Shown: positions 1-64,000 of the stretch, piece by piece
Numbering within the stretch: the stretch's first letter is position 1
Layout of the letters: the number at the start of each line of letters is the position of its first letter
NCBI GenBank assembly: GCA_964016885.1
Contig: OZ024740.1
Location: forward strand, 3,968,001 to 4,032,000
Length of the DNA: 64,000 nucleotides
Source of the DNA: Eledone cirrhosa
Taxonomy: Eukaryota
Direction of reading: 5' to 3'
The notes under the pieces: generated by a model
The model's database searches: none
The model's input: only the letters and a program-made list of their open reading frames with translations
Told to the model about the DNA's origin: nothing
Position numbers and translations under genes: made by a program

Positions 1-1232
1 GTGGTGTTGGTGGTGGTGTTGGTGCTGTTGGTGTTGTTGGTGGTGTTGGTGTTGTTGTTGGTGTTGTTGGTGTTGTTGTTGTTGGTGTTGTTGGTGTTGT
101 TGTTGTTGGTGTTGTTGGTGTTGTTGTTGGTGGTGTTGGTGTTGTTGTTGTTGTTGGTGGTGTTGGTGTTGTTGGTGTTGTTGGTGTTGATGGTGTTGTT
201 GGTGTTGTTGCTGTTGTTGTTGTTGGTGGTGGTGTTGGTGCTGTTGGTGTTGTTGGTGTTGTTGGTGGTGTTGTTGGTGTTGTTGGTGTTGTTGTTGTTG
301 GTGGTGGTGTTGGTGCTGTTGGTGTTGTTGTTGTTGTTGGTGTTGTTGGTGTTGATGGTGTTGTTGGTGTTGTTGCTGTTGTTGTTGTTGGTGGTGGTGT
401 TGGTGCTGTTGGTGTTGTTGGTGGTGTTGGTGTTGTTGGTGTTGTTGATGGTGTTGTTGGTGTTGTTGCTGTTGTTGTTGTTGGTGGTGGTGTTGGTGCT
501 GTTGGTGTTGTTGTTGTTGTTGGTGTTGTTGGTGTTGATGGTGTTGTTGGTGTTGTTGCTGTTGTTGTTGTTGGTGGTGGTGTTGGTGCTGTTGGTGTTG
601 TTGGTGGTGTTGGTGTTGTTGGTGTTGTTGGTGGTGTTGTTGGTGTTGTTGGTGTTGTTGTTGTTGTTGGTGTTGTTGGTGTTGATGGTGTTGTTGTTGG
701 TTTGGGTGGTGATGGTGTTGTTGTTGTTGTTGGTGTTGGTGTTGATGGTGTTGTTGGTGTTGTTGGTGTTGTTGTTGTTGCTGGTGTCGTTGTTGGTGGT
801 GGTGTTGGTGTTGTTGGTGTTGTTGTTGTTGTTGGTGTTGTTGGTGTTGATGGTGTTGTTGTTGGTTTGGGTGGTGTTGGTGTTGTTGTTGTTGTTGGTG
901 TTGTTGGTGTTGATGGTGTTGTTGGTGTTGTTGGTGTTGTTGTTGTTGTTGCTGGTGTCGTTGTTGGTGTTGTTGTTGTTGGTGTTGTTGGTGTTGATGG
1001 TGTTGTTGTTGGTTTGGGTGGTGTTGGTGTTGTTGGTGTTGATGGTGTTGTTGTTGGTTTGGGTGGTGTTGTTGGTGGTGTTGTTGCTGTTGTTGGTGTT
1101 GTTGTTGGTGGTGTTGTTGGTGTTGTTGTTGTTGGTGGTGGTGTTGTTGTTGGTGTTATTGGTGTTGTTGTTGTTGTTGCTGGTGTCGTTGTTGGTGGTG
1201 GTGGTGTCATTTTTCTTGTTGTTATTGTTGTT
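1..1232. repeat. (GTT/GGT)n trinucleotide low-complexity tract, truncated by window start
   Basis: Almost only G and T in triplet phase, with recurring variant triplets (GAT, GCT). The poly-V/L and poly-G/V ORFs are by-products. Confidence 0.97.
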
Positions 1233-1590
1233 TAACCCATGGTCAGACCAAATCCAAGAGGCCTATCATCTAAGACATTCCAACTTTAATGACCCTATAG
1301 TCTTCTAGTTTGAGTGCAGACCAATGCCTGAACACCAGTGTATTCTCTCTTGACCAATCACCAGGGTATTCTCTCTTGACCAATCACCAGTGTATTCTCT
1401 CTTGACCAATCACCAGGGTATTCTATTTTCAATATGGTGTAGGAACTAGCATTGTATTTATCTCTATCTAGAACAACGTTGTTCTCACTGTTCTCTTCTT
1501 GCCTTTCTAGAGACATATAGACGTGAGTGTTTTGAGGGGTATTTGGTTGTTATTTCTAACTGAGCAAGTGACCACATAGAGGCACTCCAG
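1233..1590. mobile_element. Degenerate dispersed repeat (unclassified, SINE-like)
   Basis: The reverse complement of ~1525-1590 (ggagtgcctctatgtggtcacttgctcagttagaaataacaaccaaatacccctcaa) matches 28427-28495 (ggagactgtggatgtgtggttacttgacatgctagaaatagcaaagaaatctccctcaa). Also resembles an abundant octopus repeat from memory. Boundaries approximate. Confidence 0.55.
1333..1424. repeat. 26-bp tandem repeat, ~3.5 copies (caccag[t/g]gtattctctcttgaccaat)
   Basis: Directly visible; the t/g variant alternates between units. Confidence 0.92.
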
Positions 1591-1779
1591 TCGGTTCATT
1601 GTGATGTTGTTACAACTGAATATATGCTCACCCCTCTATTTTATGTCTGAGAAATGGGCAAATATCCAAATTTTATTTATGTAGAATTTGAAGTTCGGCA
1701 AAATTGTCAAAATATTGACCCCCAAATATAAGCCAAACTCCCTTCTACCATCTATATTCCTCCGCTTATATTTGGGTAT

Positions 1780-1920
1780 ATTCGGTAATTAAGAATTTTG
1801 TCTCACAATCAGGAGATCCCAAGTTCGATTCCACTGCATGTTATTTTGAGCAAGTATTTATTTTCCCTAGGCTCAGGTCAACATAAACCTTATCAGAGTA
1901 ATTGGATAGAAACTGTGAGG
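1780..1920 (+). mobile_element. Degenerate tRNA-derived SINE
   Basis: B-box-like aagttcgattcc at ~1821 followed by a ttgagcaagt...ttggatagaaactg body resembling octopus tRNA-head SINEs (recalled). Confidence 0.5.
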
Positions 1921-2334
1921 AGAGCTGATGTGAAGAAGAAAATAGCCAAATTATCATGTAAAGAAAATACTGTTAGAACACTTTAGCCAACAACCAATCT
2001 AACCTGCCATTACTTGTGTTATAAATTCTAGGTAAGATTTTACAGCAGTTCCTGATCTCTTATTCCAACCAAAATACAGTATCTAGGACTTTGGGAGTTT
2101 GACTAAACCTATTTAGGTGTGAGCCCCATAACAACAGCAACTGTGTTGCTTATTGAAGATAAAAAATAAACATTACATCCATGAGTACTTCATGTATATC
2201 TTGGACTACATCAGCCATTCACTTCTTCTAAAGTACAGGTGACTTTGTGTTAGGTTAAAACAAAAGGTGAAAATAATTTCCCACATTTATATGATATGAA
2301 ATGAACCCCAAAAAATTATTTCACCTTCACAGAA

Positions 2335-2570
2335 GTTTTATTTACTAAACATGTGGTTATAATGTTTCAGGACAGATTTTACAGACAAAACTAACTTGCA
2401 AGAGAGCTAGGGCTAAACCCTGAGCAAGATGGTTAAATAACATCAGTGAGCTCAGCTGGTCTTCCTTGCAGATCCAGCTGGATTAATTGGAGGTAGTTGC
2501 TTCTGACAGGACCTGTTGGAAGGAGTGTTAGAGAACTCTGCTTCCATGAGCCTCTCAGGAATAAATGGGA
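2335..2570 (+). mobile_element. RTE-clade LINE 3' relic (pseudogenised)
   Basis: Translates with stops/frameshift to KRARAKP*ARWLNNISELSWSSLQIQLD*LEVVASDR, homologous to the minus-strand relic at 3755-3980; matches the RTE C-terminal R-x-R-G-R-P-x-x-R-W pattern. Confidence 0.7.
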
Positions 2571-2981
2571 GAAGAAGAACAGTGGACAATGGTCTTATGG
2601 AGGTTCCTAAAACAACATCATGGCCTCTACAGAGTTTTATTCCCAAATTGAGCAGATAATTGTCTTACATTAATCTATTGTATGAAACATTACCAAACTC
2701 AGCCTCCTGACCTCTAGAGCCCTTCTCATACCAAAGCATCTTAGCTTATACAATACTCCGAGAGGCTGGGGCAATGCTGGGACACCGCCATTATAAAAGT
2801 TTGGGTTTTAACCTGTTAGAATTTATCTAAAACTTCCATAATTTTATGTAAGAACCTTTGTTAAGTTATGTTCCAAACACCAGCTTAAAAATAAGAAAAT
2901 TAGTTGCATTACTAAATCCTTGCAAATTCTTGAATTTGATTTGATTTGAAAATCCTGTGCAATATCTTTCATTTGAAATAT

Positions 2982-3101
2982 GATGTACCTACAGGTTTCT
3001 GGGGCAGGAGATTATAATGTTGGCCCCTACAAAGTGACAGATGTACCTACAGGTTTCTCGGGCTGCAGATTATCATGTTGGCCCCTACAAAGTGACAGAT
3101 G
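2982..3101. repeat. 58-bp direct tandem duplication (2 copies)
   Basis: gatgtacctacaggtttct...gttggcccctacaaagtgaca at 2982-3039 and 3040-3097 with a few mismatches. Confidence 0.92.
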
Positions 3102-3210
3102 CTATGTTGACCTATTGAAAGGTCATAGTTCTCATCCTTTCCCTGTTACATGGAGCATTCTAGAAAAACAAACATTAGAAGTCTCATCTATTACAAATTT
3201 CCCCCATATT

Positions 3211-3432
3211 AGTGGTGGTGGTGGTAGTGGTGGTGGTAGTGGTGGTAGTGGTGGTGGTTGTGGTGGTTGTGTTGGTGGTGGTGGTGGTGGTAGTGGGGGT
3301 AGTGGTGGTGGTGGTATTGTTGTTGTTGTTGGTGGTGGTGGTGGTGATTGTGTTGGTGGTGGTGGTGGTGATGGTGGTGGTGGTGTTGGTGGTGGTGGTG
3401 TTGGTAGTGGTGGTTGTTGTGGTGGTGGTGGT
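3211..3432. repeat. (GGT)n imperfect microsatellite
   Basis: Directly visible; explains the poly-G/P/H/V ORFs. Confidence 0.96.
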
Positions 3433-3754
3433 AGGAGGTTACTTTCCTTCCGCCAGAACAATAAAGTAAACAGAGGAAGGAAACTGACAGAGAAATACAT
3501 TGATGTAGGGGGGCAGACATGACAGGTGGGACATCGTAATTCCTGGGAAAATATTTACCCTAAAGCAGGGCCTCTCTTTACAACCCCCTCCCACAATACC
3601 CACTTAACAACTCTGAGGAAACAACTCCCTCTGCTATATTCAATAGGCTACCCTCACATTCTGAAACACAACAGAAACTGTCCCATGTTTATTGAGATTA
3701 AAATTTCCAGACTATTAACCCATTGTTAAAGTGTATATATACAATATATATACA

Positions 3755-3980
3755 TTATTCACCCCTGTCAGAAGCAACCATCTCTAACTGATCCGGCTGG
3801 ATCCCCACACGAGACCAGCTAGGCTCATGGATGTTATCCAACCATCTTGCTTGGGATCTACCCCTGGGTTTCCTACCAGTTGGTTTTTGCCTGTAAAATC
3901 TTTCCAGCAATTTTTCCCAAAACATTCTAACATGCCTATAGTATTGGAGCTGTGATCTATAAAATAAAATACCAGTGAAA
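3755..3980 (-). mobile_element. RTE-clade LINE 3' relic
   Basis: Peptide RSQLQYYRHVRM...KPTGRKPRGRSQARWLDNIHEPSWSRVGIQPDQLEMVASDR fits the RTE ORF C-terminus. Confidence 0.72.
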
Positions 3981-4118
3981 TACTGGGTTGATCTAATTGA
4001 CTGTAGTCCCATCACAAAATAATTTCCATCCTTGTCTAAAGAAAGAATCACAAGACATATTTTATGGGCAAAGTGAACCGAGAGGAGAGCCAGAGGTTAA
4101 AGTATGGTGATTCATTAA

Positions 4119-4339
4119 CCCTTTAGCATTTAAATTGGCTGTATCCAGCCAGAATTCTCCCACCACTTTCTGTTCAAACTGGCTGTAACTGGCCACTTAT
4201 ACTGCTGTTAAAGTTATGTTCTCAAAATAAATAATTTCAAAATCTCATAGATTCAATATTATGTGAGATAATTATGTCAGATTAAGCCCTTCCCACAAAA
4301 ATATAATAGTATATATAGTGTAATGTAAATGCTAAAGGG
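4119..4339. mobile_element. piggyBac-like MITE (221 bp) with 14-bp TIRs and TTAA target-site duplication
   Basis: TTAA(4115-4118)-CCCTTTAGCATTTA ... TAAATGCTAAAGGG-TTAA(4340-4343). CCC/GGG termini plus TTAA are piggyBac hallmarks; a second copy lies at 28506-28713. Confidence 0.9.
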
Positions 4340-5097
4340 TTAACATCCATAAGCCTCAGTTAGTTTTGCTTGGAGATCCAGTTTGATCATTTAGTGATGG
4401 TTACTTCCAATAGGATTGTCTGGAAAGAGTGTCTGCGGACTCAGCCTCAACAACCCTCTCATCAATAATTAGACACCAGAAAAGAAGAAAAATGTTGTAC
4501 ATAGAAAAACATTGACATTTGTCTTATATTAATTTCAGTTATTGTTTCTTGGTTGTTGTTTATGGTTTTGTTTTTGTTTTTAATTACTTCAGTTAATTAG
4601 TGAAGCAGCAGCAATTAATATAATGTTTCTAATGGACATAAACTGACCTTTACAACAATAACAAGATCAGTGCTAAATTTACATCATTTACAGAGCAATA
4701 GATGGCAGACTATTCGAAAGACAATGTGGCATTTGGTTAACTTATATGTTTGGAGTTTCATTCCTTCTCATACATTTTAGGTGTAGCAAATATGTACAAC
4801 TGCATGCAAACCGAAAGAATGTACTATGTAAATTTAAGCTGGGTCATTGACACACTGACCACATTAATTCATAGGTTTACAGAGCAAAATTAGCTGAGTT
4901 TTAGTAATTATTACCGCACTTAATACCTGAATCTACAAACTTATGAAGTCAATCCCCCTTGGCAACTATGTTGTGCTATGTTGACGGCCTTAGTATCAAA
5001 GTATTCCAATAAATCTACCCCACCTAGATATCTGAAGCAATATTAGTAGTCAAAAGCTTTCACTGCCAGACTTTGATAGCTAAACCCTTCCTTAGAT

Positions 5098-6650
5098 CAT
5101 ATAATAATAATAATAATAATAATAATATAATTATTGTGTAAAGTGCTCAGGTGCACTACAACTCGTCAAAGGTGTATGTATAGTACATAGAATAATATAC
5201 AAATGTCAGGGAAGTGAATAGTGTATGAGTCATGATATACATGTGTGTGAGTGTATGGAGGGGAACATTAGGTGTAGTGTTGGCGAATCTTGGGAAGCAT
5301 GGAGGTTTTAAGGGATGCAGTGTCTCGGCAGCTAACAACTAATGCAAGGAGTTTGTTCCATGCTTCAGCAACTCTGAACGTGAAAAAATGTTTCCGAAAG
5401 TCATGGGAACTGTGCTGTTTTCTGACTTTGTGGGCATGTCCACGTGTGTTCGACACATGGAAATCAAAAAGGTGCTCAGGGTTGTTGTTGGCAAGATGGT
5501 TAACAATTTTGTGGGTGTTTACCAAGTCAGTTGCCAGGTGTCGGAGCTTCAATGTATCCATGCCCAAGGAAGCAAGGCGCCCAGAGTATGGTAGATGCCT
5601 GATGGAGGGTATTCGCTTGGTTGCACGTCTCTGAACAATTTCCAGGCGGTCAATGTTCTGAGCAAGATAGGGGTTCTAGACTGGTGATACAAATTCTAAG
5701 TGTGGCCACACCATAGCCATGTACAGCCTTAAATAGATAGCTGGAGAGCGGCTGGCAAAGGTCTTGCTGAATGATGCTAACACACCCTCAGCCCGCTTGG
5801 CAATTTTAGAGACGTGCTTCGTCCAACGCAAATCACTGCTGACCCTAATACCCAGGTCACGTTCACAAGAAGACTTCTTGATATTAGTGCTGTGGAGGGA
5901 GTATGTGGATGCTGGGTTTTTACTCCCAAAATGCATGGTGGTACACTTGTCCACAACTAGCTTGAAATGCCAGTCTGTGATCCATTGTTGCATTGTGTCC
6001 AGGTCAGACTGCAAGCAAGATCTATAGTGTTCAGGATCTGTCCTTTTTATCTCAAGGTACAGCTTGATGTCATCTGCGTACTTTAGTACTGTGGCATTCT
6101 TTAAGTTGGCATCTATGTCATTAATATATGCCACAAACAAAAGGGGACCAAGAACAGATCCCTGTGGTACACCAGATGACATCTCATATGGTGAGGAATG
6201 TTGTCCCAGAACCGTAACTACCTCTCTTTGACTGAGAATGAAGGACTTCAACCAGTTAAAAAGATCATCCTTCACACCCATTGCAGAGAGTTTTGCCATA
6301 AGCCTTTTGTGTGGCACAGAATTGAAAGCTTTCGCAAAGTCAAGGTAAATAACATCTACCCATGAGCCACCATCAGTGATCCGAGTAATGTCTTCAAGAA
6401 ACTCGATAAGTTGATCACAGCAGCTGGAGTTGGGGATAAATCCAAATTGCGAGGGCCGGATAAGACTGTGAGAGTTCCAGAAGTTCCAAAGTGTTTCTCT
6501 GACACAGGATTCCATCAGTTTCGCAATGCAACTAGTAAGACTGACTGGACGGTAGTTCACAGGTGATGTGCGGTCACCCTTTTTGAACAGAGGAATGACA
6601 CTGGCAGTTTTCCACTGTTCTGGAGTAGCACCGTTGTTCAGACAGAATTG
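5098..6650 (-). mobile_element. 5'-truncated CR1-type LINE with 3' UTR and (TAT)n tail
   Basis: RT coding region 6650->5268, 3' UTR ~5267-5134, simple-repeat tail seen as (ATA)n at 5098-5133. No endonuclease domain or ORF1. Confidence 0.92.
5268..6650 (-). pseudogene. CR1-type ORF2 reverse transcriptase fragment with one in-frame stop
   Basis: Motifs WKTASVIPLFKKG, NYRPVSLTS, QFGF, YLDFAKAF, GVPQGSVLGPLLF, YADD, ERDLG, LEIVQRRATK, TRGH, WNKL. ORFs 5676-6560 and 5268-5567 share one frame, split by TAG at 5676-5678 where Trp is expected (PV*NPY). Confidence 0.93.
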
Positions 6651-6689
6651 ATAACTGTATAGAATAGATAACTTCTTATTTGTAATGAA

Positions 6690-7045
6690 TAAAGGTCATG
6701 TTTTTGATTCCTGGTTCCGGCAGTACATTGTGACACTTCATTTCACATTACTCCAGCCCACTCTTCTGCAAGGCAACATCTTCAGAGCTGGTGACACATT
6801 GACATAAACCATGTCCACTGGTTGGTGAAAAGAAAGGCATCCAGATCTAAAATATGGCCTGAACAGATGATAGAAGAATAGTGGAGACTCTTTAGTCCCC
6901 TTGTACACAACACCTGTCACCTTTTAATACACCCCCAGTCCACAGAGTTGGCTGATCTTTGTTGTGTGCACCAGATGATGAAGAATGTGACAGGGCATAA
7001 TGACTCCTGCCAAACCCATACCAGCAGTAAAAAGAACAAACCAAC
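6690..7045 (+). mobile_element. Highly degenerate SINE-like relic
   Basis: ccactggttggtgaaaagaaaggcatccag and ccaaacccataccagca resemble mollusc SINE body/tail motifs (recalled). A related tail occurs at 11456-11505. Boundaries uncertain. Confidence 0.35.
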
Positions 7046-7189
7046 AAAAGCTGTTGCCTAGTTTAACAACAGCACATCTTGAGTTGTAGACTTCATCGAC
7101 CCCTTTAACATCTCTTCGTCACTTTTCTCTGCTAGATTTAATCTGTCAAATATTTTAACACCACCATTTCACTTTCTTACAACATTTTA

Positions 7190-7348
7190 TGTTTGTGAGA
7201 TCAAATCGAACTGAGGGCAACTTTACCTTTCATCCTTACAGGGTCGATAAAATAAAGTACCAGTCATGCACTGGGGTCAATTTAATCAACTTTCCCTTTC
7301 CCCCATAATTGCTGGCCTTGTGCCTAAATCAGAAACCATTATTATTAC
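7190..7348 (+). mobile_element. SINE relic with Deu/Nin-like core and (ATT)n tail
   Basis: ctttcatccttacagggtcgataaaataaagtaccag core, then ctggccttgtgcctaaatcagaaacc-attattatta. Family assignment from memory. Confidence 0.6.
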
Positions 7349-7654
7349 CCCTATCATCAATTTTCTATGTCTAATATATATGGAAAGAATAAAAGATAAA
7401 ATGTTGCCTACCTCTATGACAGCAGTGAGCCCACAGTTCAGAAGTTTGCCACATCTTTCTAACCATCTCAGAAACCATCTCTTCTTCATGTACTTTCACT
7501 ATTTCTCACCTTCCCCCACCACCCCCTCACACAGCTCTCTCTCTCTCTCTCTCTCTCTCTTTTGTTCTGTCTTTCTTTGTTTCTTTGTGAACCAGCTGAT
7601 GATATATAAATACTGTCCACTACTGACTGGGGATCCTCCTTAAGTAAGCAAGTA

Positions 7655-7814
7655 ATATATATATATATGTCTGTCAGTGTGTATATATATATGCCGGTGT
7701 GTATGTATATATATATATATATATATATATGTTTGTCAGTGTGTATATATATATGCCGGTGTGTGTATATATATATATATATGTCTGTCAGTGTGTATAT
7801 ATATATATATGCCG

Positions 7815-7846
<32 letters not shown>

Positions 7847-7930
7847 GTTTGTCAGTGTGTATATATATATGCCGGTGTGTGTATATATATATATATATGT
7901 CTGTCAGTGTGTATATATATATATATGCCG

Positions 7931-7962
<32 letters not shown>

Positions 7963-8150
7963 GTCGGTGTGTGTATATATATATATGTGTGTCGGTGTGT
8001 GTATATATATATATGTCGGTGTGTGTCTGTGTGTATATATATATATATATGTGTCTGTGTGTGTGTGTATATATATGTGTGTGTCAGTGTGTATGTGTGT
8101 ATATATATATATATGTGTGTTGGTGTATGTGTGTGTGTGTATATATATTT
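7655..8150. repeat. Compound (TA)n/(TG)n minisatellite with alternating gtctgtcagtgtg / gccggtgtgt spacers
   Basis: Directly visible; regular on the left, degenerating to TA/TG mixtures on the right. Confidence 0.93.
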
Positions 8151-8242
8151 ACACACACTCCTCTCACCTCTCACTACCACTAATTCTGCTGCCACTGTCT
8201 CTAAGTTCACATAACACTGTAAATAGCCTTCTGATAATTGTT

Positions 8243-8305
8243 GATAGGTAGGTAAGTAGGTAGGTAGGGTGAGAGAGAGGGATGGGGATAGATAGATAGA
8301 GAGAG

Positions 8306-8338
<33 letters not shown>

Positions 8339-8340
8339 TA
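8243..8340. repeat. (GGTA)n / (GA)n / (GATA)n compound microsatellite abutting the Tx1 copy 1 3' end
   Basis: Directly visible. Confidence 0.93.
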
Positions 8341-10744
8341 TTTCTTTATTAGCCACAGGGGCACAAAAGAAGGGGACAAATACAAAGGGGGAAGTTTACA
8401 TACAATAAAAACGTGTAAAATGTTATCACAGATGGAATTTAAAAGTTAGTCGATTTTCCCCAATAGAGGGAGACAGTTTATATGGGTAACACAGACCCCC
8501 GAAAAAAATGTGCAACCCTCATCTCCAGGAGTACGAAGAGCTTGTACTCCTTTCCTCTCCTCCTCCTTTTCCTCAACCTACAGGCTGATATAGAGAGAAG
8601 GCCCATTCACTCGGGCCATTCTCGCCACTTTCACCCACCTTTCATAAAACTTGCTGGGGTACAGCACCTCTCTCTCCATCCTGATTCTTCTTCCAAAGTG
8701 GTATTTGAAAAAAAGAATCAGTTGTTGGCCGGAGAGAAAGGTGTCTGACCTCAGCCCTTTCAACCTTGTCCACCATACAACCTCTTTCGCCATAGCTATC
8801 ACACAAAGGAAAACCGCCTCTCCTTCGTTTTTGAAGGAGGGTGGCGGTTTGATCATGACAATGGACTCGGTGGTCAACTGGATTGGTCCCACCCGCGACA
8901 ATAGTCGTTCCACATAGCCCCACAGGTCAGTGACGCCCGGGCAGTGTATGAATGCGTGCGCGACGGTTTCTTCGTCTCGCACGCACCTCGGACAGATCTT
9001 TTTTGCAGGGTCCCTGCCCGGGCGCCCATGTCTGTAGAGCTTGTCTCGAACTGGTAGAGCTCCTCGGTAGCACTGCCAGGCCAGGGACTTTTGGAAGTTG
9101 TCCATCGGTCCCGGGCGGAAGGTCCTACCGAACAGACTGGCCAGTTCATCTTCCTCCACGCCTAGAGTTTCACCGAGCGCGTCGTCGCACTTGCTGCGGA
9201 CCAACCCTCTATAGAATGACGAAGTGGAGTCTCCACTGATCGCCGGGTCCGCCTGCCAGAGGGCTGTGAGCGCCTGAGCACATTCGATGTGCCAGTCGCC
9301 CATTTTCCTCGGTCTCTGCTTGACCCAGGACTGCAGCTCGGTCAGCGAGACGAGTCGTGGGAAGGCTCGCCTCACGAACGGGGCCCACACCGGTTGTCCG
9401 GTGAGGAATACGTAGAGATGCCGCAGCCTGAGCGCGTGTTTGCGCATCGTCAACCACGGCATCCCCAGCCCTCCGTTAGAAGGGTGTTGGCAGCAGATGG
9501 ATCTTCTTACCAAAGGAGCCCGCCTCTTCCAAAGGAATCGGAAGAGGGCGCGCTCCATTTTGGCGAGCGTTTTGGCTGGACAAGGCACGACGGTCAAGCG
9601 GTAGTAGATGGCGGACGCTATAAAAGTGTTCGCCACCTCCGCTCGACCTTTCAAGGATAGTTTGCACTCGGCCCACTTCTGGGTGAGTGCAAACACCTTG
9701 GCCGTCACTTCGTTCCAGTTCTTCTCCACCTGGAGGTCCGGACCAAACCAGACCCCGAGCAGCTTTACCGGTCCTTCCGTCCAGCGTCCGACGACGCCAT
9801 CGGAAGGCATCGGTCTGCCTCTCCACGATCCGAGTTGCAAACCGATGGACTTGTCCCGGTTCAGCTTCGCTCCTGTGAGACTTTCGTATTCCTTTAGTAA
9901 GGTGCCGACTTCCTCGATTTGCGAGGCGCTCGACACCATTACTGTCACGTCGTCGGCGTAGGCCGACGCCGCTTTCCGCAGTCCCGGTTCCAGAGGGATG
10001 CCCTGCAATAGCTCCAGCTTCCGCAGTAGTGGCTCGAGAGTCAGTACGTACAGAAGGGAGGAGAGAGGGCATCCCTGTCGAATGGATCGCGTAATATGGA
10101 ACGGCTCCGAGAGGTAACCGTTCACCTTGACCCTTGAGCAGATGTTGCTGTTGTGCATTGCAGCAATCCAGCCCCTGAACACGGGTCCGAAGCCTGCCGC
10201 CTCGAGCACCGCATCCAGGTAACGATGGTCAACCCTATCGAAAGCCTTAGACTGATCCAAGTTGATCAGGGCCCCACCGAAGCCGGGTTTACACCCTACC
10301 CTCTCTATGATGTATCGCATGAGGTGGAGGTTGTCGTGTATGGACCTGGTCGGGATCGCGCATGTCTGCGCTTCTCCCACCAGGTTCTCGACGACAAGCG
10401 CCAGCCTCTTTGCCAACACCTTGGCCAAAATCTGTAACTCTGTGTTTAGCAGAGTTATGGGCCGGAAGTTGCCTATGTCATCCCCCTTATTCTCGTCCTT
10501 CCTGATTAGTGTGACCACGCCCCCGGTTACAGAATTGGGAATTCTCCCGTTCTGTTGCCAGTTGCAGTAGACCGCTTCCAGGAGACCGGAGAATAAGTCC
10601 GGCATTGCTACGTAAAATTCGTAGGGTAGACCGTCGAGACCTGGAGATTTGCGTTTGCCGCATTGGCTCAGCGCGTCCCCTATCTCAGTGGCTGAAATCG
10701 GCTTTTCGCAGAACTTCGCCTCGCTGTCCGAGAGTCGCGGTAAG
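8341..10744 (-). mobile_element. Tx1-clade non-LTR retrotransposon copy 1 (5'-truncated, ~2.4 kb)
   Basis: ORF2 fragment plus ~235-bp 3' UTR ending GGCTAATAAAGAAA; (GATA)n on both sides; GC- and CpG-rich relative to the flanks. Confidence 0.92.
8578..10740 (-). CDS. Tx1/L1-type ORF2 fragment: reverse transcriptase plus C-terminal CCHC zinc knuckle (uninterrupted ~720 codons, no endonuclease, no native start)
   Basis: KSPGLDGLPYEFY, NFRPITLLN, DQSKAFDRVDH, RQGCPLS, YADDVTV, KLLGVWF, GGLGMP, CPRC...ETVAHAFIHC. The track's first ~30 residues come from the neighbouring 3' UTR and microsatellite. Confidence 0.88.
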   Translation of the reverse strand, partial: PRLSDSEAKFCEKPISATEIGDALSQCGKRKSPGLDGLPYEFYVAMPDLFSGLLEAVYCNWQQNGRIPNSVTGGVVTLIRKDENKGDDIGNFRPITLLNTELQILAKVLAKRLALVVENLVGEAQTCAIPTRSIHDNLHLMRYIIERVGCKPGFGGALINLDQSKAFDRVDHRYLDAVLEAAGFGPVFRGWIAAMHNSNICSRVKVNGYLSEPFHITRSIRQGCPLSSLLYVLTLEPLLRKLELLQGIPLEPGLRKAASAYADDVTVMVSSASQIEEVGTLLKEYESLTGAKLNRDKSIGLQLGSWRGRPMPSDGVVGRWTEGPVKLLGVWFGPDLQVEKNWNEVTAKVFALTQKWAECKLSLKGRAEVANTFIASAIYYRLTVVPCPAKTLAKMERALFRFLWKRRAPLVRRSICCQHPSNGGLGMPWLTMRKHALRLRHLYVFLTGQPVWAPFVRRAFPRLVSLTELQSWVKQRPRKMGDWHIECAQALTALWQADPAISGDSTSSFYRGLVRSKCDDALGETLGVEEDELASLFGRTFRPGPMDNFQKSLAWQCYRGALPVRDKLYRHGRPGRDPAKKICPRCVRDEETVAHAFIHCPGVTDLWGYVERLLSRVGPIQLTTESIVMIKPPPSFKNEGEAVFLCVIAMAKEVVWWTRLKGLRSDTFLSGQQLILFFKYHFGRRIRMEREVLYPSKFYERWVKVARMARVNGPSLYISL

Positions 10745-10785
10745 ATAGATAGATAGATAGATAAACAGATAGATAGATAGATACA

Positions 10786-11430
10786 TTTCTTTATTAGCCA
10801 CAAGGGCACAAAAGAAGGGGACAAATACAAATGGGGAGTTTACATACAGGTATATGAAAATAAAACTATTAATAAAATAACAAATAACAATTGATATCCC
10901 CAATAGGGGGGGAGGTGTTACACAGGGGTTGTACACACCCCGAAAAAATGTACAATCCTCATCTCCAGGAGCACCCAGAGTGAGTACCCCTTCCTCTCTT
11001 CCTCTTTTTCTTCAACCTACAAGCTTATATAGAGAGAAGGCCCAACCACACGGGCCATCTTTTCCACATTCACCCACCTTTTATAAAATTTGCTGGGGTA
11101 CAGCACCTCTCTCTCCATCCTGATTCTTCTTCCAAAATGATATTTGAAAAAACGAATCAGTTGCTTGCCGGAGAGAAAGGTGTCTGACCTCAGCCCTTTT
11201 AACCTCGTCCACCATATAACCTCTTTCACCATAGCCATAACACATAGGAAAACCGCCTCTCCCTCGTTTTTGAAGGAGGGTGGCGGTTTGATCATGACAA
11301 TGGACTCGGTGGTCAACTGGATTGGTCCCACCCACGACAATAGTCGTTCTACATAGCCCCACAGGTCGGTAACGCTCAGGCAGTGTACAAATGCGTGCGT
11401 GACGGTTTCCTTGTCACGCACGCATCTCGG
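10786..11430 (-). mobile_element. Tx1 copy 2 (5'-truncated, ~645 bp, variant 3' UTR)
   Basis: Peptide 11017-11421 nearly identical to the copy 1 C-terminus; same AATAAAGAAA end; (GATA)n at both junctions. Confidence 0.92.
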
Positions 11431-11455
11431 ATAGATAGATAGATAGATAGATAGC

Positions 11456-11505
11456 TGTCTAACACATGCTAGCGTGGAAGATAGACGTTAAACAATGATG
11501 ATGAT
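11456..11505 (+). mobile_element. Short SINE/RTE-like 3' tail fragment ending in (GAT)n
   Basis: tgtctaacacatgctagcgtggaagatagacgttaaacaatgatgatgat resembles a common mollusc SINE tail (recalled). Confidence 0.45.
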
Positions 11506-11532
11506 AGAGAAGTAGGTAGATATATAGATATG

Positions 11533-12423
11533 TTTCTTTATTAGCCACAGGTGACCAAAAGAAGGGGACAAATACAAAGGGGGAAGTTTACATACAATAA
11601 AAACATGTAAAATACTATCACAAATACAATTTAAAAGTTAATCGATTTTCCCCAAATAGGGGGAGACATTTCATATGGGTAACACATACCTCCGAAAAAA
11701 ATGTACAACCCTCATCTCCAGGAGTACGAAGAGTTTGTACCCCTTTCCTCTCTTCCTCTTTTTCCTCAACCTACAGGCTGATATAGAGAGAAGGCCCATT
11801 CACTCGGACCATTCTCGCCACTTTCACCCACCTTTCATAAAACTTGCTGGGGTACAGCACCTCTCTCTCCATCCTGATTCTTCTTCCAAAGTGGTATTTG
11901 AAAAGAAGAATCAGTTGTTGGCCGGAGAGAAAGGTGTCTGACCTCAGCCCTTTCAACCTCGTCCACCGTACAACCTCTTTCGCCATAGCTATCACACAAA
12001 GGAAAACCGCCTCTCCTTCGTTTTTGAAGGAGGGTGGCGGTTTGATCATGACAATGGACTCGGTGGTCAACCGGATTGGTCCCACCCGCGACAATAGTCG
12101 TTCTACATAGCCCCACAGGTCGGTAACACTCGGGCAGTGTATGAATGTGTGCACAACGGTTTCTTCATCTCGCACGCACCTCGGACAGATCTTTTTTGCA
12201 GGGACCCTGCCCGGGCGGCCATGGCTGTAGAGCTTGTCTTGAACTGGTAGAGCTCTTCGGTAGCACTGCCAGGCCAGGGACTTTTGGAAGTTGTCCATCG
12301 GTCCCGGGCAGAAGGTCCTACCGAACAGACTGGCCAGTTCATCTTCCTCTATGCCTAGAGTTTCACCGAGAGTCCGAGAGTGTCGTCGCACTTGCTGCGG
12401 ACCAACCCTCTATAGAATGTCGA
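11533..12423 (-). mobile_element. Tx1 copy 3 (5'-truncated, ~890 bp)
   Basis: Colinear with 8341-9222; carries an 8-bp duplication (ccgagagt x2, ~12366-12381) causing a frameshift; GATA-type repeats at both ends. Confidence 0.92.
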
Positions 12424-12569
12424 TAGATAAATAGATGGATAGATAGATAGACATTCTGATAGAGAGATAGACAGATATATAGACAGGTAGATAGAGAGAG
12501 AGAGAGACAGGTAGATATAGAGAGAGAGAGACAGGTAGACAGAGAGAGAGAGAGAGACAGGTAGATAAC

Positions 12570-12625
12570 TTTCTTTTTATTTGCCACCAGGGCATCAAAA
12601 GTGGGACAAGTACAAAGGGGGGAGT
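12570..12625 (-). mobile_element. Tx1 copy 4, 3'-terminal ~55-bp relic
   Basis: tttctttttatttgccaccagggcatcaaaagtgggacaagtacaaagggggga matches the copy 1 terminus tttctttattagccacaggggcacaaaagaaggggacaaatacaaaggggga. Confidence 0.8.
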
Positions 12626-14071
12626 AACAACTGATGGAGGTAGTTTGTTCCATGGAGGTTTTAAAGGATGCAGTGTCTCGGCAGCTAATAACTGATGCAG
12701 GGAGTTTGTTCCATGGAGGTTTTAAAGGATACAGTGTCTCAACAGCTGACAACTGATGTAGGTAGTTTGTTCCATGGAGGTTTTAAAATATGTAGTGTCT
12801 CGACAGCTATCAACTGATGCAAGTAGTTTGCTCCATGGAGGTTTTAAAGGATGCAGTGTCTCGACAGCTAACAACTGATGCAGGGAGTTTGTTCCATGGA
12901 GGTTTTAAAGGATGCAGTGTCTCGACAGCTATCAACTGATGTAGGTAGTGTGTTCCATGGAGGTTTTAAAGGATGCAGTGTCTCGACAGCTAACAACTGA
13001 TGCAGTTAGTTTGTTCCATGGAGGTTTTAAAGGATGCAGTGTCTCGGCAGTTAATAACTGATGCAGGGAGTTTGTTCCATGGAAGTTTTAAAGGATGCAG
13101 TGTCTCGGCAGCTAACAACTGATGCAGGGAGTTTGTTCCATGGAGGTTTTAAAAGATGCAGTGTATCGACAGCTGACAACTGATGTAGGTAGTGTGTTCC
13201 ATGGAGGTTTTAAAGGATGCAGTGTCTCGACAGCTAACAACTGATGCAGGGAGTTTGTTCCATGGAGGTTTTAAAGGATGCAGTGTCTCGACAGCTATCA
13301 ACTGATACAGATAGTTTGTTCCATGGAGGTTTTAAAGGATGCAGTGTCTCGACAGCTAACAACTGATGTAGGTAGTTTGTTCCATGGAGGTTTTAAAGGA
13401 TGCAGTGTCTCGACAGCTGACAACTGATGTAGGTAGTTTGTTCCATGGAGGTTTTAAAGGATGCAGTATCTCGACAGCTATCAACTGATCCAGGTAGTTT
13501 GTTCCATGAAGGTTTTAAAGGATGCAGTGTCTCGACAGCTAACAACTGATGCAGGGAGTTTGTTCCATGGAGGTTTTAAAGGATGCAGTGTCTCGACAAC
13601 TGACAACTGATGCAGGTAGTTTGTTCCATGGAGGTTTTAAAGGATGCAGTGTCTCGACAGCTGACAACTGATGCAGGGAGTTTGTTCCATGGAGGTTTTA
13701 AAGGATGCAGTGTCTTGACAGCTAACAACTGATGCAGGTAGTTTGTTCCATGGAGGTTTTAAAGGATCAGTGTCTCGGCAGCTGACAACTGATGTAGGTA
13801 GTGTGTTCCATGGAGGTTTTAAAGGATGCAGTGTCTCAACAGCTAACAACTGATGCAGGGAGTTTGTTCCATGGAGCTTTTAAAGGATGCAGTGTCTCGA
13901 CAGCTAACAACTGATGCAGGTAGTTTGTTCCATGGAGGTTTTAAAGGATGCAGTGTCATGACAGCTAACAACTGATGCAGGTAGTTTGTTCCATGGAGGT
14001 TTTAAAGGATGCAGTGTCTCGACAGCTAACAACTGATGCAGGCAGTTTGTTCCAATCTTCAGCAACTCTGA
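12626..14071. repeat. 61-bp tandem satellite (~23 copies) derived from the CR1 ORF2 3' end
   Basis: Unit catggaggttttaaaggatgcagtgtctcgacagctaacaactgatgcagg[g/t]agtttgttc; period 61 (12651, 12712, 12773); matches 5298-5358. Confidence 0.96.
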
Positions 14072-14142
14072 AGCTGGTGTATGGAGAATAACTTAAAGGT
14101 ACTTATATAGAATTATGATGGAAAGATTTTAGATAAATATTA

Positions 14143-14415
14143 CTTATAGGTAAGTTATAGGCAAGTTATAGGTAAGTTATAGGTAAGTTATAGGTCAGTT
14201 ATAGATAAGTTATAGGTAAGTTATAGAAAGTTATAGATAAGTTATAGGTAACTTATATGTAAGTTATAGGTAAGTTATAGAAAGTTATAGAAAGTTATAG
14301 ATAAGTTATAGGTAAGTTATAGGTAACTTATATGTAAGTTATAGGTAAGTTATAGGTAAGTTATAGATAAGTTATAGGTAACTTATAGGTAACTTATAGG
14401 TAAGTTATAGGTAAG
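14143..14415. repeat. 11-bp minisatellite (taggtaagtta)n
   Basis: Directly visible, ~25 copies with variants. Confidence 0.94.
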
Positions 14416-14476
14416 CTGAGAGTAGAGAGTGGAAAGAGAGAAAGAAGAAATGAGACAATAAAGAAAGCATAAAGAC

Positions 14477-14588
14477 AGGTAAGGTGAAGTAAGGTGAGGT
14501 AGTGAAGGACATGAGAGGGGAGAGGTAAGGTGAAGTAAGGTGAGGTAGTGAAGGACATGAGAGGGGAGAGGTAAGGTGAGGTAAGGTG
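14477..14588. repeat. ~46-bp tandem duplication (aggtaaggtgaagtaaggtgaggtagtgaaggacatgagaggggag), ~2.4 copies
   Basis: Directly visible. Confidence 0.88.
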
Positions 14589-14722
14589 TCTAGTTTTAAA
14601 ACAATACACAACCTTCTTTACTTTTGGATTAAAGGAAATTAGACGAAAGATGAAAACTGCTAGAAGTGTGTTCAGAAGTGACGGCCATTTGTTATGTGGG
14701 AGAGGGATTAAAAGTGCATATA

Positions 14723-14957
14723 ACACACAGAAACACACACACACATACAGACACACACACATACACACACACACACACACTCACTCACAAACACACATAC
14801 ACACACACAGACACACACTCACACAAAAACTCACACACACACACACACACTCACACACATACACACACCCACACTCACACACACCCACACACACACACAC
14901 TCAAACACACACACACATAGACACACTCACACACACAGACACACACTCACATACACA
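14723..14957. repeat. Imperfect (CA)n microsatellite
   Basis: Directly visible. Confidence 0.95.
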
Positions 14958-15060
14958 TGGACTATAAGCCATCTCTTGCAATCACTGAAGTTTTTATGTG
15001 TTCATGTAGCCAAGAGCAGACAACCTCTTGACCTGTAGAAAATTAGCTCAGTGACAGAGG

Positions 15061-18000
15061 GAGAGATTGAGGGCTGCACCAGCCACACTGTGGTACTGGG
15101 TCTGAGAGATTGAGGACTGCACCAGCCACACTGTGGTACTGGGTCTGAGAGATTGAGGACTGCACCATCCACACTGTGGCACTGGGTCTGAGAGATTGAG
15201 GACTGCACCATCCACACTGTGGTACTGGGTCTGAGAGATTGAGGGCTGCACCATCCACACTGTGGCACTGGGTCTGAGAGATTGAGGACTGCACCATCCA
15301 CACTGTGGCACTGGGTCTGAGAGATTGAGGACTGCACCACCCACACTGTGGTACTGGGTCTGAGAGATTGAGGACTGCACCATCCACACTGTGGCACTGG
15401 GTCTGAGAGATTGAGGACTGCAGTATCCACACTGTGGTACTGGGTCTGAGAGATTGAGGACTGCACCATCCACACTGTGGCACTGGGTCTGAGAGATTGA
15501 GGACTGCACCATCCACACTGTGGCACTGGGTCTGAGAGATTGAGGACTGCAGTATCCACACTGTGGTACTGGGTCTGAGAGATTGAGGACTGCAGTATCC
15601 ACACTGTGGTACTGGGTCTGAGAGATTGAGGACTGCACCAGCCACACTGTGGCACTGGGTCTGAGAGATTGAGGACTGCACCAGCCACACTGTGGCACTG
15701 GGTCTGAGAGATTGAGGGCTGCACCTCCCACACTGTGGCACTGGGTCTGAGAGATTGAGGACTGCACCAGCCACACTGTGGCACTGGGTCTGAGAGATTG
15801 AGGACTGCACCATCCACACTGTGGTACTGGGTCTGAGAGATTGAGGACTGCACCACCCACACTGTGGCACTGGGTCTGAGAGATTGAGGACTGCACCAGC
15901 CACACTGTGGCACTGGGTCTGAGAGATTGAGGGCTGCACCTTCCACACTGTGGCACTGGGTCTGAGAGATTGAGGGCTGCACCATCCACACTGTGGCACT
16001 GGGTCTGAGAGATTGAGGACTGCACCATCCACACTGTGGCACTGGGTTTGAGAGATTGAGGACTGCACCAGCCACACTGTGGCACTGGGTCTGAGAGATT
16101 GAGGGCTGCACCATCCACACTGTGGCACTGGGTCTGAGAGATTGAGGACTGCACCATCCACACTGTGGCACTGGGTCTGAGAGATTGAGGGCAGCACCAT
16201 CCACACTGTGGCACTGGGTCTGAGAGATTGAGGGCTGCACCATCCACACTGTGGCACTGGGTCTGAGAGATTGAGGGCAGCACCAGCCCCACTATGGTAC
16301 TGGGTCTGAGAGATTGAGGGCTGCACCAGCCCCACTATGGCACTCGGTCTGAGAGATTGAGGGCTGCACCATCCACACTGTGGCACTGGGTCTGAGAGAT
16401 TGAGGGCAGCACCATCCCCACTATGGTACTGGGTTGAGAGATTGAGGGCTGCACCAGACCCACTATGGCACTGGGTCTGAGAGATTGAGGGCTGCACCAT
16501 CCACACTGTGGCACTGGGTCTGAGAGATTGAGGGCAGCACCAGCCCCACTATGGCACTGGGTCTGAGAGATTGAGGGCTGCACCATCCACACTGTGGCAC
16601 TGGGTCTGAGAGATTGAGGGCTGCACCATCCACACTGTGGTACTGGGTCTGAGAGATTGAGGGCAGCACCAGCCCTACTATGGCACTGGGTCTGAGAGAT
16701 TGAGGGCTGCACCATCCACACTGTGGTACTGGGTCTGAGAGATTGAGGGCAGCACCAGCCCCACTATGGCACTGGGTCTGAGATATTGAGGCCTGCACCA
16801 TCCACACTGTGGCACTGGGTCTGAGAGATTGAGGGCTGCACCATCCACACTGTGGTACTGGGTCTGAGAGATTGAGGGCAGCACCAGCCCTACTATGGCA
16901 CTGGGTCTGAGAGATTGAGGGCTGCACCACCCACACTGTGGCACTGGGTCTGAGAGATTGAGGGCAGCACCAACCACACTGTGGAAATGGGTCTGAGAGA
17001 TTGAGGGCTGCACCAGCCACACTATGGCACTGGGTCTGAGAGATTGAGGGCTGCACCATCCACACTATGGCACTGGGTCTGAGAGATTGAGGGCTGCACC
17101 ATCCACACTATGGCACTGGGTCTGAGAGATTGAGGGCAGCACCATCCCCACTATGGCACTGGGTCTGAGATTTTGAGGCCTGCACCATCCACACTGTGGC
17201 ACTGGGTCTGAGAGATTGAGGGCTGCACCATCCACACTGTGGTACTGGGTCTGAGAGATTGAGGGCAGCACCAGCCCTACTATGGCACTGGGTCTGAGAG
17301 ATTGAGGGCTGCACCATCCACACTATGGCACTGGGTCTGAGAGATTGAGGGCAGCACCAACCACACTGTGGCACTGGGTCTGAGAGAGTGAGGGTACACC
17401 AGCCACACTGTGGTACTGGGTCTGAGAGAGTGAGGGCAGCACCATACACACTGTGGCACTGGGTCTGAGAGAGTGAGGGCAGCACGAGCCACACTGTGGT
17501 ACTGGGTCTGAGAGATTGAGGGCAGCACCATCCACACTATGGCACTGGGTCTGAGAGATTGAGGGCTGCACCATCCACACTGTGGCACTGGGTCTGAGAG
17601 ATTGAGGGCTGCACCAGCCCCACTGTGGTCCTGGGTCTGAGAGATTGAGGGCAGCACCATCCCCACTGTGGTACTGGGTCTGAGAGATTGAGGGTAGCAC
17701 CATCCACACTGTGGTACTGGGTCTAAAAGATTGAGGACTGCACCATCCACACTGTGGTACTGGGTCTGATAGATTGAGGACTGCACATCCACACTGTGGG
17801 ACTGGGTCTGAGAGATTGAGGACTGCACCTCCACACTGTGGTACTGGGTCTGAGAGATTGAGGGTAGCACCATCCACACTGTGGTACTGGGTCTGATAGA
17901 TTGAGGACTGCACCATCCACACTGTGGTACTGGGTCTGAGAGATTGAGGGTAGCACCATCCACATTGTGGTACTGGGTCTGAAAGATTGAGGACTGCAAC

Positions 18001-21000
18001 ATCCACACTGCGGTACTGGGTCTGAGAGATTGAGGACTGCACCAGCCACACTGTGGTACTGGGTCTGAAAGATTGAGGACTGCACCATCCACACTGTGGT
18101 ACTGGGTCTGAGAGATTGAGGGTAGCACCATCCACACTGTGGTACTGGGTCTGAGAGATTGAGGACTGCACCTCCACACTGTGGTACTGGGTCTGAGAGA
18201 TTGAGGGTAGCACCATCCACACTGTGGTACTGGGTCTGAAAGATTGAGGACTGCAACATCCACACTGTGGCACTTGGTCTGAGAGATTGAGGACTGCACC
18301 ATCCACACTATGGCACTGGGTCTGAGAGATTGAGGGCTGCACCATCCACACTATGGCACTGGGTCTGAGAGATTGAGGGCTGCACCATCCACACTGTGGC
18401 ACTGGGTCTGAGAGATTGAGGGCAGCACCAGCCCCACTATGGCACTGGGTCTGAGAGATTGAGGCCTGCACCATCCACACTGTGGCACTGGGTCTGAGAG
18501 ATTGAGGGCTGCACCATCCACACTGTGGTACTGGGTCTGAGAGATTGAGGGCAGCACCAGCCCTACTATGGCACTGGGTCTGAGAGATTGAGGGCAGCAC
18601 CAACAACACTGTGGAAATGGGTTTGAGAGATTGAGGGCTGCACCAGCCACACTATGGCACTGGGTCTGAGAGATTGAGGGCTGCACCATCCACACTATGG
18701 CACAGGGTCTGAGAGATTGAGGGCTGCACCATCCACACTATGGCACTGGTTCTGAGAGATTGAGGGCAGCACCAACCACACTGTGGCACTGGGTCTGAGA
18801 GAGTGAGGGCAGCACCAGCCACACTGTGGTACTGGGTCTGAGAGAGTGAGGGCAGCACCATACACACTGTGGCACTGGGTCTGAGAGAGTGAGGGCAGCA
18901 CGAGCCACACTATGGCACTGGGTCTGAGAGATTGAGGGCAGCACCATCCACACTATGGCACTGGGTCTGAGAGATTGAGGGCTGCACCATCCACACTGTG
19001 GCACTGGGTCTGAGAGTGTGAGGGCAGCACCATCCACACTATGGCACTGTGTCTGAGAGATTGAGGACTGCAGTATCCACACTGTGGTACTGGGTCTGAG
19101 AGATTGAGGGCTGCACCAGCCCCACTGTGGCCCTGGGTCTGAGTGATTGAGGGCAGCACCATCCCCACTGTGGCACTGGGTCTGAGAGATTGAGGGTAGC
19201 ACCATCCACACTGTGGTACTGTGTCTGAGAGATTGAGGACTGCACCTCCACACTGTGGGACTGGGTCTGAGAGATTGAGGACTGCACCATCCACACTGTG
19301 GTACTGGGTCTGAAAGATTGAGGACTGCAACCACCACACTGTGGCACTGGGTCTGAGAGATTGAGGGCAGCACCATCCACACTGTGGCACTTGGTCTGAG
19401 AGATTGAGGACTGCACCATCCACACTGTGGCACTGGGTCTGAGAGATTGAGGGCAGCACCATCCACACTGTGGTACTGGGTCTGAGAGATTGAGGGCAGC
19501 ACCATCCACACTATGGTACTGGGTCTGAGAGATTGAGGACTGCACCAGCCACACTGTGACACTGGGTCTGAGAGATTGAGGACTGCACCATCCACACTGA
19601 GGTACTGGGTCTGACAGATTGAGGGCAGCACCATCCACACTGTGGCACTGGGTCTGAGAGATTGAGGACTGCAGTAACCACAAGGTGGCATTGGGTCTGA
19701 GAGATTGATGGCTGCAGTACCCACACTGTGGCACTGGGTCTGAGAGATTGAGGACTGCAGTATCCACACTGTAGTACTGGGTCTGAGAGATTGAGGGCTG
19801 CACCATCCACACTGTGGCACTGGGTCTGAGAGATTGAGGACTGCACCATCCACACTGTGGTACTGGGTCTGAGAGATTGAGGACTGCACCATCCACACTG
19901 TGGCACTGGGTCTGAGAGATTGAGGACTGCGCCATCCACACTGTGGTACTGGGTCTGAGAGATTGAGGACTGCACTATCCACACTGTGGCACTGGGTCTG
20001 AGAGATTGAGGACTGCACCATCCACACTGTGGCACTGGGTCTGAGAGATTGAGGACTGCACCAGCCACACTGTGGGACTGGGTCTGAGAGATTGAGGACT
20101 GCACCAGCCACACTGTGGCACTGGGTCTGAGAGATTGAGGACGGCAGTACCCACACTGTGGTACTGGGTCTGAGAGATTGAGGACTGCACCATCCACACT
20201 GTGGCACTGGGTCTGAGAGATTGAGGACTGCACCATCCACACTGTGCCACTGGGTCTGAGAGATTGAGGGCTGCACCATCCACACTGTGGCACTGGGTCT
20301 GAGAGATTGAGGACTGCACCATCCACACTGTGGCACTGGGTCTGAGAGATTGAGGACTGCAGTACCCACACTGTGGCACTGGGTCTGAGAGATTGAGGAC
20401 TGCACCATCCACACTGTGGCACTGGGTCTGAGAGATTGAGGGCTGCACCATCCACACTGTGGTACTGGGTCTGAGAGAGTGAGGGCAGCACCAGCCACAC
20501 TGTGGTACTGAGTCTGAGAGATTGAGGGCTGCACCATCCACACTGTGGTACTGGGTCTGAGAGATTGAGGGCAGCACCATCCACACTGTGGTACTGGGTC
20601 TGAGAGATTGAGGACTGCAGTAACCACACTGTGGTACTGGGTCTGAGAGATTGAGGACTGCACCATCCACACTGTGGTACTGGGTCTGAGAGATTGAGGA
20701 CTGCACCATCCACACTGTGGTACTGGGTCTGAGAGATTGAGGATTGCACCATCCACACTGTGGCACTGGGTCTGAGAGATTGAGGGCTGCACCATCCACA
20801 CTGTGGAACTGGGTCTGAGAGATTGAGGACTGCAGTAACCACACTGTGGCACTGGGTCTGAGAGATTGAGGACTGCACCATCCACACTGTGGAACTGGGT
20901 CTGAGAGATTGAGGACTGCAGTAACCACACTGTGGCACTGGGTCTGAGAGATTGAGGACTGCACCAGCCACACTGTGGCACTGGGTCTGAGAGATTGAGG

Positions 21001-24000
21001 GCTCCACCATCCACACTGTGGCACTGGGTCTGAGAGATTGAGGGCTCCACCAGCCATACTGTGGGACTGGGTCTGAGAGATTGAGGAGTGCTACATCCAC
21101 ACTGTGGTACTGGGTCTGAGAGATTGAGGATTGCACCATCCACACTGTGGCACTGGGTCTGAGAGATTGAGGGCTGCACCATCCACACTGTGGAACTGGG
21201 TCTGAGAGATTGAGGACTGCAGTAACCACACTGTGGCACTGGGTCTGAGAGATTGAGGACTGCACCATCCACACTGTGGCACTGGGTCTGAGAGATTGAG
21301 GACAGCACCAGCCATACTGTGGGACTGGGTCTGAGGAGATTGAGGACTGCACCATCCACACTGTGGCACTGGGTCTGAGAGATTGAGGACTGCACCAGCC
21401 ACACTGTGGCACTGGGTCTGAGAGATTTAGGACAGCACCAGCCATACTGTGGGACTGGGTCTGAGAGATTGAGGAGTGCACCATCCACACTGTGGAACTG
21501 GGTCTGAGAGATTGAGGACTGCACCAGCCACACTGTGACACTGGGGCTGAGAGATTGAGGGCTCCACCATCCACACTGTGGTACTGGGTCTGAGAGATTG
21601 AGGACTGCACCATCCACACTGTGGCACTGGGTCTGAGAGATTGAGGACAGCACCAGCCATACTGTGGGACTGGGTCTGAGAGATTGAGGACTGCACCACC
21701 CACACTGTGGCACTGGGTCTGAGAGATTGAGGGCTGCACCATCCACACTGTGGTACTGGGTCTGAGAGATTGAGGACGGCAGTTACCACACTGTGGCACT
21801 GGGTCTGAGAGATTGAGGACAGCACCAGCCATACTGTGGGACTGGGTCTGAGAGATTGAGGACTGCACCATCCACACTGTCGCACTGGGTCTGAGAGATT
21901 GAGGACTGCAGTATCCACACTGTGGTACTGGGTCTGAGAGATTGAGGGCTGCACCATCCACACTGTGGCACTGGGTCTGAGAGATTGAGGACTGCAGTAA
22001 CCACACTGTGGTACTGGGTCTGAGAGATTGAGGGCTGCACCATCCACACTGTGGCACTGGGTCTGAGAGATTTAGGACAGCACCAGCCACACTGTGGTAC
22101 TGGGTCTGAGAGATTGAGGACTGCAGTAACCACACTGTGGCACTGGGTCTGAGAGATTGAGGACTGCACCAGCCACATTGTTGCACTGGGTCTGAGAGAT
22201 TGAGGACTGCACCAGCCACACTGTGGTACTGGATCTGTGAGATTGAGGACTGCAGTATACACACTGTGGCACTGGGTCTGAGAGATTGAGGACTGCACCA
22301 GCCACATTGTGGCACTGGGTCTGAGAGATTGAGGATTGCACCATCCACACTGTGGCACTGGGTCTGAGAGATTGAGGGCTGCACCATCCACACTGTGGAA
22401 CTGGGTCTGAGAGATTGAGGACTGCAGTAACCACACTGTGGCACTGGGTCTGAGAGATTGAGGGCTGCACCATCCACACTGTGGCACTGGGTCTGAGAGA
22501 TTGAGGACTGCACCAGCCACATTGTGGCACTGGGTCTGAGAGATTGAGGACTGCACCAGCCACACTGTGGCACTGGGTCTGAGAGATTGAGGACTGCACC
22601 ATCCACACTGTGGCACTGGGTCTGAGAGATTGAGGGCAGCACCATCCACACTGTGGCACTGGGTCTGAGAGATTGAGGGCTGCACTATCCAAACTGTGGA
22701 ACTGGGTCTGAGAGATTGAGGACTGCACCATCCACACTGTGGCACTGGGTCTGAGAGATTGAGGACTGCACCATCCACACTGTGGTACTGGGTCTGAGAG
22801 ATTGAGGACTGCACCAGCCACACTGTGGCACTGGGTCTGAGAGATTGAGGACTGCACCATCCACACTGTGGTACTAGGTCTGAGAGATTGAGGACTGCAC
22901 CATCCACACTGTGATACTGGGTCTGAGAGATTGAGGGCAGCATCATCCACACTGTGGCACTGGGTCTGAGAGATTGAGGTCTGCACCATCCACACTGTGG
23001 CACTGGGTCTGAGAGATTGAGGACTGCACCATCCACACTGTGGCACTGGGTCTGAGAGATTGAGGACTGCACCATCCACACTGTGGCACTGGGTCTGAGA
23101 GATTGAGGACTGCAGTATCCACACTGTGGCACTGGGTCTGAGAGATTGAGGGCTGCACCATCCACACTGTGGCACTGGGTCTGAGAGATTGAGGACTGCA
23201 CCATCCACACTGTGGCACTGGGTCTGAGAGATTGAGGACAGCACCAGCCATACTGTGGGACTGGGTCTGAGGAGATTGAGGACTGCACCAGCCACACTGT
23301 GGCACTGGGTCTGAGAGATTGAGGACTGCACCAGCCACACTGTGGCACTGGGTCTGAGAGATTTAGGACAGCACCAGCCATACTGTGGGACTGGGTCTGA
23401 GAGATTGAGGAGTGCACCATCCACACTGTGGAACTGGGTCTGAGAGATTGAGGACTGCACCAGCCACACTGTGACACTGGGGCTGAGAGATTGAGGGCTC
23501 CACCATCCACACTGTGGTACTGGGTCTGAGAGATTGAGGACTGCACCATCCACACTGTGGCACTGGGTCTGAGAGATTGAGGACAGCACCAGCCATACTG
23601 TGGGACTGGGTCTGAGAGATTGAGGACTGCACCACCCACACTGTGGCACTGGGTCTGAGAGATTGAGGGCTGCACCATCCACACTGTGGTACTGGGTCTG
23701 AGAGATTGAGGACTGCAGTTACCACACTGTGGCACTGGGTCTGAGAGATTGAGGACAGCACCAGCCATACTGTGGTACTGGGTCTGAGAGATTGAGGACT
23801 GCACCAGCCACACTGTGGGACTGGGTCTGAGAGATTGAGGACTGCAGTACCCACACTGTGGCACTTGGTCTGAGAGATTGAGGGCTGCACCATCCACACT
23901 GTGGAACTGGGTCTGAGAGATTGAGGGCAGCACCATCCACACTGTGGTACTGGGTCTGAGAGATTGAGGACTGCACCATCCACACTGTCGCACTGGGTCT

Positions 24001-27000
24001 GAGAGATTGAGGACTGCAGTATCCACACTGTGGTACTGGGTCTGAGAGATTGAGGGCTGCACCATCCACACTGTGGCACTGGGTCTGAGAGATTGAGGAC
24101 TGCAGTAACCACACTGTGGTACTGGGTCTGAGAGATTGAGGGCTGCACCATCCACACTGTGGCACTGGGTCTGAGAGATTTAGGACAGCACCAGCCACAC
24201 TGTGGTACTGGGTCTGAGAGATTGAGGACTGCAGTAACCACACTGTGGAACTGGGTCTGAGAGATTGAGGACTGCACCAGCCACATTGTGGCACTGGGTC
24301 TGAGAGATTGAGGACTGCACCAGCCACACTGTGGTACTGGATCTGTGAGATTGAGGACTGCAGTATCCACACTGTGGCACTGGGTCTGAGAGATTGAGGA
24401 CTGCACCAGCCACATTGTGGCACTGGGTCTGAGAGATTGAGGGCTGCACCATCCACACTGTGGCACTGGGTGTGAGAGATTGAGGACTGCACCATCCACA
24501 CTGTGGAACTGGGTCTGAGAGATTGAGGACTGCAGTATCCACACTGTGGCACTGGGTCTGAGAGATTGAGGACTGCACCAGCCACATTGTGGCACTGGGT
24601 CTGAGAGATTGAGGACTGCACCAGCCACACTGTGGCACTGGGTCTGAGAGATTGAGGACTGCACCATCCACACTGTGGCACTGGGTCTGAGAGATTGAGG
24701 GCAGCACCATCCACACTGTGGCACTGGGTCTGAGAGATTGAGGGCTGCACTATCCAAACTGTGGAACTGGGTCTGAGAGATTGAGGACTGCACCATCCAC
24801 ACTGTGGCACTGGGTCTGAGAGATTGAGGACTGCACCATCCACACTGTGGTACTGGGTCTGAGAGATTGAGGACTGCACCAGCCACACTGTGGCACTGGG
24901 TCTGAGAGATTGAGGACTGCACCATCCACACTGTGGTACTAGGTCTGAGAGATTGAGGACTGCACCATCCACACTGTGATACTGGGTCTGAGAGATTGAG
25001 GGCAGCATCATCCACACTGTGGCACTGGGTCTGAGAGATTGAGGTCTGCTCCATCCACACTGTGGCACTGGGTCTGAGAGATTGAGGACTGCACCATCCA
25101 CACTGTGGCACTGGGTCTGAGAGATTGAGGACTGCACCATCCACACTGTGGCACTGGGTCTGAGAGATTGAGGACTGCAGTATCCACACTGTGGCACTGG
25201 GTCTGAGAGATTGAGGGCTGCACCATCCACACTGTGGCACTGGGTCTGAGAGATTGAGGACTGCACCATCCACACTGTGGTACTGGGTCTGAGAGATTGA
25301 GGACTGCACCATCCACACTGTGGTACTGGGTCTGAGAGATTGAGGACTGCACCATCCACACTGTGGCACTGGGTCTGAGAGATTGAGGACTGCAGTATCC
25401 ACACTGTGGCACTGGGTCTGAGAGATTGAGGGCTGCAGTATCCACACTGTGGCACTGGGTCTGAGAGATTGAGGACTGCAGTTACCACACTGTGGCACTG
25501 GGTCTGAGAGATTGAGGACTGCACCATCCACATTGTGGCACTGGGTCTGAGAGATTGAGGACTGCACCAGCAACACTGTGGCACTGGGTCTGAGAGATTG
25601 AGGACTGCAACATCCACACTGTGGGACTGGGTCTGAGAGATTGAGGACTGCACCATCCACACTGTGGCACTGGGTCTGAGAGATTGAGGACTGCACCATC
25701 CACACTGTGGGACAGGGTCTGAGAGATTGAGGACTGCACCCCCACACTGTGGCACTGGGTCTGAGAGATTGAGGACTGCACCATCCACACTATGGCACTG
25801 GGTCTGAGAGATTGAGGACTGCACCATCCACACTGTGGGACTGGGTCTGAGAGATTGAGGACTGCACCAGCCACACTGTGGGACTGGGTCTGAGAGATTG
25901 AGGACTGCAGTACCCACACTGTGGTACTGGGTCTGAGAGATTGAGGACTGCACCACCCACACTGTGGCACTGGGTCTGAGAGATTGAGGACTGCAGTATC
26001 CACACTGTGGCACTGGGTCTGAGAGATTCAGGACTGCACCATCCACACTGTGGCACTGGGTCTGAGAGATTGAGGACTGCACCATCCACACTGTGGTACT
26101 GGGTCTGAGAGATTGAGGGCTGCACCATCCACACTGTGGAACTGGGTCTGAGAGATTGAGGACTGCACCAGCCACACTGTGGTACTGGGTCTGAGAGATT
26201 GAGGACTGCACCAGCCACACTGTGGTACTGGGTCTGAGAGATTGAGGGCTGCACCATCCACACTGTGGAACTGGGTCTGAGAGATTGAGGACTGCACCAG
26301 CCACACTGTGGTACTGGGTCTGAGAGATTGAGGACTGCACCATCCACACTGTGGTACTGGGTCTGAGAGATTGAGGGCTGCACCTTCCACACTGTGGAAC
26401 TGGGTCTGAGAGATTGAGGACTGCACCATCCACACTGTGGTACTGGGTCTGAGAGATTGAGGGCTGCACCATCCACACTGTGGAACTGGGTCTGAGAGAT
26501 TGAGGACTGCACCAGCCACACTGTGGTACTGGGTCTGAGAGATTGAGGACTGCAGTATCCACACTGTGGCACTGGGTCTGAGAGATTCAGGACTGCACCA
26601 TCCACACTGTGGCACTGGGTCTGAGAGATTGAGGACTGCACCATCCACACTGTGGTACTGGGTCTGAGAGATTGAGGACTGCACCAGCCACACTGTGGTA
26701 CTGGGTCTGAGAGATTGAGGACTGCACCATCCACACTGTGGTACTGGGTCTGAGAGATTGAGGACTGCACCATCCACACTGTGGTACTGGGTCTGAGAGA
26801 TTGAGGACTGCACCAGCCACACTGTGGCACTGGGTCTGAGAGATTGAGGACTGCAGTACCCACACTGTGGCACTTGGTCTGAGAGATTGAGGGCTGCACC
26901 ATCCACACTGTGGAACTGGGTCTGAGAGATTGAGGGCAGCACCATCCACACTGTGGTACTGGGTCTGAGAGATTGAGGACTGCACCAGCCACTCTGTGGC

Positions 27001-27095
27001 ACTGGGTCTGAGAGATTGAGGACTGCACCAGCCACACTGTGGTACTGGGTCTGAGAGATTGAGGACTGCGCCATCCACACTGTGGTACTGGGTCT
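15061..27095. repeat. 43-bp satellite array (~280 copies)
   Basis: Consensus gagagattgaggactgcaccatccacactgtggcactgggtct; sharp boundaries; regional variant clusters and ~2-kb internal duplications. Confidence 0.98.
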
Positions 27096-27125
27096 TTACT
27101 TAGTAGCATCAGAACAGATATCACA

Positions 27126-27251
<126 letters not shown>

Positions 27252-27365
27252 ATAATAAATATAAAGACGAAAATGCGAAGGGGGCCTCGCTAACCTTTGT
27301 TTGCATATATATAAAAGTAAATATAAATCAGTAAAGCAAATATTCATAAGTACAGATTAATGTTT

Positions 27366-27468
27366 AAGCAAAGAATTTCTGCTTTCACCTGATGTGGGAT
27401 CTTATGATGATGCTGATGATGAGTTTTAGAAGATCCCATATAGGCTGAAAGCAGAATTATTTTTGCTT
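27366..27468. other. Imperfect inverted repeat (~38-bp arms, ~26-nt loop)
   Basis: Left arm aagcaaagaatttctgctttcacctgatgtgggatctt versus reverse complement of right arm aagcaaaaataattctgctttcagcctatatgggatctt. Confidence 0.8.
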
Positions 27469-27472
27469 TATC

Positions 27473-27579
27473 TTAAGGTATATATATATATATATACCTT
27501 AAACTATATATATATATACCTTAAACTATATATATATATACCTTATAAAATAAAGGTATATATATATATATATACCTTA

Positions 27580-27611
<32 letters not shown>
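27473..27611. repeat. (TA)n tracts punctuated by ccttaaac modules, including palindrome ttaagg(ta)9ccttaa
   Basis: Directly visible. Confidence 0.85.
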
Positions 27612-27613
<2 letters not shown>

Positions 27614-27654
27614 TGTAATCAGGGTTCGTTTCCTCGAAGTGGCTGATGGCAACT

Positions 27655-27830
27655 TTTATGATGTTGATTATCATCATATTGAAGATGATAATGATGAGGA
27701 TGATGGTGATGATGATAAGCTTGATGATGATGCTGATAAGGATGATGTGATGATGGTGATGGTAATGGTGATAATGATGGTGATGGTGATTATATTGAAG
27801 ATGATGGTGATGATAATGCTGGTGATGATA
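27655..27830. repeat. Degenerate (GAT)n microsatellite
   Basis: Directly visible; explains the poly-D/M ORF. Confidence 0.9.
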
Positions 27831-28424
27831 TATATATTATTATTGACCCTTGCTCCCTAATTCTTCCACCTGGGCCTTGATATTCTTGACTGCCATTTGT
27901 TACCTGATTCTTCTTACCTGTACCCCACTATGGCTATACACCACCTGAAATTGACCCTTTAAACCATATCTCATAAATAATTACATATATATAAGTGGGA
28001 AAACATCTGTTTGTTATCAGTGATAGGTGTATCATTACAAAGAATTTTATTCAATAAATAAACCACTAATACTACAGGTATATCTGTTTCAGAAGTTTTA
28101 ACTGTCTTCAAGAGTTAATGTCATTGATAGTACCTGGTACATTTACAGTCAATATCTTTACATAGATTTTATCTGAAATATCTCTCAGGTGAAAGAAAAC
28201 ATTTAAGATTTATCTTCTAGCTCCTCCTAAGCAGTTTCTCTTTCATCTAAGAATATGTTCAAAGAACTATACCATCTTTGATAATTCTAACCATTTAACC
28301 ATTTTAACCAATTTCATTTATCTTCTAAAATTTATTGGTATTTCAGCACCCTCCATCCCATCTTTCTTTTAGACATGGCAGAAAATCTACTTCATTGCCA
28401 GCCTCTTACTATTACACTTAACAA

Positions 28425-28785
28425 TGGGAGACTGTGGATGTGTGGTTACTTGACATGCTAGAAATAGCAAAGAAATCTCCCTCAATTTAGGCTATATTGT
28501 CTTAATCATTTAGCATTTAAACTAGCCGTATCAGGCCAGAATTCTCTCACCTCTTTCTATTCAAACCAGGCATAACTGGCTGCTCTTATCTATGCTAAGG
28601 TAATGTTCTCAAAATAAATAATACGAAAATCTCATAAATTCAATATTATGTGAAATAAAGTGTTTACTATGAAAATACAATAGTAAATATAGGTTAATGT
28701 AAATGTTAAAGGGTTAAAAAAAGAACATGCGTTTCTCTTTTGACAGTTTTGTTAGTGAGGGAAAGGTTGTAGTCATGGCCTTTAT
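28425..28785. mobile_element. Degenerate dispersed repeat (same family as 1233-1590, opposite orientation) interrupted by a MITE
   Basis: 28427-28495 matches the reverse complement of ~1525-1590. Extension beyond the MITE is inferred from recalled consensus. Confidence 0.5.
28506..28713. mobile_element. piggyBac-like MITE, second diverged copy
   Basis: TTAA(28502-28505)-tcatttagcattta ... taaatgttaaaggg-TTAA(28714-28717); internal gccagaattctc, atgttctcaaaataaataat, aaaatctcata and ttcaatattatgtga shared with 4119-4339. Confidence 0.87.
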
Positions 28786-28786
28786 G

Positions 28787-31700
28787 ATGGGTGAGAGAAA
28801 GGAAGTTATCTACTGGGTGAGAGAGAGGAAGTTATCTACTGGGTGAGAGAGAGGAAGTTATCCACTGGGTGAGAGAAAGGAAGTTATCCACTGGGTGAGA
28901 GAAAGGAAGTTATCCACTGGGTGACAGAAAGGAAGTTATCCAGCAGGAGAAAGGAAGTTATCTACTGGGTGAGAGAGAGGAAGTTATCCACTGGGTGAGA
29001 GAGAGGAAGTTATCCAGCAGGAGAAAGGAAGTTATCCACTGGGTGAGAGAAAGGAAGTTATCCACTGGGTGAGAGAAAGGAAGTTATCTACTAGGTGAGA
29101 GAGAGGAAGTTATCCACTGGGTGAGAGAGAGGAAGTTATCCACTGGGTGAGAGAAAGGAAGTTATCTACTGGGTGAGAGAAAGGAAGTTATCCACTGGGT
29201 GAGAGAGAGGAAGTTATACACTAGGTGAGAGAGAGGAAGTTATCCACTGGGTGACAGAGAGGAAGTTATCTACTGGGTAAGAGAGAGGAAGTTATCGAGC
29301 AAGAGAAAGGAAGTTATCCACTGGGTGAGAGAAAGGAAGTTATCCACTGGGTGAGAGAAAGGAAGTTATCTACTGGGTGAGAGAGAGGAAGTTATCCACT
29401 GGGTGAGAGAGAGGAAGTTATCCACTGGGTGAGAGAGAGGAAGTTATCCACTGGGTGAGAGAAAGGAAGTTATCTACTGGGTGAGAGAGAGGAAGTTATC
29501 CACTGGGTGAGAGAAAGGAAGTTATCCAGCAAGAGAAAGGAAGTTATCTACTGGGTGAGAGAAAGGAAGTTATCCAGCAAGAGAAAGGAAGTTATCCACT
29601 GGGTGAGAGAAAGCAAGTTATCCACTGGGTGAGAGAAAGGAAGTTATCCAGCAAGAGAAAGGAAGATATCTACTGGGTGAGAGAGAGGAAGTTATCCAGC
29701 AAGAGAAAGGAAGTTATCTACTGGGTGAGAGAGAGGAAGTTATCCACTGGGTGAGAGAAAGGAAGTTATCCAGCAAGAGAAAGGAAGTTATCTACTGGGT
29801 GAGAGAAAGGAAGTTATCCAGCAAGAGAAAGGAAGTTAACCACTGGGTGAGAGAAAGGAAGTTATCCACTGGGTGAGGGAAAGGAAATTATCCAGCAAGA
29901 GAAAGGAAGATATCTACTGGGTGAGCGAGAGGAAGTTATCCAGCAAGAGAAAGGAGGTTATCTACTGGGTGAGAGAGAGGAAGTTATCCACTGGGTGAGA
30001 GAAAGGAAGTTATCCAGCAAGAGAAAGGAAGTTATCTACTGGGTGAGAGAAAGGAAGTTATCCAGCTAGAGAAAGGAAGTTAACCACTGGGTGAGAGAAA
30101 GGAAGTTACCCACTGCGTGAGAGAAAGGAAGTTATCCAGCAAGAGAAAGGAAGATATATACTGGGTGAGAGAGAGGAATTTATCCAGCAAGAGAAAGGAA
30201 GTTATATACTGGGTGAGAGAAAGGAAGTTATATACTGGGTGAGAGAAAAGAAGTTATCCAGCAAGAGAAAGGAAGTTATCCACTGGGTGAGAGAAAGGAA
30301 GTTATCCACTGGGTGAGAGAAAGGAAGTTATCCATCAAGAGAAAGGAAGTTATCCACTGGGTGACTGAAAGGAAGTTATCCACTGGGTGAGAGAAAGGAA
30401 GTTATCCACTGGGTGAGAGAAAGGAAGTTATCCAGCAAGAGAAAGGAAGATATCTACTGGGTGAGAGAGAGGAAGTTATCCAGCAAGAGAAAGAAAGTTA
30501 TCTACTGGGTGAGAGAGAGGAAGTTATCCACTGGGTGAGAGAAAGGAAGTTATCCAGCAAGAGAAAGGAAGTTATCTACTGGGTGAGAGAAAGGAAGTTA
30601 TCCAGCTAGAGAAAGGAAGTTAACCACTGGGTGAGAGAAAGGAAGTTACCCACTGCGTGAGAGAAAGGAAGTTATCCAGCAAGAGAAAGGAAGATATATA
30701 CTGGGTGAGAGAGAGGAATTTATCCAGCAAGAGAAAGGAAGTTATATACTGGGTGAGAGAAAGGAAGTTATATACTGGGTGAGAGAAAAGAAGTTATCCA
30801 GCAAGAGAAAGGAAGTTATCCACTGGGTGAGAGAAAGGAAGTTATCTACTGGGTGAGAGAAAGGAAGTTATCCACTGGGTGAGAGAAAGGAAGTTATCCA
30901 CTGGGTGAGAGAAAGGAAGTTATCCACTGGGTGAGAGAAAGGAAGTTATCCATCAAGAGAAAGGAAGTTATCCACTGAGTGACTGAAAGTAAGTTATCCA
31001 CTGGGTGAGAGAAAGGAAGTTATCCACTGGGTGAGAGAAAGGAAGTTATCCAGCAAGAGAAAGGAAGATATCTACTGGGTGAGAGAGAGGAAGTTATCCA
31101 GCAAGAGAAAGGAAGTTATCTACTGGGTGAGAGAGAGGAAGTTATCCACTGGGTGAGAGAAAGGAAGTTATCCAGCAAGAGAAAGGAAGTTATCTACTGG
31201 GTGAGAGAAAGGAATTTATCCAGCAAGAGAAAGGAAGTTAACCACTGGGTGAGAGAAAGGAAGTTATCCACTGGGTGAGAGAAAGGAAATTATCCAGCAA
31301 GAGAAAGGAAGTTATCTACTGGGTGAGAGAGAGGAAGTTATCCACTGGGTGAGAGAAAGGAAGTTATGCAGCAAGAGAAAGGAAGGTATCTACTGGGTGA
31401 GAGAAAGGAATTTATCCAGCAAGAGAAAGGAAGTTATCTACTGGGTGAGAGAAAGGAAGTTATCCACTGGGTGAGAGAAAGGAAGTTATCTACTTGGTGA
31501 GAGAAAGGAAGTTATCCACTGGGTGAGAGAAAGGAGGTTATCTACTGGGTGAGATAAAGGAAGTTATCTACTGGGTGAGAGAAAGGAAGTTATCCACTGG
31601 GTGAGAGAATGGAAGTTATCCACTGGGTGAGAGAAAGGAAGTTATCCACTGGGTGAGAGAAAGGAGGTTATCTACTGGGTGAGAGAAAAGAAGTTATCAA

Positions 31701-34700
31701 CTGGGTGACAGAAAGGAAGTTATCCACTGGGTGAGAGAAAGGAAGTTATCCACTGGGTGATAGAAAGGAGGTTATCCACTGGGTGAGAGAAAGGAAGTTA
31801 TCCAGCAAGAGAAAGGAAGTTATCCAATGGGTGAGAGAAAGGAAGTTAACCACTGGGTGAGAGAAACGAAGTTATCCACTGGGTGAGAGAAAGGAGGTTA
31901 TCTACTCGGTGAGAAAAAGGAAGTTATCCACTGGGTGAGAGAAAGGAAGTTATCCACTGGGTGAGAGAAAGGAAGTTATCCACTGGGTGAGAGAAAGGAG
32001 GTTATCTACTGGGTGAGAGAAAGGAAGTGTTCCACTGGGTGAGAGAAAGGAAGTTATCCAGCAAGAGAAAGGAAGTTATCCACTGGGTGAGAGAAAGGAA
32101 GTTATCTACTGGGTGAGAGAAAGGAAGTTATCCACTGGGTGAGAGAAAGGAGGTTATCTACTGGGTGAGAGAAAGGAAGTTATCCTCTGGGTGAGAGAAA
32201 GGAAGTTATCCACTGGGTGAGAGAAAGGAAGTTATCTACTGGGTGAGAGAAAGGAAGTTATCCACTGGGTGAGAGAAAGGAGGTTATCTACTGGGTGAGA
32301 GAAAGGAAGTCATCCACTGGGTGAGAGAATGGAAGTTATCCACTGGGTAAGAGAAAGGAAGTTATCCAGCAAGAGAAACGAAGTTATCCACTGGGTGAGA
32401 GAAAGGAAGTTATCCACTGGGTGAGAGAAAGGAAGTTAACCACTGGGTGAGAGAAAGGAAGTTATCCACTGGGTGAGAGAAAGGATGTTATCCAGCAAGA
32501 GAAAGGAAGCTAACCACTGGGTGAGAGAAAGGAAGTTAACCACTGGGTGAGAGAGAGGAAGTTATCCAGCAGGAGAAAGGAAGTTATCCACTGGGTGAGA
32601 GAAAGGAAGTTATCTACTTGGTGAGAGAAAGGAAGTTATCCACTGGGTGAGAGAAAGGAAGTTATCTACTGGGTGAGAGAATGGAAGTTATCCACTGGGT
32701 GAGAGAAAGGAATTTATCCACTGGGTGAGAGAATGGAAGTTATCCACTGGATGAGAGAAAAGAAGTTATCCAGCAAGAGAAAGGAAGTTATCCACTGGGT
32801 GAGAGAAAGGAGGTTATCTACTGGGTGAGAGAAAAGAAGTTATCAACTGGGTGACAGAAAGGAAGTTATCCACTGGGTGAGAGAAAGGAAGTTATCCACT
32901 GGGTGATAGAAAGGAGGTTATCTACTGGGTGAGAGAAAGCAACTTATCCACTGGGTGAGAGGAAGGAAGTTAACAACTGGGTGAGAGAAAGGAAGTTATC
33001 CACTGGGTGAGAGAAAGGAGGTTATCTACTGGGTGAGAGAAAAGAAATTATCCACTGGGTGAGAGAAAGGAAGTTATCCAGCAAGAGAAAGGAAGTTATC
33101 CACTGGGTGAGAGAAAGGAAGTTATCTACTGGGTGAGAGAAAGGAAGTTATCCACTGGGTGAGAGAAAGGAGGTTATCTACTGGGTGAGAGAAAGGAAGT
33201 TACCCACTGGGTGAGAGAAAGGAAGTTATCTACTGGGTGAGAGAAAGGAAGTTATCCACTGGGTGAGAGAAAGGAAGTTATCCACTGGGTGAGAGAAAGG
33301 AAGTTATCCACTGGGTGAGAGAAAGGAGGTTATCTACTGGGTGAGAGAAAGGAAGTGTTCCACTGGGTGAGAGAAAGGAAGTTATCCAGCAAGAGAAAGG
33401 AAGTTATCCACTGGGTGAGAGAAAGGAAGTTATCTACTGGGTGAGAGAAAGGAAGTTATCCACTGGGTGAGAGAAAGGAGGTTATCTACTGGGTGAGAGA
33501 AAGGAGGTTATCTACTGGGTAAGATAAAGGAAGTTATCTACTGGGTGAGAGAAAGGAAGTTATCCACTGGGTGAGAGAATGGACGTTATCCACTGGGTGA
33601 GAGAAAGGAAGTTATCCAGCAAGAGAAAGGAAGTTATCCACTGGGTGAGAGAAAGGAAGTTATCCACTGGATGAGAGAAAGGAAGTTAACCACTGGGCGA
33701 GAGAAAGGAAGTTATCCACTGGGTGAGAGAAAGGAAGTTATCCAGCAAGAGAAAGGAAGTTAACCACGGGTTGAGAGAAAGGAAGTTAACCACTGGGTGA
33801 GAGAGAGGAAGTTATCCAGCAGGAGAAAGGAAGTTATCCACTGGGTGAGAGAGAGGAAGTTATCAAGCAGGAGAAAGGAAGTTATCCACTGGGTGAGAGA
33901 AAGGAAGTTATCCACTGGGTGAGAGAGAGGAAGTTATCCAGCAGGAGAAAGGAAGTTATCCACTGGGTGAGAGAAAGGAAGTTATTCACTGGGTGAGAGA
34001 AAGGAAGTTATCCACTGGGTGAGAGAGAGGAAGTTATCCACTGGGTGAGAGAAAGGAATTTATCCAGCAAGAGAAAGGAAGTTATCCACTGGGTGAGAGA
34101 AAGGAAGTTATCCACTGGGTGAGAGAGAGGAAGTTATCCAGCAGGAGAAAGGAAGTTATCCACTGGGTGAGAGAAAGGAAGTTATTCACTGGGTGAGAGA
34201 AAGGAAGTTATCCACTGGGTGAGAGAGAGGAAGTTATCCACTGGGTGAGAGAAAGGAAGTTATCCAGCAAGAGAAAGGAAGTTATCTACTGGGTGAGAGA
34301 AAGGAATTTATCCAGCAAGAGAAAGGAAGTTAACCACTGGGTGAGAGAAAGGAAGTTATCCACTGGGTGAGAGAAAGGAAATTATCCAGCAAGAGAAAGG
34401 AAGTTATCTACTGGGTGAGAGAGAGGAAGTTATCCACTGGGTGAGAGAAAGGAAGTTATCCAGCAAGAGAAAGGAAGTTATCTACTGGGTGAGAGAAAGG
34501 AAGTTATCCAGCTAGAGAAAGGAAGTTATCTACTGGGTGAGAGAGAGGAAGTTATCCACTGGGTGAGAGAAAGGAAGTTATCCAGCAAGAGAAAGGAAGT
34601 TATCTACTGGGTGAGAGAAAGGAAGTTATCCAGCTAGAGAAAGGAAGTTAACCACTGGGTGAGAGAAAGGAAGTTACCCACTGCGTGAGAGAAAGGAAGT

Positions 34701-37700
34701 TATCCAGCAAGAGAAAGGAAGATATATACTGGGTGAGAGAGAGGAATTTATCCAGCAAGAGAAAGGAAGTTATATACTGGGTGAGAGAAAGGAAGTTATA
34801 TACTGGGTGAGAGAAAAGAAGTTATCCAGCAAGAGAAAGGAAGTTATCCACTGGGTGAGAGAAAGGAAGTTATCTACTGGGTGAGAGAAAGGAAGTTATC
34901 CACTGGGTGAGAGAAAGGAAGTTATCCACTGGGTGAGAGAAAGGAAGTTATCCACTGGGTGAGAGAAAGGAAGTTATCCATCAAGAGAAAGGAAGTTATC
35001 CACTGAGTGACTGAAAGTAAGTTATCCACTGGGTGAGAGAAAGGAAGTTATCCACTGGGTGAGAGAAAGGAAGTTATCCAGCAAGAGAAAGGAAGATATC
35101 TACTGGGTGAGAGAGAGGAAGTTATCCAGCAAGAGAAAGGAAGTTATCTACTGGGTGAGAGAGAGGAAGTTATCCACTGGGTGAGAGAAAGGAAGTTATC
35201 CAGCAAGAGAAAGGAAGTTATCTACTGGGTGAGAGAAAGGAATTTATCCAGCAAGAGAAAGGAAGTTAACCACTGGGTGAGAGAAAGGAAGTTATCCACT
35301 GGGTGAGAGAAAGGAAATTATCCAGCAAGAGAAAGGAAGTTATCTACTGGGTGAGAGAGAGGAAGTTATTCACTGGGTGAGAGAAAGGAAGTTATGCAGC
35401 AAGAGAAAGGAAGGTATCTACTGGGTGAGAGAAAGGAATTTATCCAGCAAGAGAAAGGAAGTTATATACTGGGTGAGAGAAAGGAAGTTATCTACTGGGT
35501 GAGAGAAAGGAAGTTATCCAGCAAGAGAAAGGAAGTTATCCACTGGGTGAGAGAAAGGAAGTTATCCACTGGTTGAGAGAAAGGAAGTTATCCAGCAAGA
35601 GAAAGGAAGTTAACCACTGGGTGAGAGAAAGGAAGTTAACCACTGGGTGAGAGAGAGGATGTTATCCAGCAGGAGAAAGGAAGTTATCCACTGGGTGAGA
35701 GAAAGGAAGTTATCTACTTGGTGAGAGAAAGGAAGTTATCCACTGGGTGAGAGAAAGGAGGTTATCTACTGGGTGAGATAAAGGAAGTTATCTACTGGGT
35801 GAGAGAAAGGAAGTTATCCACTGGGTGAGAGAAAGGAAGTTATCTACTTGGTGAGAGAAAGGAAGTTATCCACTGGGTGAGAGAAAGGAGGTTATCTACT
35901 GGGTGAGATAAAGGAAGTTATCTACTGGGTGAGAGAAAGGATGTTATCCACTGGGTTAGAGAATGGAAGTTATCCACTGGGTGAGAGAAAGGAAGTTATC
36001 CACTGGGTGAGAGAAAGGAGGTTATCTACTGGGTGAGAGAAAAGAAGTTATCCACTGGGTGAGAGAAAGGAAGTTATCCAGCAAGAGAAAGGAAGTTATC
36101 CAATGGGTGAGAGAAAGGAAGTTAACCACTGGGTGAGAGAAACGAAGTTATCCACTGGGTGAGAGAAAGGAGGTTATCTACTCGGTGAGAAAAAGGAAGT
36201 TATCCACTGGGTGAGAGAAAGGAAGTTATCCACTGGGTGAGAGAAAGGAAGTTATCCACTGGGTGAGAGAAAGGAGGTTATCTACTGGGTGAGAGAAAGG
36301 AAGTGTTCCACTGGGTGAGAGAAAGGAAGTTATCCAGCAAGAGAAAGGAAGTTATCCACTGGGTGAGAGAAAGGAAGTTATCTACTGGGTGAGAGAAAGG
36401 AAGTTATCCACTGGGTGAGAGAAAGGAGGTTATCTACTGGGTGAGAGAAAGGAAGTTATCCTCTGGGTGAGAGAAAGGAAGTTATCCACTGGGTGAGAGA
36501 AAGGAAGTTATCTACTGGGTGAGAGAAAGGAAGTTATCCACTGGGTGAGAGAAAGGAAGTTATCTACTTGGTGAGAGAAAGGAAGTTATCCACTGGGTGA
36601 GAGAAAGGAGGTTATCTACTGGGTGAGAGAAAGGAAGTCATCCACTGGGTGAGAGAATGGAAGTTATCCACTGGGTAAGAGAAAGGAAGTTATCCAGCAA
36701 GAGAAACGAAGTTATCCACTGGGTGAGAGAAAGGAAGTTATCCACTGGGTGAGAGAAAGGAAGTTAACCACTGGGTGAGAGAAAGGAAGTTATCCACTGG
36801 GTGAGAGAAAGGATGTTATCCAGCAAGAGAAAGGAAGCTAACCACTGGGTGAGAGAAAGGAAGTGAACCACTGGGTGAGAGAGAGGAAGTTATCCAGCAG
36901 GAGAAAGGAAGTTATCCACTGGGTGAGAGAAAGGAAGTTATCTACTTGGTGAGAGAAAGGAAGTTATCCACTGGGTGAGAGAAAGGAAGTTATCTACTGG
37001 GTGAGAGAATGGAAGTTATCCACTGGGTGAGAGAAAGGAATTTATCCACTGGGTGAGAGAATGGAAGTTATCCACTGGGTGAGAGAAAGGAAGTTATCCA
37101 CTGGGTGATAGAAAGGAGGTTATCTACTGGGTGAGAGGAAGGAAGTTATCCACTGGGTGAGAGAAAGGAAGTTATCCACTGGGTGATAGAAAGGAGGTTA
37201 TCTACTGGGTGAGAGAAAGCAACTTATCCACTGGGTGAGAGGAAGGAAGTTAACAACTGGGTGAGAGAAAGGAAGTTATCCACTGGGTGAGAGAAAGGAG
37301 GTTATCTACTGGGTGAGAGAAAGGAAGTGTTCCACTGGGTGAGAGAAAGGAAGTTATCCAGCAAGAGAAAGGAAGTTATCCACTGGGTGAGAGAAAGGAG
37401 GTTATCTACTCGGTGAGAAAAAGGAAGTTATCCACTGGGTGAGAGAAAGGAAGTTATCCACTGGGTGAGAGAAAGGAAGTTATCCACTGGGTGAGAGAAA
37501 GGAGGTTATCTACTGGGTGAGAGAAAGTAAGTGTTCCACTGGGTGAGAGAAAGGAAGTTATCCAGCAAGAGAAAGGAAGTTATCCACTGGGTGATAGAAA
37601 GGAGGTTATCTACTGGGTGAGAGAAAGCAACTTATCCACTGGGTGAGAGGAAGGAAGTTAACAACTGGGTGAGAGAAAGGAAGTTATCCACTGGGTGAGA

Positions 37701-40700
37701 GAAAGGAAGTTATCCAGCAAGAGAAAGGAAGTTATCCACTGGGTGAGAGAAAGGAAGTTATCTACTGGGTGAGAGAAAGGAAGTTATCCACTGGGTGAGA
37801 GAAAGGAGGTTATCTACTGGGTGAGAGAAAGGAAGTTACCCACTGGGTGAGAGAAAGGAAGTTATCTACTGGGTGAGAGAAAGGAAGTTATCCACTGGGT
37901 GAGAGAAAGGAAGTTATCCACTGGGTGAGAGAAAAGAAGTTATCCACTGGGTGAGAGAAAGGAGGTTATCTACTGGGTGAGAGAAAGGAAGTGTTCCACT
38001 GGGTGAGAGAAAGGAAGTTATCCAGCAAGAGAAAGGAAGTTATCCACTGGGTGAGAGAAAGGAAGTTATCTACTGGGTGAGAGAAAGGAAGTTATCCACT
38101 GGGTGAGAGAAAGGAGGTTATCTACTGGGTGAGAGAAAGGAGGTTATCTACTGGGTAAGATAAAGGAAGTTATCTACTGGGTGAGAGAAAGGAAGTTATC
38201 CACTGGGTGAGAGAATGGACGTTATCCACTGGGTGAGAGAAAGGAAGTTATCCACTGGGTGAGAGAAAGGAAGTTATCCACTGGATGAGAGAAAGGAAGT
38301 TAACCACTGGGCGAGAGAAAGGAAGTTATCCACTGGGTGAGAGAAAGGAAGTTATCCAGCAAGAGAAAGGAAGTTAACCACGGGTTGAGAGAAAGGAAGT
38401 TAACCACTGGGTGAGAGAGAGGAAGTTATCCAGCAGGAGAAAGGAAGTTATCCACTGGGTGAGAGAAAGGAAGTTATCCACTGGGTGAGAGAGAGGAAGT
38501 TATCCAGCAGGAGAAAGGAAGTTATCCACTGGGTGAGAGAAAGGAAGTTATTCACTGGGTGAGAGAAAGGAAGTTATCCACTGGGTGAGAGAGAGGAAGT
38601 TATCCACTGGGTGAGAGAAAGGAATTTATCCAGCAAGAGAAAGGAAGTTATCCACTGGGTGAGAGAAAGGAAGTTATCCACTGGGTGAGAGAGAGGAAGT
38701 TATCCAGCAGGAGAAAGGAAGTTATCCACTGGGTGAGAGAAAGGAAGTTATTCACTGGGTGAGAGAAAGGAAGTTATCCACTGGGTGAGAGAGAGGAAGT
38801 TATCCAATGGGTGAGAGAAAGGAAGTTATCCAGCAAGAGAAAGGAAGTTATCCACTGGGTGAGAGAATGGAAGTTATCCACTGGGTGAGAGAGAGGAAGT
38901 TATCCACTGGGTGAGAGAAAGGAAGTTATCCACTGGGTGAGAGAGAGGATGTTATCCACTGGGTGAGAGAAAGGAAGTTATCCAGCAGGAGAAAGGAAGT
39001 TATCCACTGGGTGAGAGAAAGGAAGTTATCCACTGGGTGACTGAAAGGAAGTTATCCACTGGGTGAGAGAAAGGAAGTTATCCACTGGGTGAGAGAAAGG
39101 AAGTTATCCAGCAAGAGAAAGGAAGATATCTACTGGGTGAGAGAGAGGAAGTTATCCAGCAAGAGAAAGAAAGTTATCTACTGGGTGAGAGAGAGGAAGT
39201 TATCCACTGGGTGAGAGAAAGGAAGTTATCCAGCAAGAGAAAGGAAGTTATCTACTGGGTGAGAGAAAGGAATTTATCCAGCAAGAGAAAGGAAGTTAAC
39301 CACTGGGTGAGAGAAAGGAAGTTATCCACTGGGTGAGAGAAAGGAAATTATCCAGCAAGAGAAAGGAAGTTATCTACTGGGTGAGAGAGAGGAAGTTATC
39401 CACTGGGTGAGAGAAAGGAAGTTATCCAGCAAGAGAAAGGAAGTTGTCTACTGGGTGAGAGAAAGGAAGTTATCCAGCTAGAGAAAGGAAGTTATCTACT
39501 GGGTGAGAGAGAGGAAGTTATCCACTGGGTGAGAGAAAGGAAGTTATCCAGCAAGAGAAAGGAAGTTATCTACTGGGTGAGAGAAAGGAAGTTATCCAGC
39601 TAGAGAAAGGAAGTTAACCACTGGGTGAGAGAAAGGAAGTTACCCACTGCGTGAGAGAAAGGAAGTTATCCAGCAAGAGACAGGAAGATATATACTGGGT
39701 GAGAGAGAGGAATTTATCCAGCAAGAGAAAGGAAGTTATATACTGGGTGAGAGAAAGGAAGTTATATACTGTGTGAGAGAAAAGAAGTTATCCAGCAAGA
39801 GAAAGGAAGGTATCCACTGGGTGAGAGAAAGGAAGTTATCTACTGGGTGAGAGAAAGGAAGTTATCCACTGGGTGAGAGAAAGGAAGTTATCCACTGGGT
39901 GAGAGAAAGGAAGTTATCCACTGGGTGAGAGAAAGGAAGTTATCCATCAAGAGAAAGGAAGTTATCCACTGAGTGACTGAAAGTAAGTTATCCACTGGGT
40001 GAGAGAAAGGAAGTTATCCACTGGGTGAGAGAAAGGAAGTTATCCAGCAAGAGAAAGGAAGATATCTACTGGGTGAGAGAGAGGAAGTTATCCAGCAAGA
40101 GAAAGGAAGTTATCTACTGGGTGAGAGAGAGGAAGTTATCCACTGGGTGAGAGAAAGGAAGTTATCCAGCAAGAGAAAGGAAATTATCTACTGGGTGAGA
40201 GAAAGGAATTTATCCAGCAAGAGAAAGGAAGTTAACCACTGGGTGAGAGAAAGGAAGTTATCCACTGGGTGAGAGAAAGGAAATTATCCAGCAAGAGAAA
40301 GGAAGTTATCTACTGGGTGAGAGAGAGGAAGTTATCCACTGGGTGAGAGAAAGGAAGTTATGCAGCAAGAGAAAGGAAGATATCTACTGGGTGAGAGAAA
40401 GGAATTTATCCAGCAAGAGAAAGGAAGTTATATACTGGGTGAGAGAAAGGAAGTTATCTACTGGGTGAGAGAAAGGAAGTTATCCAGCAAGAGAAAGGAA
40501 GTTATCCACTGGGTGAGAGAAAGGAAGTTATCCACTGGTTGAGAGAAAGGAAGTTATCCAGCAAGAGAAAGGAAGTTAACCACTGGGTGAGAGAAAGGAA
40601 GTTAACCACTGGGTGAGAGAGAGGAAGTTATCCAGCAGGAGAAAGGAAGTTATCCACTGGGTGAGAGAAAGGAAGTTATCTACTTGGTGAGAGAAAGGAA

Positions 40701-43700
40701 GTTATCCACTGGGTGAGAGAAAGGAGGTTATCTACTGGGTGAGATAAAGGAAGTTATCTACTGGGTGAGAGAAAGGAAGTTATCCACTGGGTGAGAGAAA
40801 GGAAGTTATCTACTTGGTGAGAGAAAGGAAGTTATCCACTGGGTGAGAGAAAGGAGGTTATCTACTGGGTGAGATAAAGGAAGTTATCTACTGGGTGAGA
40901 GAAAGGAAGTTATCCACTGGGTGAGAGAATGGAAGTTATCCACTGGGTGAGAGAAAGGAAGTTATCCACTGGGTGAGAGAAAGGAGGTTATCTACTGGGT
41001 GAGAGAAAAGAAGTTATCCACTGGGTGAGAGAAAGGAAGTTATCCAGCAAGAGAAAGGAAGTTATCCAATGGGTGAGAGAAAGGAAGTTAACCACTGGGT
41101 GAGAGAAACGAAGTTATCCACTGGGTGAGAGAAAGGAGGTTATCTACTCGGTGAGAAAAAGGAAGTTATCCACTGGGTGAGAGAAAGGAAGTTATCCACT
41201 GGGTGAGAGAAAGGAAGTTATCCACTGGGTGAGAGAAAGGAGGTTATCTACTGGGTGAGAGAAAGGAAGTGTTCCACTGGGTGAGAGAAAGGAAGTTATC
41301 CAGCAAGAGAAAGGAAGTTATCCACTGGGTGAGAGAAAGGAAGTTATCTACTGGGTGAGAGAAAGGAAGTTATCCACTGGGTGAGAGAAAGGAGGTTATC
41401 TACTGGGTGAGAGAAAGGAAGTTATCCTCTGGGTGAGAGAAAGGAAGTTATCCACTGGGTGAGAGAAAGGAAGTTATCTACTGGGTGAGAGAAAGGAAGT
41501 TATCCACTGGGTGAGAGAAAGGAAGTTATCTACTTGGTGAGAGAAAGGAAGTTATCCACTGGGTGAGAGAAAGGAGGTTATCTACTGGGTGAGATAAAGG
41601 AAGTTATCTACTGGGTGAGAGAAAGGAAGTTATCCACTGGGTGAGAGAAAGGAAGTTATCCACTGGGTGAGAGAAAGGATGTTATCCAGCAAGAGAAAGG
41701 AAGCTAACCACTGGGTGAGAGAAAGGAGGTTATCTACTGGGTGAGAGAAAAGAAGTTATCAACTGGGTGACAGAAAGGAAGTTATCCACTGGGTGAGAGA
41801 AAGGAAGTTATCCACTGGGTGATAGAAAGGAGGTTATCTACTGGGTGAGAGAAAGCAACTTATCCACTGGGTGAGAGGAAGGAAGTTAACAACTGGGTGA
41901 GAGAAAGGAAGTTATCCACTGGGTGAGAGAAAGGAGGTTATCTACTGGGTGAGAGAAAAGAAATTATCCACTGGGTGAGAGAAAGGAAGTTATCCAGCAA
42001 GAGAAAGGAAGTTATCCACTGGGTGAGAGAAAGGAAGTTATCTACTGGGTGAGAGAAAGGAAGTTATCCACTGGGTGAGAGAAAGGAAGTTATCCACTGG
42101 GTGAGAGAAAGGAAGTTATCTACTGGGTGAGAGAAAGGAAGTTATCTACTGGGTGAGAGAAAGGAGGTTATCCACTGGGTGAGAGAAAGGAAGTTATCCA
42201 CTGGGTGAGAGAAAGGAAGTTATCCACTGGGTGAGAGAAAGGAAGTTATCCACTGGGTGAGAGAAAGGAGGTTATCTACTGGGTGAGAGAAAGGAAGTGT
42301 TCCACTGGGTGAGAGAAAGGAAGTTATCCAGCAAGAGAAAGGAAGTTATCCACTGGGTGAGAGAAAGGAAGTTATCTACTGGGTGAGAGAAAGGAAGTTA
42401 TCCACTGGGTGAGAGAAAGGAGGTTATCTACTGGGTGAGAGAAAGGAGGTTATCTACTGGGTAAGATAAAGGAAGTTATCTACTGGGTGAGAGAAAGGAA
42501 GTTATCCACTGGGTGAGAGAATGGACGTTATCCACTGGGTGAGAGAAAGGAAGTTATCCAGCAAGAGAAAGGAAGTTATCCACTGGGTGAGAGAAAGGAA
42601 GTTATCCACTGGATGAGAGAAAGGAAGTTAACCACTGGGCGAGAGAAAGGAAGTTATCCACTGGGTGAGAGAAAGGAAGTTATCCAGCAAGAGAAAGGAA
42701 GTTAACCACGGGTTGAGAGAAAGGAAGTTAACCACTGGGTGAGAGAGAGGAAGTTATCCAGCAGGAGAAAGGAAGTTATCCACTGGGTGAGAGAGAGGAA
42801 GTTATCAAGCAGGAGAAAGGAAGTTATCCACTGGGTGAGAGAAAGGAAGTTATCCACTGGGTGAGAGAGAGGAAGTTATCCAGCAGGAGAAAGGAAGTTA
42901 TCCACTGGGTGAGAGAAAGGAAGTTATTCACTGGGTGAGAGAAAGGAAGTTATCCACTGGGTGAGAGAGAGGAAGTTATCCACTGGGTGAGAGAAAGGAA
43001 TTTATCCAGCAAGAGAAAGGAAGTTATCCACTGGGTGAGAGAAAGGAAGTTATCCACTGGGTGAGAGAGAGGAAGTTATCCAGCAGGAGAAAGGAAGTTA
43101 TCCACTGGGTGAGAGAAAGGAAGTTATTCACTGGGTGAGAGAAAGGAAGTTATCCACTGGGTGAGAGAGAGGAAGTTATCCAATGGGTGAGAGAAAGGAA
43201 GTTATCCAGCAAGAGAAAGGAAGTTATCCACTGGCTGAGAGAATGGAAGTTATCCACTGGGTGAGAGAGAGGATGTTATCCACTGGGTGAGAGAGAGGAT
43301 GTTATCCACTGGGTGAGAGAAAGGAAGTTATCCAGCAGGAGAAAGGAAGTTATCCACTGGGTGAGAGAAAGGAAGTTATCCAGCAAGAGAAAGGAAGTTA
43401 ACCACTGGGTGAGAGAAAGGAAGTTAACCACTGGGTGTGAGAAAGGAAGTTATCCAGCAGGAGAAAGGAAGTTAACCACTGGGTGAGAGAAAGGAAGTTA
43501 TCCAGCAGGAGAAAGGAAGTTAACCACTGGGTGAGAGAAAGGAAGTTAACCACTGGGTATGAGAAAGGAAGTTATCCACTGGGTGAGAGAATGGAAGTTA
43601 TTTACTGGGTGAGAGAAAGGAAGTTATCCACTGGGTGAGAGAAAGGAGGTTATCTACTGGGTGAGAGAAAGGAAGTTATCCACTGGGTGAGGGAAAGGAA

Positions 43701-46700
43701 GTTATCCACTGGGTGAGAGAAAGGAAGTTATCTACTGGGTGAGAGAAAGGAAGTTATCCACTGGGTGAGAGAAAGGAAGTTATCTACATGGTGAGAGAAA
43801 GGAAGTTATCCACTGGGTGAGAGAAAGGAAGTTATCCAGCAAGAGAAAGGAAGTTAACCACTGGGTGAGAGAAAGGAAGTTAACCACTGGGTATGAGAAA
43901 GGAAGTTATCCACTGGGTGAGAGAATGGAAGTTATCCACTGGGTGAGAGAAAGGAAGTTATACACTGGGTGAGAGAAAGGAGGTTATCTACTGGGTGAGA
44001 GAAAGGAAGTTATCCACTGGGTGAGAGAAAGGAAGTTATCCACTGGGTGAGAGAAAGGAAGTTATCTACTGGGTGAGAGAAAGGAAGTTATCCACTGGGT
44101 GAGAGAAAGGAAGTTATCCACTGGGTGAGAGAAAGGAAGTTAACCACTGGGTATGAGAAAGGAAGTTATCCACTGGGTGAGAGAAAGGAAGTTATCCACT
44201 GGGTGAGAGAAAGGAAGTTATCCACTGGGTGAGAGAAAGGAAGTTATCCACTGGGTGAGAGAAAGGAAGTTATCCACTGGGTGAGAGAAAGGAAGTTATC
44301 TACATGGTGAGAGAGAGGAAGTTATCCACTGGGTGACATAAAAGAGGTTATCCACTGGGTGAGAGAAAGGAAGTTATCCACTGGGTGAGAGAAAGGAAGT
44401 TATCCACTGGGTGAGAGAAAGGAAGTTAACCACTGGGTATGAGAAAGGAAGTTATCCACTGGGTGAGAGAAAGGAAGTTATCTACATGGTGAGAGAGAGG
44501 AAGTTATCCACTGGGTGACATAAAGGAGGTTATCTACTGGGTGAGAGAAAGGAAGTTATCCACTGGGTGAGAGAAAGGAAGTTATCCACTGGGTGCGAGA
44601 AAGAAAGTTATCTACTGGGTGAGAGAAAGGAAGTTATCCACTGGGTGAGAGAAAGGAAGTTAACCACTGGGTGAGAGAAAGGAAGTTAACCACTGGGTAT
44701 GAGAAAGGAAGTTATCCACTGGGTGAGAGAATGGAAGTTATCCACTGGGTGAGAGAATGGAAGTTATCCACTGGGTGAGAGAGAGGAATTTATCCACTGG
44801 GTGAGAGAAAGGAAGTTATCCACTGGGTGAGAGAAAGGAAGTTATCTACAGGGTGAGAGAAAGGAGGTTATTTACTGGGTGAGAGAAAGGAAGTTATCCA
44901 CTGGGTGAGAGAAAGGAAGTTATCCACTGGGTGAGAGAAAGGAAGTTATCCACTGGGTGAGAGAAAGGAAGTTATCCACTGGGTGAGAGAAAGGAAGTTA
45001 TCTACAGGGTGAGAGAAAGGAGGTTATTTACTGGGTGAGAGAAAGGAAGTTATCCACTGGGTGAGAGAAAGGAAGTTATCCACTGGGTGAGAGAAAGGAA
45101 GTTATCCACTGGGTGACAGAAAGGAAGTTATCCACTGGGTGAGAGAAAGGAAGTTATCTACTGGGTGAGAGAAAGGATGTTATCTACTGGGTGAGAGAAA
45201 GGAAGTTATCCACTGGGTGCGAGAAAGAAAGTTATCTACTGGGCTAGAGAAAGGAAGTTATCTACTGGGTGAGAGAAAGGAAGTTATCTACTGGGTGAGA
45301 GAAAGGAAGTTATCTACTGGGTGAGAGAAAGGAAGTTATCCACTGGGTGAGAGAAAGGAAGTTATCCACTGGGTGAGAGAAAGGTGGTTATCTACTTGGT
45401 GAGAGAAAGGAAGTTATCCACTGGGTGAGAGAAAGGAAGTTAACCACTAGGTGAGAGAAAGGAAGTTATCTACTGGGTGAGAGAAATGAAGTTATCCACT
45501 GGGTGAGAGAAAGGAGGTTATCTACTGGGTGAGAGAAAAGAAGTTATCCACTGGGTGAGAGAAAGGAAGTTATCCAGCAAGAGAAAGGAAGTTATCCAAT
45601 GGGTGAGAGAAAGGAAGTTAACCACTGGGTGAGAGAAACGAAGTTATCCACTGGGTAAGAGAAAGGAGGTTATCTACTCGGTGAGAAAAAGGAAGTTATC
45701 CACTGGGTGAGAGAAAGGAAGTTATCCACTGGGTGAGAGAAAGGAAGTTATCCACTGGGTGAGAGAAAGGAGGTTATCTACTGGGTGAGAGAAAGGAAGT
45801 GTTCCACTGGGTGAGAGAAAGGAAGTTATCCAGCAAGAGAAAGGAAGTTATCCACTGGGGGAGAGAAAGGAAGTTATCTACTGGGTGAGAGAAAGGAAGT
45901 TATCCACTGGGTGAGAGAAAGCAGGTTATCTACTGGGTGAGAGAAAGGAAGTTATCCACTGGGTGAGAGAAAGGAAGTTATCCACTGGGTGAGAGAAAGG
46001 AAGTTATCTACTGGGTGAGAGAAAGGAAGTTATCCACTGGGTGAGAGAAAGGAAGTTATCTACTTGGTGAGAGAAAGGAAGTTATCCACTGGGTGAGAGA
46101 AAGCAGGTTATCTACTGGGTGAGATAAAGGAAGTTATCTACTGGGTGAGAGAAAGGAAGTTATCCACTGGGTGAGAGAATGGAAGTTATCCACTGGGTGA
46201 GAGAAAGGAAGTTATCCACTGGGTGAGAGAAAGGAAGTTATCCACTGGGTGAGAGAAAGGAAGTTAACCACTGGGTGAGAGAAAGGAAGTTATCCACTGG
46301 GTGAGAGAAAGGAAGTTATCCAGCAAGAGAAAGGAAGCTAACCACTGGGTGAGAGAAAGGAAGTTAACCACTGGGTGAGAGAGAGGAAGTTATCCAGCAG
46401 GAAAAAGGAAGTTATCCACTGGGTGAGAGAAAAGAAGTTATCTACTTGGTGAGAGAAAGGAAGTTATCCACTGGGTGAGAGAAAGGAGGTTATCTACTTG
46501 GTGAGAGAAAGGAAGTTATCTACTGGGTGAGATAAAGGAAGTTATCTACTGGGTGAGAGAATGGAAGTTATCCACTGGGTGAGAGAAAGGAAGTTATCCA
46601 CTGGGTGAGAGAATGGAAGTTATCCACTGGGTGAGAGAAAGGAAGTTATCCAGCAAGAGAAAGGAAGTTATCCACTGGGTGAGAGAAAGGAATTTATCCA

Positions 46701-49700
46701 CTGGGTGAGAGAAAGGAGGTTATCTACTGGGTGAGAGAAAAGAAGTTATCCACTGGGTGACAGAAAGGAAGTTATCCACTGGGTGAGAGAAAGAAAGTTA
46801 TCCACTGGGTGAGAGAAAGGAGGTTATCTACTGGGTGAGAGAAAGGAAGTTATCCACTGGGTGAGAGAAAGGAAGTTAACCACTGGGTGACAGAAAGGAA
46901 GTTATCCACTGGGTGAGAGAAAGGAGGTTATCTACTGGGTGAGAGAAAAGAAGTTATCCACTGGGTGAGAGAAAGGAAGTTATCCAGCAAGAGAAAGGAA
47001 GTTATCCAATGGGTGAGAGAAAGGAAGTTAACCACTGGGTGAGAGAAACGAAGTTATCCACTGGGTGAGAGAAAGGAGGTTATCTACTCGGTGAGAAAAA
47101 GGAAGTTATCCACTGGGTGAGAGAAAGGAAGTTATCCACTGGGTAAGAGAAAGGAAGTTATCCACTGGGTGAGAGAAAGGAGGTTATCTACTGGGTGAGA
47201 GAAAGGAAGTGTTCCACTGGGTGAGAGAAAGGAAGTTATCTACTGGGTGAGAGAAAGGAAGTTATCCACTGGGTGAGAGAAAGGAAGTTATCTACTGGGT
47301 GAGAGAAAGGAAGTTATCCACTGGGTGAGAGAAAGGAGGTTATCTACTGGGTGAGAGAAAGGAAGTTATCCACTGGGTGAGAGAAAGGAAGTTATCTACT
47401 GGGTGAGAGAAAGGAAGTTATCCACTGGGTGAGAGAAAGGAAGTTATCTACTTGGTGAGAGAAAGGAAGTTATCCACTGGGTGAGAGAAAGGAGGTTATC
47501 TACTGGGTAAGATAAAGGAAGTTATCTACTGGGTGAGAGAAAGGAAGTTATCCACTGGGTGAGAGAATGGAAGTTATCCACTGGGTGAGAGAAAGGAAGT
47601 TATCCAGCAAGAGAAAGGAAGTTATCCACTGGGTGAGAGAAAGGAAGTTATCCACTGGGTGAGAGAAAGGAAGTTAACTACTGGGTGAGAGAAAGGAAGT
47701 CATCCACTGGGTGAGAGAAAGGAAGTTATCCAGCAAGAGAAAGGAAGTTAAACACTGAGTGAGAGAAAGGAAGTTAACCACTGGGTGAGAGAGAGGAAGT
47801 TATCCAGCAGGAGAAAGGAAGTTATCTAGCAGGAAAAAGGAACTTATCCACTGGGTGAGAGAAAGGAAGTTATCCACTGGGTGAGAGAGAGGAAGTTATC
47901 CAGCAGGAGGAAAGGAAGTTATCCACTGGGTGAGAGAAAGGAAGTTATTCACTGGGTGAGAGAAAGGAAGTTATCCACTGGGTGAGAGAGAGGAAGTTAT
48001 CCACTGGGTGAGAGAAAGGAAGTTATCCAGCAAGAGAAAGGAAGTTATCCACTGGGTGAGAGAATGGAAGTTATCCACTGGGTGGGAGAGAGGAAGTTAT
48101 CCACTGGGTGAGAGAAAGGAAGTTATCCACTGGGTGAGAGAGAGGAAGTTATCCACTGGGTGAGAGAAAGGAAGTTATCCAGCAGGAGAAAGGAAGTTAT
48201 CCACTGGGTGAGAGAAAGGAAGTTATCCAGCAAGAGAAAGGAAGTTAACCACTGGGTGAGAGAAAGGAAGTTAACCACTGGGTGTGAGAAAGGAAGTTAT
48301 CCAGCAGGAGAAAGGAAGTTAACCACTGGGTGAGAGAAAGGAAGTTATCCAGCAGGAGAAAGGAAGTTAACCACTGGGAGAGAGAAAGGAAGTTATCCAC
48401 TGGGTGAGAGAAAGGAAGTTATCTACTGGGTGAGAGAAAGGAAGTTATCCACTGGGTGAGAGAAAGGAAGTTATCCACTGGGTGAGAGAAAGGAAGTTAA
48501 CCACTGGGTGTGAGAAAGGAAGTTATCCACTGGGTGAGAGAAAGGAAGTTATCCACTGGGTGAGAGAAAGGAAGTTATCCACTGGGTGAGAGAAAGGAAG
48601 TTATCCACTGGGTGAGAGAAAGGAAGTTATCCACTGGGTGATAGAAAGGAAGTTATCTACTGGGTGAGAGAAAGGAAGTTATCCACTGGGTGAGAGAAAG
48701 GAGGTTATCTACTGGGTGAGATAAAGGAAGTTATCTACTGGGTGAGAGAAAGGAAGTTATCCACTGGGTGAGAGAATGGAAGTTATCCACTGGGTGAGAG
48801 AAAGGAAGTTATCCAGCAAGAGAAAGGAAGTTATCCACTGGGTGAGAGAAAGGAAGTTATCCACTGGGTGAGAGAAAGGAAGTTAACCACTGGGTGAGAG
48901 AAAGGAAGTTATCCACTGGGTGAGAGAAAGAAAGTTATCCAGCAAGAGAAAGGAAGTTAACCACTGGGTGAGAGAAAGGAAGTTAACCACTGGGTGAGAG
49001 AGAGGAAGTTATCCAGCAGGAGAAAGGAAGTTATCCACTGGGTGAGAGAAAGGAAGTTATCTACTTGGTGAGAGAAAGGAAGTTATCCACTGGGTGAGAG
49101 AAAGGAGGTTATCTACTGGGTGAGATAAAGGAAGTTATCTACTGGGTGAGAGAATGGAAGTTATCCACTGGGTGAGAGAAAGGAAGTTATCCACTGGGTG
49201 AGAGAATGGAAGTTATCCACTGGGTGAGAGAAAGGAAGATATCCAGCAAGAGAAAGGAAGTTATCCACTGGGTGAGAGAAAGGAAGTTATCCACTGGGTG
49301 AGAGAAAGGAGGTTATCTACTGGGTGAGAGAAAAGAAATTATCCACTGGGTGACAGAAAGGAAGTTATCCACTGGGTGAGAGAAAGGAAGTTATCCACTG
49401 GGTGAGAGAAAGGAGGTTATCTACTGGGTGAGAGAAAGGAAGTTATCCACTGGGTGAGAGAAAGGAAGTTAACCACTGGGTGAGAGAAAGGAAGTTATCC
49501 ACTGGGTGAGAGAAAGGAGGTTATCTACTGGGTGAGAGAAAAGAAGTTATCCACTGGGTGAGAGAAAGGAAGTTATCCAGCAAGAGAAAGGAAGTTATCC
49601 AATGGGTGAGAGAAAGGAAGTTAACCACTGGGTGAGAGAAACGAAGTTATCCACTGGGTGAGAGAAAGGAGGTTATCTACTCGGTGAGAAAAAGGAATTT

Positions 49701-52700
49701 ATCCACTGGGTGAGAGAAAGGAAGTTATCCACTGGGTAAGAGAAAGGAAGTTATCCACTGGGTGAGAGAAAGGAGGTTATCTACTGGGTTAGAGAAAGGA
49801 AGTGTTCCACTGGGTGAGAGAAAGGAAGTTATCCAGCAAGAGAAAGGAAGTTATCCACTGGGTGAGAGAAAGGAAGTTATCTACTGGGTGAGAGAAAGGA
49901 AGTTATCCACTGGGTGAGAGAAAGGAAGTTATCTACTGGGTGAGAGAAAGGAAGTTATCCACTGGGTGAGAGAAAGGAAGTTATCTACTTGGTTAGAGAA
50001 AGGAAGTTATCCACTGGGTGAGAGAAAGGAGCTTATCTACTGGGTGAGGTAAAGGAAGTTATCTACTGGGTGAGAGAAAGGAAGTTATCCACTGGGTGAG
50101 AGAATGGAAGTTATCCACTGGGTGAGAGAAAGGAAGTTATCCAGCAAGAGAAAGGAAGTTATCCACTGGGTGAGAGAAAGGAAGTTATCCACTGGGTGAG
50201 AGAAAGGAAGTTAACCACTGGGTGAGAGAAAGGAAGTTATCCACTGGGTGAGAGAAAGGAAGTTATCCACTGGGTGAGAGAGAGGAAGTTATCCAGCAGG
50301 AGAAAGGAAGTTATCCACTGGGTGAGAGAAAGGAAGTTATTCACTGGGTGAGAGAAAGGAAGTTATCCACTGGGTGAGAGAGAGGAAGTTATCCACTGGG
50401 TGAGAGAAAGGAAGTTATCCAGCAAGAGAAAGGAAGTTATCCACTGGGTGAGAGAATGGAAGTTATCCACTGGGTGAGAGAGAGGAAGTTATCCACTGGG
50501 TGAGAGAAAGGAAGTTATCCACTGGGTGAGAGAGATGAAGTTATCCACTGGGTGAGAGAAAGGAAGTTATCCAGCAGGAGAAAGGAAGTTATCCACTGGG
50601 TGAGAGAAAGGAAGTTATCCAGAAAGAGAAAGGAAGTTAACCACTAGGTGAGAGAAAGGAAGTTAACCACTGGGTGTGAGAAAGGAAGTTATCCAGCAGG
50701 AGAAAGGAAGTTAACCACTGGGTGAGAGAAAGGAAGTTATCCAGCAGGAGAAAGGAAGTTAACCACTGGGTGAGAGAAAGGAAGTTAACCACTGGGTATG
50801 AGAAAGGAAGTTATCCACTGGGTGAGAGAAAGGAAGTTATCCACTGGGTGAGAGAAAGGATGTTATCCACTGGGTGAGAGAGAGGAAGTTATCCACTGGG
50901 TGAGAGAAAGGAAGTTATCCACTGGGTGAGAGAAAGGAAGTTATCCACTGGGTGATAGAAAGGAAGTTATCTACTGGGTGAGAGAAAGGAAGTTATCCAC
51001 TGGGTGAGAGAAAGGAAGTTATCCACTGGGTGAGAGAAAGGAAGTCATCCAGCAAGAGAAAGGAAGTTATCCACTGTGTGAGAGAAAGGAAGTTATCCAC
51101 TGGGTGAGAGAAAGGAAGTCATCCAGCAAGAGAAAGGAAGTTATCCACTGGGTGAGAGAAAGGAAGTTATCCACTGGGTGAGAGAAAGGAAGTCATCCAG
51201 CAAGAGAAAGGAAGTTATCCACTGGGTGAGAGAAAGGAAGTTATCTACTGGGTGAGAGAAAGGAAGTTATCCACTGGGTGATAGAAAGGAATTTATCTAC
51301 TGGGTGAGAGAAAGGAAGTCATCCAGCAAGAGAAAAGAAGTTATCTACTGGGTGAGAGAAAGGAAGTCATCCAGCAAGAGAAAGGAAGTTATCTACTGGG
51401 TGAGATAAAGGAAGTCATCCAGCAAGAGAAAGGAAGTTATACACTGGGTGAGAGAAAGGAAGTTATCTACTGGGGGAGAGAAAGGAAGTTATCTACTGGG
51501 TGAGAGAAAGGAAGTTATCAACTGGGTGAGAGAAAGGAAGTTATCCACTGGGTGAGAGAAAGGAAGTTGTCCACTGGGTGAGAGAAAGGAAGTCATCCAC
51601 TGGGTGAGAGAGAGAAAGTTATCCAGCAGGAGAAAGGAAGTTATCCACTGGGTGAGAGAGAGGAAGTTATCAAGCAGGAGAAAGGAAGTTATCCAGCAGG
51701 AGAAAGGAAGTTATCCACTGGGTGAGAGAAAGGAAGTTATTCACTGGGTGAGAGAATGGAAGTTATCCACTGGGTGAGAGAGAGGAAGTTATCCACTGGG
51801 TGAGAGAAAGGAATTTATCCAGCAAGAGAAAGGAAGTTATCCACTGGGTGAGAGAAAGGAAGTTATCCAGCAAGAGAAAGGAAGTTATCCACTGGGTGAG
51901 AGAAAGGAATTTATCCAGCAAGAGAAAGGAAGTTATCCACTGGGTGAGAGAGAGGAAGTTATCCAGCAGGAGAAAGGAAGTTATCCACTGGGTGAGAGAA
52001 AGGAAGTTATTCACTGGGTGAGAGAAAGGAAGTTATCCACTGGGTGAGAGAGAGGAAGTTATCCACTGGGTGAGAGAAAGGAAGTTATCCAGCAAGAGAA
52101 AGGAAGTTATCCACTGGGTGAGAGAATGGAAGTTATCCACTGGGTGAGAGAGAGGAAGTTATCCACTGGGTGAGAGAAAGGAAGTTATCCACTGGGTGAG
52201 AGAGAGGATGTTATCCACTGGGTGAGAGAAAGGAAGTTATCCAGCAGGAGAAAGGAAGTTATCCACTGGGTGAGAGAAAGGAAGTTATCCAGCAAGAGAA
52301 AGGAAGTTAACCACTGGGTGAGAGAAAGGAAGTTAACCACTGGGTGTGAGAAAGGAAGTTATCCAGCAGGAGAAAGGAAGTTAACCACTGGGTAAGAGAA
52401 AGGAAGTTATCCAGCAGGAGAAAGGAAGTTAACCACTGGGTGAGAGAAAGGAAGTTAACCACTGGGTATGAGAAAGGAAGTTATCCACTGGGTGAGAGAA
52501 TGGAAGTTATCCACTGGGTGAGAGAAAGGAAGTTATCCACTGGGTGAGAGAAAGGAGGTTATCTACTGGGTGAGAGAAAGGAAGTTATCCACTGGGTGAG
52601 AGAAAGGAAGTTATCCACTGGGTGAGAGAAAGGAAGTTATCCACTGGGTTAGAGAAAGGAAGTTAACCACTAGGTGAGAGAAAGGAGGTTATCTACTGGG

Positions 52701-55700
52701 TGAGAGAAAGGAAGTTATCCACTGGGTGAGAGAAAGGAAGTTATCCACTGGGTGAGAGAAAGGAGGTTATCTACTGGGTGAGAGAAAGGAAGTTATCCAC
52801 TGGGTGAGAGAAAGGAAGTTATCTACTGGGTGAGAGAAAGGAGGTTATCCACTGGGTGAGAGAAAGGAAGTTATCCACTGGGTGAGAGAAAGGAAGTTAT
52901 CCACTGGGTGAGAGAAAGGAGGTTATCTACTGGGTGAGAGAAAGGAAGTTATCCACTGGGTGAGAGAAAGGAAGTTATCTACTGGGTGAGAGAAAGGAGG
53001 TTATCCACTGGGTGAGAGAAAGGAAGTTATCCAGCAAGAGAAAGGAAGTTATCCACTGGGTGAGAGAATGGAAGTTATCCACTGGGTGAGAGAAAGGAAG
53101 TTATCCACTGGGTGAGAGAAAGGAGGTTATCTACTTGGTGAGAGAAAGGAAGTTATCCACTGGGTTAGAGAAAGGAAGTTAACCACTAGGTGAGAGAAAT
53201 GAAGTTATCCACTGGGTGAGAGAAAGGAGGTTATCTACTGGGTGAGAGAAAAGAAGTTATCCACTGGGTGAGAGAAAGGAAGTTATCCAGCAAGAGAAAG
53301 GAAGTTATCCAATGGGTGAGAGAAAGGAAGTTAACCACTGGGTGAGAGAAACGAAGTTATCCACTGGGTAAGAGAAAGGAGGTTATCTACTCGGTGAGAA
53401 AAAGGAAGTTATCCACTGGGTGAGAGAAAGGAAGTTATCCACTGGGTGAGAGAAAGGAAGTTATCCACTGGGTGAGAGAAAGGAGGTTATCTACTGGGTG
53501 AGAGAAAGGAAGTGTTCCACTGGGTGAGAGAAAGGAAGTTATCCAGCAAGAGAAAGGAAGTTATCCACTGGGTGAGAGAAAGGAAGTTATCTACTGGGTG
53601 AGAGAAAGGAAGTGATCCACTGGGTGAGAGAAAGGAGGTTATCTACTGGGTGAGAGAAAGGAAGTTATCCACTGGGTGAGAGAAAGGAAGTTATCCACTG
53701 GGTGAGAGAAAGGAAGTTATCTACTGGGTGAGAGAAAGGAAGTTATCCACTGGGTGAGAGAAAGGAAGTTATCTACTTGGTGAGAGAAAGGAAGTTATCC
53801 ACTGGGTGAGAGAAAGGAGGTTATCTACTGGGTGAGATAAAGGAAGTTATCTACTGGGTGAGAGAAAGGAAGTTATCCACTGGGTGAGAGAATGGAAGTT
53901 ATCCACTGGGTGAGAGAAAGGAAGTTATCCAGCAAGAGAAAGGAAGTTATCCACTGGGTGAGAGAAAGGAAGTTATCCACTGGGTGAGAGAAAGGAAGTT
54001 AACCACTGGTTGAGAGAAAGGAAGTTATCCACTGGGTGAGAGAAAGGAAGTTATCCAGCAAGAGAAAGGAAGCTAACCACTGGGTGAGAGAAAGGAAGTT
54101 AACCACTGGGTGAGAGAGAGGAAGTTATCCAGCAGGAGAAAGGAAGTTATCCACTATGTGAGAGAAAGGAAGTTATCTACTTGGTGAGAGAAAGGAAGTT
54201 ATCCACTGGGTGAGAGAAAGGAGGTTATCTACTGGGTGAGATAAAGGAAGTTATCTACTGGGTGAGAGAATGGAAGTTATCCACTGGGTGAGAGAAAGGA
54301 AGTTATCCACTGGGTGAGAGAATGGAAGTTATCCACTGGGTGAGAGAAAGGAAGTTATCCAGCAAGAGAAAGGAAGTTATCCACTGGGTGAGAGAAAGGA
54401 AGTTATCCACTGGGTGAGAGAAAGGAGGTTATCTACTGGGTGAGAGAAAAGAAGTTATCCACTGGGTGACAGAAAGGAAGTTATCCACTGGGTGAGAGAA
54501 AGGAGGTTATCTACTGGGTGAGAGAAAGGAAGTTATCCACTGGGTGAGAGAAAGGAAGTTAACCACTGGGTGACAGAAAGGAAGTTATCCACTGGGTGAG
54601 AGAAAGGAGGTTATCTACTGGGTGAGAGAAAAGAAGTTATCCACTGGGTGAGAGAAAGGAAGTTATCCAGCAAGAGAAAGGAAGTTATCCAATGGGTGAG
54701 AGAAAGGAAGTTAACCACTGGGTGAGAGAAACGAAGTTATCCACTGGGTGAGAGAAAGGAGGTTATCTACTCGGTGAGAAAAAGGAAGTTATCCACTGGG
54801 TGAGAGAAAGGAAGTTATCCACTGGGTAAGAGAAAGGAAGTTATCCACTGGGTGAGAGAAAGGAGGTTATCTACTGGGTGAGAGAAAGGAAGTGTTCCAC
54901 TGGGTGAGAGAAAGGAAGTTATCCAGCAAGAGAAAGGAAGTTATCCACTGGGTGAGAGAAAGGAAGTTATCTACTGGGTGAGAGAAAGGAAGTTATCCAC
55001 TGGGTGAGAGAAAGGAGGTTATCTACTGGGTGAGAGAAAGGAAGTTATCCACTGGGTGAGAGAAAGGAAGTTATCTACTGGGTGAGAGAAAGGAAGTTAT
55101 CCACTGGGTGAGAGAAAGGAAGTTATCTACTTGGTGAGAGAAAGGAAGTTATCCAGCAAGAGAAAGGAAGTTATCCACTGGGTGAGAGAAAGGAAGTTAT
55201 CCACTGGGTGAGAGAAAGGAAGTTAACCACTGGGTGAGAGAAAGGAAGTCATCCACTGGGTGAGAGAAAGGAAGTTATCCAGCAAAAGAAAGGAAGTTAA
55301 ACACTGAGTGAGAGAAAGGAAGTTAACCACTGGGTGAGGGAGAGGAAGTTATCCAGCAGGAGAAAGGAAGTTATCCACTGGGTGAGAGAGAGGAAGTTAT
55401 CTAGCAGGAAAAAGGAACTTATCCACTGGGTGAGAGAAAGGAAGTTATCCACTGGGTGAGAGAGAGGAAGTTATCCAGCAGGAGAAAGGAAGTTATCCAC
55501 TGGGTGAGAGAAAGGAAGTTATTCCCTGGGTGTGAGAAAGGAAGTTATCCACTGGGTGAGAGAGAGGAAGTTATCCACTGGGTGAGAGAAAGGAAGTTAT
55601 CCAGCAAGAGAAAGGAAGTTATCCACTGGGTGGGAGAATGGAAGTTATCCACTGGGTGAGAGAGAGGAAGTTATCCACTGGGTGAGAGAAAGGAAGTTAT

Positions 55701-58700
55701 CCACTGGGTGAGAGAGAGGAAGTTATCCACTGGGTGAGAGAAAGGAAGTTATCCAGCAGGAGAAAGGAAGTTATCCACTGGGTGAGAGAAAGGAAGTTAA
55801 CCACTGGGTGAGAGAAAGGAAGTTAACCACTGGGTGTGAGAAAGGAAGTTATCCAGCAGGAGAAAGGAAGTTAACCACTGGGTGAGAGAAAGGAAGTTAT
55901 CCAGCAGGAGAAAGGAAGTTAACCACTGGGTGAGAGAAAGGAAGTTATCCACTGGGTGAGAGAAAGGAAGTTATCTACTGGGTGAGAGAAAGGAAGTTAT
56001 CCACTGGGTGAGAGAAAGGAAGTTATCCACTGGGTGAGAGAAAGGAAGTTAACCACTGGGTGTGAGAAAGGAAGTTATCCACTGGGTGAGAGAAAGGAAG
56101 TTATCCACTGGGTGAGAGAAAGGAAGTTATCCACTGGGTGAGAGAAAGGAAGTTATCCACTGGGTGAGAGAAAGGAAGTTATCCACTGGGTGATAGAAAG
56201 GAAGTTATCTACTGGGTGAGAGAAAGGAAGTTATCCACTGGGTGAGAGAAAGGAGGTTATCTACTGGGTGAGATAAAGGAAGTTATCTACTGGGTGAGAG
56301 AAAGGAAGTTATCCACTGGGTGAGAGAATGGAAGTTATCCACTGGGTGAGAGAAAGGAAGTTATCCAGCAAGAGAAAGGAAGTTATCCACTGGGTGAGAG
56401 AAAGGAAGTTATCCACTGGGTGAGAGAAAGGAAGTTAACCACTGGGTGAGAGAAAGGAAGTTATCCACTGGGTGAGAGAAAGAAAGTTATCCAGCAAGAG
56501 AAAGGAAGTTAACCACTGGATGAGAGAAATGAAGTTAACCACTGGGTGAGAGAGAGGAAGTTATCCAGCAGGAGAAAGGAAGTTATCCACTGGGTGAGAG
56601 AAAGGAAGTTATCTACTTGGTGAGAGAAAGGAAGTTATCCACTGGGTGAGAGAAAGGAGGTTATCTACTGGGTGAGATAAAGGAAGTTATCTACTGGGTG
56701 AGAGAATGGAAGTTATCCACTGGGTGAGAGAAAGGAAGTAATCCACTGGGTGAGAGAATGGAAGTTATCCACTGGGTGAGAGAAAGGAAGTTATCCAGCA
56801 AGAGAAAGGAAGTTATCCACTGGGTGAGAGAAAGGAAGTTATCCACTGGGTGAGAGAAAGGAGGTTATCTACTGGGTGAGAGAAAAGAAGTTATCCACTG
56901 GGTGACAGAAAGGAAGTTATCCACTGGGTGAGAGAAAGGAAGTTATGCACTCGGTGAGAGAAAGGAGGTTATCTACTGGGTGAGAGAAAGGAAGTTATCC
57001 ACTGGGTGAGAGAAAGGAAGTTATCCAGCAAGAGAAAGGAAGTTAACTACTGGGTGAGAGAAAGGAAGTTATCTACTGTGTGAGAGAAAGGAAGTTAACC
57101 ACTGGGTGAGAGAAAGGAAGTTAACCACTGGGTGAGAGAAAGAAAGTTACCCACTGGGTGAGAGAAAGGAAGTTATGCACTGGGTGAGAGAAAGTAGTTA
57201 TCCAGCAAGAGAAAGCAAGTTAACCACTGGGTGAGAGAAAGGAAGTTATCTACTGGGTGAGAGAAAGTAAGTTATCTACTGGGTGAGAGAAAGGAAGTTA
57301 TCCACTGTGTGTGAGAAAGGAAGTTATCCACTGGGTGAGAGAAAGGAAGTTATCTACTGGGTGAGAGGAAGGAAGTTATCTACTGGGTGAGAGAAAGGAA
57401 GTTATCCACTGGGTGAGAGAAAGGAAGTTATCTACTGGGTGAGAGAAAGGAAGTTATCCACTGGGTGAGAGAAAGGAAGTTATCCACTGGGTGAGAGAAA
57501 GGAAGTTATCCAGCAAGAGAAAGGAAATTAACCACTGGGTGAGAGAAAGGAAGTTATCTACTGGGTGAGAGAAAGGAAGTTATCTACTGGGTGAGAGAAA
57601 GGAAGTTATCTACTGGGTGAGAGAAAGGAAGTTATCTACTGGGTGAGAGAAAGGACGTTATCCACTGGGTAAGAGAAAGGAAGTTATCCACTGGGTGAGA
57701 GAAAGGAAGTTATCTACTGGGTGAGAGAAAGGAAGTTATCCACTGGGTGAGAGAAAGGAAGTTATCTACTGGGTGAGAGAAAGGAAGTTAACCACTGGCT
57801 GAGAGAAAGGAAGTTATCCACTGGGTGAGAGAAAGGAAGTTATCCACTGGGTTAGAGAAAGGAAGTTATCCACTGGGTGAGAGAAAGGAAGTTATCTACT
57901 GGGTGAGAGAAAGGAAGTTATCCACTGGGTGAGAGAAAGGAAGTTATCCAGCAAGAGAAAGGAAGTTAACCACTGGGTGAGAGAAAGGAAGTTATCCACT
58001 GGGTGAGAGAAAGGAAGTTATCTACTGGGTGAGAGAAAGGAAGTTATCCACTGGGTGAGAGAAAGGAAGTTATCTACTGGGTGAGAGAAAGGAAGTTATC
58101 CATTGGGTGAGAGAAAGGAAGTTATCTACTGGGTGAGAGAAAGGAAGTTAACCACTGGGTGAGAGAAAGGAAGTTATCCACTGGGTGAGCGAAAGGAAGT
58201 TATCCACTGGGTGAGAGAAAGGAAGTTATCCACTGGGTGAGAGAAAGGAAGTTATCCAGCAAGAGAAAGGAAGTTAACCACTGGGTGAGAGAAAGGAAGT
58301 TATCCACTGGGTGAGAGAAAGGAAGTTATCCACTGGGTGAGAGAAAGGAAGTTATCCACTGGGTGAGAGAAAGGAAGTTATCCACTGGGTGAGAGAAAGG
58401 AAGTTAACCACTGGGTGAGAGAAGGAAGTTATCCACTGGGTGAGAGAAAGGAAGTTAACCACTGGGTGAGAGAAAGAAAGTTATCCACTGGGTGAGAGAA
58501 AGGAAGTTATCCAGCAAGAGAAAGGAAATTATCCACTGGGTGAGAGAAAGGAAGTTATCCACTGGGTGAGAGAAAGGAAGTTATCCACTGGGTGAGAGAA
58601 AGAAAGTTATCCACTGGGTGAGAGAAAGGAAGTTATCCACTGGGTGAGAGAAAGGAAGTTATCCACTGGGTGAGAGAAAGGAAGTTATCCACTGGGTGAG

Positions 58701-60867
58701 AGAAAGGAAGTTATCCACTGGGTGAGAGAAAGAAAGTTATCCACTGGGTGAGAGAAAGGAAGCTATCCACTGGGTGAGAGAAAGGAAGTTATCCACTGGG
58801 TGAGAGAAAGGAAGTTAACCACTGGGTGAGAGAAAGGAAGTTATCCACTGGGTGAGAGAAAGGAAGTTATCCAGCAAGAGAAAGGAAGTTAACCACTGCG
58901 TGCGAGAAAGGAAGTTATCCAGCAGGAGAAAGGAAGTTAACCACTGGGTTAGAGAAAGGAAGTTATCCACTGGGTGAGAGAAAGGAAGTTATCTACTGGG
59001 TGAGAGAAAGGAAATTATCTACTGGGTGAGAGAAAGGAAGTTATCCACTGGGTGAGAGAAAGGACGTTATCCACTGGGTGAGAGAAAGGAAGTTATCTAC
59101 TGGGTGAGAGAAAGGAAGTTATCCAGCAAGAGAAAGGAAGTTATCTACTGGGTGAGAAAAAGGAAGTTATCCACTGGTTGAGGGAAAGGAAGTTATCCAC
59201 TGGGTGAGAGAAAGGAAGTTATCTACTGGGTGAGAGAAAGGAAGTTAACCACTGGGTGAGAGAAAGGAAGTTATCCACTGGGTGAGAGAAAGGAAGTTAT
59301 CTACTGGGTGAGAGAAAGGAAGTTATCTACTGGGTGAGAGAAAGGAAGTTATCCACTGGGTGAGAGAAAGGAAGTGATCCACTGGGTGAGAGAAAGGAAG
59401 TTATCCAGCAAGAGAAAGGAATTTAACCACTGCGTGCGAGAAAGGAAGTTATCCAGCAGGAGAAAGGAAGTTAACCACTGGGTTAGAGAAAGGAAGTTAT
59501 CTACTGGGTGAGAGAAAGGAAATTATCTACTGGGTGAGAGAAAGGAAGTTATCCACTGGGTGAGAGAAAGGAAGTTATCCACTGGGTGAGAGAAAGGAAG
59601 TTATCTACTGGGTGAGAGAAAGGAAGTTATCCAGCAAGAGAAAGGAAGTTATCTACTGGGTGAGAAAAAGGAAGTTATCCACTGGTTGAGAGAAAGGAAG
59701 TTATCCACTGGGTGAGAGAAAGGAAGTTATCTACTGGGTGAGAGAAAGGAAGTTATCCAGCAAGAGAAAGGAAGTTATCTACTGGGTGAGAAAAAGGAAG
59801 TTATCCACTGGGTGAGAGAAAGGAAGTTATCTACTGGGTGAGAGAAAGGAAGTTATCCAGCAAGAGAAAGGAAGTTATCTACTGGGTGAGAAAAAGGAAG
59901 TTATCCACTGGTTGAGAGAAAGGAAGTTATCCACTGGGTGAGAGAAAGGAAGTTATCTACTGGGTGAGAGAAAGGAAGTTATCCAGCAAGAGAAAGGAAG
60001 TTATCCACTGGGTGAGAGAAAGGAAGTTATCCACTGGGTGAGAGAAAGGAAGTTATCTACTGGGTGAGAGACAGAAAGTTATCCACTGGGTGAGAGAAAG
60101 GAAGTTATCCACTGGGTGAGAGACAGAAAGTTATCCACTGGGTGAGAGAAAGGAAGTTATCCACTGGGTGAGAGAAACGAAGCTATCTACTGGGTGAGAG
60201 AAAGGAAGTTATCCACTGGGTGAGAGAAAGGAAGTTATCTACTGGGTGAGAGAAAGGAAGCTATCCACTGGGTGAGAGAAAGGAAGTTATCCACTGGGTG
60301 AGAGAAAGGAAGTTATCTACTGTGTGAGAGAAAGGAAGTTATCCACTGGGTGAGAGAAAGGAAGTTATCCACTGGGTGAGAGAAAGGAAGCTATCCACTG
60401 GGTGAGAGAAAGGAAGTTATCCACTGGGTGAGAGAAAGGAAGTTATCCACTGGGTGAGAGAAAGGAAGTTATCCACTGGGTGAGAGAAAGGAAGTTATAC
60501 ACTGGGTGAGAGAAAGAAAGTTATCCACTGGGTGAGAGAAAGGAAGTTATCCACTGGGTGAGAGAAAGGAAGTTATCCACTGGGTGAGAGAAAGAAAGTT
60601 ATCCACTGGGTGAGAGAAAGGAAGTTATCCACTGGGTGAGAGAAAGGAAGTTATCCACTGGGTGAGAGAAAGGAAGTTATACACTGGGTGAGAGAAAGAA
60701 AGTTATCCACTGGGTGAGAGAAAGGAAGTTATCCACTGGGTGAGAGAAAGGAAGTTATCCACTGGGTGAGAGAAAGGAAGTTATCCACTGGGTGAGAGAA
60801 AGAAAGTTATCCACTGGGTGAGAGAAAGGAAGTTATCCACTGGGTGAGAGAAAGGAAGTTATCCACT
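28787..60867. repeat. ~32-kb satellite of 26-bp (ctgggtgagagaaaggaagttatcca) and interspersed 22-bp (gcaagagaaaggaagttatcca) monomers, roughly 1250 units
   Basis: Period 26 (28801, 28827, 28853); purine-rich plus strand; no interrupting insertion noticed; multi-kb internal duplications. Confidence 0.98.
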
Positions 60868-61163
60868 AACAGAAGACCAGGTTCGAATTCTCACAACAAA
60901 ATTATCTCTTGTTAAAGACACCAAAAATGTTGTCTCTGAACTGAGAAGAGAGCTTCTTGTTTTACTACTCTTAAGGACAAATGTACTGAAGGAATGCAAT
61001 TTAGCCGATCATTAAAATAAGATTAGAATCAATTTAATGCGATTTAATCTTTTAAAGAAATATTTGTCAACAAGAGATAAATAAATGAAAAAGTAAAAAT
61101 CAAAATCATATTATCGTGGTTGTAGTAGCAGTGGTAGGGAAAATATGTATTAAATCTTAATAT

Positions 61164-61315
61164 GTGGTGGTGGTAGTAGTGGTGGTGGTAGTGGTGGTGG
61201 TAGTAGTGGTGGTGGTGGTATGGTGGTGGTTGTGGTGGTGGTATGGTGGTGGTTGTGGTGGGAATGGTGGTTGTGGTTGTGGTTGTGGTTGTCGATGTGG
61301 TGGTGGTTGTGGTGG
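61164..61315. repeat. (GGT/AGT/TGT)n imperfect microsatellite
   Basis: Directly visible. Confidence 0.94.
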
Positions 61316-61967
61316 AATTCTCTCTCTTTATGCTCATTCTATTCCCACAGGAGTCATCTTGCAACATGTTAAACACAACATCAATGGCACCAATGTTTTT
61401 GGTCTTGGAGGGCCAATGAAGGCCATGGGCACTGCATTTTCCACCTCGCACTAACGACTACACTCAGTGTTTCCCATCCACCTTAGAAATTCCTCCCTCT
61501 GGAATTCTGTCCCTCTACAAGAGTGGACCCGCAGCTAGGATTATTAAACATAAACAGCATATATCTCATTAATCTTGGACAGCTAGCCTTCAGCATAGCC
61601 CCTTCCTTCAGACATAGTAAAAGAAATAAAAATCTCTTTTGTGAACAAATTAAGATGGTGGGAAAAAAATTGCAATAGAAGAAATGTTTAATTAATTAGA
61701 TAGCAGAACCATGTGACATATTAGATGGTGACAACAGCAAGAATCTCATCAATCTTAAAAAGCCTGTGAAGGGCCTTGGGCACTACACTTTTCCTCTAGG
61801 CCTAGAGCACTGTCACCCATCAAAACATCCAAGTTATTTTGTGAACGAAACTGGAATTAGGGAAGATATTTTGTGGGTAATTAAAAAGCAATGCCACATC
61901 ATGTCTTGGAATGGTGAGAGTCACATGACCACTGCTGCAGGGAATAATGGGTGAAGTTAGGAACATT

Positions 61968-62005
61968 AACAACAACAACAATAACAACAACAGCGACAAC
62001 AACAA

Positions 62006-62036
<31 letters not shown>

Positions 62037-62072
62037 AGCAACAACAAAAACACCAGCACAAACAACAACAAA
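61968..62072. repeat. (AAC)n imperfect microsatellite
   Basis: Directly visible. Confidence 0.94.
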
Positions 62073-62329
62073 TCCATAAATATATGGTAAATAAATAACA
62101 CCCCTCCCCGAAACTAATTAGTATTTTCTCGTTATATCAATTGAAGTCAGTAAAACGAAGCAATTAAAAAATTTCGAATTAATCAAAGGAAGGAAATTGG
62201 AGAAGAAATGAAATATTTGCTTAATTAGAGTCAATGACACTAATGTTGGATATTGAGTTCTTTCTCAAGAATACAGTGCTACATATAATACTACAGCCAC
62301 TACTACAGCCACTACTACTACCTCACTAA

Positions 62330-64000
62330 TACCACCACTATATATACACTACCACCACTATATATACACTACCACCACTATATATACACTACCACCACTA
62401 TATATATACACCACCACTATATATACACTACCACCACTATATACACACTACCACCACTATATATACACTACCACCACTATATACACTACCAGCACTATAT
62501 ACACTACCACCACTATATATACACTACCACCACTATATACACACTACCACCACTATATATACACTACCACCACTATATATATACTACCACCACTATATAT
62601 ACACTACCACCACTATATATACACTACCACCACTATATATATACACCACCACTATATATACACTACCACCACTATATACACACTACCACCACTATATACA
62701 CTACCACCACTATATATACAGTACCACCACTATATACACTACCAGCACTATATACACTACCACCACTATATATACACTACCACCACTATATATACACTAC
62801 CACCACTATATACACTACCAGCACTATATACACTACCACCACTATATACACACTACCACCACTATATACACTACCACCACTATATATACTACCACCACTA
62901 TATATACACTACCACCACTATATATACACTACCACCACTATATACACACTACCACCACTATATACACTACCACCACTATATATACACTACCACCACTATA
63001 TACACTACCAGCACTATATACACTACCACCACTATATATACACTACCACCACTATATATACACTACCACCACTATATATACACTACCACCACTATATATA
63101 CACTACCACCACTATATATACACTACCACCACTATATACACTACCACCACTATATACACTACCACTACTATATACACACTACCACCACTATATATACACT
63201 ACCACACTATATACACACTACCACCACTATATACACACTACCACCACTATATATACACTACCACCACTATATATACACTACCACCACTATATATACACTA
63301 CCACCACTATATATACACTACCACCACTATATATAAACTACCACCACTATATACACTACCACCACTATATATACACTACCACCACTATATATACACTACC
63401 ACTACTATATACACACTACCACCACTATATACACACTACCACCACTATATATAAACTACCACCACTATATATAAACTACCACCACTATATATACACTACC
63501 ACCACTATATACACTACCACCACTATATACACACTACCACCACTATATACACACTACCACCACTATATATAAACTACCACCACTATATATACACTAGCAC
63601 CACTATATACACACTACCACCACTATATACACACTACCACCACTATATATATACTACCACCACTATATACACACTACCACCACTATATATAAACTACCAC
63701 CACTATATATACACTACCACCACTATATATACACTACCACCACTATATATACACTACCACCACTATATACACTACCACTACTATATACACACTACCAGCA
63801 CTATATACACTACCACCACTATATATACACTACCACCACTATATATACACTACCCCCACTATATATATACACTACCACCACTATATATACACTACCACCA
63901 CTATATATATACTACTACCACTATATACACACTACCACCACTATATACACACTACCACCACTATATATACACTACCACCACTATATATACACTACCACCA
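62330..64000. repeat. ~20-bp minisatellite (accaccactatatatacact)n, running off the window end
   Basis: Directly visible; unit length varies (~18-22 bp) mainly through the number of TA steps. Confidence 0.97.

Follow-up and report, generated by a model that had tools for sequence, protein, structure and literature searches.

A probable Tx1-clade LINE lineage with (TATC)n/(GATA)n microsatellites as its likely insertion target in Eledone cirrhosa

In the window, the whole 64,000-nt stretch of Eledone cirrhosa DNA analysed here, four 5'-truncated copies of one L1-group LINE lineage lie on the minus strand with GATA-type repeats in the gaps between them, raising the question of whether this repeat is the target into which the elements insert or a tail that they carry with them. 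All four copies had been proposed in an earlier note on this DNA and were found at their positions and on that strand. The features are as follows, in positions of the window.

8243..8340, plus strand: GGTA/GA/GATA repeat run
8287-8340, read on minus: (TATC)n 3' flank of copy 1, beginning TATATCT (GATA x13 at 8287-8338)
8341..10742, minus strand: copy 1, 2,402 bp, youngest subfamily, 99.96% identical to full-length L044 and 100% to L046
8578..10742, minus strand: open ORF2 remnant of copy 1, closed by a stop codon at 8578-8580 and containing reverse transcriptase and C-terminal zf-RVT
8341..8577, minus strand: 3' UTR of copy 1, last letters AATAAAGAAA, without poly(A)
10743..10785, plus strand: (GATA)n spacer, both the 3' flank of copy 2 and the 5' flank of copy 1
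10786..11429, minus strand: copy 2, 645 bp, divergent subfamily, 84.7% identical to L044
11430..11532, plus strand: (GATA)6, ~50 bp from a further dispersed repeat, and degenerate GATA next to the 3' end of copy 3
11533..12421, minus strand: copy 3, 889 bp, older relative of copy 1, 3' junction CATATCT, 93.8% identical to L044
12422..12569, plus strand: degenerate GATA/GA/GGTA run of about 150 bp between copies 3 and 4
12570..12626, minus strand: copy 4, 57-bp 3' scrap of a further subfamily, 98% identical to a copy in L055 and 96-98% to ends elsewhere
12625-14054: 61-bp satellite, meeting the 5' end of copy 4

Copy 1 is truncated at the point corresponding to position 3442 of a 5,843-bp reference copy, and its ORF2 remnant matches Pfam RVT_1 (E 3e-27) and zf-RVT (E 2e-6). 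The best identity of copy 2 among the fetched loci is 95%, and the ~50-bp dispersed repeat in the gap between copies 2 and 3 has seven matches in other fetched loci. As described earlier, all four copies pass at their 3' ends into TATC-type repeat (NN-TATCT) without poly(A), and the 5' ends of copies 1-3 adjoin (GATA)n, while that of copy 4 adjoins the satellite. Among the neighbouring pairs in the window, only copies 1 and 2 have near-pure GATA as their spacer.

A full-length copy, which the earlier note had suggested looking for, was recovered as an actual 5,843-bp element with intact ORF1 and an APE-RT ORF2. The 1,145-aa ORF2 contains the domains Exo_endo_phos, RVT_1 and zf-RVT. Among PDB entries, human L1 ORF2p (8SXT, E 6e-52) matches it best, having the same APE-RT layout and being alignable over residues 4-856. 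Tx1-clade elements have an ORF1 with an RNA-binding domain and a CCHC knuckle. Here, ORF1 contains a CX2CX4HX4C motif, for which the Pfam zf-CCHC match reaches only E 0.24, and atlas matches of 0.89-0.92 to CCHC/ZCCHC3-type clusters provide a lead. The L1-group features present are the APE endonuclease, the reverse transcriptase (RT) and the C-terminal Cys/His motif in ORF2, together with 5' truncation, an invariant 3' end and short duplications of the target. The closest proteins are P0001 (70%) and then a group at 40%; in L168, a TATC end was looked for and none was clear. In RT trees built from 54 of 157 rows and from all 157 rows, among which named Tx1 families and vertebrate L1 are absent, our families form one clade (100/99) within a distinct lineage (100/100). 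This lineage is placed away from plant L1, and an open fork (71/86) connects it with U2-, 5S-, tRNA- and U1-associated elements, deep support being weak. A sister relation to U2-inserted elements was considered and is not supported by the tree. Judged by this tree, the lineage probably belongs to the Tx1 clade of L1-group LINEs.

Genome-wide, the exact 40-nt 3' end of copy 1 occurs 4,799 times, and 2,037 of these occurrences then read TATATCTAT. The 5' end of the element occurs 439 times, preceded by TCTAT in 356. The lineage has recently expanded and is present in thousands of copies. The phase of the 3' junction is fixed, AATAAA..GAAA being followed by 0-2 variable nt and then TATCT; NN-TATCT was found at 156 of 172 3' ends and poly(A), a typical feature of mammalian L1, at none of the 172. 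The two nucleotides after GAAA differ with UTR type, and a few nucleotides at the 3' end are probably element-derived. L1 has poly(A) and a weak TTAAAA preference according to the text of PMC3812793, whereas the present element lacks poly(A) and has a putative CCHC knuckle in ORF1. The missing poly(A) excludes an ordinary L1-like end, not membership of the L1 group.

If the repeat were only an element-encoded tail, insertion would be random, and any 5' repeat would be the tail of an earlier neighbour or a product of later growth. Flanks were read in 97 copies on one contig (C1), a sample biased to one subfamily's 3' end from which three tandem twins had been removed. Of 399,520 background 12-nt windows, only 383 (0.1%) matched (TATC)n at 10/12 or better, and no (TATC)3 run was found in 200 kb of evenly spaced background. 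TATC was present in 71 of the 97 5' flanks and 83 of the 97 3' flanks, both above the >20% of flanks that the text of PMC4494074 applies to sequence-specific families. Among young truncated copies (n=55), 42 had it on the 5' side and 47 on the 3' side, and all nine young full-length copies had a TATC flank. The 5' TATC flanks occur at arbitrary truncation points, and the repeat continues for at least 2 nt across 19 of 41 5' junctions, against 13% under the null. An upstream neighbour, whose tail could be the source of 5' repeat, is present at 36 of the 97 copies. The earlier note had named random 5' flanks at isolated copies as grounds for a tail; instead, TATC lies directly at the 5' junction in 22 of 34 young truncated copies that lack a family neighbour on the upstream side and in 17 of 28 fully isolated ones. 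Inspection by eye of the 12 of these 34 that fail the 5' test revealed a TATC run within 30 bp in four, a duplication in one and no sign in seven (L023, L034, L038, L039, L096, L107 and L110). These seven, with TATC at the 3' side alone or nowhere, are what a tail would predict, and several of them keep 3' TATC, suggesting that the element itself can supply some of the 3' repeat. Insertion biased to one end of a run was also considered and rejected, the 5' run being longer in 14 and shorter in 20 of 34 copies.

Target duplications, about 10-21 bp in size overall, bear on the same question. Their length is unreadable inside pure repeats, but duplications containing non-repeat bases were found in L087 (21 bp), L068 (14 bp), L003 (11 bp), L019 (11 bp) and L012 (10 bp), and also in L060, L105 and L109; as true target duplications, they argue against a mere tail. 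Among the matches listed for the fetched loci, L003 alone offers a usable paralogous empty site; in its uninterrupted host-repeat paralogues (at least three rows) the motif is single. For L019, an empty allele was sought in contigs of four runs matched to the locus and of four runs matched to its flank, and no contig uniting both flanks stood among the matches listed, which are swamped by other copies. The duplications, together with the 5' counts against a 0.1% background, make random insertion of a TATC-tailed element highly improbable. The idea of a (TATC)n-targeting family is supported by flanks and duplications, except at the seven of 34 copies without a 5' sign. Specificity is loose, since the L003 site is degenerate and not a repeat and L034 lies in a CA repeat; a run into (TC)n is confined to isolated copies, L067 among them.

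Young copies of this L1-group, probably Tx1, lineage lie in (TATC)n/(GATA)n at both ends, very probably through target-primed reverse transcription into the repeat. In this process, the endonuclease would nick the GATA strand near TA|TCT, and the RNA, extending a few nucleotides past GAAA into UAUC repeat, would pair with the nicked end and, instead of poly(A), prime reverse transcription. The cut in the second strand would lie 10-20 bp downstream, with the 5' end attached to the repeat by microhomology. It is also conceivable, if somewhat doubtful, that a variant of this model operates in which RNA-DNA pairing sets the target, a loose nuclease cutting widely and only UAUC-pairing ends priming reverse transcription. 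The absence of poly(A) from 172 ends, the variation of the two nucleotides after GAAA with UTR type, the TATATCT found even at the CA-repeat insertion of L034 and the degenerate site used by L003 are consistent with this, whereas 156 of 172 ends, across families, keep one and the same junction phase, and the text of PMC4494074 holds that the endonuclease mainly decides target choice.

Under target-primed insertion into the repeat, each event would leave repeat on both sides, at which later copies of sister families may stack; target availability alone could explain the stacking. Several related families use the common TATC target and build mixed head-to-tail arrays. For 50 of the 97 copies, another family member lies no more than 300 bp away. 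The largest array spans ~30 kb; its six elements are separated by TATC spacers of 32-84 bp and contain ORF2 pieces 58-99.9% identical to the reference. An origin of most arrays in tandem duplication, unequal crossing-over or the jumping of RT from one RNA to another, rather than in successive insertion, would be favoured by the five of 23 pairs of a truncated copy and a truncated downstream neighbour that share a 5' junction (in four arrays), and by the chimeras L050 and L048. However, the junctions differ in the other 18 pairs, most array neighbours are only 76-95% identical to the reference, the window copies stand at 99.96, 84.7 and 93.8%, and L050 has no family copy upstream of its chimera, where a simple crossover would leave one. 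Such an origin for most arrays is therefore unlikely. The earlier proposal of independent insertions accordingly suits the window, where the copies differ in subfamily and junction, but not every stacked copy elsewhere, since some arrays hold same-junction twins or chimeras. Occasionally, the cDNA likely anneals to the copy already present immediately downstream and is extended along the 5' part of that copy, which would yield same-junction chimeras. L1 is capable of homology-mediated duplication. A precedent was not found in the available part of PMC11702581.

Teleost Kibi and Koshi are Tx1-clade families in (TC)n and (TTC)n, and crocodilian Tx1 elements occupy (TTCC)n/(TTTC)n (PMC4494074, PMC3812793, in the text available). 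Like these, the present element is an APE-type non-LTR element favouring a pyrimidine-rich microsatellite; unlike Kibi and Koshi, it is associated with (TATC)n, and unlike all three, its sister families have one target and form long mixed arrays. The targets named in the same texts are ACAY, AC, TC, TTC, TAA, TTCC, TTTC and TG, and TATC is not among them; no report of a TATC/GATA-targeting Tx1 element was found in the literature searched. Keno is a U2 snRNA-specific Tx1 family (PMC6136364, PMC4640811, as far as available), and in the ranking of metagenome relatives, six of the top 20 loci are U2-associated elements. Three of these have an A-rich end followed by GTATCTGTTC, so that the U2 site has the same TA|TCT core; that this core is common to the U2 site and the present element may serve as a lead only. 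The U2 elements differ in identity (~29-32%), gene target, A-rich end and position in the tree, and the 100 flanks read here were repeats or other sequence, with no Keno-type target. For Octopus vulgaris, the accessible parts of PMC13282606 report 80 L1-Tx1 families, 13 of them recently active with 421 insertions; the word "target" is absent from its main text and TATC/GATA from one supplement, and a homologous consensus may already be catalogued for that species without a target.

By the literature searched, TATC is a new target unit for sequence-specific APE retrotransposons, repeat targeting itself being known, and a specialist would be interested rather than surprised. The mechanism of target choice is described as not well understood in the text of PMC3812793, and the intact, near-identical full-length copies and thousands of insertions make endonuclease choice versus RNA-tail pairing directly testable. 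Approximately one quarter of long TATC runs are estimated to begin at an element end; much of the long GATA repeat of this genome is tied to one lineage, which matters for microsatellite markers and array assembly. Tentatively, a self-feeding loop is possible, in which read-through UAUC tails would not only direct priming but also start or extend GATA runs, so that much of the repeat targeted would be of the element's own making, and homology-guided joining would shuffle families in arrays. If so, this would be an active multi-family array-building system that gives rise to microsatellites throughout the host group, and it might serve as a GATA-directed insertion tool.

Four pieces of a LINE lineage were found on the minus strand of the window, all at the places where the earlier note had reported same-strand copies; identities are to L044, a full-length copy used as the reference.

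Copies of the LINE lineage in the window
8341-10742, minus strand: copy 1, LINE lineage piece, 99.96% identical to the reference
10786-11429, minus strand: copy 2, LINE lineage piece, 84.7% identical to the reference
11533-12421, minus strand: copy 3, LINE lineage piece, 93.8% identical to the reference
12570-12626, minus strand: copy 4, matching the end of a further subfamily

The RT and zf-RVT frame of copy 1 is still open. In all four copies the 3' end reads AATAAA..GAAA, two variable bases and then TATCT, with poly(A) absent (4/4), and the 5' ends of copies 1-3 abut a GATA repeat (TATC on the opposite strand), as had been described; that of copy 4 abuts a 61-bp satellite. A near-pure spacer was present only between copies 1 and 2, and the gap between copies 2 and 3 includes ~50 bp of a different dispersed repeat. 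The truncation point of copy 1 (window 10742; reference 3442) nearly coincides with that of a copy at L049:6098 (reference 3441), and this near-shared base lies at repeat-like microhomology. Satellites with units of 61, 43, 26 and 20 bp take up most of the window (12625-14054, 15061-27095, 28788-60867 and 62330-64000), the 26-bp unit accounting for 1,266 copies over 32 kb. A putative fragment of another LINE-like reverse transcriptase was read by eye from the ORF list at 5268-6695 (minus strand).

A search of the host genome with the last 300 nt of copy 1 gave 723 candidates, and all 40 that were scored were 100% identical to the query. Longer stretches around the matches contained full-length copies, including the 5,843-bp L044, whose ORF1 (~638 aa) carries a CCHC knuckle and whose ORF2 (1,145 aa) encodes APE, RT and zf-RVT. 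The last 40 nt of the element occur 4,799 times in the genome, with TATATCTAT directly after 2,037 of these ends, and the element's 5' end occurs 439 times, directly preceded by TCTAT in 356. The family is young and, judging from near-identity and intact ORFs, may be active at present.

Flanks were tabulated for a contig C1 sample of 100 copies, made up of the 40 scored at 100% and a further 60 drawn, in listing order, from the top 100 rows of exact 40-nt ends; removal of three tandem twins left 97. A flank was positive if at least 10 of 12 bases matched (TATC)n, and copies at least 97% identical to the reference were called young. TATC flanked 71/97 copies at the 5' end and 83/97 at the 3' end, and 42/55 and 47/55 young 5'-truncated copies, respectively. 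It was also present 5' of 22 of the 34 young truncated copies without an upstream family member and of 17 of the 28 that were fully isolated, against 383 of 399,520 windows in a background of 20 evenly spaced 10-kb stretches, in which no (TATC)3 run was found. All young full-length copies had 5' TATC (9/9), a count that is less telling because donor RNA could supply their 5' repeat. The repeat at arbitrary truncation points rules out that the 5' repeat is the element's own tail. Thus, the earlier reading of (TATC)n as a target was essentially right, and isolated copies do not, as a group, have random 5' flanks.

Target duplications including non-repeat bases were found at L087 (21 bp), L068 (14 bp), L003 and L019 (11 bp each) and L012 (10 bp), and further at L060, L105 and L109; the L003 motif is present once in uninterrupted paralogues of the host repeat (3 rows). 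Of the 12 copies among the 34 whose 5' flank was not positive, read by eye, four have TATC within 30 bp, one has a duplication and seven have neither. L034, one of these seven, lies inside a CA repeat, yet its end reads TATATCT. Target specificity is thus strong but loose, and the RNA is the probable source of the opening bases of the 3' run. Across 172 3' ends (every subfamily among the fetched loci, with repeats of the same context removed), TATCT occupied bases 3-7 after the element in 156, the first two bases differed by UTR type, and poly(A) was found in none. At 5' junctions the repeat was continued by at least two bases in 19/41, versus 13% under the null. No insertion bias toward one end of the TATC run was found.

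A family neighbour lay within 300 bp of 50 of the 97 sampled copies. At C1 63.91-63.94 Mb (63,910,200-63,940,750; L214-L218), six head-to-tail elements of several related families, five of them near full length, have nothing but TATC runs of 32-84 bp between them. The identity of their ORF2 pieces to the reference spans 58-99.9%, and two neighbouring copies are young, full-length and have intact ORF2. Genome-wide, 17,144 run starts (a non-C base followed by (TATC)5) and 6,401 element-type ends followed by (TATC)5 were counted (reversed control, 25). Correcting the latter for the 26 ends outside the 17,144 count among the first 100 matches listed, we estimate that ~4,700 long TATC runs, roughly a quarter, begin at an element end, and we infer that stacking needs no extra self-recognition.

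The earlier claim of independent insertions fits the window, where the differing identities and the further subfamily of copy 4 show that the copies are not duplicates of one another, but it does not extend to all arrays. Elsewhere, 5/23 truncated copies (4 arrays) have the same 5' junction as their truncated downstream neighbour. At L050 (4031-7573) the first ~380 bp of the upstream copy equal the older downstream copy and the rest the young reference, and at L048 (2663-10000) the upstream copy equals the downstream one across the whole 1.45 kb compared; both share the downstream copy's 5' junction. Our preferred origin for these chimeras is that newly made cDNA anneals to the copy already in place, with recombination or conversion as the alternative. 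Shared junctions and chimeras together indicate that stacked copies are not all independent. At L009/L010 (internal deletion also in common), L017/L018 and L027/L028, copies stand in tandem as twins or triplets whose 5' junctions are identical; duplication, template switch and assembly artefact are candidate origins.

The best solved-structure match of ORF2 was human L1 ORF2p, and a protein search gave one relative at 70%, a group near 40% and then others at 22-30%. The P0002 group of related proteins (732, 435 and 352 cluster members) is a high-copy sister lineage at ~40% identity. In P0042, a fish protein model, ZCCHC3-type RNA-binding domains follow ORF2; gene prediction has probably joined the ORF1 of the following element to this ORF2, a layout that hints at a tandem array. 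Target kinds reported for Tx1 families include U2, 5S, tRNA and U1 genes. Rfam detected U2 in 6, 5S in 2, tRNA in 2 and U1 in 1 of 80 metagenome loci.

LINE-bearing metagenome contigs beside U2, 5S, tRNA-cluster or U1 genes: L131, L132, L137, L141, L146, L147; L148, L153; L171; L185

These LINEs are likely Keno-, Mutsu- and Dewa-like elements. In trees, the E. cirrhosa families formed one clade (100/99) in a distinct lineage (100/100). This lineage was separate from plant L1 and shared an open fork (71/86) with the U2-, 5S-, tRNA- and U1-associated elements. The proposed Tx1 assignment is probable, the deep support in these trees being weak. Three U2-inserted metagenome loci have an A-rich end plus GTATCTGTTC, and the Keno 3' target is given as TCTGTTC in an excerpt of PMC6136364. 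The TA|TCT core common to the TATC-targeting lineage and this site is a lead only, since the two are not sisters.

Contigs labelled as other organisms contain near-identical element pieces. In run X7, a 305-bp piece matches the 3' UTR (L019:1501-1804) with one mismatch and one gap, reflecting either close kin or transfer. Loose ends past the element 3' end are GATA repeat in runs X5 (58 contigs) and X8 (1 contig), weak support for an association that reaches beyond the E. cirrhosa genome.

Excerpts of published lists give Tx1 targets as TC, TTC, TTCC and TTTC (PMC4494074), targets as ACAY, AC, TC, TTC and TAA by a mechanism not well understood (PMC3812793), and TG for a restriction-like family (PMC4640811); different from these, the TATC unit is missing from the excerpted lists. 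An excerpt on octopus counts L1-Tx1 families with targets unmentioned (PMC13282606). No TATC target was found in the literature searched, and the lineage may already have a catalogue entry. Together, our data support well that sequence-specific retrotransposons of this known kind have a new target in TATC, and that it is common to several families that build mixed arrays.

Follow-up and report, generated by a model that had tools for sequence, protein, structure and literature searches.

How does a short slice of a retrotransposon come to be repeated many times in a row, and at what point in the life of the element does this happen? The question is raised by a 61-bp tandem array in the window, the whole stretch of 64,000 nucleotides of Eledone cirrhosa DNA analyzed here (contig OZ024740.1, positions 3,968,001 to 4,032,000, assembly GCA_964016885.1). 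An earlier note on this stretch had read the array as a satellite born within a CR1 LINE by duplication between two CATG tetramers. The relevant features are:

12625..14054, minus strand: 61-bp tandem array of 23.5 units (TRF period 61, 92% matches); the unit is a slice of the ORF2 C-terminus of a CR1-type LINE whose sense strand is the minus strand
14051..14072, minus strand: host CR1 sequence left from ORF2, upstream of the array; it includes the second hairpin arm in degenerate form (2 mismatches)
12569..12624, minus strand: 56-bp 3' end of a Tx1-type LINE, fused to mid-unit at the left end of the array
12422..12568, no strand: GATA/GA microsatellite adjoining the 3' end of the Tx1 fragment
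5101..6695, minus strand: single-unit, 5'-truncated CR1-type copy with RT domain, ORF2 stop (5268-5270), 3' UTR and ATT-type tail (5101-5131)
5298..5358, minus strand: lone 61-bp slice in this neighboring copy, found by BLAST against the array units
5294..5303, plus strand: left arm of a 10-bp inverted repeat, GAAGCATGGA, core CATG
5357..5366, plus strand: right arm of the same inverted repeat, TCCATGCTTC, core CATG

The array in the window and its host element

The homology behind this reading holds. The majority unit of the array differs from positions 5298-5358 of the neighboring copy at 5 of 61 positions (BLAST E values of 1e-14 to 1e-27), and the slice does lie between a CATG at 5298 and a CATG at 5359. 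On the minus strand it encodes the end of ORF2 (AWNKL...SM), the closest named relative of which is an Octopus sinensis protein with 73% identity. ORF2 matches RVT_1 with an E value of 1e-36, and relatives carry endonuclease and RT domains. The element shares a non-LTR RT ORF2, a short 3' UTR, a simple-repeat tail and 5' truncation with LINEs of the CR1 clade, to which it probably belongs; the clade name comes from the earlier note and the C-terminal motif.

Since the array junction occurs in raw reads of three other individuals (1,492, 1,536 and 1,510 reads, with 41-62 start places) and in 14 contigs of a second organism, the array is not an assembly artefact. In the reads, the junction appears as a 61-base step back with a 4-base overlap that fits both sides. 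Among the matches listed for two further organisms (C and E), none contained it. We could confirm the window array as a real, ordinary but damaged member of its family.

The copy at 5101-6695 had been taken for a parental-type copy visible in the same window. However, the 22 full units of the array show on average 2.4 differences from the family-majority unit and 6.3 from the slice in this copy, which is hence a relative and not the parent. A unique local birth from this copy was rejected on the same grounds, and because hundreds of other loci hold in-place arrays with identical breakpoints.

The right end of the array does run on into CR1 ORF2, with 81 bp at 91% identity up to about 14072, but the CATG at this end has mutated to CAAT (14053-14056); the internal junctions read GTTC-CATG-GAGG. 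Homology to the host CR1 stops at about 14072 by 5' truncation, leaving 18 bases of ORF2 past the right end of the array. The left end requires a correction, as it joins the 3' end of a Tx1-type LINE, not CR1. This fragment occupies the place expected for the remaining units, 3' UTR and tail of the host CR1, all of which are absent from the window. The window array is what is left of a CR1 copy of its own, which was subsequently shortened and joined to a Tx1 3' end.

Two mobile carriers were considered and rejected. Exact matches to the Tx1 3' end number 2,102; of the 25 that were inspected, the 24 from other loci all extend into Tx1 sequence and none into an array, which speaks against a Tx1-tailed chimera or SINE that carries the array. 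A Helitron-type carrier, an idea derived from the 11-bp repeat to the right of the array, was dropped as its flank was seen at no other array locus.

The Tx1 fragment is cut at the identical base at position 12624 of the window and at locus L016; these loci are unrelated, each fragment lies beside a 61-bp array, and the orientations are opposite. Four Tx1-type LINE pieces on the same strand stand in series between 8338 and 12624 (8338-10743, which bears RT and zf-RVT domains, 10783-11430, 11525-12421 and 12569-12624). Each has its 3' end at a GATA tract, and at the 24 other loci this 3' end likewise adjoins GATA/TATA-type tracts, mostly long ones. These pieces look like a microsatellite-targeting family that nests in its earlier targets.

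Family census and breakpoint

A genome search for arrays with the same breakpoint, proposed in the earlier note, found at least 654 in-place arrays of two or more units with the identical CATG junction, next to 2,912 exactly anchored single-unit copies (18% of 3,566 copies carry arrays). This census was anchored on one exact UTR-side sequence, and 654 is a lower bound because the anchor caught only three of nine junction sites in the first 4.33 Mb of chromosome C1. The exact junction occurs 24,507 times, corresponding to about 1.5 Mb. A three-unit query returned 2,110 candidates, 40 of which were scored. The CR1 3' UTR directly adjoins the array at 25 of 29 other loci, and the remaining four stretches start inside the array. 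Unit numbers, determined for 90 of the first 95 anchored arrays (C1-C3), range from 2 to at least 75 with a median of 8.5, and include 19 dimers. All copy-number variation seen here is variation between loci, as the sequences examined were short reads or contigs.

Since most copies hold a single unit, the repeat is not an inherent feature of most of the family, and the concern that the CR1 consensus itself might carry this slice in tandem can be set aside. Nor is the term satellite appropriate. The arrays are dispersed over hundreds of loci, measure 0.1-5 kb among those examined and lie inside CR1 copies. With a 61-bp head-to-tail unit, short arrays, homology to and location within a transposable element (TE), and distal enrichment, they form a dispersed TE-derived minisatellite family. 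The duplication exchanges the last 9 residues of ORF2 for 8 others followed by a new stop (L079, L069, L089), and the extra units become 3' UTR. ORF2 is thus left nearly whole, and an array-bearing element could remain coding-competent.

Two pairs of near-identical arrays lie 170-230 kb apart (C20:3.567 and 3.739 Mb; C1:426.66 and 426.89 Mb). They are either segmental duplicates or haplotigs, and the locus counts are slightly inflated by them. Ten copies of a young CR1 variant at C1:143.3-143.97 Mb, spaced by about 50-60 kb on one strand, suggest a large tandem segmental repeat.

Each CATG forms the palindromic core of one arm of the 10-bp inverted repeat on either side of the unit. In the last 1.55 kb of the element, as read from one long copy, this is the sole perfect inverted repeat of at least 10 bp (loop of at most 150). 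The same 1.55 kb hold 718 direct microhomologies of at least 4 bp, 53 of at least 6 bp, and 20 CATG pairs. The chance of finding six extra complementary bases around the CATGs is 2.6e-4. The hairpin formed by the two arms is the centroid fold on both DNA strands. With a 53-nt loop and about -7 kcal/mol it is weak and no better than shuffles (z of -0.1 to -0.2), so the case for a causal role is an argument from a single coincidence. In the second organism the majority variant breaks two inner stem pairs, and the junction is nonetheless present.

No recurrent duplication was found at the 19 other CATG pairs nearby, and 100 kb of flanks contained no other recurrent period, only ten scattered ones. 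An exact deletion between the CATGs had no match genome-wide and was absent from the best 15 of 85 joints in the reads. Loop inversion between the arms, a common product of inverted repeats, was not seen in the 20 of 22 matches that were checked. A genome-wide search for alternative periods of 24-59 bp returned 93 matches. Visual inspection showed most of them to be 61-mers that share the junction but carry internal deletions; a 43-bp form also recurred. Secondary arrays with shortened units homogenized from the 61-mer (41, 57 and 43 bp, and alternating 43 and 61) lie at C9:10.84 Mb, C17:8.63 Mb, C21:10.26 Mb and on C132; the 43-bp form is present at several loci.

Chromosomal position and timing

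Positions were taken from the first 100 matches listed per search. On the two largest chromosomes (C1 and C2) the terminal 10% hold 64 of 67 arrays, but only 16 of the 82 single copies whose unit equals the majority one (p = 7e-23). Of the dimers, 12 of 13 are terminal (p = 6e-7). When arrays and single copies were retrieved with the same anchor from C1 0-85 Mb, 12 arrays were terminal and one interior, against 42 and 58 single copies (p = 7e-4). In one young lineage, the 100 copies listed on C1-C8 include a single array, whereas its other 68 copies include at least 13 (C12-C25, p = 3e-5). Another young lineage has 80 copies along C1, 15 of them terminal, and contributes one to the arrays listed. 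We could show that the LINE family has put thousands of single-unit copies evenly along the chromosomes, and statistically that dimers and longer arrays arise in many lineages, confined to distal or small-chromosome DNA. In two Octopus species recombination is reported to be higher toward chromosome tips and lower in the centers of large chromosomes (PMC13174406), and by analogy the array-rich DNA is probably high-recombination DNA.

Several other relations with position or age were weak. Array length is not significantly correlated with distance to the chromosome end (rho -0.19, p = 0.08), arrays within 2 Mb of each other do not share significantly more rare variants than distant ones (p = 0.13), and the flanks of arrays are not significantly older than those of terminal single copies (4.6% vs 3.8%, p = 0.09). 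An apparent shortage of the young CC type among arrays was seen on C1-C3 (6 of 95) and vanished over the whole genome (152 of 654).

The dependence on chromosomal position also makes RT template jumping and rolling circles, both named in the earlier note as possible amplification routes, a poor fit. A tree of the UTR and ORF flanks, built from the 60 of 140 copies that have at least 300 bp of ORF and largely star-like, requires 18 changes of array state compared to 20 with shuffled labels. Grouping of all array-bearing copies in one clade is rejected (AU test, p = 9e-7), which rules out a single array-bearing subfamily. Together with the large majority of single-unit copies (2,912 of 3,566), this result also separates the family from native internal VNTRs of the SVA or LTR12 type.

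The extent of the host copies provides further evidence on timing. ORF2 sequence follows 82 of the 88 complete arrays. Among arrays of up to 1,250 bp, 65 of 70 continue into ORF2, against 47.6 predicted for arrays already present in the template; among longer arrays, 17 of 18 do so, against at most 26% predicted, and only 13 of 50 single copies reach this length. Thirteen dimers contain 28 differing bases, compared to 56.6 expected under duplication at insertion. The arrays also show locus-specific variants and higher-order repeats. In 30 small arrays the first and last units share 19 variants (2.6 in shuffles) and differ in 90. The 90 differing variants, and the fact that some of the shared ones are those of the source element, imply that many duplications occurred early or from another template. 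Array-bearing copies contain less of ORF2 than terminal single copies do (median 164 bp vs 395 bp, p = 0.01); this shorter reach counts against formation after insertion, which leaves it unexplained. At L025 an inversion at the truncation lies inside the array, as though the array had already been in the RNA, and some arrays may travel by retrotransposition. On balance, we are confident that insertion comes first and that the arrays then form in place, in recombining DNA.

Seeding, mechanism and related systems

The CC subfamily served as a marker for the template of the first duplication. Among the first 30 of 152 CC-first matches, one (L254) was no true array; of the other 29 arrays, 16 consist of CC units throughout, eight are mixed and five have CC followed by TT only, so that 13 of 29 hold TT units. 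Eight of nine dimers in this subfamily are CC-CC although CC is rare among non-first units (31 of 1,156 on C1-C3), which indicates self-duplication. At L250 and L253 a second source-specific variant is present in all seven units. L007 and L020 are flanked on either side by young-subfamily sequence, and in both a CC first unit precedes TT units; unit types of different subfamilies are mixed at L007, L014 and L023. At L092 units with 0.4% divergence are embedded in flanks that are 9.2% diverged. In our judgement, self-duplication and import of foreign units both operate, and self-duplication is the main seed. Four arrays that are otherwise all CC (L231, L236, L242, L244) have a lone foreign TT unit in last position on the ORF side, and TT is the final unit in 9 of the 28 CC-first arrays that are complete.

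Haber and Louis (1998) and Jurka and Gentles (2006) are cited in work on TE-derived minisatellites (PMC3389668, PMC6947457). On the Haber-Louis route a 4-bp direct repeat would undergo slippage or unequal crossing-over of the ordinary kind, with the inverted repeat irrelevant; this amounts to the microhomology-mediated duplication of the earlier note, many times over. The 4-bp overlap at the junction fits this idea, but it falls short of the 5-10 bp direct repeat of that model, and the longer symmetry here is a 10-bp inverted one. Moreover, one CATG pair of 20 was used; the 19 others and 53 direct repeats of at least 6 bp in 1.55 kb gave rise to no recurrent period in the 100 kb of flanks scanned. 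The model also predicts losses as well as gains, and we found 654 gains and no exact loss. We therefore regard this route as very improbable, even though distal enrichment is typical of minisatellites in general (PMC7608644, PMC6947457). Retrotransposition could act in two ways, by RT jumping back 61 nt at an RNA hairpin or by array-bearing source elements that copy their arrays to new sites. An element that keeps ORF2 almost whole could stay competent for this, and the inversion at L025, the six arrays among 88 that stop short of ORF2, the shorter 5' extent of array copies, the few short arrays in chromosome interiors and the many unshared variants in dimers are all consistent with it. It does not explain the strong dependence on position within one young lineage, nor is it compatible with the rejection of a single clade or with the continuation of 17 of 18 long arrays into ORF2. 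Retrotransposition is therefore largely refuted, and improbable, as the main route.

A stronger competitor is spread by conversion. In this scenario the junction arose few times; array-bearing copies in recombining regions then acted as donors in ectopic gene conversion and passed it on to other dispersed CR1 copies, so that the hairpin mattered once at most. Identical breakpoints, the lack of deletions, the terminal bias and the unclustered flanks would all follow without repeated new events. The young flanks of L007 and L020 around a CC unit and TT units point in this direction, as do the CC-first arrays with TT units only after the first (5 of 29) or with mixed units (8), and L092. On the other hand, the predominance of CC-CC dimers, given how few non-first units are CC, and the source-specific variant in every unit of L250 and L253 argue for duplication of a copy's own unit; rare variants lack regional sharing. 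Donors matched by homology could weaken the objection from own variants and missing sharing. We consider spread by conversion unlikely as the general explanation.

We favor the explanation that inserted copies undergo duplication repeatedly, in a way that is tied to recombination and likely guided by the hairpin, with local expansion and exchange between loci to follow. Repair of meiotic breaks would expose single strands on which the two arms likely pair; the 61-bp loop would then be copied twice and rejoined at CATG. In a variant of this scheme, staggered nicks at the base of the paired arms would be filled in and joined via CATG. Such filling and joining of staggered cuts, a step drawn from general repair pathways, would produce the observed junction and a gain without reciprocal loss. 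Unequal exchange may then lengthen arrays to 2-75 or more units, as the locus-specific variants and higher-order repeats suggest, and the mixed-subfamily arrays point to ectopic gene conversion that moves units between loci and probably seeds some arrays. We think that this full hairpin-guided model is probably correct for the minisatellite family. A bolder version is tentative, and we would rather doubt than assert it: a chance hairpin would make each LINE copy a one-way minisatellite seed triggered by recombination, and the arrays would swap units, convert naive copies and spread as a parasite of a parasite, tracing the meiotic recombination map. No function of the arrays for the host is evident.

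Reportedly, the mouse B1 VNTR of Bois et al. (1998) and the MaLR-derived Ms6-hm and Hm-2 of Kelly (1994) have units of 5-6 bp that stem from a pre-existing dimer or short run, whereas the 61-bp unit described here was created without a pre-existing repeat. These mouse families are likewise cases of one site expanded independently in many copies of one retroelement family (PMC9659126, PMC6947457). Human minisatellites derived from Alu and other TEs also represent a retroelement slice between short direct repeats that was duplicated and expanded in place (Ahmed and Liang 2012, PMC3389668). In that survey 0.18-0.40% of Alu copies carry a tandem repeat, with a mean of 2.3-2.4 units and variable breakpoints; flanking repeats of 5-20 bp account for about 300 of 7,276 cases, known models explain 6% of TE-derived tandem repeats and leave 94% of origins unexplained, and no genomic hotspots were seen (PMC3389668). 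Here, in contrast, 18% of copies carry arrays with one breakpoint, a median of 8.5 units, a 4-bp overlap within a 10-bp inverted repeat and a strong distal bias.

The chicken HinfI repeat, the CR1-C centromeric satellites and the cetacean common satellite (L1) contain, as the present arrays do, a 3' part of CR1 or L1 ORF2 (PMC9659126, PMC6947457). According to these sources their monomers are long and form a small number of large blocks separate from the element, while the units described here are short and lie inside hundreds of dispersed copies. Maize CRM1TR and CRM4TR are likewise derived from retrotransposons, arose more than once from one region and were enlarged by gene conversion (PMC3648361). 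These are LTR elements at two or three centromeric loci, with differing 5' breakpoints and little movement between loci as described there, in contrast to hundreds of distal loci with one breakpoint and signs of exchange. Internal repeats of SVA, LTR12, L1PA and Helitrons vary in number among copies in a similar way, but in those elements the repeat is part of the consensus and travels with the element (PMC3389668, PMC9659126), whereas 82% of the anchored copies here are single-unit and array state follows position.

TE-derived minisatellites, their origin at short direct repeats, CR1-containing satellites and distal VNTR enrichment are already in print (PMC3389668, PMC6947457, PMC9659126, PMC7608644, PMC3648361). 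Our search of openly accessible papers found no description of a minisatellite that is bounded by an inverted repeat, has a fixed breakpoint, is gain-only, depends on position and occupies about a fifth of a LINE family. Arrays of this kind were not encountered in a repeat annotation published recently for Octopus vulgaris (PMC13282606).

The interest of the locus lies in the family rather than in the array of the window. It is an open question how a minisatellite acquires its first duplication, and this family would be a natural experiment on it. It offers thousands of near-identical substrates in DNA of high and low recombination, in stages from single unit through dimer to 75-mer, with subfamily markers that tell self-duplication from import. 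Birth rate, direction of gain and loss, dependence on hairpin and recombination, and exchange between loci are all measurable in one genome. For a group that has no pedigree maps, the share of array-bearing copies may also act as a fossil record of recombination along the chromosomes.

Finally, most of the window consists of other tandem repeats, namely 43 bp x 280 (15061-27095), 26 bp x 1,266 (28788-60867), 20 bp x 85 (62330-64000) and 11 bp x 25 (14144-14415). These may also be element-derived. A 58-bp dimer with 93% matches is found at 2982-3101, outside any identified element.
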